This document shows, piece by piece, positions 1-60,371 of a stretch of 60,371 nucleotides of DNA (position 1 is the stretch's first letter; each line of letters starts with the position of its first letter). The notes under the pieces were generated by a model. It was not told the origin of the DNA and made no database searches. It was given only the letters and a program-made list of their open reading frames with translations. Source of the stretch: a virus (taxonomy: Duplodnaviria > Caudoviricetes). Both the position numbers and the translations under genes were made by a program. Location of the stretch: positions 1-60,371 of the IMG/VR virus record IMGVR_UViG_3300021086_000002, one strand, 5' to 3'.

Positions 1-121
1 CCCGCCCGTTTGAGCTGTACGAGGTGGACGCGGAGGAGTGGGCGGCCGAGCAGGCGCCCGCGCTGACGGCCAGCGTGCGCTCCGCCGGCTGGGCAGACGT
101 GTCCGTGGCTGACCCCGATAC
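1..121. repeat. Terminal direct repeat (assembly overlap of a circular or circularly permuted genome), copy 1
   Basis: 1-121 is identical to 60251-60371, and an ORF reads through the junction in frame. Confidence 0.95.
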
Positions 122-1508
122 GACCTGGGATGCGCCGGAGGCTGTCGGTCGCGTCGCTGGGTGGGCATCCGTGGCCGGACAGCTCGACCTGGAGGCGTAC
201 GGGCGCGCGTTCCTGTGGCACGCGCCCGAGGCGTCCAACGTGGCCGACTTCGTCTTTCCCGTGGCCGACGTGATCGACGGTCAGCTCACGCTGGTGCCGG
301 CCGCCCTGGACGTGGCGATGGACCGGCTGGAGCTGGCGTCCCTGCCGGAAGCGGACAAGGCCCAGATGCGGGCAACGCTTGCGACCCTGCGTGGCGAGGA
401 GGAGCCGGTGACTCCGGAGGATGAACTGGCCCGCGTGCTGGCCGCGCTGGATCTCGGTGAGTTCGTGGAGCTGGCGGAGCTGGCCGAAGAGATGGTCGAC
501 ATGGAGTCGTTCGGCCCCCGCTTCGACAAGCTGGTGGCCAAGTTGGACGGCAAGGTGACGGACCCGGCGGCCGTGGCCGCCACGATCGGTCGCAAGAAGT
601 ACGGCAAGAAGGGCATGTTGCGGTTGGCCAAGGGTGCCAAGAGCAGCGCCGTAAAGCCGATGGTTGCCGCGATGGTTGCCGCCGCGACCCTCAATGAGGC
701 TGTTCCCGATCGTCCGCCGGCAGCGTTGTTCCGACGCCCGGAGGCGGCGCAGCGCACACCACTGACCGTGACCCCCGACGGCGAGGTGTACGGGCACGTC
801 GCCGACTGGAAGACCTGCCACACCGGGTACGCGAACCAGTGCGTCCGGGCACCCAAGAGCAGGACCGGGTACGCCTACTACCACACGGGCTCCGTGCTCA
901 CGGCTGACGACGGAGACGTTCGTGTGGGCCGCATGTCGATCGGCGGTGGCCACGCGAACATCGGCCTGGGCTTCCAGGCGGCGACAGCTCACTACGACGA
1001 CGCGAGCACGGCCGTAGCCGAGGTGCGCGCGGTCGATGGCAAGCACGGCATCTGGGTGTCTGGCCGGGTGCTGCCCGAGTTCCGGAACACCCCGATGGAG
1101 GATGCGTTCCGGCGGCACCCGCCGTCGGGGGACTGGCGCCGGATCGGGGGTGCCCTGGAGATGGTCCACGTGCTGGCCGTCAACTCCCCCGGGTTCCCGG
1201 TGGCCCAGGTGTCCATGGTCGCCTCTGGCGCGCCCGAGGGCGGCATGGTGATGGGCACCCTGACGGCGGCGGGGCTCGTGCTGTCGCCAGAGCAGGAGCG
1301 CGAGCAGGACGGCTCCGAGGTGGACGAGATGGCGACACGTGTGGCGCGGGCTGTCGTGCGGGAGATGACCGAACAGCAGGGACGTACGAGAAGGTCAGAG
1401 GCTGCGGCTACCCTGGTCGCGTCCATCCAGTCGGCGAGTGCCGACGCCGCCGGGCTGACCCGGCGGCGTGCCGCCCTGGCTGCCGCTCAAGTTGTCAGGT
1501 CCAGGTAG
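3..1508 (+). CDS. Capsid maturation protease/scaffold-like protein, C-terminal part (continues from ATG 59680; about 692 aa in total)
   Basis: In frame with 59680 across the repeat. Motifs GEVYGHVADWKTCH, GIWVSG and PSGDWR resemble cluster B-type actinophage head proteases. Lies between the MuF/portal genes and the capsid gene. Confidence 0.75.
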   Translation, partial: RPFELYEVDAEEWAAEQAPALTASVRSAGWADVSVADPDTTWDAPEAVGRVAGWASVAGQLDLEAYGRAFLWHAPEASNVADFVFPVADVIDGQLTLVPAALDVAMDRLELASLPEADKAQMRATLATLRGEEEPVTPEDELARVLAALDLGEFVELAELAEEMVDMESFGPRFDKLVAKLDGKVTDPAAVAATIGRKKYGKKGMLRLAKGAKSSAVKPMVAAMVAAATLNEAVPDRPPAALFRRPEAAQRTPLTVTPDGEVYGHVADWKTCHTGYANQCVRAPKSRTGYAYYHTGSVLTADDGDVRVGRMSIGGGHANIGLGFQAATAHYDDASTAVAEVRAVDGKHGIWVSGRVLPEFRNTPMEDAFRRHPPSGDWRRIGGALEMVHVLAVNSPGFPVAQVSMVASGAPEGGMVMGTLTAAGLVLSPEQEREQDGSEVDEMATRVARAVVREMTEQQGRTRRSEAAATLVASIQSASADAAGLTRRRAALAAAQVVRSR

Positions 1509-1523
1509 AGGGAGAGACAGACC

Positions 1524-1703
1524 ATGGGATGCGGTTGCGGGAACCAGCAGGTCAGCTCGGCAATCGGGCGCGAGGAGTTCGAGGCGACCCCGGCCAGTCC
1601 GGGCGCTGAGCCCCGTGTCTTCGCCAGCCGGGGCGAGGCCGAGCTGTACGTGGCGCGCAACGGCGGCGGGCACGTGCGCCCGCTTGTCACCGCGAACGCG
1701 TAG
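1524..1703 (+). CDS. Small head-region protein (MGCGCG start)
   Basis: RBS GGGAGAG, ATG 1524, TAG 1701-1703; 59 aa. Confidence 0.65.
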   Translation: MGCGCGNQQVSSAIGREEFEATPASPGAEPRVFASRGEAELYVARNGGGHVRPLVTANA

Positions 1704-1715
1704 GGGACGGATCCG

Positions 1716-2036
1716 ATGACGACCGTCGGCGAGCTGCTCGACCAGCTCGCCGCGATCGCGCGGGGAGACATGGGGCAGCACTGGCCGGCCGAGTTCGCCT
1801 CGGCCGGCACGGTGCTGCACCCGGCGTCGACCGAGAAGCTGATGGAGTATTGGGCGCACGGCGAAGGGGCGGCCAAGATTCAGTGGGCTGTGCCGTGCGC
1901 GTTCTGCCGGTGCGTCGATCACCTCCGCAAGTACTACCCCAGGAACCCCAAGGGGCTGTGCGCGAACCTGGAGGTTCGCGCAACCGGACATCGACCGAAC
2001 GTCGAGAACTCCCGCGTCAAACACTGCCCCTGTTGA
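1716..2036 (+). CDS. Conserved actinophage head-region hypothetical protein
   Basis: YWAHGEGAAKIQW...RC..HLRKY...GLCANL motif, familiar from actinophage head modules. Confidence 0.65.
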   Translation: MTTVGELLDQLAAIARGDMGQHWPAEFASAGTVLHPASTEKLMEYWAHGEGAAKIQWAVPCAFCRCVDHLRKYYPRNPKGLCANLEVRATGHRPNVENSRVKHCPC

Positions 2037-2074
2037 CCGGGTACGCTCCTCACCGACAAGGGAGAGGAGACGGC

Positions 2075-2530
2075 GTGCGGAAGCTGCTGGACATCTGGTT
2101 CGCGGTACGCTCGATGCTCGCCACCCTCGGGCGTATCGAGCGAAAGGTGGACTGGATCATGGGAATTGTGGAAGACGTGGACACGGTCGTACAGGCGATC
2201 GAAGACGGCGTGGCCGCGCTCGGCGAGGCCGAGACCGAGGTGAAGGACGCGGTGGACGCGCTTGCGGGCCGCATCCCGCCGGCCGGTACCGTCCTGACCG
2301 ACCAGCAGGTGGCCGAGCTGAACGGCGACCTGGACCGGCTGCGCACGGCGGCCGACAAGGTCTCCACCGTGAAGACCGACCTGGGCGGCGTGAAGGACTC
2401 CCTGGACGCCATCGACCCGTCGGAGCAGCCGGCCCCGAGTCCGACCAACCAGGCCAGCGCCTCGTCCCCGGCGGTCGACGGCGGCGCGGCACCCGTGGGT
2501 ACGAACTTCGCGCCCGAGGGCTCGATCTAG
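2075..2530 (+). CDS. Coiled-coil hypothetical protein
   Basis: RBS GGAGAGGAG before GTG 2075; heptad-rich; followed by a strong hairpin. Confidence 0.6.
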   Translation: MRKLLDIWFAVRSMLATLGRIERKVDWIMGIVEDVDTVVQAIEDGVAALGEAETEVKDAVDALAGRIPPAGTVLTDQQVAELNGDLDRLRTAADKVSTVKTDLGGVKDSLDAIDPSEQPAPSPTNQASASSPAVDGGAAPVGTNFAPEGSI

Positions 2531-2542
2531 AGCATTCGACCA

Positions 2543-2591
2543 GCACGACAGCGCCCCCCTCGATCTCATCCCGAGGGGGGCGCTGTCGTGC
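2543..2591. terminator. Probable bidirectional terminator hairpin
   Basis: GCACGACAGCGCCCCCCTCG / CGAGGGGGGCGCTGTCGTGC, 20-bp perfect stem between convergent genes. Confidence 0.8.
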
Positions 2592-2593
2592 GC

Positions 2594-3157
2594 TCAGACG
2601 TGGCTGTGGTGCCGTACGTCTCCTCGCTCCGCGACCTGCTCCATCTCGCGGTCCTGGATCCGGTCCCACCGGTCGCGCAACAGGTCACGTACCTCCAGGC
2701 AGCCGAAGGTGCCGGCCATCCCGGAGTTCTTCTTGCGCTCGCTGAGCTGGTGCACCCACTGACGGGTCACTCCCAGGATGGCGGCGACCGCTTCGCGCGG
2801 TACCAATACGTGGCCGTACCCGATGTGCCATGCGCAGGCGCGACCGAGGTGCGTGCCCCACCAGTCGAAGTCGGGACTGTCGACCAGCATCTTGTGGATC
2901 TCCTGCGCGACCCGCTTGGCGTCCGTCGACACCGGGGACAGCAACTCCTCGGCGTACCAGTTCGTGATGTAGCTCGGCGTGGCCTCGTGCTGCGGCCCGA
3001 GAACCACGAGCGCTCGACCGTAGAACCGGGTCACCGCGTTCCCGATCTCCTCGCGCACCAGAGGGTGATGAGCCGGCGTGGGGTACCTCTGGCTGTTCAC
3101 TGGGGGCCTCGGCTCTCCGGAGGTGCTGCCCTGAAAGGTGTACTCGGATTTATTCAT
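2594..3157 (-). CDS. Putative HTH DNA-binding protein
   Basis: VPREAVAAILGVTRQWVHQL helix-turn-helix-like segment. Confidence 0.55.
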   Translation of the reverse strand: MNKSEYTFQGSTSGEPRPPVNSQRYPTPAHHPLVREEIGNAVTRFYGRALVVLGPQHEATPSYITNWYAEELLSPVSTDAKRVAQEIHKMLVDSPDFDWWGTHLGRACAWHIGYGHVLVPREAVAAILGVTRQWVHQLSERKKNSGMAGTFGCLEVRDLLRDRWDRIQDREMEQVAERGDVRHHSHV

Positions 3158-3375
3158 GATCCCAACTCAAGGCATCCACATGTATTCCATAGTGGGCCGT
3201 CGAATTCATGAGTATGCAGGTCTTCTACTGTGCCAGCGCGCAAGCAGCAACTTGCCATACCACCGTCTTGATACCTGGGCTTGATGCCCACTGCTCCGCC
3301 AGTTTTACGACTGGGGTATTTGCATTCGACGTGTACGCCGTTTGCATGTAGTTCTTTGGCTCGGTTGCTGTCCAC
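3154..3375 (-). CDS. Hypothetical protein
   Basis: RBS GAGAGG; coupled to the next gene by an ATGA overlap. Confidence 0.55.
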   Translation of the reverse strand: MDSNRAKELHANGVHVECKYPSRKTGGAVGIKPRYQDGGMASCCLRAGTVEDLHTHEFDGPLWNTCGCLELGS

Positions 3376-3384
3376 TGAGACCTC

Positions 3385-3603
3385 TCAGTCCTCATTTTCA
3401 TGGTGCAGCCACAACTGGTCCTGATCTTTGAGCCAACGGCGGACGGCGCCGCGACGGTAGTACGTGCCGTCGATGCCGTCGCCTGTTGACAGCATTTCAA
3501 GTATGTGAATGAGCGAGTCGTGACACCACGGCTTCAACGTGCTGCGAATCGCCTTTGACAGTGCGTCAAGTTGCTCATGCAGGGTCTGATCGGCCGTGCT
3601 CAC
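3385..3603 (-). CDS. Hypothetical protein, VRRWxxDQ paralog family
   Basis: LIHILEML...AVRRWLKDQ, similar to ORFs at 26203-26719. Confidence 0.65.
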   Translation of the reverse strand: MSTADQTLHEQLDALSKAIRSTLKPWCHDSLIHILEMLSTGDGIDGTYYRRGAVRRWLKDQDQLWLHHENED

Positions 3604-3893
3604 AACAGCACCCGCGCTCGGACGGCGTACCCGGTGTAGTGGTTGTTACCATCGAGCAGTCGGCCGGGCTCGTCGCGGTCAAGTCCAACGTCTGTCCAGG
3701 ACCACGGACCGTTGGAGCCGCTGGCCTGAGCCAGCTCGATGGCCTTGACGCGGGAGGTGAGGGCGTCGGCATAGAGGAGCATGTGGCGCTCGCCCGGAGC
3801 GTGTAGGGCGTAGATGTACGTGTGTATCGGTGCCTCCTTGGGGCACAGCTCGCCGCGCTTGACCGCAGCACAGTACGCGACTTCGTTACACAT
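3600..3893 (-). CDS. Hypothetical protein
   Basis: Translationally coupled within the leftward operon. Confidence 0.55.
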   Translation of the reverse strand: MCNEVAYCAAVKRGELCPKEAPIHTYIYALHAPGERHMLLYADALTSRVKAIELAQASGSNGPWSWTDVGLDRDEPGRLLDGNNHYTGYAVRARVLL

Positions 3894-4087
3894 CAGTCCA
3901 CATCCTCTACCCGAAGATTGAACACGCGGGCGTACGCGGCGTGCGAGTCGGTGACCCGCACCTTGCCGTCGTGGCCGGAGTCGTTGGCTCGCTCGATATG
4001 GGCGAGAGTGCCGGAGCCGCCGCGATAGTTGACGGTGTCACCCACCATGATCTCTGCCCCGGTGGTCAGGTCGAATGCCTTCAGCAT
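3893..4087 (-). CDS. Small beta-rich hypothetical protein
   Basis: Coupled ORF; VGDTV motif. Confidence 0.6.
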   Translation of the reverse strand: MLKAFDLTTGAEIMVGDTVNYRGGSGTLAHIERANDSGHDGKVRVTDSHAAYARVFNLRVEDVD

Positions 4088-4088
4088 G

Positions 4089-4319
4089 TCAGTGCCTCTC
4101 TCTCATGGTCTTGTAGACCTCGTGCCAGCGAAGATCAGAGCTGCCGCACTTCTTGCAGTACAGCAGGGGGTAGTCGATGGGGTTGTACTTCTTCCAGTCG
4201 AAGTCGGCGGGCACGTCGCAAAGGTTGTAGTTCTGGCGCCGGGACTGTCCGCAGATCTGGATCTTGCCGTCCCGGGTCAGGTGGAAGGTCCCGTTGGTGC
4301 TGGCCTTAATTCGCATCAC
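4089..4319 (-). CDS. Small Cys/His (possible Zn-binding) protein
   Basis: FH...ICG...YCKKC; coupled ORF. Confidence 0.55.
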   Translation of the reverse strand: MMRIKASTNGTFHLTRDGKIQICGQSRRQNYNLCDVPADFDWKKYNPIDYPLLYCKKCGSSDLRWHEVYKTMRERH

Positions 4320-4558
4320 TCGTCGTCCGTCGTCTCGTATTTGCTGACGTAGTTGCGGGTGATCTCGTCCTGCCGGTCCAGGGATCGCAGTTTGTCGGCC
4401 CGAAGGTCCGCGAAGTGCAACGCCTCACGGGCGCCTTCCGACATCTGCAACATGAGCGCCGCGTACTGCGCCGGGAACATGCGACCGAGCTTGCGGGTGA
4501 GCAAGAGAACGGCTTCGTCGGTGGCCTGCTGGTCCGTGTAGTCCTGGATCTTCTTCAC
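4316..4558 (-). CDS. Hypothetical protein
   Basis: RBS GAGGAGG; first gene downstream of promoter 4577-4617. Confidence 0.65.
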   Translation of the reverse strand: MKKIQDYTDQQATDEAVLLLTRKLGRMFPAQYAALMLQMSEGAREALHFADLRADKLRSLDRQDEITRNYVSKYETTDDE

Positions 4559-4576
4559 TGTGGTGGCCTCCTCGAT

Positions 4577-4617
4577 GTGTATGAGATGACCCTACATCAG
4601 CTTGACGAGAGTGTCAA
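4577..4617 (-). promoter_or_regulatory. Housekeeping-sigma promoter with palindromic operator
   Basis: TTGACA-N17-TAGGGT then CATCTCATACAC; TTGAC-N6-GTCAA overlaps the -35. Confidence 0.75.
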
Positions 4618-4790
4618 GCGTGAGTTGTGGAAGGTGCCCAGGAGTCCGGCAGGAAGTCACCTCGGGTCAGCCACTCGTCCAGGTCATCGACCAGCTCGGC
4701 CATCTGAAGGGCCAACGGGTCAGGGCTGGACAGGAGCAGGATGGTGGCCGTCAGTGCGCGCAGCATCCGCAGGGTCTCGTTGGGGTCCAT
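4614..4790 (-). CDS. Small conserved actinophage protein
   Basis: MDPNETL...LDEWLTRGDFLP motif. Confidence 0.65.
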   Translation of the reverse strand: MDPNETLRMLRALTATILLLSSPDPLALQMAELVDDLDEWLTRGDFLPDSWAPSTTHA

Positions 4791-4996
4791 CACTCCCCCC
4801 ACCCACCGGCCGGCGGTCGGGGCATTGCTGGCAGCTTGCCAGTCAGGATGTATTCCGCTAGCCGGTCGGCGGTCATGGTCAGGTAGGGCAGTGTCGCGCC
4901 TTTCGGTACCATCTGGGCGGCGACGGTCAGCGCGGCCGTCCGGGTGGCCATCTGGATTTGCTGAGCGACGCTCGGGTCGGGGTCTTGGGGGTACAT
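4790..4996 (-). CDS. Hypothetical protein
   Basis: RBS AGGAGGAG. Confidence 0.6.
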   Translation of the reverse strand: MYPQDPDPSVAQQIQMATRTAALTVAAQMVPKGATLPYLTMTADRLAEYILTGKLPAMPRPPAGGWGE

Positions 4997-5046
4997 GGAC
5001 TCCTCCTCCTGGTTGCTTGGCGAACGTGTCAGACGGACTGCTCGGG

Positions 5047-5232
5047 TCAGGCGGATTTCTGCGTCATCAACTTCAGGATCAGCTCTTGCGTGTAGGCGTA
5101 CTCGTCGTCCTGCGCGTGCTGGTCTCCTACCGTGATCTCGTTGCGTGCCACGGCTCGCCCGTAGTCATGAACCAGGGTTCGAACAAACTCCAGGTCGTCA
5201 TTAGTGAGCTGGAAACTTGACGTGTCAGCCAT
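5047..5232 (-). CDS. Hypothetical protein
   Basis: RBS GAGGGAG; directly downstream of promoter 5253-5293. Confidence 0.6.
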   Translation of the reverse strand: MADTSSFQLTNDDLEFVRTLVHDYGRAVARNEITVGDQHAQDDEYAYTQELILKLMTQKSA

Positions 5233-5252
5233 CGTGGCTCCCTCGGTGGGTT

Positions 5253-5293
5253 GTTGTATGAGATCACCCTACACAACTTGACGAAGATGTCAA
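5253..5293 (-). promoter_or_regulatory. Promoter with palindromic operator (copy 2)
   Basis: TTGACA-N16-TAGGGT then GATCTCATACAAC; TTGAC-N6-GTCAA at 5278-5293. Confidence 0.7.
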
Positions 5294-5305
5294 GGGAGCG
5301 CGGCC

Positions 5306-5520
5306 AGGAGAAAGCAACGGACGGGTCCGCCCTGGAGGCAGAACCCGTCCGTGCTGGGCACAGCAGCGGGAAGGCTTCAGCGCTCGGCGGATGGGGCCGC
5401 CACTGACCAGGCTCTCCAACCTGGCCACACCCGGGAACCTCCGTGGACGACACCCCTGCCGCTACCCCTGGAGTCCCTGCCCCGCGCCCGTCTGGCCCGG
5501 GGTGGCCTTCCTTGCTGTAC
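5306..5520 (-). ncRNA. Candidate structured small RNA (~215 nt)
   Basis: Own promoter (5527-5555), 5'/3' closing stems, internal hairpins, terminator hairpin 5317-5352 followed by TGCTTTCT; no convincing ORF. Confidence 0.5.
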
Positions 5521-5526
5521 TACTAC

Positions 5527-5555
5527 ACCATACACTCTTGAGAATGGGATGGCAA
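5527..5555 (-). promoter_or_regulatory. Promoter for the candidate sRNA
   Basis: TTGCCA-N17-TATGGT. Confidence 0.6.
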
Positions 5556-5579
5556 GGGGTCCGTCCGTTGGTCTATCGC

Positions 5580-5620
5580 TTGACGCAATCGTTAAGTAGC
5601 TGTATGGTCATCTCATACAC
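5580..5620 (+). promoter_or_regulatory. Rightward promoter (copy 3 of the motif family)
   Basis: TTGACG-N17-TATGGT then CATCTCATACAC; TTGAC-N6-GTTAA. Confidence 0.7.
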
Positions 5621-5638
5621 GACGAGAGAGGCGACAGG

Positions 5639-5821
5639 ATGATCCCGGTAGGCACCAAGGTCCAGGTGGTTACGAAGGGCGGCGGCTGGTGCGGCTACGT
5701 CGGCACCGTGGTTGAGCACCGCTCGGGCAAGCTGCATGTCGTCTCGATCGACAATCCGCCCGCCTGGGCCGGTGGTACTCAGATCCTCCGGTACCGCGCC
5801 TCCAGCTTAAAGGAGGTGTGA
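5639..5821 (+). CDS. Small SH3/KOW-like hypothetical protein
   Basis: VGTKVQV...YVGTVV; RBS GAGAGG. Confidence 0.6.
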   Translation: MIPVGTKVQVVTKGGGWCGYVGTVVEHRSGKLHVVSIDNPPAWAGGTQILRYRASSLKEV

Positions 5822-5991
5822 CTGACGTAGAACGAAGGTGGGGCGCCGGGGACCAGCCGACGCCCCGTCGTGCCCATCGGGGAGAGAGGTCAGGCAGCGT
5901 GTGGCCCACCCTTCCGACCGCCAGTGTACGCATCACGTTGGACGCGAGGCCCCCTCTGTGTTTGCGTATTCTGTACTGCTATACTGGACAC

Positions 5992-6159
5992 ATGAGTAAG
6001 AGAGGCGACACCGAGAGCACTGGAGACCAACCCGAGCAGGAGGGGGGCGGTCGACACCGCGCCAGAACCGAGCTGCCCAAGAGTCAGCCGGTCGGCAACC
6101 AGGATCCCGCGAAGAGGGGCCTGGGCCTGGCGGGCACGCCGCAGGACTACGACCGCTAG
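5992..6159 (+). CDS. Small hypothetical protein, possibly leaderless
   Basis: ATG lies 6 nt after TATACT. Confidence 0.4.
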   Translation: MSKRGDTESTGDQPEQEGGGRHRARTELPKSQPVGNQDPAKRGLGLAGTPQDYDR

Positions 6160-6193
6160 CAGGTCGTTCCCAGACCGAAACAAGCAGGGGAGA

Positions 6194-6439
6194 TTGAAGA
6201 TGCAAACCAGTCGGCAGTACACAATCAACGACCTCCAAGCTCTGGCTCGCCAGCATGGCGTGAACTTCTGGCAACAGTCCATGACGTTCGAGCGCGACGG
6301 CTGGACTCGACAGGTTCACGTCGGTTCGGCTTCCACGGGCTGGCGTCAGAGTCACGCGGAGTGGCTCTCGCACGACGGCAACGAATGGCAGGGGCACGGG
6401 TTCGATCTTCATGCGGCGCTGAACCGGGCGTTCCGCTGA
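6194..6439 (+). CDS. Hypothetical protein
   Basis: RBS GGGGAG; followed by a hairpin. Confidence 0.55.
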   Translation: MKMQTSRQYTINDLQALARQHGVNFWQQSMTFERDGWTRQVHVGSASTGWRQSHAEWLSHDGNEWQGHGFDLHAALNRAFR

Positions 6440-6482
6440 GCTATCGACCAGCGGCGGGGCGCCTTGCCGCTGGTCGATAGCT
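6439..6482 (+). terminator. Terminator-like hairpin
   Basis: AGCTATCGACCAGCGGC / GCCGCTGGTCGATAGCT stem. Confidence 0.7.
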
Positions 6483-6565
6483 GGTTGTAAGCTGCGGCCC
6501 AGATCGCGTATCGGTGCTGGCGGTGGGCCGGCTGAGCGTGGAGTGAGCGCAAGAAGGGCGCCCCC

Positions 6566-8293
6566 ATGCCGACCTTGTTCGAAGAGATCCAACTCCCCAC
6601 CGACTTTGCCGCCGTCACCGATGACCAGCTTGCCGAGCTGGAGTCTGTGGCCAGCGCGGCAGCCCAGCCGCTCGCCGACCGGGTGACCGCCGGAGATGAC
6701 ACGGTCACTGACGACGAGCTGGAGGGCCTGACCCGGCTTGCCAGCGTGGTGCAGGGCGTTCGTGATGAGCGCGCCACCCGGTTCGCCGCCGAGTCCGCCG
6801 CCGTCACCAAGAAGAAGAAAGGCGCCGACGCCGCCGCGCTGTTTGCGGCCAAGACGGAGCCGGCCGAGCCTGTCAACCCGCCAGCGGGTGACAGCGGCAA
6901 GCCGGCAGTGGCACGGCCCAGCGTGGCTGATGTCTCGGCCGCCGCCACGGGCGCACCGGACACTACCGCGACTGGTACCGAGGTTGGTCCGGAGCGCGAG
7001 GCGTACACGAAGATGGTGGCGGCGGCCGGCGCGCTGGGGGTCGCTTCCGGCGCCGAGTTCCCAGACCTGATCTCAGCGGCCAGGGCCGTCGAGGATCGGA
7101 TGGCCACCTACTCCGGTACCGGCTACCGCCAGGACCCGGTGGTGATGTGGCGCCGGGAGTACCCGGAGGAGCTGCGGATCAACGCCCAGGACGGCTGGAA
7201 GGCCAGCCTGGACAAGATGGACTTTGCTGCTCAGCAGTCCCGGCTTCCCGGCGGCGGTCTGGTCGCGGCGGCCGGCTGGTGCGCGCCGAGCCAGATCCTG
7301 TACGACCTGTACGAGATCGAAGACGGTACATATGGCATTCTCGACGTTCCGGAGCTTCAGATCTCCCGGGGCGGTATCCAGTTCACCCCTGGCCCGGACT
7401 TCTCGGCCATCTGGGGCGGGGCCGGATACTGGCACTACACGGAGGCACAGATCCAGGCGGCGGCCCTGCCGTCCACCAACCTGAAGCCCACGATGGTGGT
7501 TCCGTGCCCGTCCTTCTCAGAGAAGCGACTGGAGACTGAGGGCGTCCAGATCACCGGCGCCTTCCTCCAGGATCGCGGCTACCCGGAGATGGTGGCCCGG
7601 TTCATCCGGGGTGCCATGATCGCGCACCGTCGGCGGATGAACCTGTTCAAGATCAACCAGATCGTCCTGAACAGCACGAACATCGACTACACCAACCTCG
7701 CGAACATGCCGGCCACCACGTCCGAGGCGAAAGACCTCACGGCGGTGTCCCGGCTCCTCACCGTCTTCGGGTTCCAGGCCATGGACTACCGGCTCCGGTA
7801 CCGGATGGCGGAAGACGCGATGCTGGAAGGCGTGCTCCCGGCGTGGGTGCTGGAGCTGTGCGCTCAGGACGTTCAGCGCCGCTGGGGCATCGACTTCGAC
7901 GACGCCATGACGCTGTCCACTGAGGAAGTCGTCAGCTACTTCACGGCGAAGAACATCCGGATGCAGTTCGTCTACGACTGGCAGGACGCCTACAACACGG
8001 TGGGCTCCACCAACTCCACCAACCTGGGCTCCAGCTCGACGCAGCTCTACACCTTCCCCCGGACCGTGTGGGGTCTGCTGTTCTCCCCGGGTACCTGGGT
8101 GGCCGGGGTGTCGGACATCATTCGGCTGGACACCGTGTACGACTCCACGAACCTGTCCCTGAACCAGTACACGAAGCTGTTCTCGGAAGAGGGCGTGTTG
8201 ATGGCGAAGCGCGGCTACGAGTCGCGGCTGATCAAGGCGCCGGTCGACCCGAGCGGCACCGTCTCGGCTACGACGGCCATGGTCGACGGCTGA
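6566..8293 (+). CDS. Major capsid protein (hexamer type) with N-terminal scaffold-like region
   Basis: LVAAAGWCAPSQILYD motif, RGGIQF, and CP.F.E.RL, typical of cluster B-like capsids. Confidence 0.85.
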   Translation: MPTLFEEIQLPTDFAAVTDDQLAELESVASAAAQPLADRVTAGDDTVTDDELEGLTRLASVVQGVRDERATRFAAESAAVTKKKKGADAAALFAAKTEPAEPVNPPAGDSGKPAVARPSVADVSAAATGAPDTTATGTEVGPEREAYTKMVAAAGALGVASGAEFPDLISAARAVEDRMATYSGTGYRQDPVVMWRREYPEELRINAQDGWKASLDKMDFAAQQSRLPGGGLVAAAGWCAPSQILYDLYEIEDGTYGILDVPELQISRGGIQFTPGPDFSAIWGGAGYWHYTEAQIQAAALPSTNLKPTMVVPCPSFSEKRLETEGVQITGAFLQDRGYPEMVARFIRGAMIAHRRRMNLFKINQIVLNSTNIDYTNLANMPATTSEAKDLTAVSRLLTVFGFQAMDYRLRYRMAEDAMLEGVLPAWVLELCAQDVQRRWGIDFDDAMTLSTEEVVSYFTAKNIRMQFVYDWQDAYNTVGSTNSTNLGSSSTQLYTFPRTVWGLLFSPGTWVAGVSDIIRLDTVYDSTNLSLNQYTKLFSEEGVLMAKRGYESRLIKAPVDPSGTVSATTAMVDG

Positions 8294-8307
8294 CCTACGC
8301 ACTGAGG

Positions 8308-8341
8308 ATGGGCGGCCGGGCTCCGGTCCGGACCGCCCATC
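8308..8341 (+). terminator. Hairpin after the capsid gene
   Basis: GATGGGCGG.CCGG / CCGG.CCGCCCATC. Confidence 0.5.
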
Positions 8342-8363
8342 TCTTCCAAGTGGAGGAGAGAGT

Positions 8364-8783
8364 ATGTCGAGCATCATGGAGCTGACGGACGGCTTCCCCG
8401 TCGCCGCTATCTCCGCCGTCACCGACGCGGCCACGGACGGTGTCAATGCGTCGTTCTCGCCGGTCATGCCGATTAAGGGGTCCATCGTCAAGGTGGTCTT
8501 CATCCCGTCGACGGTCATCACCGCGAACGGCACCAACTTCCGGACCCTGACCGTGCGGAACAAGGGCACCAATGGGCTTGCTGGCACGACGGCGGTTGCT
8601 TCCCGTTCGTGGGCGGCGACCAATTCGGCGTCGAGTACACCGGAGGTCTTCACCCTGAACGGCGCGCTGGCCAACCTTCAGGTGCAGGCCGGTGACGTGC
8701 TGGACTTGAACCAGGGGCACTCCGGCACCGGCCTGATCATTCCGGCCGGAGCGTACGTCATCTACGTCGCACCGCACCTGTAG
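8364..8783 (+). CDS. Virion structural protein (possible capsid decoration protein)
   Basis: Beta-rich and Ala/Thr-rich; lies between the two capsid genes. Confidence 0.55.
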   Translation: MSSIMELTDGFPVAAISAVTDAATDGVNASFSPVMPIKGSIVKVVFIPSTVITANGTNFRTLTVRNKGTNGLAGTTAVASRSWAATNSASSTPEVFTLNGALANLQVQAGDVLDLNQGHSGTGLIIPAGAYVIYVAPHL

Positions 8784-8791
8784 GGGGAAGC

Positions 8792-9739
8792 GTGGCTCAG
8801 CCGCCGCTCGTCATCGACCCGCTGTCGCCGCTTGCGGTACCCCCGGGTCTGTTTGGCGTGGCTACGGGGCTCGACCTGCCGGACCACGGTGCGAACGCGG
8901 GCATGATCTGGGTTCCGGACACCTGTGGAGTGGGCGAGAAGTACGCCGCGCCCTGCGCCACTCCGCCGTACCCGGCGTTCGCGGCCGACGCGATGGAGAA
9001 GCTGGCCCAGGCATGGCCGTTCATCGTGTACGCGACGGTAAACGTCGGTGCCGCCGGCTGGACCGAGCAGGAGATCGAGCGGCGCGCCCGGCAGCGGCTG
9101 ATCAACACGGAGCAGGTTGTTGCCGAGACCGCGCTCTGGGGAACCTCCGCGCTGACCATCTTCCAGAACGTCGTCCCGGTGGTCGCCGGCACCGTGCCGC
9201 CGGCCGCCGCTGCCTCTCCGGGTGTCACCGGCGGTATCTTCCAACAGCTCGCCGCCGGAGGTGCGGCGGCCGGCTTCGTGGATCTGACGGCGGAAACCGC
9301 ACTGACGGTACCGGACGCGGTGGCCGCGTTGGAGCAGGCGGCGGCCGACAACTACTACGGTCAGGCGATCATCCACGCACGCCCCCGGATCGCGGCCTAT
9401 GCCGGCAAGGGTAACCAGTTCCGGGTGATCGGCCTACCGCCGGAGAGCCAGCGGACCTACCAGTACACCCAGAACTGGAACGTCTGGAATTTCGGCAACG
9501 GCTACGCCGGCACCGGTCCGACCGGACAGGCCCCGACCCTCACGCCCGGCGACGGCACCGGAACCGAGTACATGTGGGCAACCGGGCGGATCATCGTCTG
9601 GCGCAGCCCGGATGCCTTCTACGTTCCGTCGGCGCAGGTGTTCGACCGGCAACTGAACCAGCGGATCGCGTACGCGTTCCGGCAGTACGTGGTCGGCGTG
9701 GAGTGCTTCTCCGCGTGCGTCAAGGTGACCCGAGCGTAA
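8792..9739 (+). CDS. Second capsid protein (pentamer type)
   Basis: PPGLFGVA...PFIVYA...AGTGP...WATG...NQRIAYA pattern and synteny with Rosebush-like phages. Confidence 0.7.
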   Translation: MAQPPLVIDPLSPLAVPPGLFGVATGLDLPDHGANAGMIWVPDTCGVGEKYAAPCATPPYPAFAADAMEKLAQAWPFIVYATVNVGAAGWTEQEIERRARQRLINTEQVVAETALWGTSALTIFQNVVPVVAGTVPPAAAASPGVTGGIFQQLAAGGAAAGFVDLTAETALTVPDAVAALEQAAADNYYGQAIIHARPRIAAYAGKGNQFRVIGLPPESQRTYQYTQNWNVWNFGNGYAGTGPTGQAPTLTPGDGTGTEYMWATGRIIVWRSPDAFYVPSAQVFDRQLNQRIAYAFRQYVVGVECFSACVKVTRA

Positions 9740-9752
9740 CGAGGAGGAGCAG

Positions 9753-10046
9753 ATGGCGGACATCATCCTGGATGAGAGCCGGCCCCACGGCGAGCAGATG
9801 CGCGAGATCTTCGACGCGGCTGGCCCGGATCTGGCGCACACCGTGCACTGGTACCCGCGCCCCAACCAGCCCCACGGCGGCGTGGTGCAGGTCCCGGACC
9901 TGGTGGCCGAAGCGCACACCGCATACCTGCGCGGTGAAGACGGCGTGCGGGGCACCGAGGATGACCGCCCACGCAAGCGCGGCCGGCGGCCGGCGGCCGA
10001 CAAGATCCCAGCGGCCGGTGACGATACCGCCAAGACCCAGGAGTAG
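9753..10046 (+). CDS. Hypothetical protein
   Basis: RBS GAGGAGGAG. Confidence 0.6.
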   Translation: MADIILDESRPHGEQMREIFDAAGPDLAHTVHWYPRPNQPHGGVVQVPDLVAEAHTAYLRGEDGVRGTEDDRPRKRGRRPAADKIPAAGDDTAKTQE

Positions 10047-10052
10047 GACACC

Positions 10053-10730
10053 ATGGCCACCTTCTGTCAGAAGTCGTTCAAGCTGAAGGCGATCCGGGGC
10101 ACGCTGCTCGACACCTGCGGCGGCGTGGTCCACGGTGCATCTTCCACGGTGGTCTCCAAGGGCCTGACCAAGGTCACCCTGACTCCGGTGTACGAAAGTC
10201 CTACCGACTACCTCGTGCGCAACGGAAACGACGAGCTGGAGGTCAACGAGCAGGGAACGCCGCTCCTGCGTTGGTGGCAGGCTGTTGTCGACTTCGTCAA
10301 CGTCGACCCGTACTGGGTGAACATGGCGCTGGGCTGGCCGCTGCTCACCGACGAGTCCGGCAACGTTACCGGCTGGGTCTCCGACGAGGGCGTGACCTCC
10401 TGCTTCGCCCTGGAGGGCTGGCAGGATCTCGCCTCCCAAGCGTGCTCGGTCGGCAGCAAGCTGTACGGGTACCGTCTCATGCCCTGGCTGCTCAACGCCC
10501 AGATCAACGGTGACGTGGTGATGGAGAACGGAGTCACCTCCTTCAGCATCCAGGCGCACACGCACAACGCTTCCCCGTGGGGTGTGGGGCCGTACAACGT
10601 GCGGTTGAACAGCATCAACTCCACCCCGGGGCCGCTGAAGACTGCGATCTCCGCCGTTCGGCACTTCGTGTTCGATACGACCACCCTGGCCCCGCCGACC
10701 GCCCAGTGCGGCGCGATCAACCTGCCGTAA
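10053..10730 (+). CDS. Major tail (tube) protein
   Basis: IRGTLLDTCG...FALEGW...YGYRLMPW...SPWGVGPYNV, cluster B-type tail protein motifs. Confidence 0.75.
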   Translation: MATFCQKSFKLKAIRGTLLDTCGGVVHGASSTVVSKGLTKVTLTPVYESPTDYLVRNGNDELEVNEQGTPLLRWWQAVVDFVNVDPYWVNMALGWPLLTDESGNVTGWVSDEGVTSCFALEGWQDLASQACSVGSKLYGYRLMPWLLNAQINGDVVMENGVTSFSIQAHTHNASPWGVGPYNVRLNSINSTPGPLKTAISAVRHFVFDTTTLAPPTAQCGAINLP

Positions 10731-10743
10731 CGGAGAGGTAGCC

Positions 10744-11262
10744 ATGCCCCAGTCCCTGGACTCCCAACTGATTTCGGTGGCCGTCGCCGCCACGGTGAAC
10801 AACCCGCTGGACTTGCAGAACGTCGCGTCCCCGCTGAACCTGGCCTCCAGCTACGGATGGTCCACGGGCAACGGCGCCGGCCAGGCCGACCGGCTGTTCT
10901 CCGACACCCGCACCATCGCGCCATCCGGCACCGACTCGCTCGACCTGGCCGGCGTGCTGATCGATCCGGTGGGCACCACGCTGGCCCTGGCCCGGGTGAA
11001 GCTGATCCTGATCCGGGCGGCTGCGGCCAACACCAACAATGTGATCGTCGGCGGCGTGGCCAACGGGCTCGCCGCCGGTCCGATCCTGCCGCAGACCACC
11101 GGCCAGGTGGTGGTCCGTCCTGGCGGCCTACTTCTGGTTACCGCGCCGGACGTGACGGCGTATGTGGTTACGGCGGCCACGGGCGATCTGCTTCAGGTGG
11201 CCAACTCCGGCGCCGGCACCTCCGTGACGTACGACGTGGTCCTGATCGGGTCCAGCGTCTGA
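10744..11262 (+). CDS. Virion structural protein
   Basis: TGNGAGQADRLFSD...LDLAG.L.D..G, a common phage virion family. Confidence 0.6.
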   Translation: MPQSLDSQLISVAVAATVNNPLDLQNVASPLNLASSYGWSTGNGAGQADRLFSDTRTIAPSGTDSLDLAGVLIDPVGTTLALARVKLILIRAAAANTNNVIVGGVANGLAAGPILPQTTGQVVVRPGGLLLVTAPDVTAYVVTAATGDLLQVANSGAGTSVTYDVVLIGSSV

Positions 11263-11340
11263 CCAAGATCGGATCAGGGCGTACCGTGCCAGGGGTCGGC
11301 GCGGTACGCCCGCCGGCTATCTGGAGGAGGTGAGTGCGGG

Positions 11341-12171
11341 ATGACGGCCACGAACAACGTCGATGCGCCCTGCGTGGACGGCACCTCCGACCAGCAGTGG
11401 AATCCGGACACCTCGATCGTCCAGAATCCTGCCTGGTCGACTTTCCCGCCGGCCATCCAGAGCTTTGCGCTGAGCGTCGCGGTGCAGGTGCTCTGGGGTG
11501 CGACGGGGCGGAAGTTCAATCTGTGCGACATCACCGTGCGTCCGTGTCTCCAGCAGCAACTCCCGACGTACCTCACCTTCCCGTCCATCTGGAACCCCGG
11601 CGCCGAGGGCGGCCAGTGGGCCTGGGGGCTGGTCGCCGCGCCGGGCGGCACGGAGCTGATCTTCGGCGGCTGTGGATGCGTTAGTGGTCGGTGCAACTGC
11701 ACCCCACCCCAGATGCCCCTCCCTTCGCCGGTCTGGTCGATCACCAACGTGACCATCGACGGCGCCGCGCTGGATCCCACGGCGTACCGGCTCGACGGCA
11801 ACCTGCTCGTACGGCAGGACGGCGGCACCTGGCCCATGAACCAGCAGCTCGGTCTTCCCGCCGGCCAGCCGAACACCTGGACGGTCCGGTACCTTCGGGG
11901 CACGCCAGTGCCCACCCCGGTCAACCAGGCGACCGGCTTCTACGCGGGCGAGCTGGCGAAGTCGATGGTCGGGGGCGCCTGCCAGCTTCCGCAGCGGGTC
12001 CGCACCATCAACCGCCAGGGGGTCTCCGTGGACCTGGCGCTGACGGAGAACTATCTGGACAAGGGGCTCACGGGGGTGCCGTTGGTTGACCAGATCATCC
12101 GCACGTACAACCCGTTCGCCCAGCGGTCTCCGGCGCGGGTGATCTCGCTCGACATGCCTACCTATCGATAG
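11341..12171 (+). CDS. Head-to-tail adaptor
   Basis: LWGATGRKF.C.ITVRPC...CQLPQRV...RQGVS...TG.P.VD...NP. Confidence 0.75.
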   Translation: MTATNNVDAPCVDGTSDQQWNPDTSIVQNPAWSTFPPAIQSFALSVAVQVLWGATGRKFNLCDITVRPCLQQQLPTYLTFPSIWNPGAEGGQWAWGLVAAPGGTELIFGGCGCVSGRCNCTPPQMPLPSPVWSITNVTIDGAALDPTAYRLDGNLLVRQDGGTWPMNQQLGLPAGQPNTWTVRYLRGTPVPTPVNQATGFYAGELAKSMVGGACQLPQRVRTINRQGVSVDLALTENYLDKGLTGVPLVDQIIRTYNPFAQRSPARVISLDMPTYR

Positions 12172-12179
12172 GGGTCGCT

Positions 12180-12809
12180 ATGCAGTGGTACCGTCAGGCC
12201 CCGGGCCGGGCGTTCAACAAGGAGATCGACTTCGACTCCGACGCGCTCACGTTCACGCTGCACACCTCGGCCTACGCGCCCAACCTGGACACTCACGCCA
12301 ACGTCTCCGACCTGACTAACGAGCTGGCCACCGGCTCCGGGTACACCGTGGGAGGCGTTGCGGCCGGCAGCCTGACCCGTACCACCACGGCGGCGAACTC
12401 CTGGTCCACGGCACGGGCGTCTACGACGGCGTACGCGCTGGATGACGTGGTACGGCCGGCGGCGGCCAACGGCTTCCTGTACCGGGCGGCTGTGGCCGGC
12501 ACGACCAGCGGTGGCGTGCTGCCGTACCCCACCGTCGTGGGTACCACTCTGATAGATGGCACCGTGACCTGGGAGTGCGTGGGTAGGGGCATCCTGGTGT
12601 TGGCCTGTGCGAGCCCCTCGTGGGCTGGCGCCTCCTTCACGTTCCGGTACGCGGTGCTCTCCGATCGCAGTACCGGTGTGGCGGCCACGGAGCCCCTGGT
12701 GGGCCTGACCGACTTCGGCTCTGATCAGACTGGGCTGGGCGGGCCATTCACGATCAACGTGTCTCCGAGCGTTCCCGGGCTGGGTGTCCTGTACGTGCCG
12801 ATCCCGTAG
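12180..12809 (+). CDS. Virion protein with an inserted carbohydrate-binding-like module
   Basis: IDFDSD...LHTSAY.P...GSGYTVGG core interrupted by TAYALDDVV...YRA.VAGT...DGTVTWEC. Confidence 0.55.
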   Translation: MQWYRQAPGRAFNKEIDFDSDALTFTLHTSAYAPNLDTHANVSDLTNELATGSGYTVGGVAAGSLTRTTTAANSWSTARASTTAYALDDVVRPAAANGFLYRAAVAGTTSGGVLPYPTVVGTTLIDGTVTWECVGRGILVLACASPSWAGASFTFRYAVLSDRSTGVAATEPLVGLTDFGSDQTGLGGPFTINVSPSVPGLGVLYVPIP

Positions 12810-12821
12810 GACGGGGGAGCT

Positions 12822-14222
12822 GTGTCCTGGCTGTTCCCCGATGACGGGATAGATCGGTTCATCACCATGGCGTCCGGGGCGGCGCCAGTCGACGGTGGCC
12901 CCATCACGATCGTCTTCATGATCAAGCCGATCGGGAACAACGGCGGAATCATCCAGGGCATCCGCACCGGCTCGCCGGTCTACTCCCAGCTTTGGGTCAA
13001 CGGACCGCCGATCCAGTATTTCGGCGAGGGTGACTTCACCGGCGGCACCAACATTGATCTGAACAACTGGCAGGTCGTCGCCTACTCCAAGGCCAACGGC
13101 TCCGCCGCGTTGCGCTGGCACCTCGCCACCAACCTGGCCGGCGTGCCGAGCTGGGTCCACAACACCGGCGGCACCATCGGTGACGGTACCGGCCCCATCG
13201 ACAGCATCACCCTCGGCCTGTCCCACTTCCGCATGGCCGGCTTCATGGCGGCCGGCGCCGTGTTCGGCACCGCGCTAGCCGATCTCGCCGTGGAGGCGCT
13301 GGGTACCACGAGCATGGCCACCTGGATGGCCGCCACCCCTCTCGCGGCCTGGCAGTTCAACCAGGACCCGACCATTGACGTACAGGATCTGACCGGAGGT
13401 GGCGCCAACCAGACCGCGCACGCGGCTACACGGCCGACCCTGTCCGCTGACAACCCTCCCAACTGGACCTATTTCAGTGGCGCTTCCCCGCTGACCCTGC
13501 CGGATGACCCGGGCGCCGTTCGGACGTTCGGTCCCCGGGAAACCGCTACCATCGGGTTGACCCGCCCGGACGCACCAGGCGCTATTCGGGTGTTCGGTCC
13601 CCGAGAAACGGGGACCGCCTCCTTGCCCTCCAGCTTGTCGCTGCCGGATCGACCCGGCGCGGTGCGGGTCTTCGGACCCCGAGAGACGGCCACCAACCGG
13701 CAGACGAAGTCCGATCCGCTGGCCATGCCGGCGGCTCTGGCCGCGCTGACGTGCCTTCAGGCGGAGCTGGCCTTCACCGTGGCGGGAGCCCCGAAGCACT
13801 CTCGGATCACACCAGGTACCGAGGTGGTACCGGCGCTGACGGCCACGATTGACGAGTGCTGCGAGGGTATCGCCTCTGTGCGGGTGGAGCGGATCTTCCC
13901 GTCGGAGCGCTTCCCGGAACCGGACCTGCGAACACGAACCGAGGGTGCCCCGATCAGTTGGGCGGTCGTGCTGGAGCTGATGGTGGTGCGGTGCAGCGTG
14001 CAACCGGGGTTCGGGATGGCGCCGACGGACGCCGCGCTCACCAATGAGGCACAGGTCCAGATGGACGACATGGCCGCGATGCGCAGGGTGGCATGCTGCC
14101 TGGAGCTGGCCGGCGTGGTCTTCGACTACGTGGTGGGCGACGGTGCGCCGGTTCAGGCCGAGGGTGGTTGCATGGGCGGTACCCTCCAGTTGACTGTTCA
14201 GGTCGACTGCGCGGAGTGCTGA
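12822..14222 (+). CDS. LamG/ConA-like domain plus repeat linker fused to a tail-completion (terminator-like) domain
   Basis: N-terminal beta sandwich, three PDxPGA(V/I)R(T/V)FGPRET repeats, C-terminal DPLAMP...CL...CCEG...VVRC...EGGCMGG. Confidence 0.55.
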   Translation: MSWLFPDDGIDRFITMASGAAPVDGGPITIVFMIKPIGNNGGIIQGIRTGSPVYSQLWVNGPPIQYFGEGDFTGGTNIDLNNWQVVAYSKANGSAALRWHLATNLAGVPSWVHNTGGTIGDGTGPIDSITLGLSHFRMAGFMAAGAVFGTALADLAVEALGTTSMATWMAATPLAAWQFNQDPTIDVQDLTGGGANQTAHAATRPTLSADNPPNWTYFSGASPLTLPDDPGAVRTFGPRETATIGLTRPDAPGAIRVFGPRETGTASLPSSLSLPDRPGAVRVFGPRETATNRQTKSDPLAMPAALAALTCLQAELAFTVAGAPKHSRITPGTEVVPALTATIDECCEGIASVRVERIFPSERFPEPDLRTRTEGAPISWAVVLELMVVRCSVQPGFGMAPTDAALTNEAQVQMDDMAAMRRVACCLELAGVVFDYVVGDGAPVQAEGGCMGGTLQLTVQVDCAEC

Positions 14223-14232
14223 GGAGGACACG

Positions 14233-14433
14233 ATGCCGCCAGGATCACGGGCTCCGCGAGCCCGAGTTGCGAAGGTCGAGCCGCCCGTGGAGGAGCCGTT
14301 CCGCCGGTACCAGGCGATCGTGTCTCACGACCACCTGATGGCCGGTGATGTGGAGTGTCGGATACCGGACGGTGCCACGAACACGCTGGTGCAACTGGGT
14401 CTCCTGCGTGAGATGGAGACCGAGGAGAGCTGA
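14233..14433 (+). CDS. Small hypothetical protein
   Basis: RBS GAGGAGG. Confidence 0.6.
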   Translation: MPPGSRAPRARVAKVEPPVEEPFRRYQAIVSHDHLMAGDVECRIPDGATNTLVQLGLLREMETEES

Positions 14434-14883
14434 GTGGGTGCGATCAAGCGGGTTCGCATCGAGCTGAATCGTCAGGTGGTCCTGTCGGTCGCGGCCTCGC
14501 ACGCGGCCCCCCACGTCGCCGACACCACACGTAAGGTGCTCAATCGAGCGAGAGTCCTTACCCCAGTGCGCACCGGAACGTTGCGGGCGTCCCTCCGCAT
14601 GGTCATGATGGTCCGCCGAACCTATGTCCAGGGTCGCGTGGAGACCAGTATCAAGTATGCGACGTATGTGCACGAGGGGACCAAGGCGCACAACATCCAG
14701 GCCCGACGCAAGCAGTACCTGAAGTTCCTCGCGGCACCGGGCGAGGTCATCTTCCGGAAGATGGTGCGACACCCCGGCACCAGGGCGCGGCCGTTCCTGC
14801 GCCAGGCCCTGTACGACGAGGCGGTGCCGGCCGGCTTCCGGGTCTCCGGCCAGTACATCGCCTCTTCGTACGGTAGTGACTGA
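14434..14883 (+). CDS. HK97 gp10-like tail completion protein
   Basis: PVRTGTLRAS...YATYVHEGT...HPGTRARPFL. Confidence 0.75.
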   Translation: MGAIKRVRIELNRQVVLSVAASHAAPHVADTTRKVLNRARVLTPVRTGTLRASLRMVMMVRRTYVQGRVETSIKYATYVHEGTKAHNIQARRKQYLKFLAAPGEVIFRKMVRHPGTRARPFLRQALYDEAVPAGFRVSGQYIASSYGSD

Positions 14884-14904
14884 CAAGAGAGTACGATCCG
14901 GCCC

Positions 14905-15318
14905 ATGGCCACAGCGAAGCCCCGGAGTGACGCGCCCGACGAGCGCGAGACCGATGAATTCGAGATCCCCGGCTTCGGGCTGGACCCCGACACAGACGGC
15001 GCGGCGCGTCTGGTGTCCCTGTACAAGCCCAACGAGATGCAGATGAAGACGCTTGCCCGGGTGGGCGAGGTGGCCACCCGAACCGGTGGGACCTGGCGCA
15101 CGATCTCGCTGACCGACCAGATGCTGGCCTCCCTCTTCGTGCGCCCGGAGGACTGGGAGGAGTTCGAGGAGCTGATGGTGGGTGGCAAGGTGAGCCACGA
15201 GGAGTACACCGAGCTGATCTTGGAGATCATGCGTCGCTTCTTCGGCATCGGCGAGCAGGAGGAGGCGCCTCGTACCGGGCCGCGTCCGACCAAGCGGGCC
15301 GCTCGGGCACGGCGGTAG
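14905..15318 (+). CDS. Tail assembly chaperone (G-like)
   Basis: Two genes upstream of the tape measure gene; basic RAARARR end. Confidence 0.65.
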   Translation: MATAKPRSDAPDERETDEFEIPGFGLDPDTDGAARLVSLYKPNEMQMKTLARVGEVATRTGGTWRTISLTDQMLASLFVRPEDWEEFEELMVGGKVSHEEYTELILEIMRRFFGIGEQEEAPRTGPRPTKRAARARR

Positions 15319-15321
15319 CCG

Positions 15322-15873
15322 GTGGACCCGGTCGCCGCGCTGCGGCCGTGGCCGATCGACATAGAGCTGGGCGAGTGGGAGTACACCGTTCCGGCCCGGT
15401 CGGCGGCCGAGTGGCTGGTGGCCGTGCTGGACGAAGACGGCGCTGCCATCGTGCCCGGCCTGTTCAACGAGACGGACCGGGCGGAGGTCTTCGACGCGTA
15501 CGCCGCCGGCCTGGTGGCGTCGGAAGACCTGGCGCGCGCCTCCCGGGATGTCCTGGAGGCGGCGGCCGGACGCCCCTGGTGGGAGGCCGACCGGCTCATC
15601 CGTGGCGCGGCGCACCCAGATGCCTGGGCGGTGGTGTCCGGCGAGCTGGTCGGGCACGGGATCGACCTTGAGCGGATCAGCATCGCGGCGTACTGCAACG
15701 CGGTGTACGCGTTCGCCGTCCGCAACGCCGACGCCGACGCGCGCCAGCGGCTGGACTTCGAGATCCGCCGGTTACCGATCGGAGTAGACCCGGATGAGCT
15801 GTACGACGCTGACGAGGAGGAGCGCCTGCTGATGGCCGATCTGACCGAGTTTGAGGAGTCCCCGGAGGGCTGA
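15322..15873 (+). CDS. Tail assembly chaperone (T-like)
   Basis: GRPWWEADRL motif; in the same frame as the previous gene, after TAG-CCG. Confidence 0.65.
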   Translation: MDPVAALRPWPIDIELGEWEYTVPARSAAEWLVAVLDEDGAAIVPGLFNETDRAEVFDAYAAGLVASEDLARASRDVLEAAAGRPWWEADRLIRGAAHPDAWAVVSGELVGHGIDLERISIAAYCNAVYAFAVRNADADARQRLDFEIRRLPIGVDPDELYDADEEERLLMADLTEFEESPEG

Positions 15874-15910
15874 TCCACCGGGGACTCCAACCGGTTACGC
15901 TGTCGTCGTG

Positions 15911-18403
15911 GTGGCCCTGGGCAAGGCGTATATCGAGGTTCGCGCAGACCTCGCCGCCTTCCCGGCCGACCTGCGGGCCAAGCTGGAGGCCGCCTTCCGT
16001 GAGGTGGGCGCTACGGCGCGGTTCGACGGACTGGACGAGGCGGCTGAACGCGGGGGCAAAGAGGCGGCCGATCACCTCGCGGAAGAGTTCGACAAGGAAA
16101 CCGACAAGAACATGAACGACTCCGGCAAGAAGGCCGGAAGGTCTTTCTTCTCGGGGCTCAAGGGGATCTTCCCGGCGCTCGCCGCAGCGTTCCTGCCGGT
16201 GGTGATCGCGCTCGCCATCGAGATCGCGTCCTACCTGTTGCCCGCCGTGACCGCACTCGCCGCCGCACTGCCGGCTGCGCTGAGTACAGGCATCGCTGGC
16301 ATGGTGGCGTTGAAGCTGGCCACCCACGGCGTGGGTGACGCCATCAAGGCGGCGTTCTCGGGGGATCCGGCGAAGCTTCAAACGGCGCTGGCCGGGCTCG
16401 CTCCGTCCGCCCGGGATTTCGTGATGGAGATCAGCAAGGCGCGACCAGCCCTGCATGACCTTCAGCAGTTCGTCCAGCAGGTGTTCTTCAACCAGCTTGA
16501 GGGCGACATCACGATGTTGGTGCGCACCCTCCTGCCGACGATGCGTGCCGGGCTGGTTGGCGTGGCGGTGGACATCGGCAAGATCGGTGATCAGGTGCTG
16601 CGCGCGTTCGTGACGCATCGAGCCGACATTCAGTCGATCTTCCTGGGCGCGCATGCCGCGCTGGCTCCGCTGATTCCTGCGTTCGGCAACTTCGTCAAGA
16701 TGTTCTTGACGCTGGCGGCCGTGGGCGGCCCGTTCGTCGCCGCACTCAGCCAGGGCTTCGCCAAGATGCTGACCAACTTCTCCAACTTCATCCAGTATCA
16801 GGCCAGTACCGGCGGCCTTGCGTCATTCTTCAGTACGGCACTGGTCATCCTTCAGCAGGTCGGCGGCCTCCTGCACAACGCGCTGTACCTGGTCACCTCG
16901 ATCACGAACGCCCTGGCGGCCACGGGCGGCCAGGGCCTGGGGATGCTCGGCGAGCTGCTCGGAATGCTGGGCGACTTCTTCTCCTCGCCGGCCGGGAAGG
17001 GCGCGCTTGTCGCGGTCTTCCACCTGATGAACGTCGTCCTTGCCGCGCTGGGCAAGATCCTGGCCCCGCTGCTTCCGGCGATCGGGCTGCTCGCCTCCAC
17101 GCTCGGCGACCAGCTTTCCCGGAGTGTGGTCGCGCTGACCCCGTTCCTGGTCGAGCTGGCCCAGGCGGCGGCTCAGGTCCTCATTGCGTTCACGCCGCTG
17201 CTCGTGGTGGTTGGCCAGCTCATCGTGGCACTGGCGCCGATCCTCACCTTCCTGGCCTCGAACCCGAAGCTGGTAGCGGATGCCGTTCTGGCCTGGTTCG
17301 CGTACCGTACCGCGATACAGGCGGCCACCCTGGCTCAGCTCTGGTTTGACGCGGCGGCTGACGCCAACCCGCTGGGCGCTCTCGTGTTGGCCATTGAGGC
17401 GATCATCGCGGTCATCGTGCTGCTGGTCCTGAACTGGCAGACCGTCAGCCGCTGGGGGGTGGCGGCCTGGGATGCGATCAAGGCGGCTGGTGTCGCGGTC
17501 TGGCACTGGATGGAAGGCGCCGGAAAAGCGATCGCGGGGTTCTTCGCCGATATCGGACGCTGGTTCGAGCGGCTCCCGGGCATGATCCTGGGCTTCCTGC
17601 TGGGCCTGCCGTTGATGGTCGTCCACGTGTTCGAAGACATGGTTCAGGGGGTGGCGTACGCGATCGGCTTCGGGATCGGCCTCTGGCTCGCCCTCATGAT
17701 CAAGGTGCCGATGTTGCTCTGGCAGGCACTCGTCGCGCTCCCGGATCTCATCGTCGGCGTGTTCAACACCGTGTCGATCTGGGTGGTCAACTCCATGACC
17801 AGCCTGGGCCTGTGGCTCGGCGAGTTCTTCTCCGCGCTGCCAGGTCGCATCTGGGGGTTCGTCTCCTCCATTCCGGGCCTGCTTCGGGACGCGTTCGTGA
17901 CCGCGTTCCACTGGGCACAGAAGGCGGTCGAAGACGGCGGTCAGCGCATCCTGGACTTCGCCCGGGGGCTGCCCGGCCGGCTGGCCGGCTTCTTCTCCAA
18001 CGTCGGTCACGACATCCTCAGCGGCCTGAAGGACGGCATCAACGGCGTGATCCGGTCCTTCAACTCCGGGATCGACAAGGCCGGCGGCTTCCTGCACATC
18101 GGGCTGCCGCACATCCCGCAACTCGCCCGAGGGGAGATCGTGGACTCGCCCACTCTGGCCATGATCGGTGAGGCCGGTCGTGAGGTGGTCATTCCGACCA
18201 CCGACCCGGTCCGCGCCCGCCAGCTCGCCGATCAGTCCGGCCTGACCCAGCTCCTCTCTGTCGGCGCCCCGGCGGTGAACGTCAACGTCACCGCGATCCT
18301 GGGCACCGGTGAAATCCTACGGGTGATGGACCAGCGGGTGGAGCTGAAGATGGGCCAGGAAGCGGCGGCCCTGGCCGGCGGCCAGCGGACCGGGGGGTTC
18401 TGA
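15911..18403 (+). CDS. Tape measure protein
   Basis: MALGKAYIEVRAD start, long Ala/Leu amphipathic repeats, ANPLG, C-terminal LARG.IV..PTLAMIGEAG.E. Confidence 0.9.
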   Translation: MALGKAYIEVRADLAAFPADLRAKLEAAFREVGATARFDGLDEAAERGGKEAADHLAEEFDKETDKNMNDSGKKAGRSFFSGLKGIFPALAAAFLPVVIALAIEIASYLLPAVTALAAALPAALSTGIAGMVALKLATHGVGDAIKAAFSGDPAKLQTALAGLAPSARDFVMEISKARPALHDLQQFVQQVFFNQLEGDITMLVRTLLPTMRAGLVGVAVDIGKIGDQVLRAFVTHRADIQSIFLGAHAALAPLIPAFGNFVKMFLTLAAVGGPFVAALSQGFAKMLTNFSNFIQYQASTGGLASFFSTALVILQQVGGLLHNALYLVTSITNALAATGGQGLGMLGELLGMLGDFFSSPAGKGALVAVFHLMNVVLAALGKILAPLLPAIGLLASTLGDQLSRSVVALTPFLVELAQAAAQVLIAFTPLLVVVGQLIVALAPILTFLASNPKLVADAVLAWFAYRTAIQAATLAQLWFDAAADANPLGALVLAIEAIIAVIVLLVLNWQTVSRWGVAAWDAIKAAGVAVWHWMEGAGKAIAGFFADIGRWFERLPGMILGFLLGLPLMVVHVFEDMVQGVAYAIGFGIGLWLALMIKVPMLLWQALVALPDLIVGVFNTVSIWVVNSMTSLGLWLGEFFSALPGRIWGFVSSIPGLLRDAFVTAFHWAQKAVEDGGQRILDFARGLPGRLAGFFSNVGHDILSGLKDGINGVIRSFNSGIDKAGGFLHIGLPHIPQLARGEIVDSPTLAMIGEAGREVVIPTTDPVRARQLADQSGLTQLLSVGAPAVNVNVTAILGTGEILRVMDQRVELKMGQEAAALAGGQRTGGF

Positions 18404-20403
18404 TGTCGACCATTGTCCTAACCGTGGACGATCAGCGCTCCTGGGTGCGATCGGATGTCGACTTTTCGGATGTGCTGGCCGACGCGGTCTCGATTGCGCG
18501 CACGCGGCCGGACACGGGTGCGGTGGCGTTCGTGCGCTCCGCCGGCCCGACCGGCTCAGTCACGGCGACGTACCAGCAGCTCAACTCCAATGGCGACTTC
18601 GAAACCAACATCACCGACTGGACCGCGCTGAACGGCGTGACCCTGGCGCAGTCCGCTGTGCAGGCGCACCGGGGCACGAAGTCCATGTCGATGACCACGG
18701 CGGCCACAGCGGCACCGGGAGCGGAGAGCGGGAAGTACGCGGCGATCCCCGGTCAGTCGTACGCGGTCACGGCGTGGATCAACGCCCCCGGTCTCGTCTC
18801 GCCGAGCGTGGGAATCAACTGGTACAACGCAAGCAACACCCTGATCAGCTCGACGCTGCCGGTCGCGGTCGCGGCGGTGACGGCCGGCTGGAACCTCAAA
18901 CAGCAATTCGGGACCATTACGGTGATCGCACCTCCCGGGACGGCCACGGCGTCCGTGGTGGTGCAGTACGCCACCGGGCTGTCCCCCGGCACCGGGATTG
19001 TGTTCTACCTGGACGAGGTGCGGCTGCTCTCGCTGGCATCCACCAGCAGCGTCATCCTGACCAGTGCGGTGAGTGGGTTCGCCACCGTCTACGACACCGA
19101 GATGCCGCTGGACGTGCTGCTGAGCTATGCCGCGACCGGGTACCTGATCAACGGCACGTTGGGGGTCCAGGCCGGCTCGGCGACCGCCGGCCCGGTCCAG
19201 GTGCGCACCAACGGCTACGGCTGGCTCAAGGACCCCCTGGCTCCCGCCGGCAATCAGGCGGTGACCACTGGCCGGCGCGTCTACTCCGGGGTACTGCGCG
19301 GTGCGGCGTCCGGGGGGCAGCGCGGGATCGGCTTCCTGGGCCTGCGCAGCATCTCGCGCAAGGCGTTCAGCTCCCTGCTGGATGTGAACAACCAGGCCCG
19401 ACCCGTTCCCACGTCGCGCAAGCGGGGAAGCGAGCAGGCCACCCTGGGCCTCGTGGCGCACAGCTTCGCCGATCGTGACGCGCTCCAGACCCTGCTGTCC
19501 CCCGGCAATCCGCTCCTGTTCCAGATGCCGGCCCAGTACGGCGTCACCGATCGGTACCTGGAGTTCGGCGATGAAGCACACGACGTACTGGGCCAGGACC
19601 AGAGAATGCAGGCACGCCCGTTCTCGCTGCCGCACCAGGTGGTCGACGCTCCCGCCGGTCCGGGTCAGGGCGTGCTGGGCGCTCGATACCAAGACCTGTG
19701 CAACCAGTTCGCCAGTTGGGGGCTTCTGACCGCCTCCAACGGGGGCGCCCTGGACCTGTTCGGCCGGACGGTGGGAGCCGGCTCCTGGGGATCCGCAGAC
19801 GTGGGCGGCGCGTACACCAACCCGGGCGGTGGCACCGTCACCTACTCGGTGACACCGGGGCTCGGGCTGATGAGCATCCCGTCGACCTCCAACCGGGGCC
19901 GTTCGGTGCTTTCGGTGAGTGTGCAGAACACTGAAGCGACCGTGGCAGTGAAGGTTCCCGTGGTGGCCACCGGCTCCTACATTGAGGCGTCGATCATGCT
20001 GCGCTTCGTGGACACGAACAACTACTACGCCCTGGGACTGCGGTTCGGTCTGGCCGGTGCGGTTACCGCGTTCATCCTGAAGCGGGTGGCAACCGTAGAA
20101 ACGGATATCAATGCCGTGGTGATCGCGGGGCTGACCTACGTGGCCAACTCGGTACTGCGGATAGACGCGCTGATCAGCGGCACCTCGCTCCAGGTGAAGG
20201 GCTGGCTGGATGGGACTCGCGAGCCTACCCTGTACCAGGCCATCGGCACCGACTCGGCTTTCGCGGCGGCCGGCGGTGTCGGCCTCACATCGGTGCTCAA
20301 CGGCGGCAACACCAACGCGCCGCCGGTGGTGATGAGCTTCAGCAATTTCCGGGTGGCCGGCCCGCTCACCTGGACGAAGCTGATGGACGGGGCGGCGGGC
20401 TGA
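18403..20403 (+). CDS. Minor tail protein (Dit-like, with carbohydrate-binding inserts)
   Basis: Follows the tape measure gene; NGDFE CBM-like domain; WLKDPL.P motif. Confidence 0.75.
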   Translation: MSTIVLTVDDQRSWVRSDVDFSDVLADAVSIARTRPDTGAVAFVRSAGPTGSVTATYQQLNSNGDFETNITDWTALNGVTLAQSAVQAHRGTKSMSMTTAATAAPGAESGKYAAIPGQSYAVTAWINAPGLVSPSVGINWYNASNTLISSTLPVAVAAVTAGWNLKQQFGTITVIAPPGTATASVVVQYATGLSPGTGIVFYLDEVRLLSLASTSSVILTSAVSGFATVYDTEMPLDVLLSYAATGYLINGTLGVQAGSATAGPVQVRTNGYGWLKDPLAPAGNQAVTTGRRVYSGVLRGAASGGQRGIGFLGLRSISRKAFSSLLDVNNQARPVPTSRKRGSEQATLGLVAHSFADRDALQTLLSPGNPLLFQMPAQYGVTDRYLEFGDEAHDVLGQDQRMQARPFSLPHQVVDAPAGPGQGVLGARYQDLCNQFASWGLLTASNGGALDLFGRTVGAGSWGSADVGGAYTNPGGGTVTYSVTPGLGLMSIPSTSNRGRSVLSVSVQNTEATVAVKVPVVATGSYIEASIMLRFVDTNNYYALGLRFGLAGAVTAFILKRVATVETDINAVVIAGLTYVANSVLRIDALISGTSLQVKGWLDGTREPTLYQAIGTDSAFAAAGGVGLTSVLNGGNTNAPPVVMSFSNFRVAGPLTWTKLMDGAAG

Positions 20404-21575
20404 TGGTCTGGAACGGGCTCAACGGCAACGGGCTGGACCCGGTGTACCGGCAGGCACTCACCGCTGGACACACCGTGTACAGCCGACTAGACGTGGTGGA
20501 CCCGTTCGGGAACGTGCTCCTCTCGGACGTGCCGTTCGGTACCGGTTCCATCCGGGCAACCTTGCAGAATCGGACTGTTCGGACCGCGACACTGACCGTT
20601 CCGCGTACCTACTTCCCGGTCACGGCATCGGGACAGGTCGATTCGACCAAGCCGTTCGCGCCGTTCGGCAACCGCCTCAGTGCCTATCGCGGGATCGTGC
20701 TTGGCAACGGACTGCCGGTCTACTTCCCGATATTCCTGGGCCGGATCGAGACCGTGAAGCTGACGAAGAACGGCGTCGTGTCAGTGACGGCCAGTGACCT
20801 GGGTGCCGACGTTGGAGACGCGGCGTTCGAGACGCCCATGGCCTCCGTCACCACCAACACCGGATACCAGGAGTTCGTCCGGCTGCTCAGCCTGCCGGGC
20901 GTGATACCAGGCTCTGGCCCGACCTTCGGCAGCTCGGATCCGGCGTACAGCAACGTGCCGGTCCTGACATGGGCGACCGATCGCGGCAAAGCCCTGGACG
21001 ATCTGGCGGCGGCCGACTCCATGATCTGGTACCCGCTGGCTGACGGCTCCTTCGTGCGCCGGCTGGTGCCATGGACCAAGTCGGGTAGAAACCCCTCTGT
21101 GTTCTTCCTGGACGGCGGGGATCAGTACGGGCTGGCGTCCACCGTTGGCCTACTCAACGACTGGACGATCACCGTCTCGCGGTCCGGCGTCGCCAACTCG
21201 GTGGTGTACGTGTCGGCTCGACAGGACGGCACCGCGCCGGCCAGCGCGATCGTGCGTGACACCGACCCGACCTCGCCGACGTTCTTCCGGGGAAATTTCG
21301 GGCGCAAGCCGACCCAGATCCAGAACCAGGCGGCGCAGACGCAGCCGCAGTGCCTCGCCGCCGCTACGTCCGCACTCAAGGCGGCCATCTCGCTGTCGGT
21401 ACCGTGGGACCCGGTCATCGTCGTGCCGGACGCGTCGCTGGAGCTGGGTGACCTGGGCCAGTTCACTGCCGACGGCATCACCTCGCAACAGGTGATCACC
21501 GGATTCGAGCTGCCAATGCGGGAGGACAGCGCGATGACGCTGCACCTGCGTGGCTACGCCCCGGTGAACCCCTGA
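20403..21575 (+). CDS. Minor tail/baseplate hub protein
   Basis: APFGNRL...RGI...LGRI...DRGKALDDLA...NSVV...FGRKP. Confidence 0.75.
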   Translation: MVWNGLNGNGLDPVYRQALTAGHTVYSRLDVVDPFGNVLLSDVPFGTGSIRATLQNRTVRTATLTVPRTYFPVTASGQVDSTKPFAPFGNRLSAYRGIVLGNGLPVYFPIFLGRIETVKLTKNGVVSVTASDLGADVGDAAFETPMASVTTNTGYQEFVRLLSLPGVIPGSGPTFGSSDPAYSNVPVLTWATDRGKALDDLAAADSMIWYPLADGSFVRRLVPWTKSGRNPSVFFLDGGDQYGLASTVGLLNDWTITVSRSGVANSVVYVSARQDGTAPASAIVRDTDPTSPTFFRGNFGRKPTQIQNQAAQTQPQCLAAATSALKAAISLSVPWDPVIVVPDASLELGDLGQFTADGITSQQVITGFELPMREDSAMTLHLRGYAPVNP

Positions 21576-21802
21576 TGGGCGCGCTGGCCCGAGAGGTCAC
21601 CGGCGTACTGGGTCAGGACATTGAGGTGACCACCGGGGTTGTCACGGCGTTCAGTGGGGCCGGCGTAACGGTGCTGGTGAACGCCGGGCGGGTTGGACCG
21701 ATCAAGCGCCTGGTGGCCGCGTATCCGTCTCCCGTGGTGGGCGACAACGTGCTGGTGGTACGGGCGAACAGCTCATGGACCGTTCTCGGAAAGATCGGGT
21801 GA
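21575..21802 (+). CDS. Small minor tail protein
   Basis: YPSPVVGDNVLV...WTVLGKI; coupled ORF. Confidence 0.7.
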   Translation: MGALAREVTGVLGQDIEVTTGVVTAFSGAGVTVLVNAGRVGPIKRLVAAYPSPVVGDNVLVVRANSSWTVLGKIG

Positions 21803-21806
21803 TCAC

Positions 21807-22358
21807 GTGCCGACCACTCCTCAGCAGGGGTTGCCGTTCCAGGCGATCACTGATCAGCCATGTGGATATGCGGTAGCGATAGGCGCCCTGGCCCTGGCCG
21901 AAGACGCGAAAGCTGCCGGCTACACAACCGACCTGAAGCGGGCTCAGGCCAACTCCTTCGTGAAGATCAGCGTCGGAAGCATTCCCGTCAATACCGACAA
22001 CACCTTCACCACCGTTGAGGTGAACCGGAATACGCAAACCGACCTGTCCGTTTTCAACGGACTCATCCTGGGTCCGGGAATGTGGATGGCGGGTGCCAAT
22101 GTGATATGGGGCGCCGGTGGTGCGGGGATCGCCAACAACGCATTCCTGTCGACCTTGAGCCCAGTTGCCTGTTTCGCATACGTACGCGACGCAAACGGTA
22201 CGCTGCCCAACATAGGGATTGGCTGGCCAAACCAGGGGGCATGTGTGACCAGTACGTTTCTGGTCACTGCCGCTTCAGCTCATGTCGCTCTGTCCTGGGG
22301 CATCTTCTCACCAACGGTCTCCGCTACCCTGTGGGCCTTTCAGATTGGGGATTTCTGA
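21807..22358 (+). CDS. Minor tail/receptor-binding-like protein
   Basis: N-terminal TTPQQGLPF anchor-like motif shared with the next two genes. Confidence 0.6.
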   Translation: MPTTPQQGLPFQAITDQPCGYAVAIGALALAEDAKAAGYTTDLKRAQANSFVKISVGSIPVNTDNTFTTVEVNRNTQTDLSVFNGLILGPGMWMAGANVIWGAGGAGIANNAFLSTLSPVACFAYVRDANGTLPNIGIGWPNQGACVTSTFLVTAASAHVALSWGIFSPTVSATLWAFQIGDF

Positions 22359-22981
22359 TGGGTCTTGTGACGCCCAATCGCGGGTACCCCTACCCGCTGC
22401 GAACAGACCTGAATGCCGGACCGGCCGACCTGGCAGCACTGGCCCTCGCCAACGACGCGGAGTACCCAACCTGGGATGCCGGATTCGTAGGCGTCACCAA
22501 GTCCCACTCCTTCCTTGCTCGCACGACGACTGCGTTGAGTGCGATCGCGTCGAACACGAACCAGCAACTTGCTTTTCAGACCATCGATTTCAGCAATGCC
22601 GGCGCCTACGACAACACGCTCATGCAGTTCAGCCAACCGGCTGGCGAGGGGCCGTCCTGGTGGGTACTTGGCGTATACCTCAATGTCAACATTCCTACCG
22701 GCACTCCAACGGCGTTGACTTACATGGGGGCTGCGATCTCATGGGTAGACTTCGATCCGGTAGCGAGCCAAGACCTGTCCGGGACAATCCAGGGCGAGAC
22801 AGTGGAGACCACTACGGGGGGCTTCTCTTCGATCAATCTTAGCGGGATTGTGATGTTTCGTGGAACGACGGGAGCGACGTTCGCCACAGTGAGCTGGGGT
22901 CACAATGACGCCGGGGCTCTTGTCACCAAGCAGGTGACGACCGGTAGTTACTTCTACGGGTTTCGACTGGGGAGTGCCTGA
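22358..22981 (+). CDS. Minor tail/receptor-binding-like protein
   Basis: TPNRGYPYP N-terminus; beta-sandwich C-terminus. Confidence 0.6.
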   Translation: MGLVTPNRGYPYPLRTDLNAGPADLAALALANDAEYPTWDAGFVGVTKSHSFLARTTTALSAIASNTNQQLAFQTIDFSNAGAYDNTLMQFSQPAGEGPSWWVLGVYLNVNIPTGTPTALTYMGAAISWVDFDPVASQDLSGTIQGETVETTTGGFSSINLSGIVMFRGTTGATFATVSWGHNDAGALVTKQVTTGSYFYGFRLGSA

Positions 22982-23565
22982 TGCCACAGACACCGAACAA
23001 GCTTCTTCGGTATCCCTCGCCGGCTGAGTATCCGCTAGGTGATGTGAACATTGAGCGGCTTGCCTTCGACATGGACACCGCTGACACTGCCGAGGATGTG
23101 CTGCGTACGGCGGCGCTTCGACGCCCCCGGGCGTCGATCTACCAGGCGACCGCCACACAGAGCATTGCCAAGAACACCGTGGTCACATTGACGGGATTCG
23201 ACACGGTTGTCTATGACAACAATGCTCAGGTGAACCTCGGCGTGAACAGTGACCGGATCACCTGCAAGACCGCTGGCCTGTACTACGTGCGCGGAGGAGT
23301 CACGTTGGCGACTCCAACCACTCCCAGCCCGGCTGCGGGGGCCGCGATCGAGGCAACGCTGGCGGTCAACGGCACGCAGCGCCTGGCTGAAAAGGTGTAC
23401 GCCATCAACTCCAGCGCGCAGCGTCCGTCCGTGCGGGGCTCGATGCTGCTGGCGGTCAACGACATTGTCACCGCTCGAATCTTCTGGACGGCCACCAACC
23501 CGGCCGGCCCTCTCACTTCCAGTGCCGGCATTCTGGAGATCTTCATGTTGTGCACCAACCCCTGA
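22981..23565 (+). CDS. Minor tail/receptor-binding-like protein (C1q/TNF-like head)
   Basis: TPNKLLRYP N-terminus; FDTVVYD...TAGLYYV...LAVNDIV. Confidence 0.6.
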   Translation: MPQTPNKLLRYPSPAEYPLGDVNIERLAFDMDTADTAEDVLRTAALRRPRASIYQATATQSIAKNTVVTLTGFDTVVYDNNAQVNLGVNSDRITCKTAGLYYVRGGVTLATPTTPSPAAGAAIEATLAVNGTQRLAEKVYAINSSAQRPSVRGSMLLAVNDIVTARIFWTATNPAGPLTSSAGILEIFMLCTNP

Positions 23566-23603
23566 CAGACTCCGGGTACGCTGCGGGCAGAAGGGGAGGT
23601 CAG

Positions 23604-24455
23604 ATGACCATCACGAACTACGACGAGTGGGTGCGCGACGGCTCGCCCTGGCATCCGGCGAAGCCGATCGCGGACCTTGCCGAGACGCTGCGCAAGCACG
23701 GGGTCACGGTGTACGTGATCGGCGCGGTGGACACGCACCTGAACATTGCGACCCCGGAGGATCACGCGCCGTTCAGTCACACGCCGTGGCCGGGGTCGCA
23801 GCCGTACCCGGCTGTGCTGGCTGAGGACTTCATGCCCGGTGCCGGCTACGACTGGCGGGAGCTGGGCCGGCGGATCGTCGCGGACAAGCTGGCCGGCGTG
23901 CACGGCACCGAGTGGATCAAGTACATCAACTGGACTGACGCGGACGGAAACTGCTGGCACGACTCCTGGCAGCCCGATCACGAGCGGCGTGCGTCCACCG
24001 ACCGTGGCCACGTCCACATCAGCGGGCGCACGGACTACGTCGACAGTGACGTTGCGATCAACTACGACCCCCTGGCCTTTGCGCCGATCTCGAACCCGAC
24101 GCCAGGTGGTGGTGACTCCGGCAAGCTGGCGGAAGACGGTCAGCTCGGGCCGCTCACGATCAGAGTCTGGCAACGGCGCATGGGCACTCCGATGGATGGC
24201 GTGATCACCGCGCCGTGGACAAACCCGCCGGGCAAGTCGTCGCTGGTGATGGCGGTCCAGCGGTACCTCAACCAGCAGATCCACGCTGGCCTGTCCGTGG
24301 ACGGCGTGGGCATCCGTCAGGACGGCCGGTCGGTCTTCGCTACCACCCGTGCGCTTCAGCGGTACCTCGGCACGCCGTCGGATGGCGTGCTCGGCTCGCC
24401 GGTCTCGCAGGTGGTCCGGTCGCTTCAGCGGCACCTCAACGACCAGACATTCTGA
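23604..24455 (+). CDS. Endolysin (putative Zn peptidase plus peptidoglycan-binding domain)
   Basis: EDH...HVHIS catalytic-like motif; LAEDGQLGPLT and LQRYLG..DG repeats; upstream of membrane-protein genes. Confidence 0.75.
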   Translation: MTITNYDEWVRDGSPWHPAKPIADLAETLRKHGVTVYVIGAVDTHLNIATPEDHAPFSHTPWPGSQPYPAVLAEDFMPGAGYDWRELGRRIVADKLAGVHGTEWIKYINWTDADGNCWHDSWQPDHERRASTDRGHVHISGRTDYVDSDVAINYDPLAFAPISNPTPGGGDSGKLAEDGQLGPLTIRVWQRRMGTPMDGVITAPWTNPPGKSSLVMAVQRYLNQQIHAGLSVDGVGIRQDGRSVFATTRALQRYLGTPSDGVLGSPVSQVVRSLQRHLNDQTF

Positions 24456-24523
24456 TCGGCTGGATAGCACCGCTTCCCGTGACATGGTTACCCTGAGTCA
24501 ACGGTCACGGGAGGCGGTGTCGG

Positions 24524-24829
24524 TTGGACATCTGGGGGACAGCGTGGGCACAACTGGGCGCGGTTGGCCTGCTGGGCGTCGTGTTCCTGCTGTTGTTCAC
24601 GGGCAGGCTGCTACCTCGTTCGCTGGTCAGGGAGACGCTAGACCGAGCGGAACGCTCGGTAACGGCGGCCGACCAGCGGGCGGAGGACAGCCGGAAGGCC
24701 GCCGAGTTGGCCGATCAGCGGGCGGATCTCTACAGGGATACGATGCGGGAAATGCTGCGCTCCATCCAGAGCGTGGAGCGCCTGGTTGGAGCGCTCGGCC
24801 CTGGCGACCGGAGGGACGCGATTGGATGA
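24524..24829 (+). CDS. Holin-like membrane protein
   Basis: N-terminal TM, GRLLPR, then coiled coil. Confidence 0.6.
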   Translation: MDIWGTAWAQLGAVGLLGVVFLLLFTGRLLPRSLVRETLDRAERSVTAADQRAEDSRKAAELADQRADLYRDTMREMLRSIQSVERLVGALGPGDRRDAIG

Positions 24830-25029
24830 GGTGGTGGCGCTGGCTACTGCGGCAACCCAGGCGCACAGTCCTGAACGGTGACTACGTCCAGAAGCAGGCG
24901 GCGGTGGCGGAAGAACTCCGGGTACAGCAGCGCAAGCTGGCCGAGGCTCGCTCGACCGGGCGCGAGGTTATCCGGCGCGCGGACTCCCTGGGTGCCGCGA
25001 TCGAGCGGACCCTGCGGAGCACCCGGTGA
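24826..25029 (+). CDS. Lysis-cassette small protein
   Basis: ATGA overlap; MRWWRW start. Confidence 0.55.
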   Translation: MRWWRWLLRQPRRTVLNGDYVQKQAAVAEELRVQQRKLAEARSTGREVIRRADSLGAAIERTLRSTR

Positions 25030-25379
25030 TCTCGTCGTCCTGGCTGGTGACCTTCGGCAACATCCTGGTGGTGATCTCCGCCGTGGAGGCGACGCTGTTC
25101 TGCGTGCTGTACCACCTCAGCTCCCCCTGGTGGCTGCGCCCGATCGGGCGCATTGTGATGGGCCTCGTCGGCTCGCTGGCGGCCGTGCTCGACCTGTCGG
25201 TGCTCCGGCTCCTCACCGGCTCCACGCTGGACACCCCGTGGTGGCTGGGTCTGCGGACTGTCGTGTTCACCGGTGTTCCGGCGGCGCTCGGGTGGCTTAT
25301 CGTCATCCTCATCCGGAGTCAGATTCTGGTCCGGAGAGTTCCACCTGAAGGGGGAGAGAATGAAGATCCTCGGACGTGA
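25026..25379 (+). CDS. Holin-like protein (3 TM)
   Basis: Three hydrophobic segments; PWW...GR motif. Confidence 0.6.
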   Translation: MISSSWLVTFGNILVVISAVEATLFCVLYHLSSPWWLRPIGRIVMGLVGSLAAVLDLSVLRLLTGSTLDTPWWLGLRTVVFTGVPAALGWLIVILIRSQILVRRVPPEGGENEDPRT

Positions 25380-25722
25380 CCCGGCGCTCCTGCTCATGCT
25401 GCTAGTGCTGATCATCCAGAACCTGGGTGCCTTCGCGTTCCACTGGCAGCCCACCCTGGAGGCGTGGATCATCGCGGCCATGACTGCCGCGTGGGGCGTG
25501 GTCGTCGCGCTGATCGTGCACGATGGCCAGGTGGCGGCCATCCTCGGCTTCGTCAAGGCGACCGTTGCCCTCGTGGTCGGCCTCGGCGTGCACTGGACGT
25601 CCGGCCAGCAAGCCCTGCTGATGTCCCTCGTCGTCGTGCTGCTGGCCGTTGTGACCCGGACCCAGGTACAGGCTCCGGTGTCCGGCCCCCTCCCGCCACC
25701 GGCCCTCGTGGTGGCTCCGTAG
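25360..25722 (+). CDS. Holin-like protein (4 TM)
   Basis: MKILGRDPAL...TRTQV; RBS GGAGAG. Confidence 0.65.
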   Translation: MKILGRDPALLLMLLVLIIQNLGAFAFHWQPTLEAWIIAAMTAAWGVVVALIVHDGQVAAILGFVKATVALVVGLGVHWTSGQQALLMSLVVVLLAVVTRTQVQAPVSGPLPPPALVVAP

Positions 25723-25751
25723 CTGCGCGCTCGCCTGCCTGCCGCGCGCAG

Positions 25752-25793
25752 ACGAGCCCCCCGACCCTTCGTCCGCTCAGTCGGGGGGCTCGT
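25752..25793. terminator. Terminator between the convergent late and leftward operons
   Basis: ACGAGCCCCCCGAC / GTCGGGGGGCTCGT. Confidence 0.75.
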
Positions 25794-25804
25794 TCATGTC
25801 CCTG

Positions 25805-26206
25805 CTACCGGGGCGCTGGTGCTCGCTGGGGTCGGATCAGCCGCAGGACGACGTCGCGTAGAGGTATATCCGTCAGGATGTCTGGGCTGTCCAGCGCGGA
25901 GATGACCTCCATCCGTATTTCTTCCGAGCCCACCATGGCCTCTATGGAGATGCGCCAGCGTGTCGGCAGTTCCGGAGCCAGCGGGGACAGAGTCACCATG
26001 GCGGTCCCGAACGTTCCGAACGTGTCGGGGCATCCGAACTTTCGGCGCTGCTTCAGCTCCAGGATGAGGTCATGCGCGCCAAGCAGAACCGGAAAGTCTG
26101 GCTGGATCGGGAACGGTCCGATGGTGAGCGGGCGCAGTGCGGCGGCCATCGCGCGAAGTTCCGGCGCATTGCGTACCACCGGGGCGATGTGCTGGATGCC
26201 CATCAC
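25805..26206 (-). CDS. Hypothetical protein
   Basis: Last gene of the leftward coupled operon. Confidence 0.55.
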   Translation of the reverse strand: MMGIQHIAPVVRNAPELRAMAAALRPLTIGPFPIQPDFPVLLGAHDLILELKQRRKFGCPDTFGTFGTAMVTLSPLAPELPTRWRISIEAMVGSEEIRMEVISALDSPDILTDIPLRDVVLRLIRPQRAPAPR

Positions 26207-26414
26207 TTTTCACCCAGTTTCTGGTCGCGGATCCATCGACGAACGGCGCGCTTCGTGGCGTTGTTGGCCAGAGGGTCGTAGTCGTGGGTCAGTTTTTCGA
26301 GTATGTGGAGCAGCGCGAGCTGGGCTGCTCCACATACTCGATGTCCAGCATGGCGAAGTCGAGGTCTTCGTAGATCTCCTCCTCCGGTTCCGGGGACTTG
26401 TCGGAGACACTCAC
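26203..26414 (-). pseudogene. Frameshifted VRRWxxDQ-family gene
   Basis: The N-half (IYEDLD) and C-half (LHILEKL...VRRWIRDQ) are in different frames; the shift falls within an 18-bp perfect inverted repeat (26297-26341). Confidence 0.55.
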
Positions 26415-26719
26415 TCAAACCACGTTTCCCCGGTAACGGCATCTCGGTATTGCGTTCGTTTCGGCGTGCTGGGCAAGCCGCTAGGTATGCCACGGTCCAG
26501 GGGCCGACCGCTAGGTATGCCACGGTCCAGGGGCCGGGCCTGGTCACGCAGCCAACGGCGAACGGTCTGTCGTGCGAATCCCGAGTCGTCGGTAAACGGC
26601 GTGTCACTCAGCGCCTCAAGCACGCGGATAAACACGGATGTGTCTGCGACCATGACTGATCCGACGATCTCGGCCAGTGTGTCGAGGTCTTCGTACAGGT
26701 CGCTCTGCTTCTGGTCCAT
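26411..26719 (-). CDS. Hypothetical protein, VRRWxxDQ family
   Basis: LYEDLD...IRVLEAL...VRRWLRDQ; contains a 30-bp tandem duplication. Confidence 0.6.
   Translation of the reverse strand: MDQKQSDLYEDLDTLAEIVGSVMVADTSVFIRVLEALSDTPFTDDSGFARQTVRRWLRDQARPLDRGIPSGRPLDRGIPSGLPSTPKRTQYRDAVTGETWFE
26478..26536. repeat. 30-bp tandem duplication
   Basis: CCGCTAGGTATGCCACGGTCCAGGGGCCG occurs twice (RPLDRGIPSG x2). Confidence 0.9.
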
Positions 26720-26943
26720 CACAGCACGATCCTTTCCTCGATCGCGTAGTTGACGCCCATGCCGTTGACGTGCAACTGGCTGTCGGTCCATTCGTAGAAG
26801 AACCTGTCGTCACCATCAGCGATGTGCCGTTCGTACTTGTACCGTTCGACGGCGCTCCGCTGAGCGTGCTCCTTCGTTCCGAAGATCAGGTCATGCAGGC
26901 CAACCTTATCGTTCCAGCGGAGCTGGAAGACGATCTTACTCAT
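26719..26943 (-). CDS. Hypothetical protein
   Basis: MSKIVFQ start; RBS GGGGAG; coupled ORF. Confidence 0.55.
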   Translation of the reverse strand: MSKIVFQLRWNDKVGLHDLIFGTKEHAQRSAVERYKYERHIADGDDRFFYEWTDSQLHVNGMGVNYAIEERIVL

Positions 26944-27200
26944 CGGTCTTCTCCCCCTTCCAGCCTGTCCAGCGCTCGCGCCAGTACCGGCATCGCGTTC
27001 CGAACGGTCTCCTGGGCCAGCAGGTGCCACACCGGGCGAACCCCGTAGTGCGTCCAGGCCCGGCGTGCCGCCTCGGCCGCCGGGAGGTGGTCGTACTGGT
27101 GCGGGCCCTCCATCGTGACTGGAGTGCGGATCTCGTGGAAAGTGCACCGTGGCTCCGGCAATGCTGGCGCCACGGTGCGTGAACGACGACGGAAGATCAC
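26940..27200 (-). CDS. Hypothetical protein
   Basis: GTGA-coupled; AARRAW...MPVLARALDRL. Confidence 0.55.
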   Translation of the reverse strand: MIFRRRSRTVAPALPEPRCTFHEIRTPVTMEGPHQYDHLPAAEAARRAWTHYGVRPVWHLLAQETVRNAMPVLARALDRLEGGEDR

Positions 27201-27616
27201 AGTCCTGATACCCCCTCCGGATGGTCGGAACAGCCGAAGCGGTGTGCGCCGGCCTCGTTGACGAGGCAGCCGCAGGCCCAGGCGGTCCGGCGCTGGCCGT
27301 CTGGCGTGAGGAGGGCCGTCTCCTCGCAGGCCCAGGCGAACAGGGTTGCCAGGTTGATGGCGGCCAGGGCCTCCGGCTCGGCGCTGGCCTGGTCGTCCCA
27401 GGCGATGCCCTGGCGGTACAGCACGACATACTGCTCTGCGTGTGGCTCGTCGTCGCCGCGAGTGCCGTACCACATGGCCGGCGCCATGGCATTGTCGAAG
27501 TCCTGCCCGAAGACCCGGGCGCTGACCCCCTGCTCGTCGGGCTCGTGCCAGTCGGGCCGGACCCTCAGCTCGGTCGCCAGTTCCACAAGCTGGTGGCGGG
27601 TCGTGATGCGCTTCAT
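27197..27616 (-). CDS. Hypothetical protein
   Basis: VRPDWHEPDEQGV...FDNA...INLATLFAWA; RBS GGAGG. Confidence 0.65.
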   Translation of the reverse strand: MKRITTRHQLVELATELRVRPDWHEPDEQGVSARVFGQDFDNAMAPAMWYGTRGDDEPHAEQYVVLYRQGIAWDDQASAEPEALAAINLATLFAWACEETALLTPDGQRRTAWACGCLVNEAGAHRFGCSDHPEGVSGL

Positions 27617-28041
27617 AATGAGGTACCTCCAGGCTTCGGGCCGCACTTGCTTGCATGCCGGTACGCCGCGCCCGGACTGGCCGGGTAGACGGTGTGGACG
27701 CTGGCCGCGATCGGCTCGCTGTCCGGGAAACCCAGTCGGCGTAGCGTCAGCGTGTCGCTGTCACGGTGCAGGACGATCCACTCCGGGAAGTAACCCTCGC
27801 CCTGGAGAACTGTCGAGCGGATCGAGTGGGGTCCGCCGTTGATGAACCTGACCCGGGTGTCGGTACCGCCGGGCACGCCGCGCGGCTGCGGGTTGAACCC
27901 GTGCATCAGCGACCACTGGTGCTTGGGGCACAGGTACTCGCCGCCGAAGCTGGGCGAGTTGTGGCCGAGGTGGTGTCCGCCGCCGGCCGCGCAGGCGCGG
28001 AAGATCCCAGTGGGCAGGAGGTAGGACGCGTCGGTCGTCAC
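27613..28041 (-). CDS. Hypothetical protein
   Basis: Coupled ORF. Confidence 0.55.
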   Translation of the reverse strand: MTTDASYLLPTGIFRACAAGGGHHLGHNSPSFGGEYLCPKHQWSLMHGFNPQPRGVPGGTDTRVRFINGGPHSIRSTVLQGEGYFPEWIVLHRDSDTLTLRRLGFPDSEPIAASVHTVYPASPGAAYRHASKCGPKPGGTSL

Positions 28042-28334
28042 GCCGGAACCTCCGTCAGGACTTCCAGCTCGGCCAGGTGCATGGAGGCGGCCAGGGCCGC
28101 GCCGTCGTCGCCGTTCAGGTCGGTCTCGGCGGCGCCACAGAGGCAGCTCCAGCCGTAGACGCCCTCGCCGTCGTACCCGTGGCCAGTGGCGTGCTCGCGG
28201 TCGTCGGTGCCGAGCTGAGGGGAGGCGTCGAACGGGGCGCGGATGTCGAAGGACTCCACGACGGTGATGGCCTCACCGAGGTGGGCAAGCTCGATGCCGG
28301 CGTAGTACGCATTCATGTACGGGTCGTTGTTCAT
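28038..28334 (-). CDS. Hypothetical protein (WSCLCG...H, possible Zn-binding)
   Basis: RBS GGGAGAG; first gene after promoter 28353-28401. Confidence 0.6.
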   Translation of the reverse strand: MNNDPYMNAYYAGIELAHLGEAITVVESFDIRAPFDASPQLGTDDREHATGHGYDGEGVYGWSCLCGAAETDLNGDDGAALAASMHLAELEVLTEVPA

Positions 28335-28352
28335 GTGTCTCTCCCTGCCATG

Positions 28353-28401
28353 TTGTCAGGTGGTCCCGTACAACATAGCAGGGAGTTGACGCGGGTGTCA
28401 A
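28353..28401 (-). promoter_or_regulatory. Promoter with TTGAC-N6-GTCAA operator and GTACRGGACCACCTGACAA leader box
   Basis: TTGACA-N18-TATGTT; the leader box is shared with 47392-47410. Confidence 0.75.
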
Positions 28402-28403
28402 CG

Positions 28404-28928
28404 CTAGTTGTGCAGGGCCGTGACCAGGACGGAAGCTCCGCTCAGCGAGAGGAGACCGGTGTTCTTGACCACGACGTTTACCGTGCCGGAGCCGGTCACC
28501 GTGGTGCTCAGGACCGACAGGGCGGAGATCAGGGGCGCCCCACCAAGCACGAGAGCGACAGCCTGGTACGAGCTGTCGGCGAAGCCAGGCTGAAGGGTGA
28601 CCGCGACGGTGGCCTGCGCGTTGCTGCCGAGCAGGGGGACGACACCGATCCCGATGGAGATCAGGTCGCCGGAGGCGATGAACGGGTAGAAGTGGTTCGT
28701 GGTGAACAGGTTGCCCGCGATGCGCCCGTAGTGCGGATTGTCGCTCCACTTCCGGGTCACCCAGTCGCCGATGTCGTAGTTGTAGTTCGGCGACAGGAGG
28801 GTAGTGCCGGACAGGTTGCAGGTGTTGGGCGCGTACAGGCTGTCGATGTAGGCCATGATGTCGGCGGCGTTCGTCCCGTCGTACTGGACGGCGTCGATGG
28901 TCTCGCCGTACTTCGTCCAGGTGACCAT
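28404..28928 (-). CDS. Hypothetical protein
   Basis: DAVQYDGTN N-terminal domain plus beta-rich C-terminus. Confidence 0.6.
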   Translation of the reverse strand: MVTWTKYGETIDAVQYDGTNAADIMAYIDSLYAPNTCNLSGTTLLSPNYNYDIGDWVTRKWSDNPHYGRIAGNLFTTNHFYPFIASGDLISIGIGVVPLLGSNAQATVAVTLQPGFADSSYQAVALVLGGAPLISALSVLSTTVTGSGTVNVVVKNTGLLSLSGASVLVTALHN

Positions 28929-28955
28929 GAATAACCGACTCTCTGTAGAGGATTG

Positions 28956-29000
28956 TGTGGCTGGCCGGCCGGCCTCAGTATCGGTCGACTGGCCAGCCAC
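28956..29000. terminator. Hairpin downstream of the replication/recombination operon
   Basis: TGTGGCTGGCC / GGCCAGCCACA stem. Confidence 0.5.
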
Positions 29001-29039
29001 ACGGTTCCCCGCTTCGGCCGGACTGGATCTCCGTTACGG

Positions 29040-29261
29040 TCAGACCCGCTCGAAGTCCATGGTGTGCATCCAGTCCTCCGCGCCGGACAGCGGGTCCCGG
29101 AACCGGAAGACCTGGCCGTCTCCCATGTCGCAGCCGTCACCAGGTCGGTACCCGTGTGGCGGGTCGTAGTGGGGCTCGTCGCAGGGCTTGATCTCCAGCA
29201 CCTCGACCACGAACGGGACGGCGTCCATCTGGACCCTGTCGCCGATCTTGAATTTAGACAT
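29040..29261 (-). CDS. Hypothetical protein
   Basis: MSKFKIGDRV start; RBS AAGGAG. Confidence 0.6.
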   Translation of the reverse strand: MSKFKIGDRVQMDAVPFVVEVLEIKPCDEPHYDPPHGYRPGDGCDMGDGQVFRFRDPLSGAEDWMHTMDFERV

Positions 29262-29754
29262 CTGACTCTCCTTCATCTGGAGCGAACAGCTCGGCCACGC
29301 CGGGCAGCGTGTCGCCGCCCTGGAGTACCGCCCGTGCCCGGCGTGCCAGGGCGTTCCGCACGCTCGCGTCGAGCGTCACCGCAACATGGCTTAGGGCGCC
29401 CCCAGTGATCATGGTCGTGCCCGGCGGCACGTCCCGGCCGCCGGTCCTGATCTCCGCGTACAGCGCCTCTCGCCGCGCCCGGAGCCACTCCGGATTGCGC
29501 ACCGTCAGTACCTCGACCACCTCGGTGGGGTGCAGGAGACGCAGCCATTCCAGGAACGCCTGATCGTCCGTTACCGCCAGTGTGTCCTGACGGATGCTGG
29601 CCGAGACGCTACCGAAGGGCAGCCGCGCGGACAGAGCTGTCTCGTTGTGCTCCAGCTCGTACCGGGCATCCCCTTCCAGCAGCTCCTTCGCCGCCTCGCT
29701 CAGGGCTCTGCCGTAGGCGTAGACGCGGGCCAGGTCGGCGCGGTTGAACGTCAT
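29254..29754 (-). CDS. Hypothetical protein coupled to the ERF gene
   Basis: VTDDQAFLEWL...P.EV...VPPG motif, common in recombination modules. Confidence 0.6.
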   Translation of the reverse strand: MTFNRADLARVYAYGRALSEAAKELLEGDARYELEHNETALSARLPFGSVSASIRQDTLAVTDDQAFLEWLRLLHPTEVVEVLTVRNPEWLRARREALYAEIRTGGRDVPPGTTMITGGALSHVAVTLDASVRNALARRARAVLQGGDTLPGVAELFAPDEGESDV

Positions 29755-31316
29755 TTCCGTCCACCACCCAGAGCGGTGCGCCGGGTGGCCACGGCCGCGT
29801 AGATCGGTCGGCTGCTGTCAGCGGTGAGCACCTGCGCCCGGAGCATCTCCCCCAGCTCGGTCCGGAGAACGTCCAGCCCGCGCTCATCCAGCGCCAGTTC
29901 GGCACGCCAGAGCAGGCCATTGATCGAACGCTGGTCTTCAGGCCGCTCGCGCAGCAGCGCCTGAAGACCAAGGCGCTCCTGCGCGTCGACTTCTCCTCGC
30001 TCGAATGCCCCATCGAGATCCATCAGAGCCTCCGTGGTGCCGGCCCCATACGACCAGATCTTCCGGTAGAACCAGGTGCCCTCCCGGCCGAACGCGGCCG
30101 GCTCATCCGCTGGCTCGACGGAGCTTTGCGCCCACGGGTCCAGCTCGGGCTCAGGAGCATCTTCGGTCGGCGGGGCGGGCTGGGGATGTGCGGCGTTGGC
30201 GTAGACCCGGAGTGCCTTCTCGCGCTCCACCAGGAAGGCCAGGAGGTGATCGTGTTCCTCTGGCGTGAGACGTGAGGTCTTCAGGTGCTCCTCGATCTCA
30301 TCCAACCGCTCCGGCGTCTTCGCCGCAGCGATCTGCTCCTCCAGCTCAGCCGCGACGCTGATCGACGGCGCGGGCGGTTGAAGCTCCTTGCGTCGGGCCT
30401 GAAGCCGATCGGCGGGGCGTACGCCCTCGTGTGGCCACGCCAGTCGCTCGCTCGACTTCGCCAGGTCCCCGTTACCCACCTCGCGGATCTCCGCCATCAA
30501 CTGCTGGTACTCGTGCCAGGCGTTCAGGGCGTCGATGCGGCGAGCGAACTCCGCGCCGAGAAGGGGTTCCAGAATGCCACGCATTCCGCTCGGAGTGGCC
30601 GCCCAGCGGAGCGCCAGGTCCCGCAGGGAGAGGGAGGCCAGCTTCTTCCGCTCAATGTCCGGAAGGCCGGCGCCTGTCTCGCGTTGCTGGGCCTGCTCCC
30701 AGGACTCGTCTCGCGGCGGTGCCTGCTGGGCGGCCTTGGCGTCGTCGTCGTCGCCGGCCGGCGCGATGCCGGTCACCGCGCAGAAGGCATACCGCTTGGC
30801 GTAGGTGATGGCGGAGCCGATCTCCTGCGGCTTGGTTCGGCGGGGATCCGGCAGGGGCCAGAAGCCCTCCTCGTACTCGCCGCTTGGGGCGTGATGCAGT
30901 CGGTAGGTCAGGACGAAGTCGGAGCCCTGGAGAGTGGGTCGACAAGACCAGGCCAGGCCCAGCTCGCCGAGAAGCGGGTATGCCTCGCTGGTGATGTCAG
31001 CCAGGTCGGCATACCGGTAGGTGTACCGAACTGGCCGGCCGTCCTTCGTCTCGCCGGTGACCTGGGCCGTGGCTTCCTTCGTGATCTTGGGGATCTGAGC
31101 CTGGAACGTGGCCAGCGCAGCGTAGTACCCGCTGGACTCGGCGCGGCGGGCGGTCGGTAGCTGGCGGTGCTCGTCCTCCAGCAGCTTGAGCTGCTCGGCC
31201 AGCTTGTCTGTCACGATCTTCGGAACGGGGTTTCCGGCCAGCGGGCCGAAGGCCGCGTCGAGCTTCTCGTCCGTGGCGACCTGGGGGTCTGGCTTGCGAT
31301 TCACCATGGTTGGCAC
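29751..31316 (-). CDS. erf: ERF-family ssDNA annealing protein with long C-terminal extension
   Basis: YRYADLADI...PQEIGSAITYAKRYAFCAVTGIA...DDDD signature. Confidence 0.85.
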   Translation of the reverse strand: MPTMVNRKPDPQVATDEKLDAAFGPLAGNPVPKIVTDKLAEQLKLLEDEHRQLPTARRAESSGYYAALATFQAQIPKITKEATAQVTGETKDGRPVRYTYRYADLADITSEAYPLLGELGLAWSCRPTLQGSDFVLTYRLHHAPSGEYEEGFWPLPDPRRTKPQEIGSAITYAKRYAFCAVTGIAPAGDDDDAKAAQQAPPRDESWEQAQQRETGAGLPDIERKKLASLSLRDLALRWAATPSGMRGILEPLLGAEFARRIDALNAWHEYQQLMAEIREVGNGDLAKSSERLAWPHEGVRPADRLQARRKELQPPAPSISVAAELEEQIAAAKTPERLDEIEEHLKTSRLTPEEHDHLLAFLVEREKALRVYANAAHPQPAPPTEDAPEPELDPWAQSSVEPADEPAAFGREGTWFYRKIWSYGAGTTEALMDLDGAFERGEVDAQERLGLQALLRERPEDQRSINGLLWRAELALDERGLDVLRTELGEMLRAQVLTADSSRPIYAAVATRRTALGGGRK

Positions 31317-31363
31317 TCTCCTCGGAAGGCTCTGGTCCAGCCTATGTACGGTGCAACCCTACA

Positions 31364-31858
31364 CTACCAGGTCACCGGCACGTGGACCAGGAGATCCTCA
31401 TACGTCACCCGGACCACCGGGATCCCGCGCTCCTGCGCGAAGCCGGCCGTGTGCGCGGTGCCATTGCTCGGCAGAACAGCGAAGAGCGCAACGACGAGAT
31501 CCGGCATCTCAGTGGAGATCATGAACTCGTCGCGGTGGAGGGGGGCCGCCGCGCCCCAGATGGCGAAATCTCGGGGGCGTACGGAGTAGTCGACCACCTG
31601 GAAGCCAAGCTCAGCGCCGACCCGCCCGCAGAGTCGGTCCATGCCGATCGCGTCGCCGTGCGAATGACGGACCCCTCGTTGTCCGTGCCGGGAGTCAACC
31701 AGGGTCAGGATGTCACGGACCACGGACTCCCAGATTCCATGCTCGAATCCTCGCCGGGAGCCTGTGGTCGTCAGTCGGAAGGGAGCACCGGGGGTCAGAT
31801 ACCCGATACCGGCCAGGGCCGCGCGCAGCTTGGCGTAGTACGCCGGTACGGTGCTCAC
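31364..31858 (-). CDS. SLOG-family (YspA/DUF2493-like) protein
   Basis: TTGSR...HGDAIGMD...RDEFM...PDLVVAL...GTAHT...GIPV. Confidence 0.65.
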   Translation of the reverse strand: MSTVPAYYAKLRAALAGIGYLTPGAPFRLTTTGSRRGFEHGIWESVVRDILTLVDSRHGQRGVRHSHGDAIGMDRLCGRVGAELGFQVVDYSVRPRDFAIWGAAAPLHRDEFMISTEMPDLVVALFAVLPSNGTAHTAGFAQERGIPVVRVTYEDLLVHVPVTW

Positions 31859-32214
31859 GCCGCGACCGAGGTGCGTTGCCGGTCCAGATCGCCCAGCTTG
31901 CGGGCCAGGGCCTCCCGGGCGGCGAACCACTCCCCGTTGGGCGGTACGCCGGCCGGGGCGCGCTCGATGGCCTGGCGTTCTCGCCGGCTCCGCACTTCGG
32001 CGATCTCGTGAGCGCGCCGCTTCACGTACCCGGGGTGGATGGTCTGCTTGGGGGGCTCGGGCTGATCGAACCACTCCCGAGCCGCGCGCATGCCGTCCCG
32101 GAAGTCGACGGAGCCGAGCATGGTCCACCAGGCGTCGGCCGCACCGTCGGGAAACGAGCGAGCGGTCATCTGCTCGATGAACGCCAGCATCTGCTGAGTC
32201 TCATCACGTTGCAC
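31855..32214 (-). CDS. Helicase loader/inhibitor-like protein (SPP1 G39P-like)
   Basis: DAWWTML..VDF.D...A.REWF...I.PG; directly downstream of the initiator gene. Confidence 0.6.
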   Translation of the reverse strand: MQRDETQQMLAFIEQMTARSFPDGAADAWWTMLGSVDFRDGMRAAREWFDQPEPPKQTIHPGYVKRRAHEIAEVRSRRERQAIERAPAGVPPNGEWFAAREALARKLGDLDRQRTSVAA

Positions 32215-33223
32215 CTGCGGTCACCTCCTTGACCAGCTTCGGGTCTTCTGTCCATTCCGCGTCTACGATGTTCCGGTCAGTAGTGTACCCCGGTGGCTGA
32301 CATGTAGTCACGTCAATTTGGCCGTTCACCTGGAGCTGATCGAAGATGACATTGGCGCGCCGGCTCACGTCCTGAACCGCCTCCCAGTCGTCACGGGGCG
32401 TGCCTTCCTCCTCCGCGATCCTGTCGAAGATCTTCGACACTCCGGCTTCCCGCTGGTTGCGGGCGGCGTGCTTCTCGGTGGAGGTCTGGTAGGCCGACCG
32501 CCGGGCCGGGGCGCCGGGGCGCTGGTACCGGCCGCGACCCTGCGAGCGCTCGGCGGCCTCCCGCATCCAGTTCATCCAGGCCCGCGACCACACTCGCTTG
32601 ATTCCCCGCTGGCCGGACGCGGCCAGGAAGTGGTTCACGAACTTCTCGTGCTCCGTCCTTCCGTCGATGTACTGACCGAGCTGTTCGCCGACGAACCAGG
32701 CACGCATCTTTTCGTTCGGCTGGAAATCCTCGGGGAGCCGAGTGCCCTTTGTGTGATCTTGGTTTTCTCTAGTGTTCTTAGAAGTAATCTTCTTAGTAGG
32801 GGTTTCACCGGCGGTGGGTAGCCCGCTCTGGGCGTGACCTGCGGAAACGTCGTGTTCTCCCTGGTCGTAGCCAGTGCGGCCTTTCCCACTGTGGGTCTCC
32901 CCGTCCTGGGTCTGAACTGGGGGGGCGCTCGGCGCGGTCAGCTCGAAGTCGTAGCTGCCCATCTGGCCGGTGATCTTGTCATGAATGCGGGTCCGCACCA
33001 GATACCCAGCCGTCTCCAACTCCTTCAGCGTGGACCGAACGGCGTCGCGCTGGTCCGTCCCCTCGGTGATCATCTGCTCCATGGTGAGCCGGTACCCCGG
33101 GGCGTGGCTGGCGATGTAGACCAGGAGCCCTTTCGCGCGCCAGCTCAGCCGAGCATCCCGCAGCCATGCGTTGGAGATGATCGTGAACTCGTCCGCCGGA
33201 ATTGTGCCTCTCAGTACGGCCAT
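32204..33223 (-). CDS. Replication initiator (RepA-like, N-terminal HTH)
   Basis: FTIISNAWLRDARLSWRAKGLL...LKELETAGYL; C-terminal RLPEDFQP...W..AW.NW.R. Confidence 0.8.
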   Translation of the reverse strand: MAVLRGTIPADEFTIISNAWLRDARLSWRAKGLLVYIASHAPGYRLTMEQMITEGTDQRDAVRSTLKELETAGYLVRTRIHDKITGQMGSYDFELTAPSAPPVQTQDGETHSGKGRTGYDQGEHDVSAGHAQSGLPTAGETPTKKITSKNTRENQDHTKGTRLPEDFQPNEKMRAWFVGEQLGQYIDGRTEHEKFVNHFLAASGQRGIKRVWSRAWMNWMREAAERSQGRGRYQRPGAPARRSAYQTSTEKHAARNQREAGVSKIFDRIAEEEGTPRDDWEAVQDVSRRANVIFDQLQVNGQIDVTTCQPPGYTTDRNIVDAEWTEDPKLVKEVTAGAT

Positions 33224-33308
33224 GGGGCTGTGATACCTTCCTCTACGGGGTTTGTGAATTGGTGGATCAGCGAAGGCCCGGTGTCAGGGAAGAGGCGCCG
33301 GGCCTTCG

Positions 33309-33677
33309 CTATGCCGCCGTTCGAGGCCGACGGGCCACGCCGCGCGGCCACCGGCGGGTGTCGATCAGCCAGGGCAGCACGACGGAGATCGCGCGCCAGC
33401 GCGGCTTTGGGAGGAAGCCCGTCTCCTCCTTCGACGCCGTCCGAGATGGCTGCGGGAACGGTACCCGCAGCTTTCCCTTGCCGGTGTAGTTCGGCCGTGA
33501 GCGCTGGCGCCAGACCTCGATCGTGTTCTTCGGCAGGCCGGCCAGCTCGGCGATCTGCGCGAGGTCAATCAGCGGGTCGGGGGCGGCCTCGGTGTCGATG
33601 CCGATGACCTCCCGCAGGACCCGCAGGGCTTCGGCGCGGTCGGTGGCCGTGACGACCGATTGCGCGTTGTCTCCCAT
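33309..33677 (-). CDS. HTH DNA-binding protein (possible repressor)
   Basis: LIDLAQIAELAGLPKNTIEVWRQR...FPQP...PRW; at the divergence point. Confidence 0.65.
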   Translation of the reverse strand: MGDNAQSVVTATDRAEALRVLREVIGIDTEAAPDPLIDLAQIAELAGLPKNTIEVWRQRSRPNYTGKGKLRVPFPQPSRTASKEETGFLPKPRWRAISVVLPWLIDTRRWPRGVARRPRTAA

Positions 33678-33774
33678 GTGATCCTCCGTGTCATGTTATC
33701 CTTGACATGTACCTCCCCATCATACAATCATGGAGCGGAGCGGTGGGCAAGAACCTCATACCCCGGGAGGCATC

Positions 33775-34185
33775 ATGCGACTCGACCTGGCAAAAGACAT
33801 CGTGCGCGCCCGCTGCTTCGGCCGCTGCGAGGGCTGCGGTACCTACGGCGACGTAGAGGTGCATCACCGCAAGGCCCGAGGGATGGGTGGCGTATCGCGG
33901 CGAGAGGCCGAGAGCGCCAACGATCCGCGCAACCTGCTGGCCCTGTGCCGGCAGTGTCACGCGGCGACGGAGCACGCCGACACCTGGCGTGAATGCGAGA
34001 CGAAGGGCTGGCGCGTCGAGCACGGCCAGCGGACCCCCTTCGAAGTGCCGTGCCTGATCTACACCGTCCAGGGATTCGGATGGTGGGAGCTGGACGAACA
34101 CGGCGGCTATCACTGGCTCGACCTGTCGCCAACCTGGCGGCTGACCTGGCAAGAGGGAGAGGGAAATGGGAGCACGACTGAGTGA
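33775..34185 (+). CDS. HNH endonuclease
   Basis: CEGC...HHRKARGMGG...NLLALCRQCH. Confidence 0.8.
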   Translation: MRLDLAKDIVRARCFGRCEGCGTYGDVEVHHRKARGMGGVSRREAESANDPRNLLALCRQCHAATEHADTWRECETKGWRVEHGQRTPFEVPCLIYTVQGFGWWELDEHGGYHWLDLSPTWRLTWQEGEGNGSTTE

Positions 34186-35329
34186 GTTCGACCGCATCCT
34201 GGGAAACATGATCCAAATGGGTTGGGCCGTTCGCAATGGACGGGCCGGCCACAAGGTGGTCACCTCGCCGACCGGACAGACCCTGACGCTCAACGTCCGG
34301 ACCGGCGACCTGAACCGAGGGGCGGCCAACCAGCGAGCGGAGATCCGGCGTATCGGATACGACGAGGCGTGGGCGGAGTACCAGACGGCGACCAAGCGGC
34401 CGGCGCATCCCCCACGGGCCGCCTTCCAGGTGCCCGAGCCGGACGCTCCGACAGTCGGCATGTACACCCGAACCGAGATGATCGATCCGTCCAGGGCCGC
34501 CGATCTGCTGGAGCGTCCGCCGTCACGATTGTCGGACGGCTCCGTGGTACAGCAGCGCAATCTCAGCACGGACTGGGTGAACACCATCTGTGGCTGGATC
34601 GAGCGGGGTGAGTGGCGAGAATCCCCGGAGGGCTTCGTCATCGCCGCTGACGGTGGCCTGCTGGAGGGCATGCACCGCTGCTGGGCGATCGTCCAGACCG
34701 GCGAGACCGTGCCCGTTCGGATAACTTACGGGGTGGATCCGGAGCTGTTCATGATCCTGAACCAGGGCCGCAGGCGAACGACCGCCAACGTCCTTCAGAC
34801 TCACGGCGAGGGCAACGCGACTCATCTGGCCAGCGCGATCAAGTGCTTCTGGGCGTACGACCAGTGGTGCGCGGATCCGCTGGGGGCTCCCAACTGGCGA
34901 CAGTGGCACGCCACGAGCGTCTCCAGTCCCCAGGTGGTCGCCACCCTGGCGGCGCATCCTCGTCTGCGGGACCTGCTCAAGCCGGCGTCATCCATGATCA
35001 GCCCGATCCGGGGCAACCTTGCGGCGGCCACCACCTGGTACTACCTGGCGGACAGGGCGTGGCCGCTGGAGCGCCGGCTCAACGGCGGGCTAGATCCGCT
35101 GGCCCGGTTCATCCAGGGCGTCCGCACCGGCGAAATGATGGCCAAGGGTGATCCCGTGCTGGCGTTGCGGGACTGGATCAGCAACCAGCGCGGCCATCGC
35201 GCGGTCGACAAGCGCGAACGTCAACTGCTGGGCCTGATCAAAGCCTGGAACCTGACGGTCCGGGAACGCGAGATGAACAAGATGGTCATTGGTGTATCGG
35301 AGGACATGCAGAAGTTGGTCACCGGCTGA
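34166..35329 (+). CDS. HicA-like N-terminal domain fused to a ParB/Srx-like domain
   Basis: GWAVRNGRAGHKVVTSP; QRNLS...GEW...LLEGMHRCWAIV...GRRRT. Confidence 0.6.
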   Translation: MGARLSEFDRILGNMIQMGWAVRNGRAGHKVVTSPTGQTLTLNVRTGDLNRGAANQRAEIRRIGYDEAWAEYQTATKRPAHPPRAAFQVPEPDAPTVGMYTRTEMIDPSRAADLLERPPSRLSDGSVVQQRNLSTDWVNTICGWIERGEWRESPEGFVIAADGGLLEGMHRCWAIVQTGETVPVRITYGVDPELFMILNQGRRRTTANVLQTHGEGNATHLASAIKCFWAYDQWCADPLGAPNWRQWHATSVSSPQVVATLAAHPRLRDLLKPASSMISPIRGNLAAATTWYYLADRAWPLERRLNGGLDPLARFIQGVRTGEMMAKGDPVLALRDWISNQRGHRAVDKRERQLLGLIKAWNLTVREREMNKMVIGVSEDMQKLVTG

Positions 35330-35335
35330 CTCAGT

Positions 35336-35365
35336 GGGCGCCCGGACTTCGCGGTCCGGGCGCCC
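35336..35365 (+). terminator. Hairpin
   Basis: GGGCGCCCGGAC-TTCGCG-GTCCGGGCGCCC. Confidence 0.65.
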
Positions 35366-35452
35366 GAACGCTGGTGTCGAACCTTGACCGCCCGCCCTTC
35401 GCTCCCCGTACGGTGGGGACTCCAGACGAGACCCAAGGGACAGGAGAAGTAC

Positions 35453-35926
35453 GTGGAATTGATCCGAACTTTCCTGCTTGTCGTAATCGCTCTGACTGCT
35501 CTCATCGCGCCGTGGCCGCTGCTCGGTCGGCTGATCCAGGGCCGCCGTGCTCGTGTCGGAACCGAGGCGGTCGCCGCGTTGGCCGAGATCCGACAGGGTC
35601 CATCACGAGCCAGCCTGACGCCGTTCCTCCCCTCGCTGCCGGTCCGGCCTGAGATGCCCGGCCTGGCTCGCTACGAAGCGCTCGTCGGCGCGGCGTACGA
35701 GACGGCGCTGACCAACATCAGCGACGCGCTGAGGCGCTTCGCGCCGGACTTCGACGCAACCAAGGTCAAGGCCCTGCCGTCCATCGAGGTGGCGATGATC
35801 CGATTGCGGGCCGGCTTCCTGGAGCCCGTCAACGCGTATCGGCCAGCCACCACTGAGACGGTGAGCTGGAACTTTCGTGAGCTGTGGACGCTCCTGGCGG
35901 CCGAAGACGCGGCGCTCCGTGCTTGA
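35453..35926 (+). CDS. Membrane-anchored hypothetical protein
   Basis: RBS AGGAG; N-terminal TM. Confidence 0.5.
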   Translation: MELIRTFLLVVIALTALIAPWPLLGRLIQGRRARVGTEAVAALAEIRQGPSRASLTPFLPSLPVRPEMPGLARYEALVGAAYETALTNISDALRRFAPDFDATKVKALPSIEVAMIRLRAGFLEPVNAYRPATTETVSWNFRELWTLLAAEDAALRA

Positions 35927-35965
35927 CTGTTCCAGGTAGAGCTGTGTACAGTCCTACCTGACAGG
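35923..35965 (+). promoter_or_regulatory. Promoter
   Basis: TTGACT-N18-TACAGT followed by ACCTGACA. Confidence 0.65.
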
Positions 35966-35992
35966 CACCATCGGGAAGAGAAAGGACCGACC

Positions 35993-37114
35993 ATGACCGA
36001 CCAGTGGACCGGAACGGCATTCGAGAGCTACAACCCGGCCAGTGACCCGACCGTGGAGAACTGGGGCGCCGCTGTCGACACCGGCGAGCGAGCCATGGCA
36101 GACGGCATCGACCAGTCCGTGGGCGGCTTCGCTTCCGTCCGGGCGCCGGCCTGGCACAAGCTGGGCACGGTCTTCGACCGGCCCGCCAGCGCGGAGGAGT
36201 TGCTGGTGGCGGCCGGCGCCGACTACCCCGTCTATCTGGAAGAGAGCGCGGCCGTTCGCCGGGATCCCGCCGGCAACCCGATCGAGATCATCACCGACGA
36301 TCGCACCCGCAAGGTCATGCGTGTTCACCCCGTCACCGGCGCCCACCAGATCCTCGGTACCGCCAGTCCTGCGTACCAGGTGTTCACCAACCGGGACAGC
36401 TTCCTGACCTTCGGCGATGCCCTGGTAGACGTGGCCTCCCCCAACGCGGCCACTTGCGGCGTCCTGTTCGACGGCCGCCAGGCGTTCATGTCCTGGAAGC
36501 TGCCGAAGGGCATCATGGTCTACGGCCGGGACGCCGTGGAGCTGTGGCTCCTGGTGCACACCAGCCACGACGGCAGCCGGCCGCTGACGGTGGCCGTTAC
36601 TCCGTTGCGCACCGTGTGTCAGAACACCTGCCGATACAACCTCGGCAAGGCGATCAGCCGTTGGAGTATCAAGCACACCAGGAACGCCAGCCTGGCCATC
36701 CAGCAGGCCCGCGAGGCGCTGAAACTGACCTACCAGTACACCGAGGAGTGGGGGCGCGTCGCGGATGCTTTGCTGGACACGCCGATGAACGTGCGCACTT
36801 TCGAGCAGATCATCGCTCAGGAGTTCGGTCCCGCCGAAGGCGTCACCGCGAAGCGCACCCTGGATGCCTGGGACGAGAAGCGGGCGAAGTTGCTCCACCT
36901 GTTCGCTCAGGCCGAGACCCAGGACAACATCCGCAATACCACGTGGGGCGCCGTCCAGGCCGTCGGCGAGTATGTCGACTGGGGCACCAAAGTCCAGGTC
37001 AAGACCATGGACCCGGACGGTTACCGCTTCTGGCGCTCGATGGACGGAGACAAGGTTGTGGAGGGTCCCAAGCGGGCCATCCTGCGCGTAGCTCGGCAGT
37101 TCGCAGGAGTCTGA
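35993..37114 (+). CDS. DUF932 (phage/plasmid TIGR03299-like) protein
   Basis: PAWHKLG...TSHDGS...TPLRTVCQNT...IKHTRN...TTWGAVQAVGEYVD. Confidence 0.85.
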   Translation: MTDQWTGTAFESYNPASDPTVENWGAAVDTGERAMADGIDQSVGGFASVRAPAWHKLGTVFDRPASAEELLVAAGADYPVYLEESAAVRRDPAGNPIEIITDDRTRKVMRVHPVTGAHQILGTASPAYQVFTNRDSFLTFGDALVDVASPNAATCGVLFDGRQAFMSWKLPKGIMVYGRDAVELWLLVHTSHDGSRPLTVAVTPLRTVCQNTCRYNLGKAISRWSIKHTRNASLAIQQAREALKLTYQYTEEWGRVADALLDTPMNVRTFEQIIAQEFGPAEGVTAKRTLDAWDEKRAKLLHLFAQAETQDNIRNTTWGAVQAVGEYVDWGTKVQVKTMDPDGYRFWRSMDGDKVVEGPKRAILRVARQFAGV

Positions 37115-37119
37115 AAGCC

Positions 37120-37160
37120 GCCGGTGCCCCCGCGTACGTAGGAAGCGCGGGGGCACCGGC
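37120..37160 (+). terminator. Terminator-like hairpin
   Basis: GCCGGTGCCCCCGCG / CGCGGGGGCACCGGC, 15-bp stem. Confidence 0.7.
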
Positions 37161-37178
37161 CCATCTGGAGGAGAGACC

Positions 37179-37508
37179 ATGACTGTGCAGTACGACATCG
37201 AGAGTGCCCAGGTAAACCTCAAGATCACATTCCGGGTCAAGCTGGCCGGCATGGAGCCGCGCGAAAAGTACGGCCGTACCAGGTACCAGCCGAACCTGCT
37301 TACCGTGGTGATCCAGGACGGCGAGCTGGGATACCCCACCATGAGTGGTCCACGGATGGTCAAGTCGGGTCCGCACGGCAGTGACATCCAGGAGGTGCTC
37401 TACCTCCACGATATTGAGGGGCCGCTCGCGGGAGAGCCCTGGTTCATGCTCCTCCGCGAGCACCTGTACCAGCGGTACAACGCGGTAGCGCGCGGGTGGT
37501 CGGTGTAG
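37179..37508 (+). CDS. Hypothetical protein (paralog A)
   Basis: PREKYGR..Y.P...SGPRMVKSG. Confidence 0.65.
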   Translation: MTVQYDIESAQVNLKITFRVKLAGMEPREKYGRTRYQPNLLTVVIQDGELGYPTMSGPRMVKSGPHGSDIQEVLYLHDIEGPLAGEPWFMLLREHLYQRYNAVARGWSV

Positions 37509-37513
37509 TGATC

Positions 37514-37828
37514 ATGAAGCACAAGATCGAAAGCAAGCTGAACGTGATCGTCCAGTTCGAAGTCCTGCTGACGGGCATCCCGCCACGGGCCAGGTACGGC
37601 CGTATCTTGTACCTGCCCACGACGCTCGCGGTCCAGTTCAGCCACGGCACGCTGATTTCGCCTCTCGTGAGCGGCCCCCGGATCCTCAAGTCCGGAGCGC
37701 AGGGGGCTTGGGTCTCAGAGGAGTTCTTCATCTACGGCCGGCCCGACTGGCTGGAGGAGCTGATGGAGGAGCTGGATCACCGGGCTGCTCTCCAGACGTA
37801 CCGGATCACAGGTTGGATAGGGCAGTGA
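37514..37828 (+). CDS. Hypothetical protein (paralog B)
   Basis: PRARYGR..Y.P...SGPRILKSG. Confidence 0.65.
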   Translation: MKHKIESKLNVIVQFEVLLTGIPPRARYGRILYLPTTLAVQFSHGTLISPLVSGPRILKSGAQGAWVSEEFFIYGRPDWLEELMEELDHRAALQTYRITGWIGQ

Positions 37829-38181
37829 CCGGCCAGGTGGCACCGCTGCCCGGGGAGCAACCCTGGGTCCCATCGCCGGTCGACGCCGACTTGCGGTGGC
37901 CACGCCGGCAGATCTTCGGCGGCGTGGCCACCTGGACCCCGCACCGGGGCGTTCACCGACCCTGTGACATCTGCATCGAGGTTGTGCACGAGCAGGGCAT
38001 CGCGGCGGCCCCTCGGCCAGCGCCGGCCACCATGAAACGGGTCGGCCCGCAGGGACCGAAGCTGCCCACCTTCTGGTGCTACCGGCACGGCAGCACGATG
38101 AAGAGTAAGGACCAGGAGATCCGGCGCCGCGTAGAGGCCATGCGTGCCACGGTGGAGCACCAGAGCGCGCGCCGCAGATAG
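37825..38181 (+). CDS. Hypothetical protein (CxxC...CxxH)
   Basis: GTGA-coupled ORF. Confidence 0.55.
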   Translation: MTGQVAPLPGEQPWVPSPVDADLRWPRRQIFGGVATWTPHRGVHRPCDICIEVVHEQGIAAAPRPAPATMKRVGPQGPKLPTFWCYRHGSTMKSKDQEIRRRVEAMRATVEHQSARRR

Positions 38182-38215
38182 CCTCATCTGGAACGCGACA
38201 TCTCGGGTCAACGAG

Positions 38216-38244
38216 TTGCGATCAAGACATCGGGACGGTAGGGT
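38216..38244 (+). promoter_or_regulatory. Promoter of the large ncRNA
   Basis: TTGCGA-N17-TAGGGT, with the same -10 as the promoters at 4589 and 5266. Confidence 0.65.
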
Positions 38245-38250
38245 AACAAC

Positions 38251-38897
38251 CAGCTCGCAAGGAACGGCGAGTCAGGGCGCATCCGAGCTGCTGAAGTTCG
38301 GCGGTACCAGACACACCACGGCTCCAGGTGGTCGTGCCCGAAAGGAGCAGGCGGTACGCCGACCGGCACGCAGCGCTAAGCGCAGCACACCCGGAAGGCG
38401 AGCTGCCGACCACCAGCCGGCGCTACGCGAGCGCTGGGGCCGAGGTTGGAGCCGGGGTGAAAGCCCAGTCCCCGGGGAGCGCGGAGCGCAGCCTGGTTTA
38501 CCAGGCGGGGGGCGCTGAGGGTCGAACCTCACCCGCGCACGGGAGCGAGAGGGTTTCACGTACTGGACGCTCGTCCACTGCTTGCGAGGGCAGCCTGGAC
38601 ATCAACCTTGGAACGTGGCGAATGGTGCACGAGAAGCACTACCGGGAGTTTCTTCGTTGTCATGCCGGCGGCGGGCTCACCCGGAAGATCGAGGAGCGGC
38701 GGAGTGCAGCCACGGTGAAACTCCGGGCGGGACTCCTGAGGTGCAAGCCTCTGCCAGGTTCGAGCCCTGGCGTCGCACGGCTCGGGCGCCCTGCCGGGAG
38801 TGAAGCCCCGGTCCCGAGCTGTGTTCCACCCTGCCGGGGCCGGCGCAGTGCTGAGATCAAGGGCTTTCGAGCTGCGCGATCTCGGCTCCGGCAGGGC
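38251..38897 (+). ncRNA. Large ornate structured ncRNA (GOLLD/ROOL-class candidate) with tRNA-like subdomain
   Basis: Coding gap of about 750 bp; many nested stems, GNRA loops and T-loop-like hairpins (see findings). Confidence 0.7.
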
Positions 38898-38929
38898 TTC
38901 AGGAGAGGAGAGATTCAGGTGGAGCAGTC

Positions 38930-39298
38930 GTGACGGTCCGTCGGTTCAATGACAATTCGCTGGAGCTGGCGGTGGCGTTCGCGCGGCTGTGGTCGGTGAT
39001 TGGCAACTTCCTGGCGCTGCTCCTCCTCTTCGGCGGCATCTGGCACGCGGACCTGCGGTACGTCTGGTGCGCCATCCTCCTGTCGGTGGTGAATCTCGCC
39101 GTCGGTTGGTTCGGCTGGCTGAGGTGGGGCAACGCGGCCTGGCGTTCCGGGTCCTGGACGGACGCGGCCCTGGACGACAGCACGCTGACGTGCGGTGCGC
39201 GGTACGGGGCGGACCTGACGTGCACGCAGGGCGGCTCCGATCACTCCCCGCACTGGGACGAGGTTCACGACCCCGAGTCGCGGCGGTGTTGGTCATGA
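38930..39298 (+). CDS. Membrane protein
   Basis: Two TM segments plus a Cys/His tail. Confidence 0.55.
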   Translation: MTVRRFNDNSLELAVAFARLWSVIGNFLALLLLFGGIWHADLRYVWCAILLSVVNLAVGWFGWLRWGNAAWRSGSWTDAALDDSTLTCGARYGADLTCTQGGSDHSPHWDEVHDPESRRCWS

Positions 39299-39561
39299 GA
39301 TTCAGGGTCGAGTTCGGCCGGCTGGGCAAGCACGATCAGGTCGCCTCCGTCCTGCTGGAGGTTCCGAGCGAGGAGCCTGGCTTGCTGGAGGCGGAGATCT
39401 TGAAGTACCTCAGGTCTTCGGGCCTGCTTCTCGGTCGCCAGGTCCAGGTTTCCGTGGCGTGGTTGCGCTGGACGGTCGGCGAGCCACACGAGGGCAGCGG
39501 GTACGTGTATGCCGGCGGTCGCCGGATCGGCGAGTTCTGGATGAAGGAGATCACCTCGTGA
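39295..39561 (+). CDS. Hypothetical protein
   Basis: MRFRVEFGRLG start; coupled ORF. Confidence 0.6.
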   Translation: MRFRVEFGRLGKHDQVASVLLEVPSEEPGLLEAEILKYLRSSGLLLGRQVQVSVAWLRWTVGEPHEGSGYVYAGGRRIGEFWMKEITS

Positions 39562-39869
39562 TGAGATTTTCGGTGCGATTCGGCGACTGGTCCTGGGGCC
39601 GGCTGCGGTCCGGGGTCATCGACTACGACGAGACCGACCGGGTCAAGCCTGAGGCCGCGCACATCGCGGAGGGCGTGGAGGAGCTGGTTCGCCAGCAACT
39701 GGAGAACGGGGCCAACCGGGAGATCCGGATCGAGCCCGGTGGCATGGCCGGCGCCAGCTACGGCGGCTCGGTCGTCGTAGCCGACGGGGCCAGCGCGTAC
39801 GAGCGCTGTACGTACGAGGCCCGCACGCTCCAGGACACCCGGGAGCGACACCCGATGGCCACGCCGTGA
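39561..39869 (+). CDS. Hypothetical protein
   Basis: MRFSVRFG start; RBS AAGGAG. Confidence 0.55.
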   Translation: MRFSVRFGDWSWGRLRSGVIDYDETDRVKPEAAHIAEGVEELVRQQLENGANREIRIEPGGMAGASYGGSVVVADGASAYERCTYEARTLQDTRERHPMATP

Positions 39870-40120
39870 TGCCAGACCCGCTCCAGGTGGCCTGGGTGGT
39901 CTGCGAGCTGGCCACCCAGGCGGTGGAGAAGGCGGCTGAGGCCGACCCACGCCATCTGGAACGGGCCATGAGCAACTGGTTCCCGGACGCGGACTATCTG
40001 GAGCAGCGCCGGCTCGGCGACGCTCTGCGGCGGGGTCTGCTGACCGTGGCGCAGCTCATGGAGAATCGGACTAACAGGCTGGTCGGCGAGGGCAAGATGA
40101 TCAAGGTTGGCAAGGAGTGA
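39866..40120 (+). CDS. Hypothetical protein
   Basis: Coupled ORF. Confidence 0.55.
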   Translation: MMPDPLQVAWVVCELATQAVEKAAEADPRHLERAMSNWFPDADYLEQRRLGDALRRGLLTVAQLMENRTNRLVGEGKMIKVGKE

Positions 40121-40341
40121 CCATGAGAGTCGAGCAGCACGCCGTGGAGCAGATCTACCTCCCGTGGGAGGTGGCCGCGATCTTTCGTGTCAACCCGAAG
40201 ACCGTCATCCGCTGGACCCGGGTCGGGAAGTTCGGTCCCGAAGGTGAGACCTGGTTCCGCACCCTCGGGGGGCACACCCGGTACCGCCGGGAGCGGGTGG
40301 ACGCGCTGGTTCGACGGACCATGAGCCCCCGGCAACAGTGA
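40117..40341 (+). CDS. BldC-like MerR/excisionase-family DNA-binding protein
   Basis: P.EVAAIFRVNPKTVIRW...GK...RTLGGHTRYR...V.AL closely follows the BldC consensus. Confidence 0.75.
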   Translation: MTMRVEQHAVEQIYLPWEVAAIFRVNPKTVIRWTRVGKFGPEGETWFRTLGGHTRYRRERVDALVRRTMSPRQQ

Positions 40342-40359
40342 CCACCAGGAAGGAGAGAG

Positions 40360-40725
40360 ATGACCCAGACCATCGCGGTCGACTTTGACGGCGTTCTTCA
40401 CCGATACAGCCAGGGGTGGCGGGACGGCTCGATCTATGACGTGCCCATGGAGGGTGCGCTCGACGGCGTCCGCCAGCTCCAGGAGCAGTACGCCGTGTTC
40501 GTGCTCACCTCCCGCGAGCCCGAAGATGTCGCCCTCAAGCTGATTGAGTGGGGCCTGCCGGCGGTCAGCGACCGGTCCCCGTGGCCGAACTTCTGGGAGG
40601 CCCGGGACCTGATCCTGGTCACCAACCGCAAGCTGCCGGCGCTGGCCTACCTGGACGACCGGGCGGTTCGCTTCGTGGACTGGGAGTCGGTTCCCCGCCA
40701 CCTGGAGAACCTGGAGCTGACGTGA
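40360..40725 (+). CDS. HAD-superfamily phosphatase-like protein
   Basis: IAVDFDGVLH...LTSR...K.PA..YLDDRA. Confidence 0.75.
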   Translation: MTQTIAVDFDGVLHRYSQGWRDGSIYDVPMEGALDGVRQLQEQYAVFVLTSREPEDVALKLIEWGLPAVSDRSPWPNFWEARDLILVTNRKLPALAYLDDRAVRFVDWESVPRHLENLELT

Positions 40726-40810
40726 AGAAGATCAGGATCACGATCCCTCTGGTGGGGGTCATCGCGGCGCTCCTCCTGCTGGCCATTCTCGCCTTTCTGG
40801 CCTGGTCGCC

Positions 40811-41287
40811 ATGACGGGCACCTACGCCAAGGCCACCACCGTGCCCATCGGTCGGCGGCGCGACGAGATTGAGAACACCCTGCGCCGGTACGAGGCTACC
40901 GAGTTCCAGTACGGCTGGACAGAAACCGAAGCGCGGGTCGGGTTCGCCGTTGCTGGCCGGCGGATCCTCTACCGTGTGCCGCTGCCCAGCGTGGATGATC
41001 CGCGCTTCGCCCGGACGGCCACGGGCCGGCCACGCCGGGGCGGCACGGATGCGCAGCGGGAGGCTTACGAGACCGCCGTGCGTCAGCGCTGGGCCGCTCT
41101 GTCCCTGGTGATTAAGGCCAAGCTGGAGGCGGTGGACGCCGGGATCTCCACCATCGAGCAGGAGTTCCTGGCCCACATCCTTCTGCCTGGGACCGCCGAG
41201 ACGGTCGGCGACCGTGTGGCACCGGCCCTGGCCGAGACGTACCGCTCCGGCGCCCGGCTGGAGATCGTGACCGGGAGGACGACATGA
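40811..41287 (+). CDS. Conserved phage hypothetical protein
   Basis: YAKATTV...EIENTLRRY...RQRWAAL..VIKAKLEAV..GI...EQEFL. Confidence 0.65.
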   Translation: MTGTYAKATTVPIGRRRDEIENTLRRYEATEFQYGWTETEARVGFAVAGRRILYRVPLPSVDDPRFARTATGRPRRGGTDAQREAYETAVRQRWAALSLVIKAKLEAVDAGISTIEQEFLAHILLPGTAETVGDRVAPALAETYRSGARLEIVTGRTT

Positions 41288-41494
41288 GAGGGCGGGGAGT
41301 CTGGCTGCTGGTCTTCGTGGTGCTGGCCGTCCTGCTGGCCGCTGTCGCCGTACTGGTCGGTGACATCTTCACCATGCTCAAGGTCAGGTAGCCATGAGTC
41401 GGACCGAAGCCGCTGCGTGGTTCATCCTCTGCGTCGTCCTGGTCGTCGGCGCGTCCCTGCTGATTAGTGCTCTGAACAAGTGGAGGTGGCGGAA

Positions 41495-42193
41495 GTGACC
41501 GGTGCGATAGACCTGCGCAACGACTCCGGTCTCATCCTTTCCGGCCCGGCGAAGGGACACCGGCGGTTCTCCGGCGACGACCCCACCACCTGGCACCCGG
41601 ACGGCCAGAGGAAGGCCCGCCAGATCGCGCGCCACAAGGCGGCCGAGGAGCGAGAGCGCCGCGCCCTGGAGCTGTACGTCGAAGGCTGGCTCATGCTGGA
41701 CATCGCCAAGTCCATCGACCGGTCCAACAGCCAGACGTACCGGATCATCGAGCGCGCGCTGATCCGCCGCGCCGAGCAGGAAGGTCCCACTGTTGAGCAG
41801 GCCAAGGCCCTGTATGAGGATCGCCTGCTGACGCTCCTGCGGGCACACCTGCCCATGGCCACCGGCAACTACCTGGCCCCCGGCGAGGATGGCGAGCCCG
41901 GCCAGCAGCTCCTCCCGGACGTGCGCTCCGCTGAGCTGGCCCTGAAGATCATGGACCGGCTGGCCGCCGTACAGGGACGAATCACCACCAATGTCCCCAC
42001 ATTGGAAATTCATCTCCACGGCTCGGAAGCGGACAAGGCGCGCCTGACCGTACTCGCTCAGCTCCAGGCCGTCGCCGACCAGCAACGCGTCGTGGAAGGC
42101 GAGCTGATCCAGGCCGACACCACCCTTGCCCAGCTCACCGGCACCGAAGCCGCAGAGGACAAGCCGGCCCCACCCACCTGGGAGACCCCATGA
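41495..42193 (+). CDS. HTH protein, possible terminase small subunit
   Basis: ERRALELYVEGW...IAKSI HTH; LKIMDRLA..QG. Confidence 0.5.
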   Translation: MTGAIDLRNDSGLILSGPAKGHRRFSGDDPTTWHPDGQRKARQIARHKAAEERERRALELYVEGWLMLDIAKSIDRSNSQTYRIIERALIRRAEQEGPTVEQAKALYEDRLLTLLRAHLPMATGNYLAPGEDGEPGQQLLPDVRSAELALKIMDRLAAVQGRITTNVPTLEIHLHGSEADKARLTVLAQLQAVADQQRVVEGELIQADTTLAQLTGTEAAEDKPAPPTWETP

Positions 42194-42726
42194 TCCCCAT
42201 GATCAGGCACGTGGCGACCGTGAGCGCTGGCGCCAGCGAGAATATCTGGATCACGGAACGCACCGGGTCAGATGCTCTGCCGTTCGGCTACTGGCATTCA
42301 GGCTGCCAGTACGGGGGCACCGGCTACGCCGACGTGTCCGCCGCAAGGTACGCGGCGGTCGAGCACGTCTGCGGCAAGCCCCAGCACAACGAGCGGTACG
42401 AATCTGCCGGTTCGGTGGTGGACCGCGCGACCCGAGCAGCGCCGGGTGGACCCGAGCGCCTGCCGATCCGGGACCGACTCCAGAGAATGCACAGCCTGCT
42501 CGCCGACCTGAACGCCCTCCAGGAGCAGGACGGACGCGGCGTGCTGGTCCGTGTGCTCAAGGCCCTGAGCGACTACACGCCCGGCACCACGTTCGACGCG
42601 GACAGCCGGGATGCGCGTGAGGTTGTCCGCATGTGGCTGCTGGACCAGGCCCGTGAGGACCCCCTGGGAGTGTTCGACCCTGCGCAGGAGTACGGCATCA
42701 GCGACCCGGAAGGGATGAACCCGTGA
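42190..42726 (+). CDS. Hypothetical protein
   Basis: Coupled ORF. Confidence 0.5.
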   Translation: MIPMIRHVATVSAGASENIWITERTGSDALPFGYWHSGCQYGGTGYADVSAARYAAVEHVCGKPQHNERYESAGSVVDRATRAAPGGPERLPIRDRLQRMHSLLADLNALQEQDGRGVLVRVLKALSDYTPGTTFDADSRDAREVVRMWLLDQAREDPLGVFDPAQEYGISDPEGMNP

Positions 42727-43085
42727 CCAGCGAGGTGCTGTCCAGCGCGGAGCGGCCGGAGCGCGACGTTCCGCCACCTCCACAGGGATCCAGGCAGGCC
42801 AGCGATCCCCTTGCGCATTTGCCAACGATCAGCATTCAACGTGGCGGCCTCCGGTTCGGCGATGACCTCGACCCCGATGTTCGCGCCGCGCTGACGCTGC
42901 GCCGGGAAGTCCAGTTCGCGGAGGCGTGGGTGAACAGCCCGGTACTCCAGGCGCGCTCCTGGTACTGCGCTCGCTGCCGCTTCACCGGTCCGGCGCCCGA
43001 GCACCGGCGGACCTGCGCCGGCAGCCTGGAGGCCGTGTTGGTCACCGTGACCCGCTGGTTCCCGCCGCAGGAGGTGGACTGGTGA
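42723..43085 (+). CDS. Hypothetical protein (CxxC)
   Basis: Coupled ORF. Confidence 0.5.
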   Translation: MTSEVLSSAERPERDVPPPPQGSRQASDPLAHLPTISIQRGGLRFGDDLDPDVRAALTLRREVQFAEAWVNSPVLQARSWYCARCRFTGPAPEHRRTCAGSLEAVLVTVTRWFPPQEVDW

Positions 43086-43403
43086 GCGTCTGGATGGTTC
43101 GCCGCTGGCTGGAGCGGCGGCGCTGCATGCATCACAACCGGCATACCGGTGAGACGTGGGTTTAGTCGATGCTGGTGGATCTGGGCCGGAGCAAACTCCT
43201 CTGGTGCCGCGAGTGCGGGAGGTACTTCCGATGATCGGCCTGATCGTGAGAGGTGTGCTCATCTGCTGGTTCGCCAGCTGTGGCCTCCTGGTTGTCGCAA
43301 CCGTGGGAAAGGAGCGCACCACCATGACCCCTCGCCACGCGGTGATAGCCGTAGTGCTCTCCACCCTGGAGATCCTGGCCGTGGTGTTCTTCTGGGGCGC
43401 CTC

Positions 43404-43727
43404 ATGAGTCGTGCTGACACCCGTCGAGACTGGCTGAAGCGGGCACGCGTCGCGGCAGCGGCCCACCCGGCGATCCCCGTACCCGCCGAACTGCTGAAGG
43501 TCATGCGGGAAGCACAGCAGGCGCACATCTTCCGGAACATGCATAGCTGCGTGTGCGGCTGGTACGCCGGTGACGAGTTGGATTGGGAGGAGCACCGGCT
43601 CGCGGCCGTGGCCGGCGCCATGGCGGTCTGGCTGGAGGAGCGCAACTACCCGTACGAGGCCGCGACGCAGATGGCCGGGGACGTGCGCACGATCAGCGCC
43701 GTGGCACGCGAACTGGAGGCGCCGTGA
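43404..43727 (+). CDS. Hypothetical protein
   Basis: H...CVCGW...H motif; coupled ORF. Confidence 0.5.
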   Translation: MSRADTRRDWLKRARVAAAAHPAIPVPAELLKVMREAQQAHIFRNMHSCVCGWYAGDELDWEEHRLAAVAGAMAVWLEERNYPYEAATQMAGDVRTISAVARELEAP

Positions 43728-44146
43728 GCTGGACGACCCGGCTCGGTGCGACACGCCTGGTCATCCTGACCCGGCGTCACGCGATCAAGCCGCCCAGGCC
43801 GACAGCCTGGCACCTGTTCCTGTCCGGCCTGCTGGCCAACCGCACGGAGCGCATCTTCGCGCAGACCGAATGGCCCGAGCTGTGCCCGATCCGATGGTCG
43901 CTGCCCGGTGGCTGGTTGGTCGTCATGCCCCGGTGCAATGAGGTGACAGCGCGCTCCGTCTGGCCGAGCGAGCCGGAGCGCACCGAGGATCACCTGCCGG
44001 ACGACCTGTACGAACGCCTGGTGGAGCACGACGACTACCGGGTGCCGGCGGAGAACAAGCTGTTCAGTTGGGGTTGGTACGCCGGCCGGCTGGTCGCTGT
44101 CGACTATGGCTCGCCCGAGGCGATCGAGGAGCGGATGAGATGCTGA
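43724..44146 (+). CDS. Kinase-fold-like hypothetical protein
   Basis: GATRLV...AIK.P...GLLAN.TE...ENK..SWG...LVAVDYG. Confidence 0.5.
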   Translation: MSWTTRLGATRLVILTRRHAIKPPRPTAWHLFLSGLLANRTERIFAQTEWPELCPIRWSLPGGWLVVMPRCNEVTARSVWPSEPERTEDHLPDDLYERLVEHDDYRVPAENKLFSWGWYAGRLVAVDYGSPEAIEERMRC

Positions 44147-44382
44147 TCTTCGTCACGTTCAAGAGCGGTGCTCAGATCGTCTTCGACTGCGCTGACTTCG
44201 AGACGGGCCGCAACGGGATCACCGGTCGCCTGGAGAGAATCACCTGGGAGACGCCCGAGGGTGCAACCTCCAAGCTTCACGGGATCTACGCCATGGAGGA
44301 AGTCGTGGCGATCGTGGCACTGTCTCAGCCGGGATGGCAGCGAGCGACGACGGACACGGATAGTGAGGAGGTTCCGAAATGA
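44140..44382 (+). CDS. Hypothetical protein
   Basis: RBS GAGGAG; VTFKSGAQI. Confidence 0.55.
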   Translation: MLIFVTFKSGAQIVFDCADFETGRNGITGRLERITWETPEGATSKLHGIYAMEEVVAIVALSQPGWQRATTDTDSEEVPK

Positions 44383-44551
44383 CCTCTGACCAGGAGCGGA
44401 GGTTCTCGACCATGATCGAGAGTGTCGCCAATCCCCGGGCTGAGACCGAGGCCGACCACAAAGCGGAGACTGTCTCCGTCACACCGAGTAGTTTTTTTAA
44501 TGGTTCCGTGCCGGACCGCATCCGTTCCATCTGGGGCAGTTGGGAGAAGTG

Positions 44552-44989
44552 ATGTCAGAGCCACACAAGATCGGCGAGTGCCTGCCCACTCCGGAGCGGG
44601 GGCGTGAGCACTACTGTGCCGACTGCGAGAAGGTGTGGTACGCCGTATCGGACGAGGCCGGCGGCTTCATCTGGTTCGATAACACCAGTCCCCGCGTGCT
44701 GGAGGGCGCGGCCAGCCGGCAACGCAAGCGGGACCTGCCCTCCAGTCTGACCCGCTCTGCTCGACAGCGGGCGCTGGAGCGCCTCGGCGTGCTGGAGGTG
44801 CGTCCGGGCGACTCGGTGCTGATCTTATTGCGTGACCTGGGGCCAGACACGGATGGTCGACCGTTCACTCAGGTGCTGGCCGAGGATCTGGGCAACACGT
44901 ATCCCGGGGTGCGGTTCGCGGTGCTGGACGGCGTGGCCGGCGGCATCGTCCAGTGCGGTGACCCACAGGTCCAGGTGGAGGTGTCGTGA
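44552..44989 (+). CDS. Hypothetical protein
   Basis: Coupled ORF; CxxC; LEVRPGD. Confidence 0.5.
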   Translation: MSEPHKIGECLPTPERGREHYCADCEKVWYAVSDEAGGFIWFDNTSPRVLEGAASRQRKRDLPSSLTRSARQRALERLGVLEVRPGDSVLILLRDLGPDTDGRPFTQVLAEDLGNTYPGVRFAVLDGVAGGIVQCGDPQVQVEVS

Positions 44990-45389
44990 AGCAGGGCGCT
45001 CGACAGCGGAGCTGCGAGTCCAAGCGTCGGCACCCGGACAAGAAGGCGGCCAGAGACCAGGTGGTCCAGCTTGCCCGCGCCGGCACCGCGTACTGGCGGC
45101 TGGTCATCTACCGGTGCCGGTACTGCGACAGCTTCCACGTTGGCCACCGTCCGAGGCCAACGTGACAGGCCGCAGGCCCCCCGGCTTCTACGTCTTCGCC
45201 GACGAGACGTGGCCGGATCTCGGGTGCGAGTTCTGTGGACTCGCCATGTGTCCGGAGTGCAAGGTGTGTCCGGTCTGTGCCGGCGATGGCCACGATGAAG
45301 GCTGCTCGCGGCAAGGTGACGAGTACGTTGAGGTGTCCCCCGAAGGTGACGGAACCTACGTCGACTGGCCCCAACCAAGAGGAGAGAGA

Positions 45390-45635
45390 ATGGACCTGTC
45401 CAGGTACGAGAATCGACACCCGGCTGTGAAGTCGATCATGCAGTGGTTCAGTTACGGCCACCTCCCCCACCACCTCCAGGAGATCAGCGGATCCTGTGCC
45501 GAGCTGGCCGAGGTGATGGCCCACCAGCTCCCCGATGGCCCGGAGCTGACCGCCGGCCTCCGCAAGCTCCTGGAGGCCAAGGACTGTTTCGTCCGGGCCT
45601 CTGTCGAGGCCGCCCAGACGAAGGCGGCGGAGTAG
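45390..45635 (+). CDS. Small helical protein, possibly Acb2/Tad1-like fold
   Basis: FSYGHLPHHLQ...LPDGPELTAGLRKLLEAKDCFVRA; RBS GAGGAGAG; in frame with an upstream Cys-rich segment from 45162. Confidence 0.6.
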   Translation: MDLSRYENRHPAVKSIMQWFSYGHLPHHLQEISGSCAELAEVMAHQLPDGPELTAGLRKLLEAKDCFVRASVEAAQTKAAE

Positions 45636-45965
45636 GTGGACTCCGCCGAGCTGGGGGATTCCGGGAAGGCCGCGACGCTGATCTTCGAAGCCCTGGGGGC
45701 TGCCTCAATGTGCTGGGACAACCCCGGCGGTGCGGGGGAGTTCCTGAGCAGGCGGGCGTCTGAGATCGGCCACAAGCTCATGAGAGACCTTGGCTACGAG
45801 CTGCCGGAGGGCTACACGTTCGACGTGGACACCACGGACGTACGCCTGGAGACTCGGTCGGCCGAGTATCCGTCACCCTTCACGACCCAGGGATACGTCG
45901 GGCCGTGCTTCGACCTGGGGCCGCTGCCGCCAGAGGCCGGCGAGCAGGAGGGACACGACGCATGA
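45636..45965 (+). CDS. Hypothetical protein
   Basis: ALGAASMCW...AGEF.S.RA..I actinophage motif. Confidence 0.6.
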   Translation: MDSAELGDSGKAATLIFEALGAASMCWDNPGGAGEFLSRRASEIGHKLMRDLGYELPEGYTFDVDTTDVRLETRSAEYPSPFTTQGYVGPCFDLGPLPPEAGEQEGHDA

Positions 45966-46294
45966 CGCAGCCGGTCAACGGACAGCACCCCCAGCCCGGG
46001 GTCACCATCCCCATGCCGCTGGCCGTGAACAGCGGAGCCAAGCTCGGGCCGGACGGTAGGCCCTGGTGCGTGCTCCAGGTGCTCTGGGGGCACACCACCA
46101 CCCAGTGGGAAATGCCCATGGAGGCGGCCGAGGTGCTGAAGCAGGCCCTGGAAGCCAAGCTGAGTGTGGCGCTTCGGACCGCCCGCGAGATGGCCGGAGG
46201 CATTCAGGTGGCGGGCGCCGAGGTGTTGCGGCAGCTCGGCGAACCGCCAGCCCAGTTCCGTGGCCCTGGACCCCTCGGGGAACGTCCACGGTAA
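45962..46294 (+). CDS. Hypothetical protein
   Basis: ATGA-coupled; RBS GGAGG. Confidence 0.5.
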   Translation: MTQPVNGQHPQPGVTIPMPLAVNSGAKLGPDGRPWCVLQVLWGHTTTQWEMPMEAAEVLKQALEAKLSVALRTAREMAGGIQVAGAEVLRQLGEPPAQFRGPGPLGERPR

Positions 46295-46372
46295 GGGCGA
46301 CACGGGAAAACAGCGCTGCCCACCGAGGTTCCTCAATCCCTTGGTGGGCAGCGCTGCCGTCGTTCCGCAGTG

Positions 46373-46618
46373 TCAGGGGGCCGATCTTATAACCTGGGGC
46401 GGACGAAACTCCACCACCACATCGCACCCGATGGCCTCGCCCAGTCGCACCAGGCTCCGAAGACTGATAAGCCGGTACCGTCCCCGCAGAATGTCGGATA
46501 TCAGGGTGGGCGCCATGCCGGCGCGGGTGGCCAGCTCCACCTGAGTCAGGCCGAGAGCCGCCATGTGGTCGCGCAACGTCGCCACGATCGACGCGGCCAC
46601 GTCCGCCTCGGTGCTCAT
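46373..46618 (-). CDS. XRE/Cro-CI HTH regulator
   Basis: GLTQVELATRAGMAPTLISDILRG...SL.SLVRLGEAIG. Confidence 0.8.
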   Translation of the reverse strand: MSTEADVAASIVATLRDHMAALGLTQVELATRAGMAPTLISDILRGRYRLISLRSLVRLGEAIGCDVVVEFRPPQVIRSAP

Positions 46619-47031
46619 CCGTGCTGCCCCTTCTGCTCGATTGCCTCCAGGTGTCTCGGGGGGCCGTCCTGCGGCAGGTGTGTGGCGACCCAGGCGCGAA
46701 GCTGGCGGATCTGTTCGAGCTGGGAATCGACGTCCTGTTCGCCGGCTCGGAGTGTCTGGTCGACATCCTGAACGGCGGCCCCGTAGCCGTCGCTGCGCAC
46801 CGCGTCTTCGTCCACGGGCGGGCGCTCGTACTCGTACGTCGCTTCCTCCATGGCTCTGTTCCAGCCGAGCCGTGCCGCCGCGTTCACCAGCTCAACGAAT
46901 GAGGTCAGGTTGGTGAGGAGCATGACGACCGCCTCGTCGCCGGCCAGGTCGGTCGACGCGTACCAGTTGGCGGCCAGGTTCAGGCGCTCGTGGTACGAGA
47001 GCGGTTCCGGATCCAGGTAGCTCCTGGTCAC
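46615..47031 (-). CDS. Hypothetical protein
   Basis: Coupled to the XRE gene. Confidence 0.5.
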   Translation of the reverse strand: MTRSYLDPEPLSYHERLNLAANWYASTDLAGDEAVVMLLTNLTSFVELVNAAARLGWNRAMEEATYEYERPPVDEDAVRSDGYGAAVQDVDQTLRAGEQDVDSQLEQIRQLRAWVATHLPQDGPPRHLEAIEQKGQHG

Positions 47032-47361
47032 TCGTCCCACCACCGGCGCGCACCCAGGAATACGCCGGTGACAGCCAGGGCGACAGCCGCCAGGCAGGCC
47101 ACACCGGCGACGGTGGCGAGGATGATCGTCAGTCCTGATCCAAGATTGCCCATGCTGGCTCCTCAGGTGGTGTGAATTGGACATGGTGTGCCGTCCTTGC
47201 CGCAGCGACACCGGAGCGGATCCAGGTCATCGGCGGCCAGACGATCGCCGGTCTTCTTGATCTCAGGGCCGTGCCCGCCGGTGACGCGCTTGCCATAGGG
47301 TTTCGGCTTGCGCCGTCGCGGGTGACTGCCACCGTGGCGGGGCATCGGACGTCCCTTCTGG

Positions 47362-47410
47362 TTGACGACGTTCGGGTAATCACGATACTATGTACAGGAC
47401 CACCTGACAA
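47362..47410 (+). promoter_or_regulatory. Promoter with GTACAGGACCACCTGACAA leader box
   Basis: TTGACG-N18-TACTAT; box is 18/19 identical to the one at 28353-28371. Confidence 0.75.
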
Positions 47411-47622
47411 GATCGGAGAGAGGAAACCCAGCATGAAGAGGCTCATCGCGCCCATTCTGGGGGTCGCCATCGCGGCCCTGCTCATGTACATCCTGGTTCA
47501 CCTGAACGTCGTCCCGCCGGCTGGACACTGAGATGTCCGAGTTGGCGGCTCTGGTGGCGGCCTTCGCTTGCATGGCGGTCGCGCTCCTGGTGGCGCTCGT
47601 GGCCTGGTCCGGTCGATAGGCC

Positions 47623-47829
47623 ATGGACAACGAGAGGCGGAAGCTGGCCCAGTCGGCGGCCCACGAGACACATCGGGAGCTGGCCGATCTACCAGAGGAG
47701 ACGCGGCTGAAGTTCGCCGTAGACGCCGCGCTCAATCAGGTTCGGGACAGCAATCCCTGGGCCTCTGCGGTGATGCTCGTCGCGGTCCTGACGTTCGTTG
47801 CGTTCATCGTCTGGCTCATTGTGCGATGA
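47623..47829 (+). CDS. Small membrane protein
   Basis: C-terminal TM; one of several small TM ORFs in 47433-48110. Confidence 0.5.
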   Translation: MDNERRKLAQSAAHETHRELADLPEETRLKFAVDAALNQVRDSNPWASAVMLVAVLTFVAFIVWLIVR

Positions 47830-48111
47830 GCACTCGGGCCTGGCGTCGTTACCGCGCACACCAGCACCACCTGCGCTACCACTGCCCGAACCATCGGGGG
47901 CGGGTGGACCTGCGATGGGGCAGAATTCCGCGCGCGCATCGGAAGTGGATAGCGCTCGGAATCGCAGTGTTCGTACTGCTCGTGATCATTTTCTAGTTCT
48001 GATTGGATCGAATCAATGGACCCCACTACGCGCCGGCACTGGCGCGGGTTCGGCTGGCTGGTGTTCTTCGTGAGCATGGGCGTCATCGTCGCCGCCCTGG
48101 CGGTGGCGTAG

Positions 48112-48546
48112 ATGACCCAGGGAACCAGCACCTCACTACGCGGCAAGTCTGTCGCGGTGCTCGCCGCCTTGGCTCTGGTCGGGGTGGGGGTCGTTCTCAT
48201 GCGGCCCGGCACCGACTCGACCAGCAAGCACGGCGAGCACATCGTCCTGCTGTCCGCTGGCTGGGGCGACGCGACTCCGCCGACCATCCACTACACCGCT
48301 CCAGGTGAACGCCAGGTGAAGGTGGTTCGGCAGCCGGCCGGCCCGTGGCAGTGGCACTACCAGCCTCAGTACATCAAGGGCTACCGATACGTGGTCTCGG
48401 TCAGCTCCTTCGAGGGCGGATCCGGACGCACCTGGTGCGAGGTCAGCATGGACGGCGATGTCGTGGCCGGCGACCCGGTGTCGGACAAGCCGTTCAATGA
48501 GAGCAGCGTTCCGGGCCTCACCGAGTGCGCGGCGAGGGTGCCGTGA
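48112..48546 (+). CDS. Membrane-anchored Ig-like (MmpS-like) protein
   Basis: N-terminal TM; W...VSV...TWCEV.MDG.VVA...C. Confidence 0.55.
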   Translation: MTQGTSTSLRGKSVAVLAALALVGVGVVLMRPGTDSTSKHGEHIVLLSAGWGDATPPTIHYTAPGERQVKVVRQPAGPWQWHYQPQYIKGYRYVVSVSSFEGGSGRTWCEVSMDGDVVAGDPVSDKPFNESSVPGLTECAARVP

Positions 48547-48989
48547 GTACCGCGATGAAGTCCAGGGCCGGCGGAATGGTTGCCCTGGTTGCAGCGGTCG
48601 GTGTCGTAATGCTCCTGGCCTCCACGGTGTGGAAGCCGTCTGGCCAGGGCCAGCCGAGCCACGGCACGCCGAGCGTCTCGCCCGGCGTGCACCGCGTCAC
48701 CTTCGGAGCCAGTTGGTCTGGGGTCACGCCGGAGCGTATCGAGTACATCGCGAACAAGGTTCACTATGTGGTGAACCAGGCGAACATCGGCGGCGGTTCG
48801 ACGTGGCTCAGCCCGAAGCCGGGCGACTGGTATCACGCCGGCTGGGAGTACTCCATCCAGGCGTCCGTCCCGGCTGGTGTGAACATCACGGTGATGATCT
48901 ACATCGACCGACAGCAGGTCGCCATCGCGGACCGTCCCGGCACCAGCGAGCCCGGCACTGTTCGGGCCTACCTGAACCGGGGGAAGTGA
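48543..48989 (+). CDS. Membrane-anchored Ig-like protein
   Basis: N-terminal TM; H.VTF.A.W...ITV.IYID..QVA, similar layout to the previous gene. Confidence 0.55.
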   Translation: MSTAMKSRAGGMVALVAAVGVVMLLASTVWKPSGQGQPSHGTPSVSPGVHRVTFGASWSGVTPERIEYIANKVHYVVNQANIGGGSTWLSPKPGDWYHAGWEYSIQASVPAGVNITVMIYIDRQQVAIADRPGTSEPGTVRAYLNRGK

Positions 48990-49402
48990 TGGAGGAAGAC
49001 GAGCCGGTAGGGCTGGCTCAGGCCACCCACCTGACCGTGCTGTTCGCTACGCTGCTCGGCCTGGCGGAGTCCGATCCGGAGGTCTGGGCCAAGGCGGCGG
49101 ACGATGTCCGCAAGGCCAGGGCTATCGATATCGAGCTGGAGCGGGCCGGCATTGCGTACCCGCACGGGCTCGGCGGCGTACTGGCGCTGATCGAGCAGCG
49201 AGACGCCGCCGGAGCGAACCTGAAGGCGGTTCTGGCGACTCTTCAGTTGAGAGTCGAGGAGGTTCGGGAGCTACGCGGGGTGCTTCGACAGATCCTGGAG
49301 GTCTGTCAGGTGTCGGCGGAGTCGAACGCGAAAGCTCGTCGTCAGGCGCTCGCGGAGATCACGGTGGTGGCGTCAGAGCACGTCTGGCCCGACTGGAGTT
49401 GA
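48989..49402 (+). CDS. Coiled-coil hypothetical protein
   Basis: TGATG-coupled ORF. Confidence 0.5.
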   Translation: MEEDEPVGLAQATHLTVLFATLLGLAESDPEVWAKAADDVRKARAIDIELERAGIAYPHGLGGVLALIEQRDAAGANLKAVLATLQLRVEEVRELRGVLRQILEVCQVSAESNAKARRQALAEITVVASEHVWPDWS

Positions 49403-49415
49403 GGGAGTAGAGACC

Positions 49416-49619
49416 ATGGACGTGTTGGCGAAGGTGTCGGTGCCTACCGACGGAGTCTCCGGCTGGATCACACCGGCCCATATCGGCCTGACCCTGGCCT
49501 TCCTGCTGGTGGGGTGGGGTGTGGTGAGAGTCTGGCAGTCGTTGCCGAAGGGCGTGCTGATCTTCGTGCTCGTGCTGGCGGCCGTGGCGGCGGGAGTGCT
49601 GTCACTCAACGTGCACTAG
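49416..49619 (+). CDS. Small membrane protein
   Basis: Two TM segments; RBS GGGAG. Confidence 0.55.
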   Translation: MDVLAKVSVPTDGVSGWITPAHIGLTLAFLLVGWGVVRVWQSLPKGVLIFVLVLAAVAAGVLSLNVH

Positions 49620-49951
49620 TCGTGTCGAACTTGTGTTCGAATTTGTAGGGCCGTACTTGACAACTCGTCGGGTGCGGCCCTACCTTTGCCTCATGACACA
49701 GCTCCAGGTGGACCGAGTGACCCAGGTAGGACTGCGCCTGCTCGGGCTGGTGGGCACGCTCGGGCTCGCCGCGTCACTGGCCATGCTGTCCGTTGGCGGC
49801 ACCCGGGGAACCCTGGCGGCCTTCCACCTGTACGGGCACCTGCGCTCGGCGGCCGACCAGGCAGTACCGGCCTTCATGGTCACGATGCTGATCGTGGTCT
49901 GGCCGTTGACGACGCTGATCCTCGCGCCACGTCGGCCGGTACGCTCGGGCT

Positions 49952-51433
49952 ATGTCCCGCTCGCCGCTGGAAGAGTTGGCCGCGTTGTCGCCGGCCGTGC
50001 GGGAGCAGTTCGTGGCCGCACAGCCCGACTGGGTCATCCGAGACATGCGGCTGGGCGAGTGGTGGTGGACCGCGCGACCCGAGCAGCGCACCCCGCCCGG
50101 TGACTGGTTCGTCTGGCTGATCCGCTCCGGACGAGGTTTCGGCAAGACCCGCACCGGCTCTGAGTGGCTGGTCGACCGGGCCATCCGATACCCGGCCGAC
50201 ACCTCGGGCTTCCCCACTGAGCACCTGCTGATCGCCGAGACGCTCACCGACGCGATGCGCCACTGCGTGTACGGACCGGCCGGCGTGCGGCGGGTGCTCC
50301 ACCGGAAGATCGGCGACGAGTCGAAGAAGCCGAGCGACGGCGGTAAGTGGCGGATGCTGAAGACCCCCAAGCCCTCGATCGAGATCCTGGAGACCGGCAC
50401 CAAGATCTACATTGAGGGGGCTGACGACGAAGACGTGGGCCGTGGATACAACGCCGCGTCGGCGTGGCTGGACGAGTTCGCCAAATGGCGCAAGCCGGAC
50501 GGCTCCTGGGCCGAGGGCATCATGCCCGGTCTGCGGGCCAACATTCCCGGCGACCACCCGCGCGCCTGCGTCACCACCACCCCGAAGCTCGTGCTTCAGC
50601 TCGTGGAGTGGATCAGGCGTACCGACAGCTCCGTGTGCGTCACCTCGGGATCCACCTACGACAACGCCGGTAACCTGTCCGCCCGCATGCTTGCCGAGCT
50701 GCACCGCCGGTACCACGGAACCCGGCTCGGTCGGCAGGAGCTGCTCGGCGAGCTGATCGAGGAGATCGAGGGCGCACTGTGGCGCCTGGACGACATCGAG
50801 CCGTACAAGGTTGACACCATTCCCTGTCGGCTGATCAACATCGTGGTCGGGCTCGACCCCGCCGGCTCCGGAACCAAGGACGAGAGTGGCATGATCGCCG
50901 CTGGCCGGGGAGCGGACGGTCACGACTACGTCCTGGGTGACTGGTCCAAGCAGGTGGCCGGCCGCGAGGCGGCACGGCGCGTCTGGGAGATGTACGACAC
51001 CTACGGCGCAACCGTGCTGCTCTACGAGAAGAACATGGGCCAGAAGTGGCTGTCAGACGTGCTGTTCCAGGCATACCGAGAACTCCAGCGTGAGGGCGTC
51101 TTCCCGCCGGGGGGCAACCCGCCAATGCGGTCGATCGACGCCAAGGTGAAGAAGCGGGTCCGGGCGGAGCCGGTGGCCATGCGGTACGAGCAGCACCGGG
51201 TGCACCACGTCCGCAAGGGGCTGGCCGACCTGGAGACTCAGATGATCTCGTGGGTTCCGGAGGAGACCTCGGAGTCACCGGACCGTATCGACGCCCTGGT
51301 ATACGCACTGCTCCACCTGGCCGGCCGGGAGGCCATGGCCGGGACCATCACGGTGCCGGACGGCGGCGGCCTTACCCGTGGCGACCTGTCCCCGCTGGCT
51401 GGCTCCGGCGCGATGCCGGGACCGTACGGGTGA
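49952..51433 (+). CDS. terL: Terminase large subunit
   Basis: Walker A GRGFGKT, Walker B WLDE, TTTP, VVGLDPA nuclease, SPDRIDA. Confidence 0.92.
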   Translation: MSRSPLEELAALSPAVREQFVAAQPDWVIRDMRLGEWWWTARPEQRTPPGDWFVWLIRSGRGFGKTRTGSEWLVDRAIRYPADTSGFPTEHLLIAETLTDAMRHCVYGPAGVRRVLHRKIGDESKKPSDGGKWRMLKTPKPSIEILETGTKIYIEGADDEDVGRGYNAASAWLDEFAKWRKPDGSWAEGIMPGLRANIPGDHPRACVTTTPKLVLQLVEWIRRTDSSVCVTSGSTYDNAGNLSARMLAELHRRYHGTRLGRQELLGELIEEIEGALWRLDDIEPYKVDTIPCRLINIVVGLDPAGSGTKDESGMIAAGRGADGHDYVLGDWSKQVAGREAARRVWEMYDTYGATVLLYEKNMGQKWLSDVLFQAYRELQREGVFPPGGNPPMRSIDAKVKKRVRAEPVAMRYEQHRVHHVRKGLADLETQMISWVPEETSESPDRIDALVYALLHLAGREAMAGTITVPDGGGLTRGDLSPLAGSGAMPGPYG

Positions 51434-51483
51434 GTCTCCGCCGAGATTCGCCGAGACTCGCCGGTATAATGTAGAGTCTCGGC
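51432..51483 (+). promoter_or_regulatory. Cassette promoter with repeated operator-like boxes
   Basis: TATAAT at 51465-51470; direct repeats CCGAGA(T/C)TCG x2; inverted copy GAGTCTCGGC at 51474-51483. Confidence 0.65.
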
Positions 51484-51488
51484 AGAGA

Positions 51489-51548
51489 GGCTGGGCCAGG
51501 CATGGCACGGCTCGGCGTGGTTGGGCAAGGCTCGGCGTGGTAGGGCAG
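51489..51548 (+). repeat. GGY-NN pentamer array 1 (12 units; candidate guide RNA)
   Basis: GGCTG GGCCA GGCAT GGCAC GGCTC GGCGT GGTTG GGCAA GGCTC GGCGT GGTAG GGCAG. Confidence 0.9.
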
Positions 51549-51576
51549 GGGAAACCATCGAGAGAGGACCAAGATC

Positions 51577-52182
51577 GTGCAGATAAAGGTGCAGCTACTC
51601 GGTACGATGCCACTGCTCATGCACAACGATCGGTTGGCGGATCCGTCCAATGAATGGACTCGGAAGATTGCCGCGATCACCGACAAGGGCAAGAACATGA
51701 CCGATCAGGATCTTCAGATGAAGTCGCGGCTGGAGTTCGAGGGTGGTCTCTACTACAGCCAGGCGAATGATGGGCCATACGTGCCGGCTCACAACCTGGT
51801 GCGCACCCTGGTCGCGGCGGGTACGCTCCGGCGTTTGGGTACCAAGATCTCTCAGGCGGTCTTTCCCATCACGACGGCGCTGCTTCTCCAGTATGCCAAG
51901 GCGCCGAACGGTAAGCAGGGTCCACGAGATGTGGATGGACTGTGGGCTGATGGCTACTGGGATCGACGCATGGTGGGTGTCAACAAGAATCGGGTGCAGC
52001 GCACCCGGCCGGCCTTCCCCTGCTGGTCTACCACGGCAGACCTGTTGCTGCTGGAGGATGTGTTGAATCCCGACGACTTCGAATGGGCCTGCACGATGGC
52101 CGGTAAGGCGATCGGCCTGGGCGACGCTCGTCGGATTGGCATGGGGCGATTCGAGGTAAAGACGGAGGTTGCCGAACCGTGA
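51577..52182 (+). CDS. Stand-alone RAMP/Cas7-like RNA-binding protein
   Basis: N-terminal strand plus PLLMH, PYVP..NL...L, C-terminal Gly loop AG..IGLGD.R..GMGRF; RBS GAGAGG. Confidence 0.7.
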   Translation: MQIKVQLLGTMPLLMHNDRLADPSNEWTRKIAAITDKGKNMTDQDLQMKSRLEFEGGLYYSQANDGPYVPAHNLVRTLVAAGTLRRLGTKISQAVFPITTALLLQYAKAPNGKQGPRDVDGLWADGYWDRRMVGVNKNRVQRTRPAFPCWSTTADLLLLEDVLNPDDFEWACTMAGKAIGLGDARRIGMGRFEVKTEVAEP

Positions 52183-52652
52183 CTGGCCTGTTCCGGTCCA
52201 GCCGGGAAGATGGGCGAGCGGACTGGCGTGTGGTGTTTGACCGACTGAACCAGATGCGATCGGGCGATGTCGTTACCCATGTCCATCTGCGTGACCTGCT
52301 GGGTACTGAGGATAACGCCCGGATGTACCGGGCAGTTCAGCGAGCGAAGGCTGAGCTGTGGTCCAGCCGGCAGACCTCTATCGACAGCATCCGGGGCGTG
52401 GGGTACCGGATGCTCGCCGCCTCCGAGATGGAGCGGCAGGCCATGCAGTACAAACGCAGATCGCGCAAGCAACTGGGCAACGCTGTATCCGTGGTCCAGG
52501 CTACCGACCTGGACCAGTTGACCTCTGAGGAGCGCGGTCTGACACTGCGTACCCGGGGGGTGCTGCTGGCGCTGGCTCAGGCCATGGACGAGACCATGGT
52601 CAAGGTTGCCGATCATGAGGAGCGTCTCCGCAAGCTGGAGGCTGGCCAGTAA
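52179..52652 (+). CDS. Winged-helix-like accessory protein with coiled-coil tail
   Basis: GDVVT...L..LLG...SIRGVGYR wing motif; GTGA-coupled to the RAMP-like gene. Confidence 0.55.
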   Translation: MTGLFRSSREDGRADWRVVFDRLNQMRSGDVVTHVHLRDLLGTEDNARMYRAVQRAKAELWSSRQTSIDSIRGVGYRMLAASEMERQAMQYKRRSRKQLGNAVSVVQATDLDQLTSEERGLTLRTRGVLLALAQAMDETMVKVADHEERLRKLEAGQ

Positions 52653-52659
52653 GGCAAGA

Positions 52660-52709
52660 GGTATGGCCCGGTGTGGCTAGGCATGGCAGGGCACGGTGCG
52701 GCGTGGCGT
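52660..52709 (+). repeat. GGY-NN pentamer array 2 (10 units; candidate guide RNA)
   Basis: GGTAT GGCCC GGTGT GGCTA GGCAT GGCAG GGCAC GGTGC GGCGT GGCGT. Confidence 0.9.
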
Positions 52710-52710
52710 G

Positions 52711-52750
52711 GAGATTGAGACCGGCTTCGACAGAGGCCGGTCTCAATCTC
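52711..52750 (+). terminator. 18-bp hairpin closing the cassette
   Basis: GAGATTGAGACCGGCTTC-GACA-GAGGCCGGTCTCAATCTC (one G-U pair). Confidence 0.8.
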
Positions 52751-52798
52751 ATATGGACGGCCGTCCCGTGGTCGGCACGTCGCCGGTACGCTCTCACC

Positions 52799-53137
52799 AT
52801 GCCACCCATGATCTACCTGGCCGTGTACGCGCTGGCCGTTGCCCGGGTGGTTCGAGTGATCACCACCGATCGGATCACCCAAGGGCCGCGTGAACGGCTG
52901 ATCTCCCGGCTGTGGCAGCGGCACCTCCGGCGCATGCCGGCGGAAACGCTGGTGCCCGAGGAACTCCCGGAGCCGCTCACGATCACCCTCGTGCGCTGCC
53001 CCTGGTGTCTCTCCGTGTGGGCCGGCGCGGTGGCGGCCCCGATGGTCTGGCAGGCCGGCCGCAGTCCCTGGCTCTGGGTGCCGGCGCTCGCGCTCGCATT
53101 CAGCCAGACAACCGGCTTACTGGCCCGGGGGGAGTAG
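52799..53137 (+). CDS. DUF1360-like membrane protein
   Basis: ARVVRVITTDRIT..PR...CPWCLSVW; immediately upstream of the portal gene. Confidence 0.7.
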   Translation: MPPMIYLAVYALAVARVVRVITTDRITQGPRERLISRLWQRHLRRMPAETLVPEELPEPLTITLVRCPWCLSVWAGAVAAPMVWQAGRSPWLWVPALALAFSQTTGLLARGE

Positions 53138-53140
53138 CGG

Positions 53141-55057
53141 GTGGCAGCGTTCCGTCGCAAGAGCGTGATCGTGCCGCCGGCCGTGTCGCCAATGGGTCGG
53201 GCCGCCGGACTGGCCGTGCGGGAGCAGGGGTCGCTGGTCGCGGCGGCGGCGCAGATTCCGCTGGAGCCGGTTAAAACGGTCAACCTGCGTATTCGTGATG
53301 AAGAGTGGCAACAGGAAGCTTGGCGACATTACGATATCAACGGCGAGCTGCGCTTCGTGGCCAACCGTCACGCCGCCGCGCTGTCCCGCTGTCGGATCTA
53401 CGTTGCCCGGGTCGACAAGGCCACCGGCAAGCCCGGCAAGGAAGCCACCGACCCGCAGGTCCAGATTCTCTCCGAGACCATCTTCGGCGGCGTGACGGCC
53501 AAGGCCGAGGGGATGCGCATCATCGGCATCCAGCTCTACATCGCCGGTGAGGGGTACATCGTCGCGGAGGGAGCCAATAAGAGCGACGGTGACACCTGGT
53601 ACGTGGTCTCGGTCAAGGAGTTGAAGAAGGAGTCGGGCGGCATCCAGGTAAAGCGCCCGATGACCATCGGGGGCGGCTGGAAGCAGCTCGTCAAGGGCCA
53701 GGATCTGCTGATGCGGTGCTGGACACCGCACCCTCGGCTGTACGACGTGGCCGACTCCCCGACCCGGGCGGTACTGCCGATCCTGCGGGAGATCGAGCGG
53801 CTGACCATGCTCACCTTCTCGCAGATCGACAGCCGGCTGATCTCCGCTGGCCTCCTGCTGTTGCGTGAGGGCATCGACTTCCCGCACAAGGAAGGCCAGA
53901 CCCCGGAGCAGGCGCTGGCTGACACCATTGTGGAGGTGGCCCGCCGTCAGCTTACCGGCGCGGGGACGGCTGCTGGCCTGGTGCCGATCATCGCCACCGT
54001 GCCGACTGGCGTTGATGGGCGCTGGTCGGACGTGGCGAACTCCTTCGCCCACGTCAAGTTCGACACGCCGCTGACGGCCGAGCTGGAGAAGAAGCTCGAC
54101 CAGGCCATCCGGCGACTTGCCATGGGGCTGGAGATTGCACCGGAAGACCTCCTCGGCCAGGGTGACTCGAACCACTGGGCCGGCTGGCAGATCGAGGAGT
54201 CTTCGATCAAGCTGTTCATCGAGCCGGCTCTGGCCCGGGTGTGCGACTCGCTGAACCAGGCGTACCTGAAGCCAGCCCTGAAGTCGCTCGGGATCGACCC
54301 GGACGAGTACACGCTGTGGTACGACACGTCCGAACTGGTGGTCCGACCCAACCGCCAGGCAGACGCGATCGAGCTGTGGAACCTGGGCCAGCTCAGCGAC
54401 GATTCCTTGCGCAAGGCGGGCGCCTGGGACGACTCAGACAAGCCGAACAACAAGCAGGCTCAGCGCTGGATCGCGCTCCAGCTCGTCAAGCTCCAGCCCC
54501 AGCTCATCGGCGACCCCGTCATCGCCGATCTCCTCGGGATGCCGGCGGGCATCCAAGTTCCCGGCAGCCCCGGCCAGCAGCCCCCACCTGAGGCTGGCAT
54601 GCCGCCGGGCCAGGAGCTGCTTCCCGCTCAGGGGGCCGGCCAGCCCAATGCGCTGCCGACCATGCCCACCAAACAGCAGAGCCCAGCTCAGGACGGTCAG
54701 CAGTACGCCGCGCTGCTCGCCGGCTCAGAACAGGCGGTACTGCGGGCACTGGAGCTGGCCGGCGGTCGGCTCCTGGACCGACAGAACCGGGGCCGACTCG
54801 GTCTCTTCGCCAAGGCGGAGATCCACACGCAGGTGCGCGCCCGCGACCACGACCACGCGGCCGAGCTGATGGCCGGCGCCTGGACGCACATCCCCGCGCT
54901 GGCCCGACACTTCGGCGTGCACCCGGACGACCTTCAGGAGCTGCTCGGTGGCTACTGCGCGGAGCTGCTGATGCGCGGCCTGCCCCACGAGTCCGGATAC
55001 CTGGAGTACGCCCTCCAACGCTCAGGCGCCCTGCGCCCGGCGGTCGGTGTCGGATGA
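53141..55057 (+). CDS. Portal protein
   Basis: WQQEAW..YD..GELRF...WTPHPR...DSPTR...IRRLA.GL...NHW..WQI.E. Confidence 0.85.
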   Translation: MAAFRRKSVIVPPAVSPMGRAAGLAVREQGSLVAAAAQIPLEPVKTVNLRIRDEEWQQEAWRHYDINGELRFVANRHAAALSRCRIYVARVDKATGKPGKEATDPQVQILSETIFGGVTAKAEGMRIIGIQLYIAGEGYIVAEGANKSDGDTWYVVSVKELKKESGGIQVKRPMTIGGGWKQLVKGQDLLMRCWTPHPRLYDVADSPTRAVLPILREIERLTMLTFSQIDSRLISAGLLLLREGIDFPHKEGQTPEQALADTIVEVARRQLTGAGTAAGLVPIIATVPTGVDGRWSDVANSFAHVKFDTPLTAELEKKLDQAIRRLAMGLEIAPEDLLGQGDSNHWAGWQIEESSIKLFIEPALARVCDSLNQAYLKPALKSLGIDPDEYTLWYDTSELVVRPNRQADAIELWNLGQLSDDSLRKAGAWDDSDKPNNKQAQRWIALQLVKLQPQLIGDPVIADLLGMPAGIQVPGSPGQQPPPEAGMPPGQELLPAQGAGQPNALPTMPTKQQSPAQDGQQYAALLAGSEQAVLRALELAGGRLLDRQNRGRLGLFAKAEIHTQVRARDHDHAAELMAGAWTHIPALARHFGVHPDDLQELLGGYCAELLMRGLPHESGYLEYALQRSGALRPAVGVG

Positions 55058-55941
55058 CCCAGCCGCCACAGCAGCCGCCACCTCAGGGCGCTCCGGGGGG
55101 CGGCACCGCGCTGGCCGTGGCGGCGCTGGCCGCTGGTGCTCCGGATCCGTGGTTGCCACTGCGGTGGCGACACCTCGCGGCGGTGGTGCGGGCCGAGCGG
55201 GCGCTGCACACCGCGTACGCCGCCGTGCTGGGTAGCTGGCTGACCCGGGTGCGGTCTCGGGTGGTGCAGGGCAGCCGGGTGGACCCGAGCGCCCTGGCCG
55301 CGACGGTGCCAACGTTCTCCACAGGTGTGGACAACGTTGTGGATATCCAGGTTCGCGAGATCTTCGAGCGCGCTTTCGAGGCGGAGGCCGGCTTCGAGCC
55401 CAACGCTAACTTCCATGTAGAGCAGTACCTGACGACAGCGCGCAACCGTATGGCCAACACCCCCGACTCCGTCTACCACTTGATCCGCCAGAAGATCGCG
55501 GACGCGACCGCTCAGGGGATGCCCGTGGAAGAGTTGGCCCTGGCTGTCGACAAGGTGCTGGGCAACGAGGGCGTCGAGACCTGGGCCAACCGGGGCATGG
55601 TCGTTGCCCGTACCGAGACCATCGCCGCGTACAACGCGGGCACCTTCGCCGGCATGCAGTCGTTGGCCGGCCAGCTCGGCGGCGAGTGGGAGAAGGGCTG
55701 GCTGTCCACCCACGACAACAAGACCCGGCCTACTCACCAGGCGGCCGACATCGAGACCTCCGGTACCGGCCAGCGCGTGCCGCTCGGCGAGCCGTTCATC
55801 GTCGGCGGGTTCGCCGGCATGTACCCCGGCTCGCCCGAGCTGCCCCCGCAGGAGTGCGTTCAGTGTCGCTGCTCGCTGGTGCTGCTCCGGCCAGGGGAGA
55901 GGCCCAGCCTGGCTGATCGGCACATGAGGAAGTCGTCATGA
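55054..55941 (+). CDS. MuF-like minor head protein
   Basis: VARTET..AYN...KGWLSTHD.KTR.TH...PG.PELP..E..QCRC. Confidence 0.85.
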   Translation: MTQPPQQPPPQGAPGGGTALAVAALAAGAPDPWLPLRWRHLAAVVRAERALHTAYAAVLGSWLTRVRSRVVQGSRVDPSALAATVPTFSTGVDNVVDIQVREIFERAFEAEAGFEPNANFHVEQYLTTARNRMANTPDSVYHLIRQKIADATAQGMPVEELALAVDKVLGNEGVETWANRGMVVARTETIAAYNAGTFAGMQSLAGQLGGEWEKGWLSTHDNKTRPTHQAADIETSGTGQRVPLGEPFIVGGFAGMYPGSPELPPQECVQCRCSLVLLRPGERPSLADRHMRKSS

Positions 55942-57503
55942 CAGATCTCCAGGTGGATCTGTACGCGGCAGGCTGGTCCGCTCCGTCCAGCGCTGACCTC
56001 GATCCGTACGAGCCGGATCCACACGCCGGCTGCGCTGAGTTCTGCGTGGCCACTCACAAACCTGGCGTCTGCAAGGGCACGAAGCACGGTGGCCAGCAGG
56101 CCCAGACCGCCGTGGTCACTCCCCCAAAGCCCATCGCGCTACCCAAGACCGTGACGGTACCGAACGCGCCAACCGACCTGACTCCCCAGCAGGCCGCCGC
56201 CCAGCAGGCCCGGACCGTCAGCTACCAGCAGGCCCAGCTTCACGCTCAGCGGTTGGCCCAGCAGCTCGGCGGCTCCAACTGGAGGCAGGCTCACGGGGCA
56301 GTTCTGGACTACGGGCACGCCCTGCATCAGCATCAGCAGGCCCTCAACCACGCCGCCATGCTGAACAAGCAGGCTCACGCCGCGCATGACCGCGCGGTGG
56401 CCCAGAACGCCAATGCCCAGACGCGGTACGCGGCGGCCGTGGCTCGCCAGCGGGCCGCCGCCGCGACCAAGGCGACCAAGGCGACGGCCAGTACCCACCA
56501 GACCGCGAGACAGAAGCTGATGAACCAGCTCACCGCGCTCCAGCAGAAGGCCCATGCCGCCCAGAAGACGAAGCCCGTGGTGGCTAGCGGAGAGCCCGCG
56601 CTGTACGCGGTAGCGGCTGACATGGAGGCGCTGGCATATGGCCTCCTGGCCGGCGCGCATCTCTGGTGTGACATCGGTGCGTTCTGCCGCAATCCACTGC
56701 ACCCTGGACCCTGCAAGGGCTGGAAGCACACTCTGAAGCAGGTGGCTCCCGAACTGCACCGTCAGATGGAGGAGGCGCGGCAGAGCCGGCGCCCGGCACG
56801 TGTCGCGAAAGTTGAGCCGACTCCGGTTGTCCCCGTGGTCGAGGCGGTCAAGAAGGCGGCTCCCGTAAAGAGAGCACCACGAGTTGCACCAAGTCCCGAG
56901 AAGGCGAGACCGTCAGTCGCTCCCTGGAAGCCGCCGAAACCGATCAGTGCCGCACGTGCTACCGCGATGCAGAAAGAGATGCTTGGCGGGAAGACGTGGA
57001 CGCCTGACGAACTCGCCGCGCTGACGCGGTACTCATCGACGGACTTCGCTGACATCAATGGAGTTCTGCGCGGTAGCTTGCGCGTGGAGGACATTCCAGA
57101 AAAGGGGTTCGGCGGCGCAAGTGTGCAAGACACGATCCGCCATGCTGATGCCGCCATGCGTCCACTTCCCGAGGGAGTGCCGCTGTTGCGGCGGGTCGGG
57201 TTCGAGGCATTCGGGGTCGAGAACGCCGACGATCTGAGGGGATTGGTCGGACACACTCTCCAGGATCGCGGGTTCCTGTCCACGACGATCGTGCGCCGTG
57301 GACAGTTGGACAAGGCGGTGGCCGCTCAGCGTTCCGTGGTCATGGAGATCGACGCACCGGCCGGCACTCCGGCGGCCTACGTTGGGGACATCGCCATCTG
57401 GCGACAGCAAAAAGAGATGATCCTTGCTCCCGGTACCAAATACCAGGTGGTCGAGGTTGTCGACGGCGATGTGACCACCGTGCGAGTGAGGGTCGTGCCA
57501 TGA
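55938..57503 (+). CDS. Multidomain protein with C-terminal VIP2-like ADP-ribosyltransferase
   Basis: Y.....INGVLRG, LLRR, DRGFLSTT, QKEMIL..GT; internal FCRNPLHPGPC module. Confidence 0.8.
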   Translation: MTDLQVDLYAAGWSAPSSADLDPYEPDPHAGCAEFCVATHKPGVCKGTKHGGQQAQTAVVTPPKPIALPKTVTVPNAPTDLTPQQAAAQQARTVSYQQAQLHAQRLAQQLGGSNWRQAHGAVLDYGHALHQHQQALNHAAMLNKQAHAAHDRAVAQNANAQTRYAAAVARQRAAAATKATKATASTHQTARQKLMNQLTALQQKAHAAQKTKPVVASGEPALYAVAADMEALAYGLLAGAHLWCDIGAFCRNPLHPGPCKGWKHTLKQVAPELHRQMEEARQSRRPARVAKVEPTPVVPVVEAVKKAAPVKRAPRVAPSPEKARPSVAPWKPPKPISAARATAMQKEMLGGKTWTPDELAALTRYSSTDFADINGVLRGSLRVEDIPEKGFGGASVQDTIRHADAAMRPLPEGVPLLRRVGFEAFGVENADDLRGLVGHTLQDRGFLSTTIVRRGQLDKAVAAQRSVVMEIDAPAGTPAAYVGDIAIWRQQKEMILAPGTKYQVVEVVDGDVTTVRVRVVP

Positions 57504-59380
57504 CGAAACCGGACTCGCGGTCACCTGACCCGGTCACTGATCCGATCAACGATCCGACGTTCGCGGACGCTGCCGACGGGGACGCGTTCAATGACCCGAC
57601 CTATCGGAAGCTCCTGGGTCGAGCGACTGCCGCACCTCAGCCGGCCCGGACTGTTCCGGGTGCGAAGTTCATGGCGACCGCCCAGGAGCCGGCGTTGTAC
57701 GCGGTTGCGCTCGACACGGAGGCGTTGGTGTATGGCCTCGTCGCCGCCGTGCATGTTTGGTGTGACGTGGATACGTTCTGCCGCAACCCCTTGCATCCCG
57801 GGCCGTGCAAGGGCTGGAAGCACACTCTGAAGCAGGTGGCACCGGAGATTCATCGCCGGATCGAGGAGACGCGCCTGGAGCAGGTCCGGGTGCGGCGAGA
57901 GAAGGTGGCTACGGTGCCGAAGGTGCCGAAGGCCAGGTCGAAGGCTGCCGGGAAGGCTCCACTGGTCAAGTTGCGGCCCGAGACTATCGCACACGTCAAG
58001 GAGGTCTCGGCCTCGCTCCCGAAGACCCAGGACGAGTGGGCCTCCATGTGGCGCAAGCCAAAGCCCGGCAAGTTCGAACGCATGATCGACTACAGAGTCG
58101 GTCAGCTACAACAGGATCTCGACAAGCAGGACGCACTCCTGGAGCAAGGCAAACAACGTGTGGCCGAAGCGAAAGCCAAGGGCGTGGAATGGGCGAAGAG
58201 TCGCAACTACAAGCCCGGCACCAAGCAGTGGAACGACACGCTGTCGTCCTGGACTCATATGCATGAGCAGTTCATGAAGAACAGCGAGCAGGTGCGGCAG
58301 TCCAAGCTTGACGAGCTGGATCAGGCAAAGCGCTGGCAGGCTGACCCGGAGCTGTTGCGCAGGGAGAACAGCTCCACCAACGCCGACAACCTGCTGAACA
58401 GGCTTCCCGTGGAGTACGAATACACGTTCCCACGGGATGGCAACGACATCGTTGTTCCGCCAGCCGCGCTGAAGGCACACCACGAGCGCGTACAGTCCGC
58501 TGGGCGCATGCTCGGAGTGGATCTCGCGGATGCGGTGGCCAAGGACCCCGAGCTGACGAGGCTACGCGCCGAGTACGCAACCCACGAAAACACGTCATTG
58601 GTTGGTAAGACATATACAGAGCGGGACATGGCGTGGCTTGAGAGGCGGCGGGTTACCTATGAGATTCGTCGCCGCCAGCGTGAGATGACTCTGGATGCGC
58701 TGTCACAGGTGCGCGCCATGGGGGGTGCTTCTCACACCAAGGCACGGGCTCCGGAGGCTCACGAACTGCCGTCCCGGATCGTCGGCGACAAGCAGGTTGC
58801 GCGGGCCGATTGGCGCGAACAGCTCGCGGTGGGTGAGCAGCACTTCCCGAAGGACTGGATAGTCACCTCAGACACTCGTCCGCTCGACATCATATCGTCC
58901 GACCGCGCCTATCACGTTGACGCCGGGTTCACTTCGGGAGCAACCACTTTGGCCATGAACACGGAGAAGGGAAAGCCAACCGGGTACACCGGCGGATTCC
59001 AGACCGCTGTTCAGGAGATCACAGTCCATGAGATGGGTCATCGCATGGAGGACATGATTCCCGGCCTCAAGGCCCTGGAGTTTGCCTACGTCCGCAGCAA
59101 GACCACCAACAAGAAGGGCGTAGTCGAGAAGCAAGCGAAGCTGAGGGACGTTTCCGGTGGCGGGTATGCCGACTCCGAGGTGGCCTATCCGGACGATTTC
59201 ACGAATGCGTATACCGGGAAGACGTACGAGCGATTCAAGGAGCCCAACCCGGCGGAACGACCGTGGGAGGTGTTCCAGGTGGGACTTCAGCAGGTCTACG
59301 GCCAGGACACGCTGTTCGGGGACACTACCTTGAACGACTTCGTCCTGGGTACGCTGGCCACGCTGCACCAGGGAGGCTGA
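57500..59380 (+). CDS. Multidomain protein with C-terminal zincin-like metallopeptidase
   Basis: HEMGHRME...YTGK.Y...WEVFQVG; same FCRNPLHPGPC module. Confidence 0.7.
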   Translation: MTKPDSRSPDPVTDPINDPTFADAADGDAFNDPTYRKLLGRATAAPQPARTVPGAKFMATAQEPALYAVALDTEALVYGLVAAVHVWCDVDTFCRNPLHPGPCKGWKHTLKQVAPEIHRRIEETRLEQVRVRREKVATVPKVPKARSKAAGKAPLVKLRPETIAHVKEVSASLPKTQDEWASMWRKPKPGKFERMIDYRVGQLQQDLDKQDALLEQGKQRVAEAKAKGVEWAKSRNYKPGTKQWNDTLSSWTHMHEQFMKNSEQVRQSKLDELDQAKRWQADPELLRRENSSTNADNLLNRLPVEYEYTFPRDGNDIVVPPAALKAHHERVQSAGRMLGVDLADAVAKDPELTRLRAEYATHENTSLVGKTYTERDMAWLERRRVTYEIRRRQREMTLDALSQVRAMGGASHTKARAPEAHELPSRIVGDKQVARADWREQLAVGEQHFPKDWIVTSDTRPLDIISSDRAYHVDAGFTSGATTLAMNTEKGKPTGYTGGFQTAVQEITVHEMGHRMEDMIPGLKALEFAYVRSKTTNKKGVVEKQAKLRDVSGGGYADSEVAYPDDFTNAYTGKTYERFKEPNPAERPWEVFQVGLQQVYGQDTLFGDTTLNDFVLGTLATLHQGG

Positions 59381-59383
59381 AGG

Positions 59384-59665
59384 ATGGGCTGGGAAGTCAG
59401 GGGCGAGAGCGGATCGGTCACGTGGTCGGGTTCCACCTGGACCGCCGATCCGGTCGTGGAGGCGCGGATTCGCGTCGAGCTGGCCGACCATACCGGCGTG
59501 CTCGCCACTCCGACCGGTCCCACCTACGTGCCCTCCGGCGCCGGAGACGAGCTGGGGGTGTACCTGCTTGCGCGAGCGGTGATGCCGGATGCTCGGCTGG
59601 TCTCCGGCACTCCGCCGCACCGCACGCTGCCAGGCGCGAAGATCCCTGAGGACGCCGTCTCGTGA
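59384..59665 (+). CDS. Small hypothetical protein
   Basis: RBS GGAGG; ATPTGP motif; follows the peptidase gene. Confidence 0.6.
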   Translation: MGWEVRGESGSVTWSGSTWTADPVVEARIRVELADHTGVLATPTGPTYVPSGAGDELGVYLLARAVMPDARLVSGTPPHRTLPGAKIPEDAVS

Positions 59666-59679
59666 GCGAAGGAGGATCC

Positions 59680-60371
59680 ATGTCGGATCAAGACACACCA
59701 TGCACCGACTGCCCCGACGACGACTTCGCCACGGTGACCGCGACCGACGAGGCCGAGCCGAACACCGCACCGGACCCACGGGGCACCAAGCTGACCCGTT
59801 GGCGCGGATTGCTGGCGCCCATCGGGAAGCCCACCGGCGACGGCCGGCGGTTCTCCACCACGCCGGGCGCACTGACCCACCGGGATCTCCCGCAGCCGGT
59901 GAAGTGGCAGCGGACCGATGCCCAGGGGCACGCCACCTCGGTGGTGGTGGGCACCATGGACCGGATCCGGATTGGCAACGGGGACCACGGACTGGGCGTG
60001 TATGCCGAGGGGACTCTGTTCGACCCGGACCCAGAGCAGCTTCCCCGGCTGGCCGAAGACGTGGCGGAGGCCAAGCTGCTTCTGAGCCAGCGGGTCATCG
60101 GGCCATCCGTCGATCTGGACGCGATGGAGTTTCACGCCATGCCTGGCCAGGAGGGCGAGCTGGCCCAGGAGGGTAAGCGGCCTGACATCGAGGTGGACAA
60201 GGGTCGGATCTCGGCCGCCACCTTGGTGCCGATCCCCGCGTTCGCTGAGGCCCGCCCGTTTGAGCTGTACGAGGTGGACGCGGAGGAGTGGGCGGCCGAG
60301 CAGGCGCCCGCGCTGACGGCCAGCGTGCGCTCCGCCGGCTGGGCAGACGTGTCCGTGGCTGACCCCGATAC
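59680..60371 (+). CDS. Capsid maturation protease, N-terminal part (wraps to 1508)
   Basis: RBS AAGGAGG, ATG 59680; WRGLLAP.G.PTGDGR.F...GH..SVVVG...GPSVDLD...AATLV.IPAF.EA. Confidence 0.8.
   Translation, partial: MSDQDTPCTDCPDDDFATVTATDEAEPNTAPDPRGTKLTRWRGLLAPIGKPTGDGRRFSTTPGALTHRDLPQPVKWQRTDAQGHATSVVVGTMDRIRIGNGDHGLGVYAEGTLFDPDPEQLPRLAEDVAEAKLLLSQRVIGPSVDLDAMEFHAMPGQEGELAQEGKRPDIEVDKGRISAATLVPIPAFAEARPFELYEVDAEEWAAEQAPALTASVRSAGWADVSVADPD
60251..60371. repeat. Terminal direct repeat, copy 2
   Basis: Identical to 1-121. Confidence 0.95.

Follow-up and report, generated by a model that had tools for sequence, protein, structure and literature searches.

A candidate noncoding RNA locus with tRNA-like units in a small clade of uncultured phages

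What does a phage with a tightly packed genome keep in some 750 nt that hold no gene? The stretch of DNA analyzed here (the window, 60,371 nt) is a complete virus record, and between a stop codon at 38181 and a GTG start at 38930 it presents such a gap (38182-38929), bounded by two genes:

37825..38181, + strand: upstream gene, encoding a 118-aa protein, with a GTGA start/stop overlap with the preceding gene
38930..39298, + strand: downstream gene, encoding a predicted membrane protein of 122 aa

The gap codes for no protein. GC content by codon position is flat over 38200-38880 (0.53-0.85 in all frames), compared with third-position values of 0.82-0.97 in the flanking genes, and the best ORF of the gap has a codon log-odds score of -0.16, compared with +0.17 to +0.64 for nine neighboring genes. 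With flat third-position GC, an atypical codon score and an ORF lacking homologs, the non-coding assignment made in an earlier note on this DNA is borne out. The conserved translated ORF against which that assignment was to be checked (38328-38933) is excluded by both the protein search and the gaps of related phages: its sole match among 5.8 billion proteins was its own 199-aa copy, it belongs to no Pfam or PHROG family, and tblastn of five gap ORFs against the gaps of four relatives yielded no collinear match (best E 0.010). That this ORF might be a fast-evolving orphan gene of 201 aa is scarcely credible. Its 201 open codons, a TGA that overlaps the GTG at 38930 (GTGA) in a manner resembling translational coupling, a codon score slightly above that of the other frames over 38350-38650 (-0.13 to +0.16) and its prediction by a gene caller on one other contig speak for it, but its GC1/GC2/GC3 values are flat (0.70/0.63/0.72), it has neither homologs beyond itself nor conservation in the relatives, and its frame would traverse both of the long hairpins described below. 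Furthermore, a strain variant differs from it, by our reading, at three synonymous and seven non-synonymous sites, and carries a 1-nt and a ~7-nt indel that, not being multiples of three, break the frame. The claim that this is the largest coding gap of the genome is not established, as a crude GC3-based gene call leaves others of 1178, 782, 745 and 706 nt. Plausible lower-GC ORFs lie in two or more of these.

Relatives of the phage and neighbors of the gap

Six related virus records were identified, G001-G005 through the portal protein and the fragment L049 through a motif of the RNA, representing three lineages besides that of the window (G001; G002; and G003, G004, G005 and L049 together). 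These are uncultured phages of ~60 kb, with proteins only ~30-60% identical across lineages, and in each a homolog of the upstream gene is directly followed by a gene-free gap of 670-1132 nt. The position of the locus directly after the 118-aa protein is thus shown to be kept across lineages. This protein presents conserved Cys and His residues (C47, C50, C85, H88), and its homologs, at 40-54% identity, adjoin the gap on its upstream side in G001-G005. It matched only itself among 5.8 billion proteins and has no Pfam or PHROG family; its best ESM Atlas score was 0.88, without a family, and Foldseek retrieved no PDB structure at E <= 0.001 for its AlphaFold2 model (pLDDT 64.6). Homologs of the 122-aa downstream protein also lie 3' of the RNA locus in the relatives, with intervening ORFs in G001, G002 and G003; this protein likewise matched only itself among 5.8 billion proteins and nothing in viral contigs. 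DUF932 was found in no viral contig and, among metagenome contigs, at one 50%-identity locus where the contig ends inside the gene.

Beyond these relatives, a distant-mode blastn search of the gap against 50,697 phage records, a search of viral contigs with a 24-mer from the gap and a search of cultured phages with P0001 all returned no match. The best cultured-phage portal protein, from Actinoplanes phage phiAsp2, is 33% identical, and the DUF932 neighborhoods of phages Sonali and NTR1 lack a comparable gap. The best protein matches of the phage are to actinophages, in agreement with the host group first proposed, and the locus belongs to a small clade of uncultured ~60-kb phages whose host is probably actinobacterial.

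The gap also varies at strain level. On contigs from DNA sequencing runs (segments that X3-X6 do not cover being left uninterpreted), a strain variant is identical to the window over 631 nt of the upstream genes and differs at ~22 sites in ~580 nt of the gap. Most differences fall in an expansion specific to the window (38545-38735, see below), with 11 within 38501-38715 followed by an indel-rich stretch, a pattern that fits weak constraint on parts of the gap or a recombination joint. Scored against the consensus fold, one of four paired variant sites is disruptive; this scoring supersedes that against the single-sequence minimum free energy fold, on which five sites were unpaired, five compatible and three disruptive.

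Promoter, 5' domain and covariation

The features at the 5' end of the locus are listed below, the structured domain being the RNAalifold consensus.

38216..38244, + strand: promoter-like site, TTGCGA (38216-38221), 17 nt, TAGGGT (38239-38244), with a predicted start near 38251
38251..38478, + strand: predicted 5' structured domain
38254-38258 / 38267-38271, + strand: hairpin of the 5' domain
38275-38280 / 38334-38339, + strand: closing helix of the 5' domain
38407-38414, + strand: conserved single-stranded CGACCACC
38413-38423 / 38431-38449, + strand: helices of the 5' domain
38452-38457 / 38470-38475, + strand: hairpin CCGGGG / CCCCGG with a UGA...AGU loop

The promoter-like site has the features of a SigA/sigma-70-type promoter (-35 TTGNNN, spacer of 16-18 nt, -10 TANNNT, conserved position). 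Across the 60 kb, the + strand holds 10 sites, this one included, that combine a -35 element matching at four or more of six positions, a 16-18 nt spacer and a TANNNT -10 element; a strict TTGACA/TATAAT scan does not list it. Its -10 element TAGGGT recurs in two TTGACA-N16/17-TAGGGT sites, at 5293(-) and 4617(-). A TTGNNA-N17/18-TANNNT layout opens the gap in every relative, ~35 nt past the upstream stop in G002 (TTGTAA-17-TATACT), G004 and G005 (TTGTAA-17-TACCGT) and G003 (TTGCAA-17-TACCGT), and closer to that stop in G001 (TTGCGA-18-TAGGCT). Because the same position is kept across all relatives, the promoter proposed for this locus, which reads in the sequence as it was given, is a credible candidate.

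Downstream of this site, the window and its relatives share a collinear series of motifs: CGACCACC, GGAG-stem-UGA..AGU-stem-GG, T arm 1, GTAC..CTGGAC, T arm 2, the ACGGCTC hairpin and ATCAAGGGCTTTCG. The main covariation count was performed on the window, G002, G004 and G003, which amount to three distinct sequences; G001 was excluded because of its poor alignment. The RNAalifold consensus of the 5' 300 nt comprises 62 pairs, with 88% of cells paired, and 24-25 of these pairs are double-changed, compared with 10.7 ± 2.4 in shuffles. By our count, 19 of the 62 are clean compensatory pairs, with pairing kept in all three distinct sequences, and helices 2, 8 and 10 are 100% paired with two to three double changes each. 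A coding control, consisting of the adjacent protein gene from the same genomes run through the same pipeline, gave 16 double-changed pairs, of which only three clean ones among 84 pairs, and a covariation energy of +3.12, compared with -4.75 for the 5' RNA. The control likewise outscored each of the 500 shuffles and every slide, so that the shuffle and slide tests alone mean little; the case for covariation rests on the contrast in clean compensatory pairs, with structure and count both taken from one alignment. In the 3' part, the consensus has 44 pairs, 15 of them double-changed. The consensus contains many G-U pairs, in line with a + strand reading.

Covariation, named beforehand as a check on the structured-RNA claim, is present, and the direction of the promoter, the G-U pairs and the weaker folding of the 3' hairpins on the opposite strand point to a conserved RNA-level element on the + strand. 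Taken across lineages, the alignments show that the locus keeps a promoter-like site, collinear motifs and predicted helices with compensatory changes.

Folding energy offers no support for an ornate fold of ~650 nt. The minimum free energy of the whole region is -357.1 kcal/mol (z -3.37, from 20 shuffles only), and in a comparison with 84 further 714-nt windows from this genome the region lies only 1.1 sd below the GC regression, with 9 of the 84 folding better for their GC. With 200 shuffles each, pieces between 38249 and 38732 score z -1.76 to +1.15; the only outlying pieces are 38774-38826 (z -4.05) and 38826-38900 (z -3.96). The argument for such a fold from nested helices and folding energy is not supported, since the genome's own windows match it and only two 3' hairpins stand out, and the comparison with shuffled controls gives weak support from a control that is itself weak. 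The nine helices quoted for that fold can all be read where they were placed, and five appear as inverted repeats (I4, I5, I6, I7, I8), but about half are not the conserved ones. The relatives back T arm 1 (TGAGG/CCTCA), part of GCCTGG/CCAGGC, the hairpin CACGGCTCGGG/CCCGAGCTGTG and the apex of the last hairpin, whereas other pairings take the place of the first four helices in the consensus. No iterons or long repeats were found, and no paralogous copy of the gap elsewhere in the genome.

tRNA-like units and 3' hairpins

Beyond the 5' domain, the gap contains units that combine a tRNA T arm with an acceptor-like stem, followed by two long hairpins:

38479..38540, + strand: tRNA-like unit 1, without a D arm, from the minimum free energy fold of the piece
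38479-38484 / 38533-38538, + strand: acceptor-like stem of unit 1, GCGCGG / CCGCGC
38491-38506, + strand: hairpin GCCUGG-UUUA-CCAGGC in the long arm of unit 1
38517-38532, + strand: T arm 1 (T-arm-like), TGAGG-GTCGAA-CCTCA, followed by GCACGGGA
38545..38735, + strand: expansion specific to the window, for which the relatives show no detectable counterpart, including the hairpin CTGCTT-GCGA-GGGCAG (38578-38593)
38738-38751, + strand: GNRA hairpin GAGGU-GCAA-GCCUC
38753-38771, + strand: T arm 2, GCCAGG-UUCGAGC-CCUGGC, after the GNRA hairpin
38775..38896, + strand: tandem long hairpins, 38775-38824 and 38829-38896
38856-38869, + strand: conserved apical sequence ATCAAGGGCTTTCG

The units fold into an acceptor stem, arms and a T arm, and unit 1 has a 4-nt loop at the position of the anticodon loop. 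Homologs of unit 1 occur in the same order in G004 (ACGCGG/CCGCGU), G002 (AUGUGG/CCACAU) and G001, where the homolog folds into a full cloverleaf. T arm 2 presents the 5-bp stem and 7-nt UUCRANY loop (UUCGAGC) of a tRNA T arm, whereas T arm 1 conforms to this pattern only loosely because its loop has 6 nt. T arm 2 is the only T-loop hairpin of the genome with a stem of more than 4 bp; its stem shows covariation when set against the T arm 2 of G002, G003 and G004, and together with the GNRA hairpin (38738..38771) it folds with z -2.08. A relaxed ARAGORN search (80% threshold) places a cloverleaf at each T arm in every genome, with tRNA-like calls at 38470-38540 and 38699-38778 in the window, but at default settings ARAGORN predicts no tRNA gene in the window, and the Rfam tRNA model (RF00005) is unmatched at E <= 10 in 38000-39100. 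Unit 3 of G004, in contrast, is a true tRNA (Rfam tRNA, 45.3 bits, E 4e-7, gathering score 29), identified by ARAGORN with introns allowed as tRNA-Leu(CAG); G005 likewise has one true tRNA unit.

A search with the 19-mer of T arm 2 gave 16 genome hits, four of them true tRNA T arms and 12 at unrelated places without extended similarity; two viral contigs found with the same 19-mer (L021, L022) have no protein in common with this phage. The idea that the element marks an attP site or a tRNA 3' end was rejected: a search of 185,579 species genomes for the T arm and its following bases (24-mer) gave no exact match, and no integrase or resolvase family is present in the genome.

The interval between GTAC..CTGGAC and T arm 2 spans 190 nt in the window, compared with 64-76 nt in G002 and G004, and local folds in the expansion that fills it score z +1.15 and -0.17. 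The relatives bear expansions of their own elsewhere, the lineages differing by insertions of 120-240 nt at differing places.

Folded jointly, the two 3' hairpins reach -80.1 kcal/mol (z -4.96, with none of 200 shuffles as good), and on the opposite strand they are 16.5 kcal/mol weaker (-63.6, z -2.16); the 3' hairpin ranks 13th among 6030 80-nt windows of the + strand. G003 and G004 retain hairpin 1, including one compensatory pair, G002 lacks it, and the apex of hairpin 2 is identical in G004. The hairpins are followed by CUUCAGG rather than by a U run and do not qualify as an intrinsic (Rho-independent) terminator; a terminator scan found no + strand site here.

Known RNA families and competing readings

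The proposal that the locus belongs to GOLLD or ROOL, put forward in the earlier note, did not hold: Rfam is unmatched at E <= 10 for the window and G001 and at E <= 1 for the G002 and G004 loci, and GOLLD (RF01998) and ROOL (RF03087) also stay below their gathering scores across the whole window. The strongest hints in G001, to mascRNA-menRNA (15.3 bits, E 6.8) and tRNA-Sec (19.3 bits, E 0.78), fall far under the gathering scores. No tmRNA was found by ARAGORN at default settings in the window or the relatives, Rfam gave no tmRNA match, and there is no tag reading frame; in G002, an 85% ARAGORN threshold returned spurious permuted tmRNA calls only. Group I and group II introns are unmatched by Rfam in the window, and an intron was rejected on the grounds that the upstream gene has its own stop and that the two flanking genes of the relatives are separate, further ORFs lying between. 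As judged from these family models, the locus belongs to no Rfam 15 family; a described motif missing from Rfam 15 might escape them.

Resemblances to known systems are nonetheless apparent. GOLLD has been described as a large phage and prophage noncoding RNA with a variable 5' part, lying beside tRNA genes and sometimes holding tRNAs in a linker, and ROOL as a large RNA of phages and prophages, averaging 581 nt, near tRNAs and of unknown function. Morgado et al. 2020 is reported to deal with GOLLD in Mycobacterium tRNA arrays. The present locus shares with GOLLD its phage context and, in G004, a true tRNA inside the locus, but its tRNA-like parts are not passengers and account for a large share of the conserved core, and the conserved 3' domain of GOLLD appears to be absent, since the Rfam model is unmatched at E <= 10. 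With ROOL it shares the character of a large phage RNA near tRNAs, but not the family model. Like a phage tRNA island, it aligns tandem units of T arm and acceptor stem behind one promoter in the early region, including a true tRNA unit in G004 and G005; unlike one, its units in the window fail default tRNA tests, no D arm is present in unit 1, and a structured domain of ~230 nt without tRNA likeness precedes the units and long hairpins follow them. An acceptor stem set on a T arm is likewise found in mascRNA, at the MALAT1 3' end, and in the tRNA-like domain of tmRNA. RNase P and RNase Z recognize this shape, in which the acceptor stem stacks on the T arm and no functional anticodon arm is needed.

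We give about even credence to the gap being a conserved, uncatalogued phage ncRNA locus composed of a 5' structured domain and diverged tRNA-like modules. Rightward transcription would start near 38251 from the locus's own SigA/sigma-70-type promoter and give a leader continuous with the genes downstream; RNase P and RNase Z of the host would recognize the tRNA-like modules, excising stable small tRNA-like RNAs and trimming the transcript, and the two strong 3' hairpins would stabilize or delimit the RNA. We infer this transcript start, end and processing from sequence features. The modules of the window seem to have lost the ability to decode, as no unit passes a tRNA test and unit 1 has no D arm; they would therefore serve not as tRNAs but as mimics or scaffolds made of RNA, acting as decoys or handles for factors of host or phage that bind tRNA. 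That failure of the default tests, and the ~190 nt at 38545-38735 with neither counterpart nor fold signal, weigh against this reading.

The same features could instead belong to one large RNA that acts as a whole, a functional analog of GOLLD and ROOL with a single tertiary or multimeric architecture in which the 5' domain, the T-loop, the GNRA hairpins and the 3' hairpins co-fold and the tRNA-like parts are embedded, as the linker tRNAs of GOLLD are. A phage-borne locus of 650-1100 nt with its own promoter and, in one relative, an internal tRNA is what this would predict, and the conservation of the single-stranded CGACCACC and of the apical loop ATCAAGGGC agrees with it, as does the presence, besides the T-loop hairpin, of three GNRA-tetraloop hairpins where 0.55 are expected from the + strand density (none on the other strand), a post hoc count with p about 0.02. 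We nevertheless consider it unlikely: GOLLD and ROOL go unmatched in Rfam even at E <= 10, lineages differ by large insertions at varied places, shuffled sequences fold as well as most of the interior in the window, and there is no conserved long-range closing helix, the quoted 38251/38398 helix giving way to a local hairpin in the consensus. Because the region consists largely of tRNA-like units, which the earlier note did not remark on, a single giant, ornate RNA is no more likely than an array of diverged tRNA-like RNAs.

Decay offers a further account, in which an ancestor held three ordinary tRNA genes behind the promoter and the units of the window are functionless, drifting relics. The gradient from a true tRNA (unit 3 of G004) through the near-cloverleaves of G001 to window units that fail the tests would follow naturally, as would the high strain-level variability of the gap, indels included, and the lineage-specific parts; however, with flanking proteins only 30-57% identical, free drift would have erased motifs, promoter and helices, the clean double changes of the 5' domain far exceed those of the coding control, and the gap is held at 0.67-1.1 kb in tightly packed genomes of all lineages, which makes this account improbable. 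We judge it equally improbable that the locus is mainly a cis-acting control region, with a promoter and long leader and with tandem hairpins that terminate or attenuate downstream transcription. The hairpins do end 33 nt ahead of the downstream start codon, their folding is stronger on the + strand, strong gene-end hairpins are common in the genome (for example at 8291, 24451 and 35311), and a direct repeat (D11) and an inverted repeat (I8) permit alternative pairings, CCCTGCCGGG being present twice (38789, 38829) with either copy able to pair with CCGGCAGGG (38888). Yet neither hairpin is backed by a U run or a scan hit, and this reading leaves the conservation of the 5' domain and of the T arms unexplained; moreover, since ORFs lie between the locus and the downstream homolog in G001, G002 and G003, and a tRNA follows the hairpins in G004, the hairpins are not tied to the start of one gene.

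Returning to the locus of structured domain and diverged tRNA-like modules, we tentatively suggest, as a possibility less probable than the locus itself, that it may represent a new class of large phage RNA, in which a structured 5' domain and non-decoding tRNA-derived modules that keep the T-arm/acceptor shape lie behind a Cys/His protein. Such an RNA could act as a decoy or sponge for tRNA-targeting defenses or tRNA-binding factors, or form a GOLLD/ROOL-like assembly with tRNA-like handles, and its strict pairing with the small Cys/His protein makes this protein a candidate partner. GOLLD and ROOL adjoin tRNA genes for reasons that are not understood, and here tRNA-like shapes constitute much of the conserved core. 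With a true tRNA in one relative at one end and, at the other, the units of this phage, which seem unable to decode, the locus provides a natural series across four lineages, which bears on the roles of tRNA-shaped RNA beyond decoding and on the possible origin of large phage RNAs from tRNA islands.

Genomic setting and relatives of the RNA locus

The window is a complete virus record (IMG/VR; 60,371 bp, 66.5% GC) with direct terminal repeats, and its proteins have their best, though distant, matches in actinophages. Its DUF932 protein shares at most 36% identity with Arthrobacter, Microbacterium and Gordonia phage proteins, and its portal shares 33% identity with that of Actinoplanes phage phiAsp2. 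A rightward gene block beginning at ~33.7 kb leads from small early genes to the terminase (49952) and portal (53141) genes, and passes the ends of the record into capsid and tail genes. The RNA locus, a gene-free gap, lies 4 kb into this block between two genes:

37825-38181, + strand: gene for a 118-aa Cys/His protein, 5' flank of the gap
38930-39298, + strand: gene for a 122-aa protein, 3' flank of the gap

Searching directly with the DNA of the gap, and with both flanking proteins, turned up no relatives. A search with the portal protein yielded one 60-kb virus record (G001, 58% identity), a two-sequence portal alignment yielded four more (G002-G005), and a motif of the RNA itself yielded a further fragment, 99.9% identical to G004; together they represent three lineages besides that of the window. 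The order DUF932, 118-aa protein, gap, 122-aa protein and HTH protein is kept in G001, G002, G004 and G005, with protein identities of 30-57% in the syntenic region and extra ORFs ahead of the 122-aa homologue in G001 and G002. The G003 record breaks off inside the 118-aa gene, leaving DUF932 out of view; downstream of the break the same order is kept, with an extra ORF between gap and 122-aa homologue. In each record a gene-free gap of ~670-1132 nt directly follows the 118-aa gene. The extra ORFs between RNA locus and 122-aa homologue are:

G001 (locus L029, 6922-8425): 221 and 257 aa
G002 (locus L044, 1986-2837): 283 aa
G003 (locus L047, reverse strand, ORF 912-1418 of the reversed locus): 168 aa

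As these differ from one relative to the next, the 3' border of the RNA locus is a hot spot for gene insertion.

Elsewhere in the block, 33730-34185 (+ strand), at its start, matches the HNH endonuclease family PF01844 weakly (21.4 bits) and has a 62% identical homologue in G001. Two adjacent paralogous small genes (37179-37508 and 37496-37828, + strand), both phrog_3835, lie between the DUF932 and 118-aa genes; tblastn did not detect this pair (37179-37828) in the relatives. Following the portal and head-morphogenesis (MuF-like) genes, a 521-aa protein (55938-57503, + strand) carries a C-terminal ADP-ribosyltransferase exoenzyme domain (PF03496, E 2.3e-16, residues 352-509) and looks like MuF-associated toxin-type phage cargo.

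All gaps open with the same promoter layout, ~35 nt past the stop codon in every record but G001, in which the distance is shorter; the window's site is the one reported in the earlier note.

Promoter-like sites at the start of the gap
Window: TTGCGA-17-TAGGGT
G002: TTGTAA-17-TATACT
G004/G005: TTGTAA-17-TACCGT
G003: TTGCAA-17-TACCGT
G001: TTGCGA-18-TAGGCT

Few sites in the window have this layout (10 on the + strand, 8 on the - strand), and the -10 element TAGGGT recurs in two of its strong promoter-like sites. Such strong sites form two families. The first, at 5580(+), 5293(-) and 4617(-), reads TTGAC(A/G)-N16/17-TA(G/T)GGT followed by (c/g)atctcatacA. The second, at 47362(+), 28401(-) and 35923(+), reads TTGAC(A/G/T)-N18-TAnnnT, followed at 47362 and 28401 by a gtacaggaccacctgacaa-like sequence of which 35923 retains only cctacctgaca. 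The conservation of these downstream boxes suggests that they are operator sites.

Coding potential and strain variation

The gap is non-coding, as first proposed: GC by codon position is flat, and codon log-odds are negative for every ORF (-0.16 to -0.64 vs +0.17 to +0.64 in nine neighbouring genes). Its description as the largest coding gap was not established. Two more stretches of ~700-780 nt, at 26415-27196 and 59666-60371, lack an ORF of gene-like GC pattern.

A protein gene, the last in weight among the rival explanations, would have to be ORF 38328-38933, which stays open for 201 codons and whose TGA overlaps the GTG of the next gene. Its sole match among 5.8 billion proteins is a 199-aa copy of itself; no protein family was found for it, and it is not conserved in the relatives. 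The earlier note had named a conserved translated ORF here as something that would refute the RNA. Soil metagenome contigs carry a strain identical to the window across 631 nt of the upstream genes, with differences at 3 sites in 38250-38411 and 11 in 38501-38715, then an indel-rich stretch, and again at ~38815-38897, including a 1-nt indel. Read in frame by us, the ten listed differences inside the ORF comprise 3 synonymous and 7 non-synonymous changes. Because of the lone self-match, the lack of conservation and these strain changes, coding was rejected.

Such a variable gap beside identical flanks is compatible with a recombination joint or, alternatively, with weak constraint on the window-specific parts. 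In three metagenome sequencing runs (X3-X5, compared over 37500-38900), the co-occurring strain diverges progressively through the locus, by ~1%, then 5%, then ~10%, with indels, which looks like a mosaic joint inside it.

Conserved motifs, covariation and folding

The landmarks of the locus are collinear across lineages. A hairpin just past the predicted start, with a stem sequence that differs per lineage, is followed by CGACCACC and by a hairpin GGAG-[stem]-UGA...AGU-[stem]-GG, in which 3/6 pairs are changed on both sides (CCGGGG/CCCCGG in the window vs GCCAGG/CCUGGC in G002 and G004). Next is a first T arm with GCACNGGA after it. Beyond GTAC..CTGGAC(C)GC come the second T arm and a hairpin that begins with ACGGCUC; the apical sequence AUCAAGGGCUUUCG ends the series in the window and G004. 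Lineage insertions of 120-240 nt fall between landmarks, at different places.

The first 300 nt of the window, G002, G004 and G003, amounting to three distinct sequences, were aligned and folded with RNAalifold, giving a consensus of 62 pairs (covariation energy -4.75). In it, 88% of cells are paired, and 25 pairs are double-changed (10.7 ± 2.4 in shuffles, 2-7 with slid partners). Because the consensus derives from the same alignment, the pipeline was repeated on the neighbouring protein gene in these genomes. The control, 84.5% paired and with 16 double-changed pairs, likewise outscores all shuffles and slides, so those tests alone prove little. The covariation sought by the earlier note is nevertheless borne out, among three distinct sequences, by the double-changed pairs still paired in all of them: 19/25 in the gap (19/62 pairs) vs 3/16 in the control (3/84 pairs; covariation energy +3.12). 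Pairing is complete in helices 2, 8 and 10, each of which has 2-3 compensatory pairs. The 3' part (44 pairs, 15 double-changed) supports the second T arm and the hairpin at 38775-38824, although G002 aligns poorly there. The reverse strand scores slightly worse (-59.65 vs -66.47 kcal/mol). Among strain variants, T38335C and T38887C (both G-U to G-C) and A38531T, which restores a pair in the first T arm, fit the consensus; T38297C breaks a pair in its weakest helix.

All nine helices listed at first reading are present in the sequence, but folding energy alone does not hold as an argument for an ornate RNA. The whole-gap fold has z -3.37 (20 shuffles) and lies 1.1 sd below the GC trend of 84 other 714-nt windows of the genome, nine of which fold better; pieces of 38249-38732 range from z -1.76 to +1.15 (200 shuffles). 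The sole exception is the pair of tandem hairpins at 38775-38896 (z -4.96 vs -2.16 on the other strand); hairpins as strong are common at gene ends in this genome, and this one ranks 13th of 6030 windows. Very strong local hairpins also occur at 26281, 52691, 2541 and 1741.

tRNA-like units and reading of the locus

Positions 38753-38771 form a perfect T arm, GCCAGG-UUCGAGC-CCUGGC, a 19-mer with 16 genome hits, four of which are T arms of real tRNA genes. At 38517-38532, a T-arm-like hairpin with a 6-nt loop sits within a 62-nt unit closed by GCGCGG/CCGCGC, which homologues close with ACGCGG/CCGCGU (G004) or AUGUGG/CCACAU (G002); in G001 this first unit forms a complete cloverleaf that has a CU-GAA-GC loop. 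The second unit of G002 and G004 has four arms in the same layout with different sequences. Neither default ARAGORN nor Rfam tRNA at E ≤ 10 accepted any window unit. A third unit in G004/G005 is a true tRNA (Rfam 45.3 bits vs a gathering score of 29, E 4e-7), which ARAGORN, with introns allowed, calls in G004 as tRNA-Leu(CAG) with a 13-nt insert.

The T arm was rejected as an attP core, since T arm plus tail has no exact genome match and no integrase was found in the window. The 19-mer also occurs in two unrelated ~61-kb viral contigs. In L022 (10500-11300, - strand) a non-coding spacer of ~400 nt, flanked by tRNA-Glu and tRNA-Thr, contains it; in L021 (11900-12200, - strand) it adjoins a tRNA-like unit (acceptor TCGGCGG/CCGCCGA, T arm CGGG-TTCGACT-CCCG) on which ARAGORN makes no call. 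Phages of this kind may commonly carry non-canonical tRNA-like units. Amycolatopsis genomes (L007, L015, L019) hold dense arrays of 11-14 tRNA genes within ~1.1-2.5 kb, where the T arm of tRNA-Gln(UUG) matches the second T arm of the window exactly.

The locus is conserved, non-coding and structured on the + strand, with its own conserved promoter-like site, and sits behind a conserved small Cys/His protein. It comprises a 5' domain, two tRNA-like units, a lineage-specific insert and two strong hairpins.

Among rival explanations, most weight goes to a single large GOLLD-like RNA that functions as one unit. Passages of two reports describe GOLLD and ROOL as phage- or prophage-associated and near tRNAs, and the GOLLD linker as sometimes containing tRNAs (PMC5737381; bioRxiv 10.1101/2024.12.08.627333); the context of the locus resembles the one in those passages. 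Membership of either class, as the earlier note had envisaged, found no backing: Rfam 15 gave no match at gathering score anywhere in the window, and GOLLD, ROOL, tmRNA, RNase P and introns gave none at E ≤ 10 in the window or the G001 gap, or at E ≤ 1 in the G002 and G004 loci. A literature search on tRNA-like RNAs in actinobacteriophages found nothing relevant. With neither an Rfam match nor a relevant precedent, we file the locus under no family. A relic tRNA island comes second in weight; the true tRNA of G004/G005 would suit it, and the compensatory pairs of the 5' domain speak against it. Third is a leader or terminator region, with which the strong 3' hairpins are compatible, but which does not account for the conserved 5' domain and T arms.

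In our reading of a conserved locus built from tRNA-like modules, transcription would start at ~38251, host tRNA-processing enzymes would recognise and cut the modules, and these may act as non-decoding tRNA mimics.

What the first reader, a model, noticed from the sequence alone, without database searches (positions are those of the whole stretch)
52653..52750. Array 2: 10 GGY-NN units (AT CC GT TA AT AG AC GC GT GT) capped by a long hairpin
Seen: begins right after the stop of the second gene with a leader (GGCAAGA) similar to that of array 1 (GGCAGAGA). It has a different NN string (9/20 G+C) and abuts an 18-bp stem-loop. Inference: a second, independently programmed guide with a protected 3' end. 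If one base is skipped per unit, the NNs would read codon positions 1-2 and ignore the wobble base (e.g. ATn CCn GTn TAn ATn AGn ACn GCn GTn GTn), which would resist synonymous escape.
Basis: partly seen in the sequence, partly recalled or inferred. Interest (0 to 1): 0.82.

Follow-up and report, generated by a model that had tools for sequence, protein, structure and literature searches.

The report
Phage VIPR guide RNA array
This stretch is very probably the second guide RNA of a VIPR system, a CRISPR-like RNA-guided DNA-silencing machine first described in 2026, found here in an uncultured soil phage of actinobacteria; it is real, but a new example of a known kind.

Summary
There are ten perfect GGY-NN units at 52660-52709, with the NN string as reported, and an 18-bp hairpin at 52711-52750. 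The only other such array in the 60-kb phage genome has 12 units (51489-51548). In 200 shuffles the longest run was 6 or fewer.

The two arrays flank a two-gene cassette. The 201-aa protein is a full-length homologue of the solved SUSP1 Vipr protein (E 3.7e-48) and folds like Cas7. The 157-aa protein falls in the same PHROG family as SUSP1 vap1. Of 80 related viral loci, 74 carry GGYNN arrays on the vipr strand and 3 on the other strand.

Preprints from 2026 show that such vrRNAs guide a Vipr filament to double-stranded DNA. The NN bases pair with the target, and one target base is skipped per unit, often the wobble base.

Two things remain unshown for this locus. No natural target was found in any collection scanned, and no RNA data exist. 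It also differs from SUSP1: the tail is a plain hairpin rather than a pseudoknot, array 1 has no stable tail and abuts the vipr ribosome-binding site, and some contact residues differ.

Verdict: a new member of a known kind.

The parts
51448..51477 (+). Candidate promoter of the cassette. It comprises a conserved block TCGCCGAGACTCGCC (51448-51462), a TATAAT (51465-51470) and a -10-like TAGAGT (51472-51477), 11 nt before array 1.
   Evidence: The block and TAGAGTCTC are conserved with the closest relative L006, although the flanking genes differ. TAnnnT-like hexamers lie 8-14 nt before the upstream arrays in several relatives (flanks printed; my reading). The sigma-70 consensus scan found none. 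Inferred, not tested.
51481..51553 (+). vrRNA1. It comprises the leader GGCAGAGA (51481-51488), 12 perfect GGYNN units (51489-51548; NN = TG CA AT AC TC GT TG AA TC GT AG AG) and a 13th GG unit, GGGAA (51549-51553). It ends 23 nt before the vipr start, over the ribosome-binding site region.
   Evidence: No stable 3' structure: the fold has z = -0.54. Units 5-8 and 9-12 form a 20-nt duplication.
51577..52182 (+). vipr, encoding a 201-aa minimal RAMP (Cas7-like) protein (P0001/P0003). Start codon GTG, preceded by GAGAGAGGA.
   Evidence: phrog_4652 at E 1.7e-30; SUSP1 Vipr falls in the same family at 1.4e-96. A profile of the window protein plus 21 relatives matches PDB 36pp_D 'SUSP1 Vipr protein' at E 3.7e-48 over residues 2-190, the only PDB match. 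The AlphaFold2 model has pLDDT 94.6. Foldseek top hits are Cmr4, Csm3 and type VII Cas7, from E 2.9e-6. VIA-align gives Z 11.1 to Csm3, and the top 22 rows are all CRISPR RAMPs.
52179..52652 (+). vap (vap1-like accessory gene), 157 aa (P0002). Its GTG start overlaps the vipr stop (GTGA). It has an N-terminal winged-helix-like domain and a C-terminal pair of long helices.
   Evidence: phrog_5926 at E 7.2e-8; SUSP1 vap1 matches the same family at 1.1e-75, the LittleE gene at 6.5e-43 and the Medea1 gene at 1.3e-67. BLASTP to LittleE gp33 gives 5e-11 and to SUSP1 vap1 gives 7e-4. The model has pLDDT 90.3. The N-terminal residues 7-79 match the PurR winged helix at Z 8.8, rmsd 2.3 over 68 residues. 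Foldseek gives only weak matches (E 0.02 or higher) to OmpR-, GntR- and MarR-type winged-helix domains.
52653..52709 (+). vrRNA2 guide region (the finding). It comprises the leader GGCAAGA (52653-52659) and 10 perfect GGYNN units (52660-52709; NN = AT CC GT TA AT AG AC GC GT GT).
   Evidence: In the relatives L006 and L041 the downstream array likewise starts 4 and 3 nt after the vap stop.
52711..52750 (+). 3' tail of vrRNA2: an 18-bp hairpin with loop GACA and no run of U after it.
   Evidence: z = -5.1. The terminator scan did not call it.

Best explanation
The array at 52653-52750 is the second VIPR RNA (vrRNA2) of a type II-like VIPR system (Viral Interference Programmable Repeat). The system is carried by a complete 60-kb soil phage of actinobacteria. 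It consists of vrRNA1, vipr, vap and vrRNA2, lying between the large terminase and the portal genes. By homology with the SUSP1 and P. fulva systems, the cassette is transcribed from its own promoter and the arrays are released as RNAs of roughly 60-100 nt. One Vipr protomer binds each GGYNN unit, and together they form a helical filament. Each GGY is flipped out and held by the protein. The ten NN dinucleotides are presented for pairing with double-stranded DNA that reads ATnCCnGTnTAnATnAGnACnGCnGTnGT on one strand. One target base is skipped per unit, often a codon's third base. Binding represses transcription of the target, most likely a competing phage, prophage or satellite in the same host, and the winged-helix Vap protein assists. 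The hairpin caps the 3' end, which is where filament and R-loop formation start in SUSP1. Shown here: the sequence features, the homology, the fold and the co-occurrence of arrays with vipr. Inferred from the published homologues: transcription, processing, Vipr binding, the skip rule and repression.
For: The array is far beyond chance. The Vipr homology is full-length: E 3.7e-48 to the solved SUSP1 Vipr chain, using a profile that holds no SUSP1 sequence. tblastn finds SUSP1 at 28486-29052 (H40), which is the CDS YP_009199429.1, the protein that paper 759431 names as Vipr. The fold is Cas7-like. The G-loop-like motif GLGDxR..GRF is conserved. In the alignment with SUSP1 Vipr, four of the residues that paper 720927 (section 5) lists as GGY contacts are kept: H17=H16, R138=R144, D177=D183 and R179=R185. 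R138 and D177 are the two shown there to be essential by mutation. vap is in the same PHROG family as SUSP1 vap1. The layout of one array upstream and one or more downstream matches SUSP1, where my scan finds 1 upstream and 3 downstream, as the paper reports. Same-strand GGYNN arrays occur in 74 of 80 related IMG/VR loci, against 3 of 80 on the opposite strand. They also occur in LittleE, Trine, Medea1 and Mushroom. There is no self-target in the phage genome at 3 or fewer mismatches, as the paper reports for its systems. The published mechanism comes from the Results of 10.64898/2026.04.26.720920, sections 5-6 of 10.64898/2026.04.26.720927 and the abstract of 10.64898/2026.10.15.759431.
Against: Nothing was measured on this locus. 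No RNA run holds it. No DNA matching the full 1-nt-skip pattern of either array was found: with 3 or fewer mismatches in the window and own genome, or exactly in viral contigs, genome contigs and metagenome contigs. Patterns of 9 of the 10 units of array 2 and 10 of the 12 units of array 1 also found nothing in viral contigs. My own skip-rule test, 217 guides against about 0.7 Mb of fetched loci, showed no excess for the 1-nt rule. Best hits at 80% or more numbered 45 for skip 1, against 34, 36 and 42 for skips 0, 2 and 3. At 85% or more they numbered 4, against 11, 4 and 8. The tail is a plain hairpin, not the SUSP1 pseudoknot, and the two arrays share no tail. Array 1 has no stable 3' structure. 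The SUSP1 contact residues W178, E71/M72 and K33 align to A184, H/N and A32 here, and K33 was essential in SUSP1.
Confidence: 0.88

Rival explanations
1. The array makes a Vipr-binding RNA that is not a DNA guide. It could be a decoy or sponge that titrates Vipr, whether the phage's own or a competitor's. For array 1, it could be a leader on which filament assembly controls vipr translation.
For: No target was found for either array. Array 1 ends 23 nt before the vipr start, over the ribosome-binding site, and has no tail. Paper 759431 describes vrRNAs that redirect Vipr to decoy sites (abstract).
Against: The NN strings of the two arrays differ. Across 191 distinct arrays all 16 dinucleotides are used, as expected for programmable guides. 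The published decoys still work by guiding Vipr to DNA. Missing targets are expected for a soil phage whose competitors have not been sequenced.
Confidence: 0.06
2. The repeats act as DNA. They could be a row of binding sites for the winged-helix Vap protein or for the packaging machinery (a pac-like site beside the terminase gene), with GG on one face every half helical turn.
For: The cassette lies next to the large terminase gene both here and in L006. Vap has a winged-helix-like domain.
Against: The arrays are strictly co-oriented with vipr: 74 of 80 loci on the same strand and 3 of 80 on the opposite strand, which a duplex-DNA site does not need. In other phages the cassette sits among tail, replication or ligase genes, far from the terminase. 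Homologous arrays are transcribed and co-purify with Vipr (paper 720920).
Confidence: 0.03
3. The stretch is coding or an incidental structure. It could be part of the mechanical ORF 52673-53137, an N-terminal extension of the DUF1360 protein. Or it could be a run of two-tier G-quadruplexes (G2N3 repeats) that acts as a transcription or translation barrier.
For: ORF 52673-53137 is open through the array and hairpin. Comparable arrays have been annotated as CDS in LittleE (gp35) and Trine (gp40). GG every 5 nt could in principle form G-quartets (my inference).
Against: The conservation has period 5, not 3. The Pfam DUF1360 match starts at residue 11 of the short form that begins at 52799. The pyrimidine kept at position 3 of every unit has no role in a quadruplex, but it is read by a protein pocket in the solved complex.
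Confidence: 0.02

Closest known systems
Type II VIPR system of Escherichia phage SUSP1 (vrRNA1, vipr, vap1, vrRNA2-4), described in bioRxiv 10.64898/2026.04.26.720920, 720927 and 2026.10.15.759431
   Same: The gene pair is the same: vipr in phrog_4652 and vap in phrog_5926. The Vipr homology is full-length. Both have GGYNN arrays of 10-15 units on the same strand, one upstream and the rest downstream. Both have a structured 3' end after the last unit. Both are phage-borne and neither self-targets.
   Different: Vipr is only 24-25% identical. The tail is a plain 18-bp hairpin rather than a conserved pseudoknot, and the two arrays share no tail. The window has two arrays, not four. Array 1 abuts the vipr ribosome-binding site. 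W178, E71/M72 and K33 are not conserved. The host is a high-G+C actinobacterium, and position 3 of the units is mostly C rather than T. The cassette lies between the terminase and portal genes.
Backbone of class 1 CRISPR-Cas effector complexes (Cas7 family: Csm3, Cmr4, Csf2, type VII Cas7) bound to crRNA
   Same: The predicted fold is the same: Z 8.2-11.1 over 124-166 aligned residues for the top 21 rows. In the published VIPR structures the logic is also shared: one protomer per RNA segment, and a thumb that flips bases at a fixed period.
   Different: The window has no CRISPR array, no cas1 or cas2 and no other cas gene; the only repeat of about CRISPR size is a 2-copy 30-nt duplication at 26478-26536. 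The period is 5 nt, with 3 guide bases flipped, rather than 6 nt with 1. The guide is noncontiguous. Spacers are not acquired between repeats. The target is double-stranded DNA, read with one base skipped per unit.
Solo (orphan) vrRNAs of satellites and of phages without VIPR genes (10.64898/2026.10.15.759431, abstract and passages)
   Same: Both are GGYNN arrays followed by a tail.
   Different: The window's arrays sit directly beside their own vipr and vap genes, so they are not solo. No further arrays occur elsewhere in the genome.
TRAP (trp RNA-binding attenuation protein) bound to (G/U)AG repeats spaced by 2-3 nt (recalled from general knowledge, not from any call)
   Same: An RNA with a conserved triplet and a variable spacer, at a period of about 5 nt, is read by many copies of one small protein.
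   Different: The protein fold is unrelated, since the fold here is Cas7-like. In TRAP the spacers carry no information. TRAP regulates its own operon and does not target DNA.

Membership tests
VIPR system (Vipr + vrRNA) | A Vipr protein homologous to the characterised Vipr proteins | tested here: met
   A profile of the window protein plus 21 relatives, with no SUSP1 sequence in it, matches PDB 36pp_D 'SUSP1 Vipr protein' at E 3.7e-48 over 2-190. It is the only PDB match at E 0.01 or better. Both proteins are in phrog_4652. tblastn to SUSP1 gives E 3e-10.
VIPR system (Vipr + vrRNA) | A minimal RAMP fold: a single RRM core with a glycine-rich loop and a thumb | tested here: met
   The model has pLDDT 94.6. 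Foldseek matches Cmr4, Csm3 and type VII Cas7 at E 2.9e-6 to 1e-4. VIA-align gives Z 11.1 (rmsd 3.5, 155 residues aligned), and the top 22 rows are all CRISPR RAMPs. GLGDxR..GRF is conserved at the C-terminus. I did not inspect the thumb and G-loop in 3D; I assigned them from the alignment with SUSP1.
VIPR system (Vipr + vrRNA) | Residues that hold the GGY motif in SUSP1 Vipr (not stated to be family-defining) | tested here: inconclusive
   Kept: H17, R138, D177 and R179, aligning to H16, R144, D183 and R185 (residue roles). Not kept at the aligned columns: W178 to A184, E71/M72 to H/N, and K33 to A32. Relatives in the same clade also vary at these columns.
VIPR system (Vipr + vrRNA) | Tandem GGY/NN (YNNGG) repeats flanking vipr on its strand; the paper gives 9-16 units, and at least 4 for calling | tested here: met
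   12 and 10 perfect units on the + strand, 29 nt before vipr and 7 nt after vap. Longest run in 200 shuffles: 6.
VIPR system (Vipr + vrRNA) | A structured 3' tail after the repeat tract | tested here: inconclusive
   Array 2 has an 18-bp hairpin, z = -5.1. Array 1 has no structure beyond chance, z = -0.54. Neither resembles the SUSP1 tail sequence seen. Paper figures S9 and S17 and the supplementary data could not be seen.
VIPR system (Vipr + vrRNA) | An accessory vap gene next to vipr (type II: vap1, a predicted DNA-binding protein) | tested here: met
   phrog_5926 is shared with SUSP1 vap1. The N-terminal domain is winged-helix-like. The type II assignment is my inference; the type definitions are in figures and data I could not see.
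VIPR system (Vipr + vrRNA) | The arrays are expressed as discrete small RNAs that co-purify with Vipr | not testable with these tools
   The only runs listed are two soil DNA metagenomes, and no RNA run is listed.
VIPR system (Vipr + vrRNA) | A natural DNA target that obeys the 1-nt skip rule | tested here: inconclusive
   No match was found in the window or own genome (3 or fewer mismatches), or in viral contigs, genome contigs and metagenome contigs (exact). Sub-patterns found nothing either. The collection scans take exact matches only, while the papers accept 80% or more NN match.
CRISPR-Cas (class 1) | A CRISPR array of 25-40-nt direct repeats separated by spacers, with cas genes beyond a single RAMP | tested here: not met
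   No such repeat family exists in the window. The neighbours are terminase, DUF1360 and portal genes. PADLOC finds nothing for the three cassette-region proteins.

The most novel reading that the evidence does not exclude
In this actinophage branch the vrRNA 3' end may be an exchangeable module rather than a fixed pseudoknot handle. Three forms are seen: a plain hairpin (vrRNA2 here), nothing at all (vrRNA1 here, and both arrays of the closest relative L006), and in other relatives a tRNA-like acceptor/T-arm minihelix that would recruit host RNase P or RNase Z to cut the arrays apart. The tail-less vrRNA1 lies 23 nt before the vipr start codon. It may therefore have a second role as an autoregulatory leader: Vipr filament growth on its own mRNA would cover the ribosome-binding site and limit Vipr synthesis.
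Probability: 0.2. Interest if true: 0.6.

Novelty: new member of a known kind. Interest (0 to 1): 0.4.

Why it matters
VIPR is a newly described class of RNA-guided DNA recognition with a noncontiguous code, and it has been proposed as an ancestor of the CRISPR RAMPs. All the experiments I read used Escherichia and Pseudomonas systems. This locus is a complete and compact example in a high-G+C soil actinophage: two guides, about 1.3 kb, with only about 25% identity to SUSP1 Vipr. It keeps the two GGY contacts shown by mutation to matter (the R138 and D177 equivalents) but changes others, including the K33 equivalent, which mutation also showed to be essential in SUSP1, and it lacks the pseudoknot tail. 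It is therefore a useful natural variant for asking which parts of the system are essential, and a candidate tool for actinobacteria. It is also a case where a reader with no tools recovered the published mechanism from sequence alone.

Tried and rejected
Rfam found no match at E 1 or better in 49000-55000. In eight related loci it found only a true tRNA in L079. Pfam, NCBIfam and PADLOC found nothing for Vipr or Vap.

blastn of 51400-52800 against the phage collection found no match.

The target searches under the 1-nt skip rule all found nothing. I did not run 8-unit sub-patterns, because by my estimate chance hits would outnumber any signal.

I ran a local skip-rule test with 217 guides of 8-30 units. 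These came from 276 arrays called in 74 loci plus the window; the 59 shorter or longer arrays were dropped. The targets were all fetched loci plus the window, with arrays masked and each guide's own locus excluded. There was no enrichment for skip 1, and no best hit of 85% or more lay in the window. The target set is small and holds only VIPR neighbourhoods, so this does not test the rule.

Expression: no RNA holder is listed. Read laying was not used, because DNA contigs cannot show an RNA.

Vap: Foldseek found no match at E 0.001 or better. The PDB sequence profile gave nothing at E below 0.09. The search for homologous proteins returned only 2 relatives, so I built the Vap alignment from 8 translated IMG/VR ORF stretches plus those 2. 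I left out L019 and L031; L031 is near-identical to L033, and the start of L019 is unclear.

The sigma-70 and terminator scans called neither the candidate promoter nor the hairpin.

The inverted repeat CCGAGACTC/GAGTCTCGG around the -10 region is not kept in L006, so I dropped the operator idea.

The leader similarity GGCAAGA/GGCAGAGA is real but not conserved in relatives. I give it no weight.

A CRISPR-like reading with a 6-nt period was rejected, because the period is strictly 5.

The supplements of all four papers were closed. Type definitions, tail structures of types other than II, and lists of loci may be there. I cannot say whether this genome or the tRNA-like tails are already listed.

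Full report
THE OBSERVATION. The window is a complete virus record of 60371 bases with direct terminal repeats. It has 66% G+C. The stop codon of a 157-aa gene lies at 52650-52652. Directly after it come GGCAAGA and then ten perfect GGY-NN units at 52660-52709. An 18-bp hairpin with loop GACA occupies 52711-52750. The whole stretch folds at -66.1 kcal/mol, z = -5.1, and none of 200 shuffles folds as well.

The only other run of five or more such units, on either strand, is the 12-unit array 1 at 51489-51548. In 200 dinucleotide-preserving shuffles the longest run was 3-4 units in 195 shuffles, 5 in four and 6 in one.

THE SURROUNDINGS. All the genes below lie on the + strand, in this order:
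- the large terminase (49952-51433)
- array 1
- a 201-aa gene (51577-52182)
- a 157-aa gene (52179-52652), whose GTG start overlaps the preceding stop
- array 2 with its hairpin
- a DUF1360 membrane protein (52799-53137)
- the portal gene (53141-55057)

Pfam, NCBIfam and PADLOC do not recognise the two middle genes. They fall in phrog_4652 (E 1.7e-30) and phrog_5926 (E 7.2e-8), both of unknown function.

THE SAME MODULE IN OTHER PHAGES. tblastn with the 201-aa protein finds 128 phage records. Most are Felixounavirus-like coliphages. Others include Mycobacterium phage LittleE, Gordonia phage Trine and Pseudomonas phage Medea1. In LittleE, Medea1, Mushroom and SUSP1 the gene is followed by a phrog_5926 gene. 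Period-5 GGYNN arrays flank the pair on the same strand. In Trine the arrays lie just downstream, inside an annotated CDS.

A scan of IMG/VR gave 80 loci that encode relatives. Of these, 74 carry at least one array of five or more perfect units on the gene's strand, all within about 1.8 kb of it. Only 3 of 80 carry one on the opposite strand. The six loci without a same-strand array are L025, L027, L028, L049, L059 and L082.

THE LITERATURE. A full-text search led to a 2026 preprint, 10.64898/2026.04.26.720920. I read its outline, its whole Results section and Methods sections 18, 20, 26 and 27, plus term-search passages. It describes VIPR systems, which have three parts:
- a minimal RAMP protein, Vipr
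- an accessory gene, vap
- vrRNAs made of 9-16 YNNGG repeats followed by a structured 3' tail

In SUSP1 and a P. fulva prophage the vrRNAs are expressed as transcripts of about 100 nt and co-purify with Vipr. They direct binding to double-stranded DNA through the NN dinucleotides, with one target base skipped per unit. Natural targets lie mostly in coding sequence, with the skipped base at the wobble position. Binding represses transcription. The targets are satellites and prophages.

I also consulted three further preprints:
- 10.64898/2026.04.26.720927 is the structural companion. I read its abstract, sections 5, 6 and 18, and passages. It shows one protomer per repeat in a helical filament. 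GGY is flipped out and held by H17, D177, R138, W178, R179 and others. The skipped target base sits in a pocket.
- 10.64898/2026.10.15.759431: I read the abstract and passages. It shows the biology in infection and names YP_009199429.1 as SUSP1 Vipr.
- 10.64898/2026.10.21.760802: I read passages only. It recovers VIPR arrays by their 5-nt entropy period.

MEMBERSHIP. The SUSP1 hit is the CDS YP_009199429.1. My scan finds one array upstream and three downstream of it, as the paper reports. A profile built from the window protein and 21 metagenomic relatives, with no SUSP1 sequence in it, matches the PDB chain 36pp_D, 'SUSP1 Vipr protein'. The match has E 3.7e-48 over residues 2-190 and is the only PDB match.

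The AlphaFold2 model (pLDDT 94.6) matches Cas7-family RAMPs. Foldseek gives E from 2.9e-6. VIA-align gives Z 11.1 to Csm3, and the top 22 rows are all CRISPR RAMPs. In the alignment with SUSP1 Vipr, H17, R138, D177 and R179 are conserved. W178, E71/M72 and K33 are not.

The 157-aa protein shares phrog_5926 with SUSP1 vap1. Its model (pLDDT 90.3) has a winged-helix-like N-terminal domain, with Z 8.8 to the PurR winged helix. Foldseek support for this is only weak. Two long helices follow the domain.

I therefore file the locus as a VIPR system, type II-like. The type assignment is my inference, because the type definitions are in material I could not see.

WHAT WAS NOT SHOWN. The gapped pattern of array 2, and that of array 1, has no match in four places:
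- the phage's own genome, at 3 or fewer mismatches
- IMG/VR contigs, exact match
- 185,579 species genomes, exact match
- JGI metagenome contigs, exact match

Sub-patterns of nine of the ten units of array 2, and ten of the twelve units of array 1, find nothing in IMG/VR. The absence of self-targets agrees with the paper. The absence of outside targets leaves the natural target unknown. The collection scans accept exact matches only, and the competitors of a soil actinophage may not have been sequenced.

My own comparison of skip lengths on the fetched loci showed no preference, but that target set is too small to be informative. No RNA run holds the locus.

The portal protein's nearest cultured relative is Actinoplanes phage phiAsp2, at 33% identity. 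The organisms tallied for the 877 matching records are almost all phages of actinobacteria. The host is therefore inferred to be an actinobacterium.

DIFFERENCES FROM THE CHARACTERISED SYSTEMS.
- The tail of vrRNA2 is a plain hairpin without a U-run.
- vrRNA1 has no stable 3' structure. It ends 23 nt before the vipr start, over the ribosome-binding site.
- In one search, 13 of 80 relatives have an array ending within 50 nt of the start of the vipr match.
- The closest relative is L006 (Vipr 49% identical, Vap 57%, terminase 49%). It has no hairpin after either array, and its cassette lies upstream of the terminase rather than downstream.
- A block TCGCCGAGAsTCGCC...TAGAGTCTC upstream of array 1 is shared with L006. 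It is a candidate promoter.
- Across 191 distinct arrays from loci with 60% or more G+C (1987 perfect units), all 16 NN dinucleotides occur. NN is 48.5% G+C, and position 4 is 63% purine. The window's NN strings, at 45% and 42% G+C, are typical.

VERDICT. It is a new member of a known kind. Confidence that it is a VIPR guide RNA is 0.88. Its target and its expression remain to be shown.

Noticed in passing
L001 (LittleE) 2729-2795, 2864-2925, 4190-4250, 4319-4392; L009, L010, L011, L013, L020, L032, L038, L042, L044, L047, L050, L072, L081 (tails after arrays): In 13 of 80 related loci (29 of 274 arrays), and in LittleE, a T-loop-like GTTCRANYC motif lies 15-71 nt after the array. An alignment of 21 such tails folds into a 6-bp stem with a 7-nt loop, stacked directly on a 4-bp outer stem, like a tRNA T-arm plus acceptor stem. 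9 of the 10 pairs show compensatory changes. ARAGORN calls no tRNA at these tails, apart from the call in L013 listed as a separate item, and Rfam finds none in the loci it was given. 'tRNA' occurs 0 times in the main text of the three VIPR preprints, and no paper holds VIPR, vrRNA and tRNA-like together. Supplements could not be seen. This suggests that host RNase P or RNase Z processes the arrays.
   Followed up: partly
L001 2557-2946 (LittleE gp35, minus strand); L002 3591-4394 (Trine gp40): CDS annotated as hypothetical proteins lie over GGYNN arrays (L001 2669-2728 and 2794-2863; L002 3634-3693 and 3758-3802). These are probably mis-called ORFs over vrRNA genes.
   Followed up: partly
L006 4001-6568 versus window 49952-52750: In the closest relative, the vipr-vap-array cassette lies directly upstream of the terminase gene; the array ends 11 nt before the terminase start. 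In the window it lies downstream of the terminase. The cassette has therefore moved within the packaging region.
   Followed up: partly
window 51448-51477: A block TCGCCGAGACTCGCC plus TAGAGTCTC is conserved with L006 upstream of array 1. A perfect TATAAT lies at 51465-51470. The block is a candidate cassette promoter, but the sigma-70 consensus scan did not call it.
   Followed up: partly
window 51504-51547: Array 1 contains a 20-nt internal duplication: units 5-8 (TC GT TG AA) against units 9-12 (TC GT AG AG). This suggests that arrays grow by duplicating blocks of units.
   Followed up: no
L006-L085 arrays: In 1987 units from high-G+C loci, position 3 is C in 85%. NN is 48.5% G+C, well below the 60% or more of the loci. 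Position 4 is purine in 63%. The purine bias would fit codon first positions, but I did not test this against codon tables.
   Followed up: partly
window 41-71 and 60291-60321: The same 12-nt repeat unit is reported near both ends of the window. This fits the direct terminal repeats recorded for the virus genome.
   Followed up: no
window 26478-26536: A perfect tandem duplication of a 30-nt unit, the highest-scoring tandem repeat in the window (score 118). Its function was not examined.
   Followed up: no
window 49508-49527: Four GGTGN units at period 5 lie inside a small ORF (49416-49619, 67 aa). The run is no longer than the 3-4 units typical of shuffles, and there is no vipr nearby. I take it as coding or chance.
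   Followed up: no
L013 3815-3908: ARAGORN calls a 94-nt 'tRNA-Ala (ggc)' that overlaps a GGYNN array (3802-3871) and its T-loop-like tail. It is probably a false tRNA call caused by the tRNA-like tail.
   Followed up: no
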